From a bacterium (GTDB lineage Bacteria; Patescibacteriota; Minisyncoccia; Phycocordibacterales; PALSA-1337), in the NCBI GenBank assembly GCA_030648705.1, contig JAUSHF010000048.1, positions 1 through 27,795 on the forward strand: a DNA stretch of 27,795 nt. Direction: 5' to 3'. The position numbers were made by a program, and so were the translations under genes. Positions within the stretch are counted from its first letter, which is position 1. Every line of letters starts with the position of its first letter. Positions 1 to 27,795 of this stretch are shown here, in pieces. The notes below the pieces were generated by a model, which searched no databases, was not told where the DNA came from, and saw only the letters and a list, made by a program, of their open reading frames with translations.

Positions 1-94
1 AACTATATCCAAATATGTAAAGGAGCAGGGTATCGAAAAAGATTACACCAAACTCCATGAAGACAAACCAACGTTATTCGACTCTATAATCTAA
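1..94 (+). mobile_element. tnpA: 3' end (partial) of an IS200/IS605-family Y1 transposase TnpA
   Basis: Frame from nt 2 reads TISKYVKEQGIEKDYTKLHEDKPTLFDSII*. The I-x-x-Y-V-x-x-Q motif resembles the catalytic Tyr helix of TnpA and is followed at once by an IS200-type end hairpin. Too short for the ORF track. Confidence 0.6.
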
Positions 95-104
95 CGAAGG
101 CACT

Positions 105-137
105 GATACCTCGGCAGCTTGCTGCGAGGTAGTTCAT
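105..137 (+). mobile_element. IS200/IS605 right-end subterminal bulged hairpin and probable element end (TTCAT)
   Basis: TACCTCG-g-CAGC-TT-GCTG-CGAGGTA at 107-131, then TTCAT at 133-137. No tnpB between tnpA and this end. Confidence 0.6.
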
Positions 138-138
138 T

Positions 139-270
139 TTCGGTTTGATTTGTTTCATCATATTCTTTCCGAAGACTTTCGTACTCTGTTTCCTTGGGAC
201 AGTAGTAGTCTCGACTATCCTGAAATGCATCATGGACGATGCAGAGAAGGAAAGGCAAAGAATCAGGTAA
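139..270 (+). pseudogene. Possible 3' remnant of a small membrane-protein gene cut by the IS
   Basis: Open frame FGLICFIIFFPKTFVLCFLGTVVVSTILKCIMDDAEKERQRIR* begins at the IS end, lacks a convincing start and is followed by a terminator. Confidence 0.3.
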
Positions 271-292
271 ATCTTTCCTGTCGGATTTTCAC

Positions 293-336
293 AAAATCGC
301 ACATGACCTCTAAACGGTTTATGTGCGATTTTTTAT
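293..336 (+). terminator. Intrinsic terminator-like inverted repeat
   Basis: AAAATCGCACAT (293-304) / ATGTGCGATTTT (321-332), 12-bp perfect stem with a T run. Confidence 0.55.
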
Positions 337-397
337 CTATCTGACCTTCTTCTTTTGCATTTTTTGTGTCATATTTTTTTATCCACAGCTTTTGCTC

Positions 398-426
398 TTC
401 ACAGTGAACAGTCGTTCACCTATAAT
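398..426 (+). promoter_or_regulatory. Sigma70 promoter with a putative LexA operator in its spacer
   Basis: TTCACA (398-403), 17 nt, TATAAT (421-426). The spacer holds GTGAAC-AGTC-GTTCAC (404-419). Confidence 0.8.
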
Positions 427-474
427 ATACTCATAACAAAAAGCAGATATTATAAGGTTTAATTTATAAAAAAT

Positions 475-711
475 ATGAGCAAATATAAATTAGGAAAAAA
501 TATACAAAGAGAAATCGATAAACTAAACAACTCTATCGATTTAAAAATCATCAAAGGACTTTCTTACAGAAAAGAAGCTCTAAGACATAAATTTCTACTC
601 TCTCAGCTATACTATGTAAGGTCTGCTAGTAAGTTTGGAGATAATCTAAATAAAGTTAAGAGTAACTGGTTCCAGAGATCTTTTAGTATGTTAACTAATA
701 TCTTGCTTTAA
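475..711 (+). CDS. Basic 78-aa protein of unknown function, first gene of the putative lexA operon
   Basis: ATG ORF between the operator-bearing promoter and lexA (13-nt gap). Amphipathic/hydrophobic C-terminus NWFQRSFSMLTNILL. Confidence 0.75.
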   Translation: MSKYKLGKNIQREIDKLNNSIDLKIIKGLSYRKEALRHKFLLSQLYYVRSASKFGDNLNKVKSNWFQRSFSMLTNILL

Positions 712-724
712 TTTTACTTTAATT

Positions 725-1291
725 ATGTTTGAGGAATATAAAAATAAAATATTCGCTTTCTACGAAGGTCAAAAGAGAATGCCGAGTTATAAAGAGATTA
801 TGAATCTCCTCGGTTTCAAATCGAAGAATTCTGTTTATAAATTAGTAAATAAATTAATCGACCTCGGATTCATAGATAAGGATTCGACAGGCAAGCTCAT
901 ACCTAAGAATCTTTTTCAAGAAGTTAAGCTTCTAGGTCTCGTAGAAGCTGGAATTCCTACTTTAGCTGAAGAGGAAACTCTAGATACTTTAAACTTAGAT
1001 AATTATCTAATTAAAGATAGGGATGCCACATATCTTCTCGAAGTTAAGGGTGATTCGATGATAGACGAAGGTATTAAAGAGGGTGACCTCGTGATAGCAG
1101 AGAGAAAAGGTGAACCTCGAGACGGAGATATTGTTATTGCAGAAGTAGATGGTGGCTGGACTATGAAATATTTTAAGAAAAAAGGTAATCTCGTATATCT
1201 AATGCCAGCAAATAAAAATTATAAACCAATATATCCCGAAGAAGAAATGAAAGTAGCCGCTATTGTAAAGGGTGTAATAAGAAAATATTAA
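725..1291 (+). CDS. lexA: LexA-type SOS repressor (wHTH plus S24 autopeptidase)
   Basis: HTH PSYKEIMNLLGFKSKNSV; cleavage site VEAG (A75-G76); GDSM Ser111; Lys148. The 37-residue Ser-Lys spacing matches E. coli LexA S119/K156. Confidence 0.9.
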   Translation: MFEEYKNKIFAFYEGQKRMPSYKEIMNLLGFKSKNSVYKLVNKLIDLGFIDKDSTGKLIPKNLFQEVKLLGLVEAGIPTLAEEETLDTLNLDNYLIKDRDATYLLEVKGDSMIDEGIKEGDLVIAERKGEPRDGDIVIAEVDGGWTMKYFKKKGNLVYLMPANKNYKPIYPEEEMKVAAIVKGVIRKY

Positions 1292-1372
1292 AATTAAAAA
1301 ATTATTAGCTTTGGTATTACAAAATTAAAACATTACGGGTAAATTCGTGAAAAATGTGCTAGACTTTTGTTT

Positions 1373-2365
1373 ATGGCATTTATAGATGAATTAGACTTAC
1401 ATTTAAAGTCTGGAAATGGCGGTGACGGAGTAGTCCGTTGGCGTCATGAAAAAGGCAAAGAATTAAGCGGTCCTTCCGGAGGAAACGGTGGAAGGGGTGC
1501 TGATTTCTACGTTCGCGCTGTGCGTGATAACGCTATCTTAGCACGCTACAGAAATGATAAAGAATTCACAGCAGAGAATGGTGAAGCTGGAATGAAGGAA
1601 AGTCGTCACGGCAAAGACGGAGAGGATTACTTTCTAGATTTACCAATCGGGGCCATTATTACAAATAAAAATACAGGTAGAGTATATTCTTTGGAGAAGG
1701 ACGGAGAGACTGTCTTAATACTACATGGCGGAAAGGGTGGTCTCGGAAATGAATACTTTAAATCTTCTACTAATAGATCACCAGAAGAATTCACAGAAGG
1801 AAAGAAGGGTGACGAAGCGGATTTCTATATCGAGCTCGAACTTTCTGCCGATGCTGGTCTCGCAGGATTTCCTAATGCTGGAAAGTCCAGTATTTTAAAT
1901 ACATTAACGAATGCTTCTGCAAAGGTGGGTGCATATCCCTTTACTACTCTAGAGCCGAATCTAGGAGATTTATTCGGATTCGTACTAGCAGATATTCCCG
2001 GACTCATAGAAGGTGCTTCGGAAGGAAAAGGTCTTGGACATAACTTTCTTAGACATATAAAGAGAACAAAAATGATTGTTCATTGTATTTCTCTAGAACA
2101 TATTCTCGAAGGAAAAACTAAAGATTTAGTGGACGCATACAAGGCTATTAGAAAAGAGCTTGAAGTTTACAGCGATGAATTAGCAAAGAAAAAGGAAGTG
2201 GTGGTTCTCACAAAGACTGATTTAGTAGATGAAAAGCAGATAAAAAGCGCTGTCACTGCAATGAAAAAATACTGTGACGACGTATTCACTATGTCCATAG
2301 TAGACGATAAGGCTATTAAGGAGTTCGGTGATGGACTAGTAAAAATTCTCAGAAAACTAGATTAA
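1373..2365 (+). CDS. obgE: Obg/CgtA GTPase, short form without C-terminal extension
   Basis: Gly-rich Obg fold GNGGDG/GGNGGRG, GFPNAGKS, YPFTTLEPNLG, DIPGLIEGA, TKTD. Start moved to ATG 1373, 7 nt after TGcTAGACT. Confidence 0.97.
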   Translation: MAFIDELDLHLKSGNGGDGVVRWRHEKGKELSGPSGGNGGRGADFYVRAVRDNAILARYRNDKEFTAENGEAGMKESRHGKDGEDYFLDLPIGAIITNKNTGRVYSLEKDGETVLILHGGKGGLGNEYFKSSTNRSPEEFTEGKKGDEADFYIELELSADAGLAGFPNAGKSSILNTLTNASAKVGAYPFTTLEPNLGDLFGFVLADIPGLIEGASEGKGLGHNFLRHIKRTKMIVHCISLEHILEGKTKDLVDAYKAIRKELEVYSDELAKKKEVVVLTKTDLVDEKQIKSAVTAMKKYCDDVFTMSIVDDKAIKEFGDGLVKILRKLD

Positions 2366-2443
2366 TTTTTTGTAAAGATTTTTTTTAAACGAATTTTTTA
2401 AACGATTTTTAAAACTCAATTTTTGTGATAATATAGCTTCTAT

Positions 2444-3883
2444 ATGAGTTATAAACCCACAATAGGTCTAGAAATACACGCGGAGCTAAAGACGGCTTCG
2501 AAAATGTTTTGTTCTTGTAAGAATGATCAGAATGAAACTCGTCCGAATGTGAATGTTTGTCCTGTCTGTATGGGACATCCTGGGACTTTGCCTGTGATTA
2601 ATAAACAGGCTGTTAAAAATGTGATAAAGATGGGTCTGGCTGTTGGAGGAAAGATTGCGGACTTTACAGAATGGGACAGAAAGAATTATTTTTACCCTGA
2701 TATTCCAAAAGGTTACCAGATTACTCAGTATAAATATCCTTTAGTTAGTGGGGGGCAAATAGATGGTATAGAAATCACCAGAATTCATTTAGAGGAAGAC
2801 ACTGCGAAATCTACACATGATACAGGTGGCAGAAGTTTAGTGGATTTTAATCGCTCAGGTTTGCCCTTAATGGAGCTTGTTACAGAACCTGTTATTCACA
2901 ATGGTAAGGACGCTGTTCTCTTTGCAAAAGATTTACAAAGACTTCTCAGATATTTAGAGGCTGGGGATGCGAATATGGAGAAAGGTCAAATGAGAGTGGA
3001 AGCAAATATTTCAGTTAGTAAGACTGACACTTTCGGCACAAAGACAGAAGTAAAGAATTTAAACTCTTTTAAGTCTGTAGAAAAAGCGATAGATTATGAG
3101 ATAAAAAGACAAATAAAATTATTAGATAGCGGTGAAAAAGTGATTCAAGAAACTCGTGGCTGGGACGATGCGAAAGGTGAGACATATTTACAGCGTGTTA
3201 AGGAATCATCTCATGATTATAGATATTTTCCAGATCCTGATTTGCCAAAAATGATGATTAGCGAAATACCGGAATTTTCTGCAGATAATTTGAGCAAAGA
3301 AATTCCTGAGCTCCCTTGGGCAAAGCGTGAGAGACTTATGAAGGATTTTGATTTAAAGGAAGTAGATGCGGATTTATTCCTAGATTTTTCAGAGTTTTTT
3401 GTGTATTTCGAACAGATTTGTTATGAACTTGGTAATGATAAAAAGTTATCAAAAATCGCTTTGAACTATTTGATTACCGATTATTTGTCATTGTTAAAAA
3501 AATCGAATACGAATTCTGCGGATATAGCGGAGAATATAAATAAGATTAGTGTTACTAATTTCGCTAAGCTTGTAAAAATGATTTCTGGAGCTGTGGTATC
3601 ATCACGCGGAGCTAAAGATACTTTAAAAATAATGTTTGAGAAGGGTGGTGAGGATAGCGATCCAGAAGTAATAGCTAAAGAGAATGGCTTTATACAAACT
3701 CATGATGAAGGAGAAATAGAGAAAACTGTAGCAAAGATAATATCAGAGAATGAGAAAGTGGTGGCTGAATACAAATCTGGCAAGGAATCAGTACTTCAAT
3801 TCCTAATAGGTCAAGGTATGAAAGCCACAAAGGGAAGTGCGAATCCAGAGATTCTAATGAAAATATTCAAAAAGTTGCTCTAA
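2444..3883 (+). CDS. gatB: Asp-tRNA(Asn)/Glu-tRNA(Gln) amidotransferase subunit B
   Basis: IGLEIHAEL, RKNYFYPDIPKGYQITQ, RIHLEED, DFNRSGLPLMELVTEP, KNLNS, YRYFPDPDLP. Confidence 0.98.
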   Translation: MSYKPTIGLEIHAELKTASKMFCSCKNDQNETRPNVNVCPVCMGHPGTLPVINKQAVKNVIKMGLAVGGKIADFTEWDRKNYFYPDIPKGYQITQYKYPLVSGGQIDGIEITRIHLEEDTAKSTHDTGGRSLVDFNRSGLPLMELVTEPVIHNGKDAVLFAKDLQRLLRYLEAGDANMEKGQMRVEANISVSKTDTFGTKTEVKNLNSFKSVEKAIDYEIKRQIKLLDSGEKVIQETRGWDDAKGETYLQRVKESSHDYRYFPDPDLPKMMISEIPEFSADNLSKEIPELPWAKRERLMKDFDLKEVDADLFLDFSEFFVYFEQICYELGNDKKLSKIALNYLITDYLSLLKKSNTNSADIAENINKISVTNFAKLVKMISGAVVSSRGAKDTLKIMFEKGGEDSDPEVIAKENGFIQTHDEGEIEKTVAKIISENEKVVAEYKSGKESVLQFLIGQGMKATKGSANPEILMKIFKKLL

Positions 3884-3895
3884 CTTATACATCTT

Positions 3896-4099
3896 ATGAG
3901 TATAAAAATAAAAAATATAACCTCTACACCAGAATCTATAAGAAAAACAGCGGAAGAACACAGTTCTTTATTGGAAGATATTGATCTAGCAAATAACTCT
4001 AAATTCATAAGCAAGATGAAGCAGGCTGATCGAGAATTTAAGAGTGGAAAATTTTTCACTTGGGAAAGTGTAAAAAAGAATCTTGCAGAAAAGAGATAG
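3896..4099 (+). CDS. Small protein resembling an orphan type II antitoxin
   Basis: 67 aa; LEDIDLA...MKQADREFKSGKFFTWESVKK resembles antitoxin C-terminal segments. No toxin ORF follows. Confidence 0.4.
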   Translation: MSIKIKNITSTPESIRKTAEEHSSLLEDIDLANNSKFISKMKQADREFKSGKFFTWESVKKNLAEKR

Positions 4100-4262
4100 A
4101 AAGTAGGGGGAATGTATCTTTTTATAAATAACGAGGTGATATAACTATATTTTGTGGTCTTATTTTTGCGGTTGCTTTTAGGGGGTATATGTGTTAGTAT
4201 TGACAGTGTAAGTTTCTCGTTCGCTTACATATAATAATTTAAAGACGAGTAAGAAAAATAGA

Positions 4263-4550
4263 ATGGCAAAGAAGTTATACGTAGGGGGTGTGCCTTATAG
4301 CACAAATGACGAAATACTAAGAAAGTATTTCGAACAAGCAGGTGAGGTTACCTCTGCTACGATTATCATGGACCGCGCAACTAATCGCTCAAAAGGCTTT
4401 GGTTTCGTAGAATTCGCAAATGATGCTGATGCAGACAATGCGGTTTCAATGTTCAATGGTAAAGAGTTTGAAGGAAGAAAACTTACGGTTAACGAGGCTC
4501 GTCCTTTGGAACCAAGAGCTCCTCGCAGAGATTTTAACACAAGAGGTTAA
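4263..4550 (+). CDS. Single-RRM RNA-binding protein (Rbp-like)
   Basis: RNP2 LYVGGV, RNP1 SKGFGFVEF, C-terminal LTVNEARP. Confidence 0.95.
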   Translation: MAKKLYVGGVPYSTNDEILRKYFEQAGEVTSATIIMDRATNRSKGFGFVEFANDADADNAVSMFNGKEFEGRKLTVNEARPLEPRAPRRDFNTRG

Positions 4551-4609
4551 TATCTTTCAGGATCTTCTAAAAACTTTGCTCGTCTTAAGTTATTAAGTGG
4601 GCAGGAAAC

Positions 4610-4640
4610 AGAAAGGGCGGCCTTCGGCCGCCCTTTCTCT
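4610..4640 (+). terminator. GC-rich hairpin, probable terminator of the RRM gene
   Basis: AGAAAGGGCGGCC-TTC-GGCCGCCCTTTCT, 13-bp perfect stem. Confidence 0.7.
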
Positions 4641-4723
4641 ATTCCCAAACTCCTTTTTGCAATTTTTGTGTCCAAATAATTTTTTATTTTGCCTTTAAAC
4701 ATTCGTTTTGATAGAATGAAAAG

Positions 4724-6430
4724 ATGAAAAATCAACACAGCAGTCGCAGTAAGACTAATAAGCACAAATTTATTTTTGTCATTGGCGGAGTAATGTCAGG
4801 AGTCGGAAAAGGTATCGCCACCTCATCTATTGGGACCCTTCTACAAGCGAAGGGTTTTTCTGTGAATCTTCTAAAAGTAGATCCGTATCTAAACGTAGAT
4901 GCAGGAACAATGAATCCTACAGAACACGGAGAAGTTTTTGTACTAAATTCTGGACTTGAGACAGATCAGGATATGGGTAATTACGAAAGATTTTTAAATA
5001 GAGACTTAACTGGTGATGACTATATTACTTCTGGTATGGTTTACAAACATGTAATCGAAGCGGAAAGAGCTCTGAAATACGGGGGTAAATGTGTGGAAGC
5101 AATTCCTCATATTCGTGATGAGATTATTCGCCGTTTTGAACATTCTGCGAAGATAAATAAGACGGATATTACGGTGGTAGAAATTGGCGGTACTGTCGGA
5201 GACTATCAGAATATTATGTTCATAGAAGCGGCGCGTGTTATGAAAGTTCGTCATCCAGAAGATGTGATATTCGTAATGGTGTCATACATGCCTGTGCCTT
5301 CTAAGCTTGGAGAGATGAAGTCAAAGCCTACACAGAATGCGATTCGTCAGCTAAATTCCTATGGGGTGAACACGGACATAATCATTGCACGCAGTGAAGT
5401 CCCCATGGATCATAAGAGAAAAGAAAAAATTGCTGTGTCATGCGGAGTTCATACAGATCATGTTATTTCAGCGCCAGATATTGAAAGTGTATTCGATGTA
5501 CCTCTGAACTTTGAAAAAGATAATATGAGTGAAATTCTCATGAAGACTTTGCACTTAAAAAAGCGTACAAATGAAAAAAGTCTAAAAGGACTCGGAGAAT
5601 GGAAGAGATTTGCAGATAATGTAAAGGCTGTTAAGAAAGGTGATAAGGAGGTAAACATTGCTATTGTCGGAAAGTATTTCAATACTGGCGACTTTGTCCT
5701 TACTGACGCTTACGTCTCTGTGCTAGAAGCTATTAAATATTCTGCTTATGCATTAAAAGTTAATCCTAAAATACACACCATAAACGCTCGTGATTTCGAG
5801 GATAAAAATGGGAAGCTTTTGGCTGGTGCTGATTTTAAATCTTTAGATAAATTTGATGGTATTATAGTGCCGGGTGGATTCGGCGAGAGTGGTATAGAGG
5901 GCAAGCTCGCTGTGATTAAATACGCTCGTGAGAATAAGATTCCGTATTTCGGTCTTTGCTACGGAATGCAGTTAATGGTTATAGAATACGCTAGAAATAT
6001 TCTCGGTTTATCCGACGCGAATACTGCTGAGATAAATCCTAAGTCTAGTGCTTTAGTGATAGATATAATGCCGGATCAAAAGAAGAAGCTGGCCGATGGA
6101 AATTATGGAGGAAGTATGAGACTTGGGCAGTATGAAGCAATTTTAAAAAAGGGAACTGTGGCCCATGAAGCTTACGGTGCTGGTTCAGTATTAGAACGTC
6201 ACAGACATCGTTATGAGGTGAATCCTGAATTTGTAGAGAGGATTAGTCAGGCTGGATTAGTATTTTCTGGAACCTCGCCTGATGGTAAACTTATGGAAAT
6301 TGCGGAATTACCAAAATCTGAGCATCCTTTTTTCCTCGGAACACAATTCCACCCTGAATTTTTAGCTCGCCCATTACGCCCACAGCCTCTGTTTACGGAG
6401 TTTATAAAGGTGGCGAAAAATAAGAAATAA
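4724..6430 (+). CDS. pyrG: CTP synthase
   Basis: GGVMSGVGKG, KVDPYLNVDAGTMNPTEHGEVFV, glutaminase GLCYGMQ, ERHRHRYEVN, QFHPEF. Confidence 0.99.
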   Translation: MKNQHSSRSKTNKHKFIFVIGGVMSGVGKGIATSSIGTLLQAKGFSVNLLKVDPYLNVDAGTMNPTEHGEVFVLNSGLETDQDMGNYERFLNRDLTGDDYITSGMVYKHVIEAERALKYGGKCVEAIPHIRDEIIRRFEHSAKINKTDITVVEIGGTVGDYQNIMFIEAARVMKVRHPEDVIFVMVSYMPVPSKLGEMKSKPTQNAIRQLNSYGVNTDIIIARSEVPMDHKRKEKIAVSCGVHTDHVISAPDIESVFDVPLNFEKDNMSEILMKTLHLKKRTNEKSLKGLGEWKRFADNVKAVKKGDKEVNIAIVGKYFNTGDFVLTDAYVSVLEAIKYSAYALKVNPKIHTINARDFEDKNGKLLAGADFKSLDKFDGIIVPGGFGESGIEGKLAVIKYARENKIPYFGLCYGMQLMVIEYARNILGLSDANTAEINPKSSALVIDIMPDQKKKLADGNYGGSMRLGQYEAILKKGTVAHEAYGAGSVLERHRHRYEVNPEFVERISQAGLVFSGTSPDGKLMEIAELPKSEHPFFLGTQFHPEFLARPLRPQPLFTEFIKVAKNKK

Positions 6431-6437
6431 ACGGATA

Positions 6438-7838
6438 ATGAAAAAATATAGGAAAAATATTTATTTATTACTCATACTTTTTGTTTTGAGTATTGCTACT
6501 AGATTTATATTTTTTGGTTACCCTAAGGAAGTTGTCTTTGATGAAACTTATTTCGGTAAATTTGCATCGAGCTATTTGACTGGTAATTATTATTTTGATT
6601 TACATCCTCCTCTCGGCAAGCTTCTTATTAGTGGAATGGGATATACTGCTGGCGCGAAGACAGATAGTACAGATTATTCGAAAATAAATAATCCTTACAA
6701 AGATGATATATATATTTGGTATAGATTACTGCCGACTATAGCTGGAATCCTATTACCATTAATTATTTTCTTTATAATACTTCAATTAGGAGTATCATCT
6801 CTCGGAGCATTTGTGACTAGTGCTCTTATTATCTTTGAGAATTCATTAGTAGTTCAAGCTAGATTCATATCTCTCGACAGCATACTCTTATTTTTTGGGT
6901 TCTCGGCACTTCTCCTCTACCTTTTATATAGTAAAAGTAATGATGAAAAGAAAAAGGTATATTTAGTATTGTCGGCCATATTTGCGTCATTAGCTTTTTG
7001 TATAAAGTGGACAGGCTTATCATTTTTAGGCCTCATATTATTTATGGAATTATATGAGATATTTAGGAATAGATTAAGCGGTATTCTTTCGAAGACTAAA
7101 TCCCTAATAAAATATGCAAAAATAGTCACCTTATTTTTTATCATCGGCTTTGCTATATATTTTTCAAGTTTTGTAATTCATTTTGCATTATTACCAAAGA
7201 CAGGATTAGGAGATGTGTTCATGTCGGAATCTTTTCAGAAAACATTAGTAGGTAGTAAATACGAAAATAATCAAGATATTAAAGTTCCAAATTTGCCTGA
7301 AAAGTTTTTCGAATTAAATAAAGAAATGTATGCAGTTAACGCTCGTATGGATGCTGAGCACTCTTATTCTAGCCTTTGGTATACGTGGCCGTTTATGTAC
7401 AGACCTGTATTTTATTGGCAGGGAATTATAGATGATGAATCTTTGTCACGACCTTATATTTATTATTTAGGTAATCCAATTATTTATTGGTTATCCATAG
7501 GTGCTATTATTCTACTTGTCTTACTTTCCAGATTTTTCAAAGATAGTAGAAAGACAGCTCTTTTTATCATAGCTGGTTTTTGTATAAACTTTCTACCTTT
7601 TATATTTATAGGACGTGTTATGTTTTTATATCATTATGCTACCGCTTTAATATTTGCTGTAATGGCGCTCGTATTAATAATAGATAGGATAAGTGTCCGT
7701 AGAACAAAATATGTCTTATTTGGAGCATTATTAATTCTTAGTGTCGCTTCATTTACTTTTTTCTCACCATTAACCTATGGTAGGCCACTCACTGATTCTC
7801 AGCTAGCTCATAGAATATGGTTTCCAAGCTGGCGGTAG
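6438..7838 (+). CDS. Lipid-carrier-dependent glycosyltransferase, protein O-mannosyltransferase (GT39/PMT)-like
   Basis: VVFDETYF, FDLHPPLGKLLI, LDSILLFF, IKWTG, HSYSSLWYTWP, GNPIIYW, FLYHY; many TM helices. Confidence 0.85.
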   Translation: MKKYRKNIYLLLILFVLSIATRFIFFGYPKEVVFDETYFGKFASSYLTGNYYFDLHPPLGKLLISGMGYTAGAKTDSTDYSKINNPYKDDIYIWYRLLPTIAGILLPLIIFFIILQLGVSSLGAFVTSALIIFENSLVVQARFISLDSILLFFGFSALLLYLLYSKSNDEKKKVYLVLSAIFASLAFCIKWTGLSFLGLILFMELYEIFRNRLSGILSKTKSLIKYAKIVTLFFIIGFAIYFSSFVIHFALLPKTGLGDVFMSESFQKTLVGSKYENNQDIKVPNLPEKFFELNKEMYAVNARMDAEHSYSSLWYTWPFMYRPVFYWQGIIDDESLSRPYIYYLGNPIIYWLSIGAIILLVLLSRFFKDSRKTALFIIAGFCINFLPFIFIGRVMFLYHYATALIFAVMALVLIIDRISVRRTKYVLFGALLILSVASFTFFSPLTYGRPLTDSQLAHRIWFPSWR

Positions 7839-7839
7839 C

Positions 7840-8109
7840 ATGGGTTTCTATATTAAGAGTGATAAATTTGCCAGACCAGTTCTAATTCTAAAAGTCTTTA
7901 ATTTAAGACATATTTGGATATTGCCGTTATCAAGTATGAAAGGTAGAAGTAATTATTATTTTTAGACTAGATTATATGGTAAAAAATCTTACATTATATT
8001 ATCTCAAATTAGGACGATTAGTACTCTAGGATTGTCGAAAATTATGTACACTATTAGTAATAGTGATTTTGAAGAGATTGTCTCGAAAGTTAAAAAGATT
8101 TTAGAATAG
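7840..8109 (+). pseudogene. PemK/MazF-like toxin pseudogene with an in-frame TAG at 7963-7965
   Basis: MGFYIKSDKFARPVLILKVFNLRHIWILPLSSMKGRSNYYF*TRLYGKKSYIILSQIRTISTLGLSKIMYTISNSDFEEIVSKVKKILE*. RPVLI, LPLSS and SQIRTI are MazF-type motifs. Both halves are under 60 aa, so absent from the ORF track. Confidence 0.7.
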
Positions 8110-8114
8110 ATACT

Positions 8115-8140
8115 AAAAAACCGAGTAAACTCGGTTTTTT
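8115..8140. terminator. Bidirectional intrinsic terminator
   Basis: AAAAAA-CCGAG-TAAA-CTCGG-TTTTTT. Confidence 0.85.
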
Positions 8141-8221
8141 AGATAATTCGCTAGATAAGTACTTCTAGCCTTGCGAAACCTGATTACTTTTTCAGGAATC
8201 TCGAACCCTCATGGGACTAAT
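8115..8221 (-). ncRNA. Candidate ~105-nt small RNA of unknown family
   Basis: Upstream minus-strand promoter, internal hairpins, ends in the bidirectional terminator, no ORF longer than 6 codons seen. Confidence 0.35.
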
Positions 8222-8227
8222 ACAAAC

Positions 8228-8255
8228 ATTCTATCATTTTTAAAAAATTTTTCAA
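8228..8255 (-). promoter_or_regulatory. Sigma70 promoter, extended -10
   Basis: TTGAAA (8255-8250), 16 nt, TAGAAT (8233-8228), with TG one base upstream of the -10. Confidence 0.5.
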
Positions 8256-8303
8256 TAGCAATATTAAGCCTAATGGTAGGAAAATATGATATAATGATTA
8301 AAA

Positions 8304-9002
8304 ATGAGAAAAGCATGGAATAGAGGTTTAAATAAAAATAATAATCTGTCTGTGAGAAAGATATCAGACACTATGAAGAAAAGAAAAGTCGACAATTTTT
8401 CTAATTGGAGAGAGAAAATGCGTAAAACTGGAAAGATTAAGTCGAATTATCCTGATTTCGTAAAGGATGGAGATTTAGCAGAATTTATTGGTGTTATTCT
8501 TGGGGATGGACATATCTGTAAATTTCCACGTACGGAGTCTCTTTCTCTATTCTCAAATTCAAACAATTTAGGTTTTGTAAAGAGATATGCTAAAATTTTT
8601 GAAAAAGTTTTCCATAAGAAACCTACAATATCAAAAAGAAGTAAGATGAATTGTATAAAAATCAATATTTATGAGAAAAATATAAGTAAAAGATTAGGTA
8701 TTTACTCTGGAGCTAGAATAAAAAGAAAGATAATAATTCCAGATTGGATTTTGCTAAATGATGACTTCGTAGTAAGATACTTACGAGGTTTATATGAGGC
8801 AGAAGGTTGCTTCTGTGCTCATAAACCGACCGGTACTTACAAACTATTTTTCTCAAATAGGAATATATCAATGTTAAAAAATGTCTTTTCTTTGTTAAAA
8901 AGACTTGGTTTTCATCCACATATACGTTATTGTGATGTACAGCTCTCAAGGAAAGAAGAGGTAAAAAGAGCTATGGAAATCTTAAACTTCAAAAAGTACT
9001 AA
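8304..9002 (+). CDS. Free-standing double-motif LAGLIDADG endonuclease-like protein
   Basis: LAEFIGVILGDG and YLRGLYEAEG motifs; basic N-terminal extension (AWNRGL, NUMOD-like); TGaTATAAT ends 8 nt before ATG. Confidence 0.8.
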   Translation: MRKAWNRGLNKNNNLSVRKISDTMKKRKVDNFSNWREKMRKTGKIKSNYPDFVKDGDLAEFIGVILGDGHICKFPRTESLSLFSNSNNLGFVKRYAKIFEKVFHKKPTISKRSKMNCIKINIYEKNISKRLGIYSGARIKRKIIIPDWILLNDDFVVRYLRGLYEAEGCFCAHKPTGTYKLFFSNRNISMLKNVFSLLKRLGFHPHIRYCDVQLSRKEEVKRAMEILNFKKY

Positions 9003-9004
9003 AT

Positions 9005-9075
9005 TGCGGGATCTGCTAATGGTAGGCAAACAGACTCTGAATCTGTGAATCTTGGTTCGAATCCAAGTCCCGCAG
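9005..9075 (+). tRNA. tRNA-Gln(CUG); CCA not encoded
   Basis: Acceptor TGCGGGA/TCCCGCA, D-arm TGC-TAATGGTAG-GCA, anticodon arm ACAGA-CTCTGAA-TCTGT, T-arm CTTGG-TTCGAAT-CCAAG. Confidence 0.97.
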
Positions 9076-9187
9076 CAATTTCGGATAAGTTCGGATGTAG
9101 TAGACGGAAAGATTGAAATTATAACAAAGGGTGAATATTTAGAATTTAATTAGCAAATTTATAAATTTTATGGGAAAAAGTTTTAGA

Positions 9188-10342
9188 TTATTGAGAAACC
9201 CAAACGTCATTTAGCCATGTCCAATTCGAACCCATACCACCGAATACATATAATTTATCTTTAAATTCTAGGACAGAATGATCTTCTCGGCCGATCCATT
9301 CAGGATTTGTATTTGTTCTTTTCCAATTTTTACCATCCTCTGAATACCATATATCATTTATGCCTCCGTCTTTGTCATCATCAAGTCTTCCTATTATCCA
9401 TAGATTATTTTTGTAACTTACTAGAGCATGACCTTGTCTAGCTGACCACGATGGATTATTAGTTACGAGTTCCCAGTTAATACCATCAGCTGATGACCAA
9501 ACATCTCTAAAAGTCGTACCAGATAAGTTCATACCTCCAACTAGGAATATTTTATCTTTGAAAATTTCTATATCATGATCCCATCTAGGTCCCCATGGAA
9601 CAGTAGTGGTGGCTTTATACCACTTCAAACCATTATCTGAATACCAAATATCATTCTTTGCTTCTCTTTTATCATAATTTACACCCCCCATAAGCCAGAT
9701 TTTATCTTGGAAAACTTCTACTACCTGACCTTCGCGTGCTGGCCATTCGGCAGAGGAGACTACTTTTCTCCAATTTATACCATCTTCTGACTGCCATATA
9801 TCACTCGTATAGCCATATTTAGTACTCCATCCTCCCAGCATCCATAATTTATCATGAAAGAAAACTACAGACATAGATCTTCGCGGTGACCATGAAGCTT
9901 TAGGATTTACTAATTTCCAAGACACACCATCATCACTGTTCCAAATATCATTAAAGTGGGGAGCCTCCCAATACTTTACATAATGTTCACTATTCACATT
10001 TTTATTTCCATTAAGTCCTCCCATTGTCCAGATCTTATCTTTAAAGACAAAGCTGACCGCAGAATCTCTAGCCTTCCATTCTGCAGAAGATGTAGCGAGA
10101 GACCAAGATAAAGCACTGGGTTCAAATTTGGGAACGATATAAATAGTGCTTGTAGCTACAGATGTATTGACAGTATTATTTTGCACTAAGTTTTTATTAT
10201 TTACCTCTATTTTAAGTAACGTAAAATATTCTGAACCGAATTTAACGGCAAAGAAAAGAATTATTAAGACTAGTATAAACTTTATACAAAAAATAAAACC
10301 ATTTTTATCAAACATGGGACTTTCATGATTCTCATCGTTCAT
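9188..10342 (-). CDS. Membrane-anchored Kelch-like beta-propeller protein
   Basis: One N-terminal TM helix, then about six ~50-aa repeats W-x-x-R...F-x-D-K-x-W-x-x-G-G...D-I-W-x-S-x-D-G. Confidence 0.8.
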   Translation of the reverse strand: MNDENHESPMFDKNGFIFCIKFILVLIILFFAVKFGSEYFTLLKIEVNNKNLVQNNTVNTSVATSTIYIVPKFEPSALSWSLATSSAEWKARDSAVSFVFKDKIWTMGGLNGNKNVNSEHYVKYWEAPHFNDIWNSDDGVSWKLVNPKASWSPRRSMSVVFFHDKLWMLGGWSTKYGYTSDIWQSEDGINWRKVVSSAEWPAREGQVVEVFQDKIWLMGGVNYDKREAKNDIWYSDNGLKWYKATTTVPWGPRWDHDIEIFKDKIFLVGGMNLSGTTFRDVWSSADGINWELVTNNPSWSARQGHALVSYKNNLWIIGRLDDDKDGGINDIWYSEDGKNWKRTNTNPEWIGREDHSVLEFKDKLYVFGGMGSNWTWLNDVWVSQ

Positions 10343-10429
10343 ATTACTGTATATATTAACACAATAGATAATAAAAATATAAATTAAGAAGTGGTATAAT
10401 TATCTTCCACCATTTATTTTTTAATTCGT

Positions 10430-11029
10430 ATGATAAGACACATAAAGATTTATGATCGTACAGTAGAATACGATTTAAAAATTAGTAATAAAGCTCGCCG
10501 AATGAGAATTTCGATTTCGAGAAACGGTGAGCTTTCTGCTGTGATACCTAGATTCATGAATTCGGCCAGAGCGGAGAAATTTATAATAGAAAAAGGGGAG
10601 TGGATTCTGCGGAAGATGAATTATTTTAAATCGCTCGCACCTGTATTAGAAGTGCCTGTACTAAAGAACACGAAAGTAAATTTAAAAAAATATAAAAAAG
10701 AAGCAGAAATATTCGCGCAGAAAAAAGTCGAGGAATTTAATAAATTTTATAATTTTAAATATGCAAAAATTACTATACGAAATCAAAAAACTCGCTGGGG
10801 TAGCTGTTCGAAAAAAGGGAATTTGAGTTTTAATTACAAAATCGCTGTCATCCCAGAAAATATGGTAGATTATATTATCGTTCACGAAATATGTCACCTT
10901 GGAGAATTTAATCATTCACAAAGATTCTGGAATTTAGTCGCAAAGACTATTCCAGATTATAAGGCTATAAGGAAGGAATTAAAGCGATTGACTTTCAATA
11001 CCCCCACGGGGTATAATAGGGACATATGA
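10430..11029 (+). CDS. YgjP/DUF45 (M48/SprT-like) zinc-motif protein
   Basis: IRNQKTRWGSCS, DYIIVHEICHLGEFNHSQRFW. Confidence 0.9.
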   Translation: MIRHIKIYDRTVEYDLKISNKARRMRISISRNGELSAVIPRFMNSARAEKFIIEKGEWILRKMNYFKSLAPVLEVPVLKNTKVNLKKYKKEAEIFAQKKVEEFNKFYNFKYAKITIRNQKTRWGSCSKKGNLSFNYKIAVIPENMVDYIIVHEICHLGEFNHSQRFWNLVAKTIPDYKAIRKELKRLTFNTPTGYNRDI

Positions 11030-11277
11030 TGTATGGACTATATAGTAACAATTGGGGATATAATATGATGAATGGAACCATCGGTGGTATCATGATGATT
11101 TTCTTCTGGATCCTATTAGTAATATTTATTGTTTGGGTTGTTAAAGAAATATCTGGTAAAAACTCTCATACAAACTCTGCTTCAAATTCACGAGCAATAG
11201 ATATTTTGAAGGAGCGTTATGCTAAGGGTGAGATTGATAAACAGGAATTTGAGGCAAAGAAAAAAGATTTAAGTTAA
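11026..11277 (+). CDS. SHOCT-domain small membrane protein
   Basis: MMxG repeats, one TM helix, AIDILKERYAKGEIDKQEFE; ATGA overlap with the upstream gene. Confidence 0.9.
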   Translation: MMYGLYSNNWGYNMMNGTIGGIMMIFFWILLVIFIVWVVKEISGKNSHTNSASNSRAIDILKERYAKGEIDKQEFEAKKKDLS

Positions 11278-11279
11278 AA

Positions 11280-11687
11280 ATGAGATTATCACTAAAAAAA
11301 ATAATAAGCGGATTAATTTTCTTATCTTTTTCTGGAGTTATATTTTTTAGTTTTGCATTAATGCTTCATGCGCCAGAGGGAAGTTCGTCTGGAGATTGTC
11401 CTCTTTTACCTTTTAGTGAGTCTTTTTGCCCCAAAGATACTCTAGCTTTAGCTGTACACCATATTTCTGCATATCATACATTTCTAGGTATTTCTGTAGG
11501 TTTAAGTATTTTGGCTTTAATCTTCCTTCTTCTATATAGTATTAGTTTTGTAATTTTAATAAATTCACGAAATTTTAATTCGTCCTTACGTGCGAGAATA
11601 TTCTTCGACGATCCGCCTTTTATTTTTAATATAAAAAAGTTAATTCGCTGGTTATCTCTACTAGAGAATAGTCCCTCTTATAATTAA
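11280..11687 (+). CDS. Hypothetical membrane protein with a Cys/His-containing loop
   Basis: Two hydrophobic segments flanking MLH...DCPLLPFSESFCP...HHISAYH. Confidence 0.7.
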   Translation: MRLSLKKIISGLIFLSFSGVIFFSFALMLHAPEGSSSGDCPLLPFSESFCPKDTLALAVHHISAYHTFLGISVGLSILALIFLLLYSISFVILINSRNFNSSLRARIFFDDPPFIFNIKKLIRWLSLLENSPSYN

Positions 11688-11724
11688 AAGTTTTTTTACT
11701 AACTTTCAATTTATAGAATTAATT

Positions 11725-12255
11725 ATGAAATCAAATATTGTCATTGTCTGTCTCGTGTTTTTCGTTATCGCAGGTCTATTTGTTTGGGGGTATTCAAATA
11801 ATCGTAATGCTGTGGCGGGAAATCCTTTAGCTTCTCTTCAGGGGGCGAAAAGTTCAAATTCATCAAATAGTCTTCTTTCCACCCCGCTTACATTTTATGA
11901 TTTCGGAATGATATCCATGAAGAATGGTGATGTTATTAAAGAATTCAATGTAACAAATCCTACTGATAAAGACATTATGATAAAAACTTTAGTCACATCA
12001 TGTATGTGTACAAATGCATTTATTGTTAGACCAAACGGAGATATTGAGGGTCCTTTCGGTATGCCTGGACACGGTGGCCCTGTTCCTCCAGCAAATGAAG
12101 TTATTAAGGCACGTGAAAGTCGTATTATTCGCGTAGTTTATAATCCTAATGCTCACGGGCCAGCTGGTGTCGGAAAAATAGATAGATTCATAACTCTTAC
12201 AGATAATCTGGGAGGCACCCTTCAATTAGAAATAAAAGCGAATGTAACACCATAA
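11725..12255 (+). CDS. Exported DUF1573-like (Ig-fold) protein
   Basis: N-terminal anchor; YDFGMISM...FNVTN...TSCMCT; GMPGHGG; VVYNPNAHGPAG. Confidence 0.75.
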   Translation: MKSNIVIVCLVFFVIAGLFVWGYSNNRNAVAGNPLASLQGAKSSNSSNSLLSTPLTFYDFGMISMKNGDVIKEFNVTNPTDKDIMIKTLVTSCMCTNAFIVRPNGDIEGPFGMPGHGGPVPPANEVIKARESRIIRVVYNPNAHGPAGVGKIDRFITLTDNLGGTLQLEIKANVTP

Positions 12256-12259
12256 ATCT

Positions 12260-13039
12260 ATGAAGAAAACAATTATTACACTTTGTGTAGTGTTAACTTT
12301 CATCTTTGCTGTCGTAGCTCTGAAATATTTACCCGGTACATCAGAACTTCTGTGGAGTATATCGAAAGGTGGAGTTTGGCTATTACCAATAGTTATATTT
12401 TCCGCACTACTGGATAGTGTTCATCCTTGTTCGTTCTCCATTCTATTAATCACTATCGTTTTTCTTTTTGGTTTGCAAATGACTAGAAAGAAAATTCTGC
12501 AAATCGGTGGTCTATATATCGCTGGAATATTTATCGCTTACTTTACTATAGGTATCGGTATTCTAAAAATAATTCATATATTCAATGTCCCACACTTTAT
12601 GGGGAAACTCGGAGCAGGACTTCTCATAGCCTTCGGTTTACTTAATCTACTTAATGCCATTTTTCCCAGATTTCCGATAAAGTTAAAAATTCCTAATATA
12701 GCTCATAGGGCAATAGGTAAACTTATAGATAAAGTATCTCTTCCTGCCGCTTTTGCACTCGGCCTATTAGTCGGTCTTTGTCAATTCCCATGTATGGGTG
12801 GTCCATACCTTATGGTCATAGGTCTCCTTCATGACAACACTACCTACTTCAAAGGTTTCGGGTATCTATTGTTCTATAACTTCATATTAATAACACCTCT
12901 GGTCTTAACACTATCAGTAGCAGCTAATCCTGCTCTCATAGACAAGGTACAAAAATGGAAGCAAACACAGTTAAAAGATGTACATCTTTGGGGTGGTATA
13001 GCAATGATTATTATCGGTATTCTAGTATTATTTATCTAA
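12260..13039 (+). CDS. CcdA/DsbD-TM-like membrane thiol-transfer protein
   Basis: DSVHPCSFS in the first TM region and LCQFPCMGGPY later; multi-TM. Confidence 0.8.
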   Translation: MKKTIITLCVVLTFIFAVVALKYLPGTSELLWSISKGGVWLLPIVIFSALLDSVHPCSFSILLITIVFLFGLQMTRKKILQIGGLYIAGIFIAYFTIGIGILKIIHIFNVPHFMGKLGAGLLIAFGLLNLLNAIFPRFPIKLKIPNIAHRAIGKLIDKVSLPAAFALGLLVGLCQFPCMGGPYLMVIGLLHDNTTYFKGFGYLLFYNFILITPLVLTLSVAANPALIDKVQKWKQTQLKDVHLWGGIAMIIIGILVLFI

Positions 13040-13050
13040 TTTTCGTCCAT

Positions 13051-13557
13051 ATGAAATTATTAAATTCAAAAGATATTCCTTCATTCGAAAAATTTATCTC
13101 GAAAATAGAATTAGCTAAGAAAAATGGTAGCGTAGATTTATCCACTTCTGAAGATCTGAGCTTGGCGGTTATGAATCTTATTAGTTTAGAAGAGCATTTC
13201 TTTTTTACTGCAATGAAGACAGATAAGGAAGAGTATATAGATACTTCAGCGGAGATAAGGAATATGCGCAAAGAATTATTAGCTGAACTTATGCCGAATC
13301 ATGAGGGTGAGACATGGTGTGCTTCTAAGCATTTGCTCTCCACCACCATGAGGCTTATTGAAGTCGGTAATAAACTTCATTCTGAGAATAAAAGAACGGA
13401 CTCTTTAAAAATGTTTAAGAGAGCATATGAAGTCTATTCAATATTCTGGGCGCTTAAACTTAAACTTATAAACATTGAGAAATTAACAAAAATATCTAAA
13501 GATAGTAATCGGCTAGAAGATTTGGTAACCAAATTAGCTGATTGCTGTAATGAATAA
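13051..13557 (+). CDS. Hypothetical helical cytoplasmic protein with Glu/His/Cys motifs
   Basis: Start set at ATG 13051 to remove the overlap with the CcdA-like gene; LEEHFF, ETWCASKH, C-terminal DCCNE. Confidence 0.75.
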   Translation: MKLLNSKDIPSFEKFISKIELAKKNGSVDLSTSEDLSLAVMNLISLEEHFFFTAMKTDKEEYIDTSAEIRNMRKELLAELMPNHEGETWCASKHLLSTTMRLIEVGNKLHSENKRTDSLKMFKRAYEVYSIFWALKLKLINIEKLTKISKDSNRLEDLVTKLADCCNE

Positions 13558-13566
13558 TAAAAATAT

Positions 13567-14496
13567 ATGGAAGAAAATATAGAAAAAAACATTGCTCCTA
13601 AGAATAAAAATATGTTGGCGTTAGCTGTGTGTTGTGCTGGAATTATTGTGGCTGTTGCAATTCTTTTTAAAGATTGGGATAGGACTGATAAAGTTCAAAT
13701 AAAAAATAATCAAGTTACAAAGTCTGAAAACTACTCAGCTATTCTGGACAAGGAGGTATTACCTAGCGAGGGAGTGGAACTACCTGTGGTTTGGAGTGAT
13801 CTCGGCGCGAGACTTGTGAGTGTGGGAGTCGTAGACGATAAAAGATTAAAAGCTATATATGAGGAGAGAGGTACATTTACGGCTGAATATCAGAATCTTT
13901 TAACTGGTGCAAATAATGGTAAATTGAAAATAGACGAGAGTAATTCGGGATATATATTAAATTTATTATGGGCTCTAGGTTTGGCAAATAGTAACTCTGT
14001 ATTAGATGAAGGAGAAATGGCAGATCCTAAGTATGGTGGTGCTGGAAGATTTGCATCCACAGGAGGTTGGACATTATCGAAAGATAATCCCATGGATCAT
14101 TATAGTAAACATAAATTCTTTAAATTAACATCAGAACAGCAGGCATTGGTAGATAAAGTGTCACGAGGAGTATATCGTCCATGTTGTAATAACTCTACTC
14201 ATTTTCCTGATTGTAATCATGGTATGGCCATGCTTGGACTTTTAGAATTAATGGCTTCTCAAAATGCCAGCGAAAAAGATATGTGGAAGACGGCTTTAAT
14301 AGTTAATTCTTATTGGTTCCCAAATACGTATTTAACTATTGCAAAATATATGAAAGAAAAGGGTATAGATTGGAGAGATGTGGATCCACAGGAAGTATTA
14401 GGCTTTGAGTATTCTAGTGCTTCAGGATCTTCACGCATAACTAGTCAGATAGAAGATCCTGAACAAAAAGGTGGTGGAGGTGGATGTAGCGTTTAA
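13567..14496 (+). CDS. Hypothetical membrane-anchored Cys/His-motif protein
   Basis: N-terminal TM; YRPCCNNSTHFPDCNHGMA; C-terminus GGGGGCSV. Confidence 0.8.
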   Translation: MEENIEKNIAPKNKNMLALAVCCAGIIVAVAILFKDWDRTDKVQIKNNQVTKSENYSAILDKEVLPSEGVELPVVWSDLGARLVSVGVVDDKRLKAIYEERGTFTAEYQNLLTGANNGKLKIDESNSGYILNLLWALGLANSNSVLDEGEMADPKYGGAGRFASTGGWTLSKDNPMDHYSKHKFFKLTSEQQALVDKVSRGVYRPCCNNSTHFPDCNHGMAMLGLLELMASQNASEKDMWKTALIVNSYWFPNTYLTIAKYMKEKGIDWRDVDPQEVLGFEYSSASGSSRITSQIEDPEQKGGGGGCSV

Positions 14497-14918
14497 ACTT
14501 TTTTTCTAGTGTTTTTTATAATTAAAGAAATTATAAAAATAAATAAGAAGGATAAGAAAGATAGAAATGGTATGGTTATAAATCCTAGAAGTTCTATATA
14601 TTTAGTAGTACAGGAAATACCAACAATACAAGGACCAGATGATTCAGGAAGAATTTCGAAATATAGAAGATTGTGATAAAAAGAAATTAGTAGACCAATA
14701 AAGCTCATCGGTAGCACAAATCTATAAATTTTCTCTTCTTTATAAATCATCCCGACAATGGCAATGATAACTAGTGGATACATAAAGACTCTTTGATACC
14801 AGCACAGTAGGCAGGGAGGCAGACCCAATATTTCACTGAAATATAGACTTCCGAGTATTGATACCCCTGAAATCGCTAAAATAATCTTAGCATAATTTTT
14901 CTTTAAAAAATCTGACAT
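14493..14918 (-). CDS. dsbB: Disulfide bond formation protein B (DsbB/BdbC)
   Basis: PPCLLCWYQRVFMYP and GPCIVGISC. Its stop codon overlaps that of the convergent gene (shared TTAA). Confidence 0.92.
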   Translation of the reverse strand: MSDFLKKNYAKIILAISGVSILGSLYFSEILGLPPCLLCWYQRVFMYPLVIIAIVGMIYKEEKIYRFVLPMSFIGLLISFYHNLLYFEILPESSGPCIVGISCTTKYIELLGFITIPFLSFLSFLFIFIISLIIKNTRKKV

Positions 14919-14940
14919 AAGATAATTTTACCATAAAATT

Positions 14941-15139
14941 AAATAAAAAATCGGCAGTCGACGGTTTGAATCCCGTAAACTGCCGATCACTCCTTGATGG
15001 TTCCCTCTCAATCAATACAAGGCTTCAAATGAAACCGGAAAAGATGCCGAATCGATTCCCGTGCCTTCAAGTGCGTGTCTTTCTCGCTCTTTGCAGAGAA
15101 GCCTTTTTATAAATGGAGTTTAAACCAGGCGTTAATGCC
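14941..15139 (-). ncRNA. Candidate ~200-nt structured RNA of unknown family
   Basis: About 47% GC over 14951-15110 by hand count; TGaTATTAT at 15155-15147; 5' hairpin GGC-AUUAAC-GCC; 8-bp helix 15019-15026/15098-15105; GCAA tetraloop; terminal 9-bp stem plus U tract. Confidence 0.55.
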
Positions 15140-15177
15140 ACTATAGATAATATCAGATTAAATAGAATAACGTATCA

Positions 15178-15206
15178 TTGACAAAATAGCCTTTTTAATA
15201 TAATAT
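15178..15206 (+). promoter_or_regulatory. Sigma70 promoter of the DEAD-box helicase gene
   Basis: TTGACA (15178-15183), 17 nt, TAATAT (15201-15206); overlapping TATAAT at 15199. Confidence 0.7.
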
Positions 15207-15218
15207 GCTAAGTAAGTT

Positions 15219-16448
15219 ATGGATAAAAAACAGTATAAAGGAAGAGGCTTCGATAGGCCTTTTAAAAGACCTTTCGGTGGTGCTCCAAAGTTTAAAAGAT
15301 TTGGTGGATCAGGAAGAGGTGGAAGCAGAAATAACAGATTTTCTCAAAGAATTGACCCATCAAGATTTATAAATAAAGCGGTTATTACTGAAGAAATTGA
15401 AAATTTTAAGCCTGAACATTTGTTCAAGGATTTTCTCATAGATGAATCTCTTAAAAATGCAGTTGTAAAGAAAGGATATACTCTACCTACTCCTATACAG
15501 GACAGAGCCATTCCTCATGTACTTAGTGGTGCTGACGTCTTTGGCGTAGCTAATACTGGTACTGGAAAGACAGCAGCATTCTTAATCCCTCTCATAAACA
15601 AGGTTCTCTTAAACAGAAGAGAACAAATTCTAATCATAGTTCCAACTCGCGAGCTAGCTATTCAAATAGATAGTGAATTAAAAGGATTCACTCTCGGAAT
15701 GAAAATATTCTCAGTGTGCTGTGTCGGTGGAGCAAGTATTAGAAATCAGATTTCTGAATTAAAATACAGAAATGAATTTATTATAGGTACTCCCGGAAGA
15801 CTTAAAGACCTCATAGATAGAAAAATGATAAGACTTTCTGAATATAACACTTTAGTATTAGATGAGGCAGATCGAATGCTTGATATGGGATTCGTCGATG
15901 ATATGCGTGCTATTATGCAGGGAATGTCTAAGAGTAGACAGACTTTATTCTTCTCAGCTACAGTTTCCAATGATATTGAAAGTTTGATCGGCGAATTCCT
16001 TCGCCAACCTGTTCGTATATCAGTTAAGACTAGAGATACTGCTAAGAATGTGGATCAGGATGTGGTCAGAGTTGGAAATGGAAAAATAAAAATCGATGTT
16101 CTTCATGATCTTTTAAATCAAAAAGAATTTAGTAAGGTGCTGATATTCGGTCAAACTAAACACGGTGTAGAAAGACTTTCTAAAATGTTAATTCAAAAAG
16201 GTTTCAAAGCCGAATCTATTCACGGTGATAAGAATCATTCAAAGAGACAGCAAGCTTTAAAGCTTTTTAAAGATAATCATGTTCAAATATTAGTGGCTAC
16301 AGACGTAGCAGCTAGAGGACTAGATATTGCGGATGTAAGTCATGTGATCAACTATGATTTACCTGCTACTTATGACGATTATGTGCATCGTATTGGCAGA
16401 ACTGGAAGAGGCAATAAAAAGGGAAAGGCTCTTACTTTCCTCGGTTAA
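15219..16448 (+). CDS. DEAD-box RNA helicase
   Basis: Q motif PTPIQ, TGTGKT, PTRELA, TPGR, DEAD, SAT, ATDVAARGLD, HRIGRTGR; Gly/Arg-rich N-terminus. Confidence 0.98.
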   Translation: MDKKQYKGRGFDRPFKRPFGGAPKFKRFGGSGRGGSRNNRFSQRIDPSRFINKAVITEEIENFKPEHLFKDFLIDESLKNAVVKKGYTLPTPIQDRAIPHVLSGADVFGVANTGTGKTAAFLIPLINKVLLNRREQILIIVPTRELAIQIDSELKGFTLGMKIFSVCCVGGASIRNQISELKYRNEFIIGTPGRLKDLIDRKMIRLSEYNTLVLDEADRMLDMGFVDDMRAIMQGMSKSRQTLFFSATVSNDIESLIGEFLRQPVRISVKTRDTAKNVDQDVVRVGNGKIKIDVLHDLLNQKEFSKVLIFGQTKHGVERLSKMLIQKGFKAESIHGDKNHSKRQQALKLFKDNHVQILVATDVAARGLDIADVSHVINYDLPATYDDYVHRIGRTGRGNKKGKALTFLG

Positions 16449-16481
16449 TTTGGTATAATATAGGGCACGTCAAATAATTTT

Positions 16482-17042
16482 TTATTCGAGTTTTGACTCC
16501 GCTAAACTTTTTGCTTCTTTCATGAAAAATTCCTGCCATTCTTTATCGTCAATATTTTTTATCATATTCGGATAATCTTTTAGAATCTCTGCTTTTATAA
16601 ATTGACTACTCAACTGTAATGGATTTACATAAGTACCGAATTTTATTTGGGCATTTTTTGCTAGATCATTTACAGTCCATGTTTTTTCTTGTTGTAATAT
16701 AAAATATAAATCAATAAAATCTCTAGAACGAGGTTTTTGATAAATAGTAAATAATTTATTAACCGCTATATCTAATAGACTATCAATATACAAATCTCCA
16801 AACTTCTTTTTGGATTCTATTCTCTCAAATGGAAAATATGTGAACTCTGTTTTAATCGAACTGATAAAAGCAGGATCAAATTCTTTTTCTGAGAAAAAGT
16901 CTAAATCTTCTGAAAGACGGTGTTGCAAATAGAATTCAGCTAGTGCAGTACCACCAGTAAGATAAAAAGATTCAACCACTAATTTATCTTTGCTTAATAG
17001 TGAAAGTATATTTATTTGATTTTTAGATAGTATTGATGACAT
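16482..17042 (-). CDS. AbiEii-family nucleotidyltransferase (type IV TA toxin-like), possibly internally deleted
   Basis: GGTALA, HRLSEDLDFF, KPRSRDFIDLY. Confidence 0.8.
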   Translation of the reverse strand: MSSILSKNQINILSLLSKDKLVVESFYLTGGTALAEFYLQHRLSEDLDFFSEKEFDPAFISSIKTEFTYFPFERIESKKKFGDLYIDSLLDIAVNKLFTIYQKPRSRDFIDLYFILQQEKTWTVNDLAKNAQIKFGTYVNPLQLSSQFIKAEILKDYPNMIKNIDDKEWQEFFMKEAKSLAESKLE

Positions 17043-17058
17043 CTTTGACTTTAATTAA

Positions 17059-17253
17059 TTAGAACAAGGCAAGTGAAAGAGCCTTTCTTTTATATTCATC
17101 TATGTCTATTTTATTCCAATATTTTAGTAGATCAGTTTTTTTTATTTTTTCTGTTCCTATACCCCAGTTTACCCATTGCTCAAGTTTCCAGATAGCATAA
17201 CTTTCTGGGTCTTTTTTTAACTCTTTTGTATTGACTGACCAGTGTTTTAACAT
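17059..17253 (-). CDS. Small partner protein upstream of the AbiEii-like gene (putative antitoxin)
   Basis: Start moved to ATG 17253, 6 nt after TGcTATAAT; 64 aa, Trp-rich. Confidence 0.7.
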   Translation of the reverse strand: MLKHWSVNTKELKKDPESYAIWKLEQWVNWGIGTEKIKKTDLLKYWNKIDIDEYKRKALSLALF

Positions 17254-17306
17254 GCTACAATTATAGCATATTTTATACAAAATTTCTAGTGTTTGCGGTG
17301 ACGTTT

Positions 17307-18530
17307 TTATTCGTATCTTAAAGCCTCGATAGGATTCATATTTGACGCACGTTTAGCAGGGTAGTAGCCGAATACTATACCGATTAGAGTGGAGACGCCG
17401 AAGGCGAGCATTATGGAAGTGATGGATAGTGTGGTTTGTAAGATATTGAAATATGTCAGGGCGAATGCGACGAGCCAGCCGAGCACTATTCCGATGAAGC
17501 CACCGATGAATGTGAGCATTATGGCTTCGGTTAGGAATTGGGTGTTTATATCTCTCTTTCTGGCGCCGATGGCTTTGCGTAAACCTATCTCGCGAGTTCT
17601 CTCTGTGACTGTGGTGAGCATCATATTCATAATACCAATACCGCCGACGAGGAGGGAGATGCCGGCCACCGCGCCGAGGAGTAAAGTAAATGTGGAAGTG
17701 ACTGTGGAAGCGGTGGCCACAATATCTGCCTGATTAAATGTGCTAAAGTCGGCCGATAGGGGATCGCTGATTTTATGTCTTTTTAATAATAAATCTGTAA
17801 TGCTGGTTTGCAGATCTGTCATCACCTGATCACTCGATGCCTGTACACTAATGGTAGAAACATATGTGTCACCAGCAAGAAATTTCTGAGCGCTTGTTAA
17901 GGGTATAAAAATAGTATCGTCTTGATTACTAAATCCACTTCCACCTTTTGTCTTTGTAGTTCCTATAACTTTAAATTCTATATTTTTTATTCTAATACTT
18001 TGACCTATTGCGTCTCCACCGACACCGAAAATATCATCACGAACTGTCGGACCGAGCACCGCTACTTTAGAAAGATTTTTTAAATTTTGTTCAGTGATAA
18101 AGCTACCTTCGTCTATCTCTACATTTCTAACACTTGTATATGCTGAATTTGTACCTATGACAGAAGTGTTAGTATTTTTACCTTTACTGGTGACTTGGTA
18201 TCTACCTGATAGTTCAGGAGCTACGGCTTTAACTAGAGGTAATTCAGTAGATATCGCTACAGCATCAGCTTCTGTTAGTGACTTTGCAGATCCTCTACCA
18301 GTGCTTACTTGGACGCCGGGACCTCTCTGGGCTCCGGGCATTACCAGTATCAAATTTGAGCCTATAGACTGAATGCTGGACTGTATAGAGCTTTGGGCGC
18401 CTTGTCCTATTGAGACCATTGATATCACAGAACTAATACCTATTACTATACCAAGCATGGTCAAACCAGAGCGGACTTTATTCGCTTTTAAGGCTGTATA
18501 TGTTTCGTGTAATATATCAAATATTTTCAT
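17307..18530 (-). CDS. MacB/FtsX-family ABC transporter permease
   Basis: RSGLTMLGIVIGISSVI, GGIGIMNMMLTTVTERTREIGLRKAIGA, PIEALRYE. Confidence 0.96.
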   Translation of the reverse strand: MKIFDILHETYTALKANKVRSGLTMLGIVIGISSVISMVSIGQGAQSSIQSSIQSIGSNLILVMPGAQRGPGVQVSTGRGSAKSLTEADAVAISTELPLVKAVAPELSGRYQVTSKGKNTNTSVIGTNSAYTSVRNVEIDEGSFITEQNLKNLSKVAVLGPTVRDDIFGVGGDAIGQSIRIKNIEFKVIGTTKTKGGSGFSNQDDTIFIPLTSAQKFLAGDTYVSTISVQASSDQVMTDLQTSITDLLLKRHKISDPLSADFSTFNQADIVATASTVTSTFTLLLGAVAGISLLVGGIGIMNMMLTTVTERTREIGLRKAIGARKRDINTQFLTEAIMLTFIGGFIGIVLGWLVAFALTYFNILQTTLSITSIMLAFGVSTLIGIVFGYYPAKRASNMNPIEALRYE

Positions 18531-19230
18531 GTTTTATAACTCTTCTATTATGTTTTTTAGAATCACTAACTATGAGACCGTCTCTAATGTGAATAATTCT
18601 TTCTGCATGTTCGGCTACGTCTGATTCATGTGTGATTAATACTATTGTGCGTCCTAAATCTTTATTTAATCTTTGAAAAGTTCCGAGCACAATTTCTCCA
18701 GTTTTTGAGTCTAGATTTCCTGTAGGTTCATCTGCCAGAATTATCTTAGGATTATTTACAAGTGCGCGGGCGATAGCCACTCTCTGAATTTGTCCTCCTG
18801 AAAGCTGATTTGATAAATGATAAAAATGTGATTCATCTAATCCCGAGGCGAGCAATGCTTCGCGAGCTCTTTTTTCTCTTTCCTCATTATCTATACCAGC
18901 ATAAACTAAAGGTAAAATAACATTTCGCATAACGGTGGTGCGAGGAAGGAGATTAAAGGATTGAAAAACGAAGCCTATTTTCTCATTGCGAATCTTAGCT
19001 AGCTCATCGTCTTCTAATTTTGAAACATTTTTTCCGTCGAGTGTGTATGTTCCGCTTGTGGGGGTGTCGAGTGCTCCTAATATATGCATAAGAGTAGACT
19101 TTCCTGATCCTGACGGCCCCATTATGGCTACGAATTCTCCGTCATTTATTTCGAAATTAATACCTTTCAGTGCTTGGAAGGCTGTGTCTCCACTGCTATA
19201 TGTCTTTGTAATGTTTTTTACTTCAATCAT
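18517..19230 (-). CDS. ABC transporter ATP-binding subunit (MacB/LolD-like)
   Basis: GPSGSGKST, LSGGQIQRVAIARAL, ILADEPTGNLD. Confidence 0.97.
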   Translation of the reverse strand: MIEVKNITKTYSSGDTAFQALKGINFEINDGEFVAIMGPSGSGKSTLMHILGALDTPTSGTYTLDGKNVSKLEDDELAKIRNEKIGFVFQSFNLLPRTTVMRNVILPLVYAGIDNEEREKRAREALLASGLDESHFYHLSNQLSGGQIQRVAIARALVNNPKIILADEPTGNLDSKTGEIVLGTFQRLNKDLGRTIVLITHESDVAEHAERIIHIRDGLIVSDSKKHNRRVIKHENI

Positions 19231-19275
19231 TATATTTTTCTTTTTCTTATCATTCCTGATATTTTGATGATTTAT

Positions 19276-21009
19276 TTATCGAGGGATTCTGACACCAGTA
19301 CCTGCACCTGTACCAGTTCTACTATTTGCACCCGCAGCATTAAATATATTTGGTGCAGTAGTAGCTTTCGCTGTGCCTGCTGTAGTTTTTGTAATAACTT
19401 GATCACCTTCATTTAATCCGGAAATTATTTCGGAAAAATTATCATTTGATAATCCGATCTGCACGTCCTTTCTCGTTGGTGCTGTAGGAGAGGTGACCCC
19501 CGTTTTCATTTCAGCTGGTGTAAATTTGGTGGCTAATGTTTCTACATAGTTTTTCTGACCCATAGTTTTCACTGCGCTATTCGGCACTAAAAGCACATTC
19601 TCTCTACTATCAGTAATTATATTTGCACTAATACTCATACCTGATTTAATTCTGTCATCTGCTGTTATGAACTTTATTTTTATTCCATAAGATACCACTC
19701 CTTGTGATACCGCACCGACTCCATCTACTTCCGCTACTTCACCTTCTAATTTAAGACCATCTACAGCGTCGAAAGTTAATTCTGCTTTTTGTCCATTCTT
19801 AATTTTTACTACATCTACTTCATTTACTGATAATTCTGCTATTTTTTGTGATGTTACTAGAGTAGCTATTATAGTGCCATTTGAGGCTGGACTTAATTCG
19901 TTTACGTCTATTTTGGCGATAACACCGTCGAAAGGAGCACGGATAAAGTTATCTGCATAAGCATATTCCTTTTGCCTAAGAGTTAAAGCCTGACTTTGAA
20001 CATCTAAGGAATCTGGTCCACGTACTAGATCTGATAATGCTTGCTTCTTCTCTACTATAGTTTGATTTGCATCTGTTAAATCTGTAGCGTAATTTTCTAT
20101 AACATTTTTATTTGACTGCAGACTAGAGATCTTGGAATTAATACTATTTGTCCAATCTGCCAAATCGCTTTCGGAAGAATTTATGCTACTATCATTAGAA
20201 TTTTCACTGTCTTTTAAGTATTCTAAGGCGGTTCTAGTATCTTTTAATGCTTGGCTTATGAGATTTAAAGTGGAGTAAGAGTTTAATACTAATAATGAAA
20301 TTCTTTCACTATCTGAGGAACCTCTGATGATTGTGGCATTCTCTTTAAATAATTCATCATAAGATTTCTTTGCTAAATAATAACTTGATTCTGCTGTTTT
20401 TCTATAATTTCTAGCTTTTTCGCCACTATTTAGTATTTTATTATCAGATAAGACTCCTGTACCTAGTAAGTCATTTATTCCATTTAATACAGTCGACATA
20501 TCTGTGAATGCTGAAGATACATTACTTAATCCATTATCAATATTTTGTTTAAGGGTATTATTAAGATTTTCTTTTGAATTCTCTGCTTGTGTCACAGCGT
20601 TTTGTGCCTGGAGCAGAGATAGTTCATCTGCTGGTTTAACGAATTTTGCATAAGCTAGACGAGCACTTTCTAAAGCTATTTCTGCATCACGGGTATCCAG
20701 AGACGCTATTAATTGACCAGCTTTAACGTTGTCACCAGTTTTCACATAAATTTTTTTAATGTCACCAGAAGTTTTCGATTTAATGTCTATTTGATTATTG
20801 GTAGATACTTGCCCTGTCCCTGATATAGTAGATGAAATATTACCACTTCTGACAGATGATAATGTGTATGTAGTTACTGTGCCGGGGCTAAATAATTTAT
20901 TATATAAATAATAGCCGCCGACTATGATTACTATAAATATTACAGAAGATAATATCTTATGTGACACGACGTATGATTTTATTCTTTTTAGAAAAGTTTT
21001 TTTAGGCAT
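19276..21009 (-). CDS. Membrane fusion/adaptor protein (MacA/HlyD-like) with a long helical insert
   Basis: N-terminal anchor, SGDIKKIYVKTGDNVKAGQLIA, IRAPFDGVI, VPNSAV, GLNEGDQV. Confidence 0.9.
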   Translation of the reverse strand: MPKKTFLKRIKSYVVSHKILSSVIFIVIIVGGYYLYNKLFSPGTVTTYTLSSVRSGNISSTISGTGQVSTNNQIDIKSKTSGDIKKIYVKTGDNVKAGQLIASLDTRDAEIALESARLAYAKFVKPADELSLLQAQNAVTQAENSKENLNNTLKQNIDNGLSNVSSAFTDMSTVLNGINDLLGTGVLSDNKILNSGEKARNYRKTAESSYYLAKKSYDELFKENATIIRGSSDSERISLLVLNSYSTLNLISQALKDTRTALEYLKDSENSNDSSINSSESDLADWTNSINSKISSLQSNKNVIENYATDLTDANQTIVEKKQALSDLVRGPDSLDVQSQALTLRQKEYAYADNFIRAPFDGVIAKIDVNELSPASNGTIIATLVTSQKIAELSVNEVDVVKIKNGQKAELTFDAVDGLKLEGEVAEVDGVGAVSQGVVSYGIKIKFITADDRIKSGMSISANIITDSRENVLLVPNSAVKTMGQKNYVETLATKFTPAEMKTGVTSPTAPTRKDVQIGLSNDNFSEIISGLNEGDQVITKTTAGTAKATTAPNIFNAAGANSRTGTGAGTGVRIPR

Positions 21010-21082
21010 TTTTTATTATTATATACAATTATTTATTAACTACTTATGTTATGATTATACATTATAAACCTTATAAAGAATT

Positions 21083-21646
21083 ATGATAAATCAAAATAGG
21101 CATACCAGCAGTCATCTGAGAAGGGATATCTTAATTTTTCTGCTCAGTGTGCTCATCGCTGTATTATTATTGCAGTTGGGAGTTTTCTCTCGTTTTCTGG
21201 ATTTATTCGGTGGTTCTAAAGAATTAGCCTCGTTCGTTTCGGGGATATTTTTTACTTCATTATTTACCACACCGATTTCTATAGCATCTCTAAGTGAATT
21301 ATCTGTTGGTGCAAATCCACTAACGATATCTTTATTTGCCGCTATGGGTGCAGTGATAGGAGATTTGATCATATTTTTATTTATCCGCGATGTAGTGTCT
21401 GAAGATTTAAAAAATCTGATGAGTAACGTAAATATTAAAAAAGTTAGAAATATTTTTAAATTTAGATTATTTAGATGGCTGGTCCCATTTGTAGGTGCTC
21501 TCGTAATAGCGTCACCACTTCCTGATGAATTAGGTTTGGCAATGATAGGTCTATCTAGAATGCATATTTGGATTCTAATTCCAGTGTCATTTGTTATGAA
21601 TTTTATTGGTGTTTACCTAATCTGCTTCGTGAAGGTTATTGTGTAG
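21083..21646 (+). CDS. Hypothetical multi-pass membrane protein
   Basis: About five hydrophobic segments; GAVIGD and SPLPDELG motifs, loosely DedA/VTT-like. Confidence 0.75.
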   Translation: MINQNRHTSSHLRRDILIFLLSVLIAVLLLQLGVFSRFLDLFGGSKELASFVSGIFFTSLFTTPISIASLSELSVGANPLTISLFAAMGAVIGDLIIFLFIRDVVSEDLKNLMSNVNIKKVRNIFKFRLFRWLVPFVGALVIASPLPDELGLAMIGLSRMHIWILIPVSFVMNFIGVYLICFVKVIV

Positions 21647-22121
21647 TAGTTTTTAAATTATTTAGTATCTCTCGTCCTATTTTAGTGGGTTTATATCTGC
21701 TTTCTATTTTATTATAGATTGGAATTTCATTATTTGCTCTATCCTCAATATATTCAGTAATGTTTAATAGATAGAAAAAAAGAGCGAGTAGTGCACACGC
21801 CAATACTACAAAGATCAATGGTTTTTCACCGTATCTATAAGTATTTCTTATCTTTCTAAATGCCATTCTTGCCAATAGCGCTATTAATACTGATGCAAGA
21901 GCCCATAGAGAAGGAAGTATTATTATTTCATAATCATATTTCTTAAATGTATGAAATACTATTCCAAGAGCTAGTCCAGACATTAATATTAGAAAAGAAA
22001 ATACTGTCCAGAATATAGTTTGGTATAAGGTGAAAAGCCACTTTGGTCTAGGTGATATACGATTATCTCTTATTGTCTTCAATTCACTTTCTTCGATTTT
22101 ATGATTTTGTTTTATATTCAT
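21636..22121 (-). CDS. Membrane protein coupled to the ECF sigma gene (candidate anti-sigma factor)
   Basis: Begins 2 nt after the sigma stop; basic N-terminus, about three TM helices. Confidence 0.65.
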   Translation of the reverse strand: MNIKQNHKIEESELKTIRDNRISPRPKWLFTLYQTIFWTVFSFLILMSGLALGIVFHTFKKYDYEIIILPSLWALASVLIALLARMAFRKIRNTYRYGEKPLIFVVLACALLALFFYLLNITEYIEDRANNEIPIYNKIESRYKPTKIGREILNNLKTTTQ

Positions 22122-22123
22122 AT

Positions 22124-22735
22124 TTATATGTCTTTTATATTTAAATCTTTACCTGTTTTTTTTCTAAACTCTTCCTTTGCCCTGTGAATTAGTGTGGCGA
22201 CTGTGCCGGGTGGTTTTTTAAGAATATCTGATATTTCATTATAATCTCTTTCTTCTAAAAATTTTAATATAAGAACGGTTCTGTACTCCTCCCTCATCGA
22301 ATCTAATATTTTATTGATATTTTTTCTTATATGTTTCTTATGAACTTCTTCAGACACATTAACATCATCTGCTATATCTAAGAGTGCGTCCTCATCATCT
22401 TCACTCGAATTTGATTTTTTATTCCTTTTGTTTTTTCTAATATAGTCTATTGCTTCATTGTGAGCTATTCTATATATCCAAGATGAAAAGGAAAGAGAGG
22501 AATCAAAATCATTTAGATTTTTATATGTTTTTATAAAAACATTTTGTAATAAATCCTCGACTTCATCCCCAGATAAAGAAATTATTCTACAAATATATCT
22601 AGATATCTTTGCGGAATATTTTTGCATAATCATAGAGAAATCCTCAGGATTCGACAATGCCTGAGTCACAAGTTCTGAGTCTGAAGATACGGAAGAGTTC
22701 CTCGGATCCTCTATTTGTGTGTTTTTTCCTGTCAT
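22124..22735 (-). CDS. ECF-type RNA polymerase sigma factor
   Basis: Region 2 EDLLQNVFIKTY...FSSWIYRIAHN; region 4 DYNEISDILKKPPGTVATLIHRAK. ATG 22735 lies 7 nt after TATAAT. Confidence 0.93.
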   Translation of the reverse strand: MTGKNTQIEDPRNSSVSSDSELVTQALSNPEDFSMIMQKYSAKISRYICRIISLSGDEVEDLLQNVFIKTYKNLNDFDSSLSFSSWIYRIAHNEAIDYIRKNKRNKKSNSSEDDEDALLDIADDVNVSEEVHKKHIRKNINKILDSMREEYRTVLILKFLEERDYNEISDILKKPPGTVATLIHRAKEEFRKKTGKDLNIKDI

Positions 22736-22826
22736 CAAGTTAATTATAATCCTTATTGAGCGTGATGGGTAGCTTCTGAAAGAATTATAATTAGTAGTAC
22801 GTATTAAATGTGTATGGTTCTTTCAA

Positions 22827-22866
22827 AGCAGATAGTGGGTGTTGACGTCACCCACTCGAATCTGCT
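22827..22866. repeat. Long bulged inverted repeat in the sigma/yggT intergenic region
   Basis: AGCAGAT-AGTGGGTG-ttgacgt-CACCCACT-cga-ATCTGCT. Confidence 0.7.
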
Positions 22867-22955
22867 AGTTAAATAACGTCATGGTTGCGGAGGAATCTAT
22901 AATTGTGCAAAGTTTGATGAATTATTATCAAAGTTTCTATTTAATTTTTTAAGAT

Positions 22956-22983
22956 TGTAATATTTTTCTATTTGATACGTCAT
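22956..22983 (+). promoter_or_regulatory. Putative ECF-sigma promoter
   Basis: TGTAAT-N16-CGTCAT directly before ATG 22987/22993. Confidence 0.4.
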
Positions 22984-22986
22984 CTT

Positions 22987-23349
22987 ATGTATATGGACTC
23001 ATTTAATTCACCAACAACTAAACCATTGTATCGAGGCACTCAGATTGTCTGGTATATTCTTAGTATTTTAGAAATATTATTACTATTTCGATTTCTAATG
23101 AAATTTCTCGGTGCTAATCCTGTGGCAGGATTCACTAGCTTTATCTATGGGGCTACCTATATCTTTACAGCTCCTTTCTTAAGTGTCTTTCGAATTACTT
23201 ATGTGGTCGGTAGTATTTTCGAATGGACAACTTTGCTAGCTATGCTCGTCTATTGGATAGTGGCTATAGGTATAGTAAGGTTATTACTTATTGGAAAAAC
23301 CGTCTCTATACCTGAGGCTGCAGTTAAATTAGACGAGCAGGAAAAATAA
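22987..23349 (+). CDS. YggT-family membrane protein
   Basis: LLFRFLMKFLGANP...IYGATYIFTAPF. Start uncertain (22987 or 22993). Confidence 0.8.
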   Translation: MYMDSFNSPTTKPLYRGTQIVWYILSILEILLLFRFLMKFLGANPVAGFTSFIYGATYIFTAPFLSVFRITYVVGSIFEWTTLLAMLVYWIVAIGIVRLLLIGKTVSIPEAAVKLDEQEK

Positions 23350-23375
23350 TTTATTATTAATTAATTTAAAAATGT

Positions 23376-23627
23376 ATGGGAATAATTCTATGGATTATAT
23401 TCGGTGCTTTAGTAGGATGGATAGCTTCCATCATAATGAAGACTGATGCAGAACAAGGTGCGATTTTGAATATTGTCGTCGGTATTGTCGGTGCCGTAAT
23501 CGGGGGATGGCTCATGAGCTTCTTTGGAGGGAGTGGAATAAGTGGGTTTAATTTGTATAGTTTCTTGGTGGCACTTCTAGGTGCTGTGGTACTTATATTT
23601 ATAGTCAAAGTATTACGACGCGCTTAA
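23376..23627 (+). CDS. GlsB/YeaQ/YmgE-family stress-response membrane protein
   Basis: WIIFGALVGWIAS...NIVVGIVGAVIGG...SFLVALLGAVVLI. Confidence 0.93.
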   Translation: MGIILWIIFGALVGWIASIIMKTDAEQGAILNIVVGIVGAVIGGWLMSFFGGSGISGFNLYSFLVALLGAVVLIFIVKVLRRA

Positions 23628-23655
23628 ACAGTTTCTTATAAAGTATACTTAATTT

Positions 23656-23710
23656 CAAAAAGCCCACAAAAAAAGCCTACGAGCGGGAGTTTTCTCTTGT
23701 GGGATTTTTG
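23656..23710. terminator. Imperfect inverted repeat, possible terminator
   Basis: CAAAAA-g-CCCACAA ... TTGTGGG-a-TTTTTG with a long loop. Confidence 0.35.
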
Positions 23711-23725
23711 TGTTATTATTTAATA

Positions 23726-24460
23726 ATGGTTTATTTATTTGGTTTACTAGCTATTGTTTTTACTTTTTTGGGCGGATTATTTGCTTTGAGATTTAAAGAT
23801 AAGATGCATTTAATAGTAGGCTTTAGTGCTGGTGCGGTCATAGGATTAGCTTTTTTTGATTTAATTCCTGAGTCCTTTGAGATTCTCGGACAAAATTTTG
23901 GTATATCAAATGTTTGTTTTTTTATAATTCTAGGTTTCATTATCTACATGATTCTCGACAGATTCTTCATGCCACATCAACATGGTCACGGAGAACATGA
24001 AGAAACCCTCAGCACTCATAAGAGACCTATATTTTTATCTGCTGGTAGCCTATCTCTGCATAGCTTTCTTGATGGTTTAATAATAGGGCTTTCATTCCAA
24101 GTTTCTTTTTCTATAGGTCTAGTGGTAGCGCTCGCTGTGCTTGCGCATGATTTCTCTGATGGTATAAATACAGTTAATTTTGTTTTAAAAAATGGTGGCA
24201 ATAGAAGAAGTGTTTTGAAATGGCTTACAGTGGATTCACTAGCTCCATTTCTTGGGGTGGTGGTGGGAAGCACTTTGACTTTATCTGAAAATGTTTTGGG
24301 AATTATCATATCTATATTTGCAGGTTTCTTCCTCTACATCGGGGCTTCGGAACTCTTACCTGAGAGTTACCACGATCATCCTACTTGGTGGACTACTGTA
24401 GCTACTATTTTTGGGGTTCTATTTTTGTTTGCTATTACTAAATTAGCGTCTGGTTTTTAA
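23726..24460 (+). CDS. ZIP-family (ZupT-like) metal transporter
   Basis: HSFLDG, AHDFSDG, His-rich loop PHQHGHGEH. Start moved to ATG 23726, 6 nt after TGtTATTAT. Confidence 0.92.
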   Translation: MVYLFGLLAIVFTFLGGLFALRFKDKMHLIVGFSAGAVIGLAFFDLIPESFEILGQNFGISNVCFFIILGFIIYMILDRFFMPHQHGHGEHEETLSTHKRPIFLSAGSLSLHSFLDGLIIGLSFQVSFSIGLVVALAVLAHDFSDGINTVNFVLKNGGNRRSVLKWLTVDSLAPFLGVVVGSTLTLSENVLGIIISIFAGFFLYIGASELLPESYHDHPTWWTTVATIFGVLFLFAITKLASGF

Positions 24461-24469
24461 ATTTAAAAT

Positions 24470-25489
24470 ATGAAAATAGATTACACAGCTAAATCAAAAG
24501 AGATTTTAGAGGCCTTAAAGGATTCGAAAAATATTTTTCTTCATTTCCATGTGAAGTCGGATCCTGATTCTATTGGCTCCGCCTTGGCGATGAAATTCGC
24601 TCTTGAGAGTATGGGTAAGAACGTAGATGTTATTCGTGGTGACTCTCTTATTAGCGAAGGCTTTAAATCATTTCCAGGAATAGAAAAGATATTAGATCAA
24701 AATTATATAGAGCTCGACAAGAGTAAATATGATACTTTTATTTCTTTAGATAGTTCGAGCGCCTCTATGATTACTAAAGAGTTTAAGGGTGGTTCCGTCG
24801 AATTTTTCCCAAAGGATTTAAAAGTGATAAACATAGATCATCATCCTACTAATACGAATTATGGGCAAATTAATTTTATAGACGAATATTCCCCTGCGAC
24901 AGCCCAAATAATTTTTAAGATTTTAAAAGAATGGGGAACTGAGATTACTAACAATATTGCTGTGAATTTAATGCTTGGAATTTATTCTGATACTGGAGGA
25001 TTTCAGTATTCTTTAGTTGATTCCGAAACATTTGCTATTGGAAGTATTCTCGCTGGTGTGGCCCCTGATTTTAAGAAATATATTTTCAATATGAATAATA
25101 CGAATTCAGTAGAGGAAATATATCTTGTGGGTTTAGGTCTATCTTCTATAGAATTATTTGGAAAAGGGAATATAGCTTTGGTGTCTATAAGCAAAGAGGA
25201 GTTAGATAAGAAGGGTATAAAAGATGAAAATGTATCCGCTCATAATATTATTCCTTTTTTGAGATCTGTGGTGGGATGGAATGTATCTGTAACTCTGATA
25301 GAGGGCAGAGATGGTATGGTGAAGGGAAGCATTAGAACTAGAGATGAAGATAAATGGGACGTAAGTTTAGTAGCTAAAGAATTTGGTGGAGGAGGGCATA
25401 AAGGTGCTTCAGGTTTTTATCTTAAACTACCTTTAGCTGAGGCAAAAAAGCTGGTTGTCGAAACATTAGAAAAAATCTACAGCTTTTAA
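24470..25489 (+). CDS. DHH/DHHA1 phosphoesterase (NrnA-like)
   Basis: HVKSDPDSIGS, NIDHH, DTGGF, GGGGHKGASG. Confidence 0.93.
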   Translation: MKIDYTAKSKEILEALKDSKNIFLHFHVKSDPDSIGSALAMKFALESMGKNVDVIRGDSLISEGFKSFPGIEKILDQNYIELDKSKYDTFISLDSSSASMITKEFKGGSVEFFPKDLKVINIDHHPTNTNYGQINFIDEYSPATAQIIFKILKEWGTEITNNIAVNLMLGIYSDTGGFQYSLVDSETFAIGSILAGVAPDFKKYIFNMNNTNSVEEIYLVGLGLSSIELFGKGNIALVSISKEELDKKGIKDENVSAHNIIPFLRSVVGWNVSVTLIEGRDGMVKGSIRTRDEDKWDVSLVAKEFGGGGHKGASGFYLKLPLAEAKKLVVETLEKIYSF

Positions 25490-25583
25490 TTATTATAGCC
25501 TAAATACTAGCCAAAACCTTAAAATATGATAGTATCAGACCTATATTATTAGTAACAGGTTAGTAAATTAATCATTAATTTTC

Positions 25584-27572
25584 ATGAATTCATACGTAAT
25601 ATTCGCGCTCGGAAGTTCACTTCTAGCCATCATATACGGTTTGTTTTTAATAAGATACATTCTTAAGAGACCAGCTGGTAACGACAAGATGAGAGAAATC
25701 GCTACCGCTATCCAAGCAGGTGCAAAGGCATATTTAAATAGACAGTACAAAACTATTGGAGTTATTTCTGTCTTTCTATTTGCACTTCTATGGTTAACTT
25801 TAGGTATAAAGATTGCTCTAGGATTCGTAGTCGGTGCAGTATTTTCTGCTCTAGCAGGATACATTGGAATGAACGTTTCAGTGAGAGCAAATTCCAGAAC
25901 TGCAGAGGCAGCTCGTGGAGGACTTTCTACAGCTTTAACTCTAGCCTTTAACGGCGGAGCAGTTACAGGTCTCCTAGTAGTAGGTCTAGCTCTGCTCGGA
26001 GTTACAGGTTTTTATGTTATTACTAAAGACGTGTCTTCTCTAATCGGTCTCGCTTTCGGTTCATCTTTGATCTCAGTATTCGCTCGTTTAGGAGGTGGAA
26101 TTTTTACAAAGGCCGCTGACGTAGGAACAGATCTAGTGGGAAAAGTAGAAGCAGGAATTCCAGAAGATGATCCTAGAAATCCAGGAGTGATAGCTGATAA
26201 CGTAGGAGACAATGTCGGAGACTGTGCAGGTATGGCAGCCGACCTATTCGAAACTTACGCTGTTACTACCATTGCAGCTATGATGCTAGCAGTAGTTACA
26301 TTCGGTGCTGGTTATACTAACGCTATTATTTATCCTCTAGCTCTAGGGGGTACAGCTATTATTTGTTCTATTATTGGAACATGGTTTGTAAAAATGGGTA
26401 AGTCACAGGATATTATGGGTGCTATGTATAAAGGATTAGCTACGGCTGGTGTACTATCAGCTGTCGGTTTCTACTTTATAACAAAGTGGTTAATGATAGA
26501 TAATGGTAAATTCGCTGTTATGGATCTATTCGGAAGTGCTATCGTAGGACTTCTAGTAACTGCAGGATTAGTTATCATCACAGAATATTATACTTCTACT
26601 AAATACGCTCCTGTGAAGTCTATTGCTGAAGCTTCTAAGTCAGGTCACGGAACAAATATTATTCAGGGTCTAGCTATCTCAATGAAGTCTACTGCATGGC
26701 CTTTGATTACTATCGTTCTTGGAATTCTATTATCTTACTGGTTAGCTGGTCTATACGGTATTGCTGTCGCTGCTATGAGTATGCTTTCAGTAGCAGGAAT
26801 CATAATCGCTATTGATGCTTATGGCCCTATTACAGACAATGCAGGAGGTATTGCAGAAATGGCAGATCTTCCTCAGTCAGTTAGAGATGTTACGGATCCT
26901 CTAGATGCTGTTGGAAATACTACAAAGGCAGTTACAAAAGGTTATGCTATCGGTTCAGCAGGACTAGCAGCTCTAGTACTCTTTGCTTCATATACCGAGG
27001 AGACAAAAGGTCTAGCATTTGAACTTGGAGATCCTATGGTAATCGTAGGACTATTTCTAGGAGGACTTCTACCTTATTACTTCGCAGCTCTTTCAATGGA
27101 AGCAGTAGGTAAAGCAGCAGGACAAGTAGTAGAAGAAGTTCGCAGACAGTTTAGAGAGATAAAGGGAATTATGGCAGGAACAGCTAAGCCTGATTATGCT
27201 CGCTGTGTGGATATCGTAACTTCAGCTGCTATTAAAGAAATGATAATCCCAGCTCTTATTCCAGTTCTAGCACCTATACTAGTAGGATTCATTCTAGGCC
27301 CAGTGGCTCTAGGAGGACTTCTAGTAGGTTCTATCGTTACAGGTATATTCTTAGCAATTTCAATGACATCTGGAGGAGGTGCTTGGGACAATGCTAAGAA
27401 GCATATCGAACAGGGCGCGCATGGCGGAAAGGGTAGTGATGCCCACAAGGCCGCTGTGACAGGAGATACAGTTGGAGATCCTTACAAGGACACAGCTGGG
27501 CCTGCTATAAACCCAATGATTAAGATTCTAAACATTGTAGCTTTGCTCATCGTAGGATTCTTGATTAAATAA
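25584..27572 (+). CDS. hppA: Membrane-bound pyrophosphatase, K+-independent H+-pumping type
   Basis: [34 protein letters not shown] (Lys448), [14 protein letters not shown]. Confidence 0.96.
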
Positions 27573-27600
27573 GGTCTGAAAAATTAAAGAATTTTAGAAA

Positions 27601-27636
27601 CAAAAATCGCGATTCTCGTCGAGATTTTTGTTTTTT
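27601..27636 (+). terminator. Terminator after hppA
   Basis: CAAAAATC-g-CGA-ttctcg-TCG-a-GATTTTTG followed by T6. Confidence 0.6.
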
Positions 27637-27643
27637 AATTTCC

Positions 27644-27672
27644 TCGACAGTGAACAAACGTTCACTTATAAT
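27644..27672 (+). promoter_or_regulatory. Sigma70 promoter with a putative LexA operator in its spacer
   Basis: TCGACA (27644-27649), 17 nt, TATAAT (27667-27672). The spacer holds GTGAAC-AAAC-GTTCAC (27650-27665). Confidence 0.85.
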
Positions 27673-27678
27673 ATAGGT

Positions 27679-27795
27679 ATGGTGGAAACTTTTGCTCTTA
27701 ATTTAGAAAAGAAAAAAAATAAATCCATTCTTCATATAGATGGAGATGCTTTCTTCGTCTCTGTAGAAATAGCTAAAAATCCTAAATTAAAAGGT
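27679..27795 (+). CDS. dinB: 5' end (partial) of a Y-family DNA polymerase IV
   Basis: MVETFALNLEKKKNKSILHIDGDAFFVSVEIAKNPKLKG contains the ILHID-x-DAFF-x-SVE motif. Runs off the window, so absent from the ORF track. Confidence 0.85.
   Translation, partial: MVETFALNLEKKKNKSILHIDGDAFFVSVEIAKNPKLKG

Follow-up and report, generated by a model that had tools for sequence, protein, structure and literature searches.

Homing endonucleases are thought to require an intron or an intein in order to have a harmless seat within a conserved gene. Free-standing homing endonucleases are known from T-even phages, notably SegB, a GIY-YIG enzyme from the tRNA gene cluster of phage T4, which is said to spread by "intronless homing". 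Among the LAGLIDADG enzymes, archaeal I-DmoI and I-Tsp061I are two-motif monomers that are encoded within spliced rRNA introns. LAGLIDADG endonucleases are additionally known from insertions in rRNA genes of CPR bacteria, with the text that describes them being silent on tRNA genes and on free-standing genes (PMC11270868). Finally, tRNA genes are known to be invaded by integrase-type elements, as exemplified by the tRNA-Thr locus of Caldiarchaeum, for which no LAGLIDADG protein or homing endonuclease is mentioned (PMC3293823). In the literature that we searched we found no description of LAGLIDADG cassettes that abut a tRNA gene.

Here we describe such a locus. The window, by which we mean the whole 27,795-nt stretch of DNA that was analysed, most likely contains a free-standing homing-endonuclease cassette that is specialised on the tRNA-Gln(CUG) gene of Paceibacteria (Patescibacteria/CPR), a reading that is drawn from sequence comparison (Table 1). 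As is the case for SegB and its T-even counterparts, the endonuclease gene is located beside tRNA genes and outside of any intron or intein, and it is presumed to spread via a double-strand break, repair from the bearing copy and co-conversion of neighbouring DNA. Unlike SegB, the enzyme is of the LAGLIDADG and not of the GIY-YIG type, it is encoded in a bacterial chromosome instead of a phage, and its cassette appears to sit inside a former tRNA gene, of which it leaves a 5' relic while supplying a complete replacement tRNA. The enzyme resembles I-DmoI and I-Tsp061I, which have the closest structures, in being a monomer with two motifs, of which the first has Asp and the second Glu, but differs from these intron-encoded enzymes in that its cassette is without an intron and in that it has an extra N-terminal region of ~55 residues. 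The endonucleases of the CPR rRNA insertions belong to the same phylum and nuclease superfamily, but are located inside rRNA genes (PMC11270868). As in the Caldiarchaeum tRNA-Thr element, there is a stranded tRNA fragment upstream and a working tRNA downstream (PMC3293823). However, integrase-type tRNA elements carry a recombinase and extend over kilobases, whereas the cassette measures 0.8 kb and consists of an endonuclease and a tRNA only.

Table 1. Coordinates of the cassette and of neighbouring features in the window.
Feature	Position	Strand	Remarks
pyrG (CTP synthase)	4724..6430	+	Pfam; context, outside the cassette; ancestral upstream neighbour of tRNA-Gln(CUG)
PMT glycosyltransferase gene	6438..7838		Between pyrG and the tRNA, as is the cassette
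Putative cassette, extent shared with L013	8267..9083	+	817 bp; blastn against the closest homologous locus
Putative relic of the resident tRNA-Gln gene (D-arm, ~tRNA nt 10-24)	8267..8281	+	Acceptor part lost; left cassette limit
Extended -10 promoter TGnTATAAT	8287..8295	+	8 nt before the ATG; without Shine-Dalgarno motif
LAGLIDADG endonuclease gene	8304..9002	+	232 aa; TAA stop at 9000..9002; double-motif, monomeric, free-standing
Spacer, gene stop to tRNA nt 1	9003..9004	+	2 nt
tRNA-Gln(CUG), complete	9005..9076	+	ARAGORN; D-stem allele TG/CA; CCA not encoded

The source genome (570 kb in 60 contigs, estimated to be 93% complete, which is typical of Patescibacteria) contains one copy of the gene and 25 tRNAs in its assembly, among which the only tRNA-Gln found is that of the cassette. 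The original prediction, which was made from the window alone, had described the endonuclease gene as ending 2 nt before an intact tRNA-Gln(CUG), and the open reading frame call agrees in this respect with both ARAGORN and the Rfam tRNA model, the latter placing the tRNA at 9005..9075 with 58.9 bits. We could also reproduce the exact upstream copy of 11 nt of the tRNA D-loop, with CTAATGGTAGG present at both 8270..8280 and 9016..9026. Likewise, a scan for consensus promoters detected no promoter-like site on the + strand between 8304 and 9004, in keeping with the earlier remark that a separate tRNA promoter is not evident. The gene is located outside of an intron or intein in that its reading frame stands alone and the tRNA is uninterrupted. 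A search of Rfam over 7800..9400 detected no ribozyme or family besides the tRNA and no intron model at E up to 10, on which basis a group I or group II intron-encoded endonuclease was rejected; nor was there a credible tRNA pseudogene or other RNA family in this interval. The LAGLIDADG gene is the sole reading frame of the 817-bp unit, and the tyrosine or serine recombinase of an integrase-type island is absent. The limits of the unit were set by comparison with L013, the closest homologous locus, because blastn similarity between the two (77.7% identity over 819 nt) is confined to the span given in Table 1, with no similarity present in the flanks on either side, either as DNA or as translated sequence. 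We take the cassette to consist of the relic core, the promoter, the gene, the tRNA and 7 nt beyond.

The encoded protein matches Pfam LAGLIDADG_3 above the curated cut-off (E 1.2e-8). Its two LAGLIDADG motifs, at approximately residues 59-69 and 158-168, are ~100 residues apart in one chain, and D68 of motif 1 and E167 of motif 2 are the predicted catalytic residues. A protein search returned 966 relatives, and the best 120 of these 966 are 209-305 aa long (mostly 230-235 aa) and 56-80% identical, with the 80% identical protein of L013, whose host genome is G061, being the closest homologue; a metagenome scan gave no homologue closer than 61%. An alignment of 30 relatives has 52 invariant positions that include the acidic residue closing each LAGLIDADG motif, and among 79 homologues the catalytic Asp is kept in 78 and the Glu in all 79. 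The AlphaFold2 model (mean pLDDT 87.8) and Foldseek concur on two alpha-beta-beta-alpha-beta-beta-alpha domains. The top Foldseek matches, all with probability 1.0, are I-DmoI, bI3 maturase, I-Tsp061I and I-AniI, with E ~1e-8 and TM 0.5-0.68 for I-DmoI and I-Tsp061I; intein endonuclease domains are also among the best matches, and WhiA is found lower, with TM 0.62. Sequence identity to I-DmoI and I-Tsp061I is merely 13-19%, and a search of the PDB by sequence gave marginal matches only. The extra N-terminal region is conserved; a NUMOD3-like motif that had been proposed by eye in the N-terminal part was rejected, as Pfam gives no support for it. Phage and viral collections contained no relatives, and a phage or viral origin was rejected for this reason. 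The model and the retained residues suggest that the protein is likely a monomeric two-motif LAGLIDADG endonuclease with an I-DmoI-like fold that is putatively active. An alternative that we consider very improbable is that it is a WhiA-type host regulator without nuclease activity, which would bind the DNA of the tRNA-Gln D-arm as well as its upstream look-alike and control both the tRNA and itself. WhiA proteins have lost the catalytic acidic residues and carry a C-terminal HTH domain. The protein described here does give weak matches to the WhiA domains of Pfam, in addition to the fold match, but these are all below the cut-offs, the HTH domain is absent and the two acidic residues are kept almost without exception.

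The original prediction had proposed that homologues be inspected for an adjoining tRNA, and they do indeed abut one, which in all ~85 informative loci is tRNA-Gln(CUG). Specifically, of the 80 loci from species-representative genomes, 73 have tRNA-Gln(CUG) 3' of the gene in the same orientation, with the contig ending <80 nt after the gene in the remaining 7. The tRNA likewise comes after the gene in 7 of 8 metagenome loci and 5 of 5 further endonuclease-bearing loci scanned in the class sample. Every locus that is long enough to show the adjacency does show it. The spacer from stop codon to tRNA is 1-23 nt long in the 73 loci, with a mode of 3-4 nt. No cassette was found at tRNA-Gln(UUG), though the D-arm of this tRNA is identical in many relatives.

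The 100 nt that precede the start codons of the homologues also have a recurrent layout, which consists of up to 24 nt resembling nt 1-24 of tRNA-Gln, a run of A, an extended -10 box, 6-8 nt and the ATG. Features were counted over those 55 homologous loci whose start codon is reliable. A D-arm piece with at most 2 mismatches is present no more than 60 nt from the ATG in 45 of them, a TAnnnT box 4-10 nt before the ATG in 50 (at exactly 6 nt in 38) and a TG extension of the -10 box in 41, while an SD-like motif is present in none. The endonuclease mRNA is probably leaderless or near-leaderless. All of the relics end at approximately tRNA nt 24/25, and about 24 of 63 reach tRNA nt 1 with the acceptor strand kept; upstream of several of these there is a -10-like box, spaced as would be expected for a tRNA promoter. 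That the upstream 11-mer is instead a chance or promoter-related match, and that the gene came to lie beside the tRNA by accident, is scarcely credible. Within the window alone the 11-mer is only mildly unusual (with at most 1 mismatch, 0.30 matches are expected and 3 are seen, a number reached in 1 of 100 shuffles), which is a modest excess, and its support comes from the comparison of loci. There, the D-arm piece recurs at a fixed place in the 45 loci mentioned above and extends to 23-24 nt of the tRNA 5' part in ~24, next to a tRNA whose adjacency is universal.

Two further properties of the relics bear on regulation. The relic is separated from the endonuclease -10 box by either 8-10 nt or 19-20 nt, two classes that are one helical turn apart, and its D-loop part has been conserved better than its acceptor part. 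These operator-like properties would favour a WhiA-type regulator, and the relic may have a second role as an operator. A homing endonuclease could nevertheless also be autoregulated through an operator, and such regulation would not speak against mobility. The distribution of the gene also speaks against a host regulator. Of 401 genomes sampled from the class, 14 (~3%) were found to have the gene with a family profile, and these bearers are spread over 14 of the 284 sampled genera and over 13 families. A close homologue is present in none of the 60 nearest relatives of G000, the genome of the window, whose LAGLIDADG matches are just 23-41% identical, and yet these relatives express the same tRNA without the gene; it is also present in none of 30 relatives of G061. 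Additionally, the phylogeny of the gene is incongruent with that of its hosts, as described next.

Host phylogeny was represented by one marker, pyrG, at the 15 loci that have a full-length pyrG. This gene is located upstream of an endonuclease-free tRNA-Gln(CUG) in G001, G007, G016, G037, G015, G024, G021 and G002, and 22 of 80 endonuclease-bearing loci have it at <3 kb on the upstream side. In G001, which belongs to the same genus as the window, the order is pyrG, a spacer of ~120 nt and then the tRNA; the distance is ~430-650 nt in G016, G037, G015 and G024, and 1.8-3.9 kb in G021 and G002. No endonuclease remnants were found by tblastn (E 1e-5) in the spacers between pyrG and the tRNA of relatives. 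Pairwise identities of endonuclease and pyrG at the 15 loci are weakly correlated (Pearson 0.23, Spearman 0.15). For example, L044 and L086 have pyrG genes that are 91% identical and endonucleases that are 69% identical, while another pair of loci has 52% identical pyrG genes and 71% identical endonucleases. The original prediction had named a gene tree congruent with the host tree as a finding that would favour a domesticated regulator. The AU test rejects congruence in both directions, with the endonuclease data rejecting the pyrG topology (delta lnL 176, AU p ~1e-81) and the pyrG data rejecting the endonuclease topology (delta lnL 540, AU p 1e-6). One pair of sisters, L051 and L066, is common to both trees, which implies that there is some short-term vertical descent. 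The hosts G061 and G000 may be fairly close kin (pyrG 81-90%, GatB 67%), and their cassettes may likewise reflect vertical inheritance.

Vertical descent of this kind is also what would be expected if the cassette were stranded or domesticated, that is, if an old invasion no longer homes and is inherited vertically, with tRNA-Gln(CUG) dependent on its promoter or transcript and with the patchy distribution resulting from losses. We regard this as unlikely, though several observations are in its favour. Each of the ~80 copies that were found is intact, the rate of protein evolution is about as low as that of pyrG (47-71% identity), and no tRNA-Gln(CUG) besides that of the cassette was seen in those bearing genomes that were examined. 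Furthermore, no clear case of a decayed endonuclease copy or of a clean excision scar was seen in a search that is biased towards intact genes, and this counts against ongoing homing because the classical homing cycle predicts both. A candidate excision scar in G278, where a junction motif gave the lone match among endonuclease-free genomes, was rejected as probably due to chance, with no tRNA or endonuclease nearby. On the other hand, vertical descent is contradicted by the topology tests, by the divergent endonucleases of L044 and L086 and by the scatter of bearers over genera. Old insertions would also have a decayed relic, yet the relics are well preserved, and conserved catalytic residues would be needless in a mere scaffold for expression.

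Comparison with relatives that lack the gene, as had been suggested for defining the empty site, further supports the reading as a mobile cassette. In one genus, the endonuclease-bearing G289 and the endonuclease-free G351 and G197 have an upstream flank that is homologous to within a few nt of the tRNA start. At the position of the resident tRNA start G289 has the relic and, downstream of it, the promoter, the gene and an entire tRNA that differs in its anticodon stem, T-stem and D-arm from the allele common to G351 and G197. In a second genus, the relic of the bearing G251 starts exactly where the tRNA of the endonuclease-free G171 starts. Here too, the tRNA that follows the gene belongs to a foreign type over its entire length, and similarity resumes directly after the tRNA 3' end when judged by eye, a stretch that is unreported by blastn. 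A foreign tRNA allele is thus present in 2 of 2 clean same-genus pairs, and both place the relic at the start of the resident tRNA. The proposal of an integrase-free mobile unit that invades the 5' part of a tRNA gene holds in its core, whereas the accompanying idea that a complete copy is simply restored downstream does not, as the allele is foreign over its whole length in the two pairs. A site that is filled or empty among close relatives, together with a gene tree unlike that of the host marker, is what a free-standing homing endonuclease should have, and both are seen here.

The origin of the working tRNA can be further addressed by comparing alleles. The original prediction expected that the upstream fragment would co-vary with the neighbouring tRNA, which proved not to be the case. 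The D-stem of the relic is nearly always one of two variants, with G or A at nt 10 followed by T, while the adjacent working tRNAs exhibit many compensated D-stem variants plus a second sequence type. Allele frequencies were obtained from the even set of 401 class genomes, in which 129 endonuclease-free matches to the canonical D-loop pattern are present, and from the 26 of 72 cassette tRNAs that are canonical. At nt 10-11 of the D-stem, GT is present in 92/129 endonuclease-free matches but in 5/26 cassette tRNAs, AT in 21/129 and 4/26, GG in 10/129 and 5/26, TG in 6/129 and 9/26, and TT in 0/129 and 3/26, respectively. The difference for GT versus the rest has a Fisher p of 1e-6, a value that overstates the evidence since the genomes are related. 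The consensus of the relics is the commonest endonuclease-free allele. This resemblance of the relic to the free allele and not to its neighbour is as expected if cleavage of a resident gene left its 5' portion behind as the relic, with the donor supplying the working tRNA, and the relic sequence offers a candidate reading of the left half-site of the enzyme. In L013, L055, L074 and L077, however, the D-arm of the cassette tRNA equals the relic consensus, and a change in the D-stem therefore cannot be a general route to self-immunity. Across 70 loci the similarity of the tRNAs is not correlated with that of the endonucleases (Mantel r = 0.05, p = 0.14). Transfer of the tRNA together with the gene is thus either not obligatory or no longer detectable, and obligatory co-inheritance of the two is unsupported by this test.

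What emerges from the compared loci is a package that is constant at one tRNA, patchy in distribution, incongruent with its hosts and a replacement for the ordinary tRNA-Gln(CUG) that close relatives have at this position. The mechanism by which this could occur is presented below, and we hold each of its steps with less confidence than the mobile-cassette reading itself. The enzyme would cut an endonuclease-free tRNA-Gln(CUG) gene near the junction of D-arm and anticodon arm, at ~nt 24/25. The target site of roughly 20 bp would probably extend to the anticodon, because tRNA-Gln(UUG), which shares the D-arm in many relatives, is never occupied. The break would then be repaired from a cassette-bearing copy, with the broken left end pairing with the donor relic, synthesis passing through the endonuclease gene and the cassette tRNA, and the repair being closed by either the 3' portion of the tRNA or the flank beyond it. 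As a consequence the recipient would retain its own promoter and its first ~24 nt as a new relic, while its working tRNA would be replaced by the donor allele. In many cases the donor allele has a different D-stem around the presumed cut, which may render it resistant to the enzyme. The tRNA would probably be made from the endonuclease transcript, or by read-through from the old tRNA promoter, with RNase P presumably releasing it. Such a tie between the tRNA and the endonuclease transcript would make the cassette hard to delete.

If this reading is correct, the cassette shows a route by which such enzymes could colonise an essential tRNA gene without an intron. It would suggest that a third solution is available where the conserved gene encodes an RNA, in which a replacement copy is brought along and the old 5' end is left behind. 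Cassettes of this kind would explain stranded tRNA fragments in CPR genomes and also the unusual diversity of tRNA-Gln(CUG) alleles within CPR genera. Additionally, they would constitute a large uncharacterised set of natural LAGLIDADG enzymes with targets that may be readable from the relics, which could interest meganuclease engineering. The 232-aa enzyme and the endonuclease-free alleles of its congeners, as the predicted site, provide a concrete pair.

Similar arrangements occur at other tRNA genes. Distant LAGLIDADG genes of relatives are located directly upstream of tRNA-Ser (CGA, GCU, UGA), tRNA-Tyr, tRNA-Leu (UAA, GAG) and tRNA-Asp, and their reading frames often run 9-55 nt into the adjoining tRNA; a location directly downstream of tRNA-Leu (CAA) was also found. 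Another gene of this kind is present in the genome of the window itself, where it is flanked by tRNA-Cys and tRNA-Leu(UAA) on contig 58, and the sole exceptions in the family sample that are not at a tRNA are intein-sized frames. We tentatively suggest, as a possibility that falls somewhat short of probable, that there has been a radiation of intron-less LAGLIDADG cassettes in the tRNA genes of ultra-small bacteria, each specialised on one tRNA species (Gln-CUG, Ser, Tyr, Leu, Asp), that cut the resident gene and replace it with a carried, cleavage-resistant allele. If true, such cassettes would drive rapid turnover of alleles at tRNA loci and create stranded 5' fragments of tRNAs, and they would be hard to lose as an essential tRNA would be bound to the transcript of each cassette.

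Other inserts are also present at tRNA-Gln genes. Tandem tRNA-Gln matches in G132, G458 and G160 were considered as decayed LAGLIDADG copies and rejected, since what they contain is a GIY-YIG gene or no open reading frame. Two endonuclease-free members of the class have a different insert of comparable design at tRNA-Gln(CUG), in which nt 1 to ~54 of the tRNA come first, a GC-rich block and an 81-aa GIY-YIG gene follow, and the whole tRNA comes last.

Within our even sample of 401 genomes of the class, identical alleles of the 30-nt D-arm/anticodon-arm segment of tRNA-Gln(CUG) are found in many families, and at least three different alleles can occur inside one genus (for example g91 and g1). 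The sharing of alleles across families, together with the presence of several alleles per genus, hints that the tRNA-Gln(CUG) locus undergoes frequent exchange.

In two members of the class that lack the cassette LAGLIDADG gene (loci L140 and L141), tRNA-Gln(CUG) is occupied by a different nuclease cassette. This cassette opens with an incomplete tRNA that covers nt 1 to ~54, followed in order by a ~65-nt GC-rich block, a GIY-YIG gene of 81 aa (Pfam E 7e-14) and the whole tRNA, with L140 containing a second copy of the GC-rich block directly 3' of the whole tRNA. A further locus, L142, also has a partial tRNA-Gln ahead of the whole gene, with no ORF between the two, an arrangement that may be a scar left by a lost insert.

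The genome of the window, G000, carries a second LAGLIDADG_3 gene that starts 5 nt past tRNA-Cys and ends 15 nt ahead of tRNA-Leu(UAA). Distant LAGLIDADG genes, mostly 22-30% identical, likewise adjoin tRNA genes in relatives of G000 (loci L002-L012 and L149-L159). They are located at the 5' end of tRNA-Ser(CGA/GCU/UGA), Tyr(GUA), Leu(UAA/GAG) and Asp(GUC), where the ORFs frequently overlap the tRNA by 9-55 nt, and at tRNA-Leu(CAA) the gene is situated at the 3' end instead. No upstream tRNA relic was detected at the distant genes in L002-L012.

In some members of the cassette family (protein P0112; loci L052, L079, L167 and L173), the N terminus is extended by 65-75 residues that include a Cys-x2-Cys ... 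His-x4-His motif, and this extension is possibly an added zinc-finger DNA-binding module. Contigs end within ~100 nt of the cassette tRNA in 16 of the 80 homologue-bearing loci (L013-L092), which fits population heterogeneity or repeats at this position.

Coordinates of features discussed in the text
Feature	Location	Strand	Remarks
Second LAGLIDADG_3 gene	G000 contig 58, ~4285..4941 (L160 1471..2127)
gatB	window 2444..3883		5 kb upstream of tRNA-Gln gene
PMT-type glycosyltransferase gene	window 6438..7838		between pyrG and cassette
Strong hairpin terminator	window 8142..8113	minus	faced by promoter-like site
Promoter-like site	window 8255..8228	minus	10/12 matches, TG extension
L140	G132:C20:5000-7500		ORF 1196..1441; tRNA 1459..1530
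L141	G458:C26:1-1800	minus	same GIY-YIG-type cassette as L140
L142	G160:C3:14000-16000, ~1000..1190		partial tRNA-Gln nt 1 to ~52, 72-nt spacer, whole tRNA-Gln(CUG)

Upstream of the cassette, gatB encodes the amidotransferase subunit making Gln-tRNA(Gln). The PMT gene is present in the pyrG-cassette interval only in G000; the PMT genes of its congeners G001 and G002 are 44-48% identical and located elsewhere, with the G002 copy containing one stop codon. The minus-strand stretch 8113..8255, comprising the promoter-like site and terminator, is a candidate small RNA and is absent from L013, the locus of the closest homologue.
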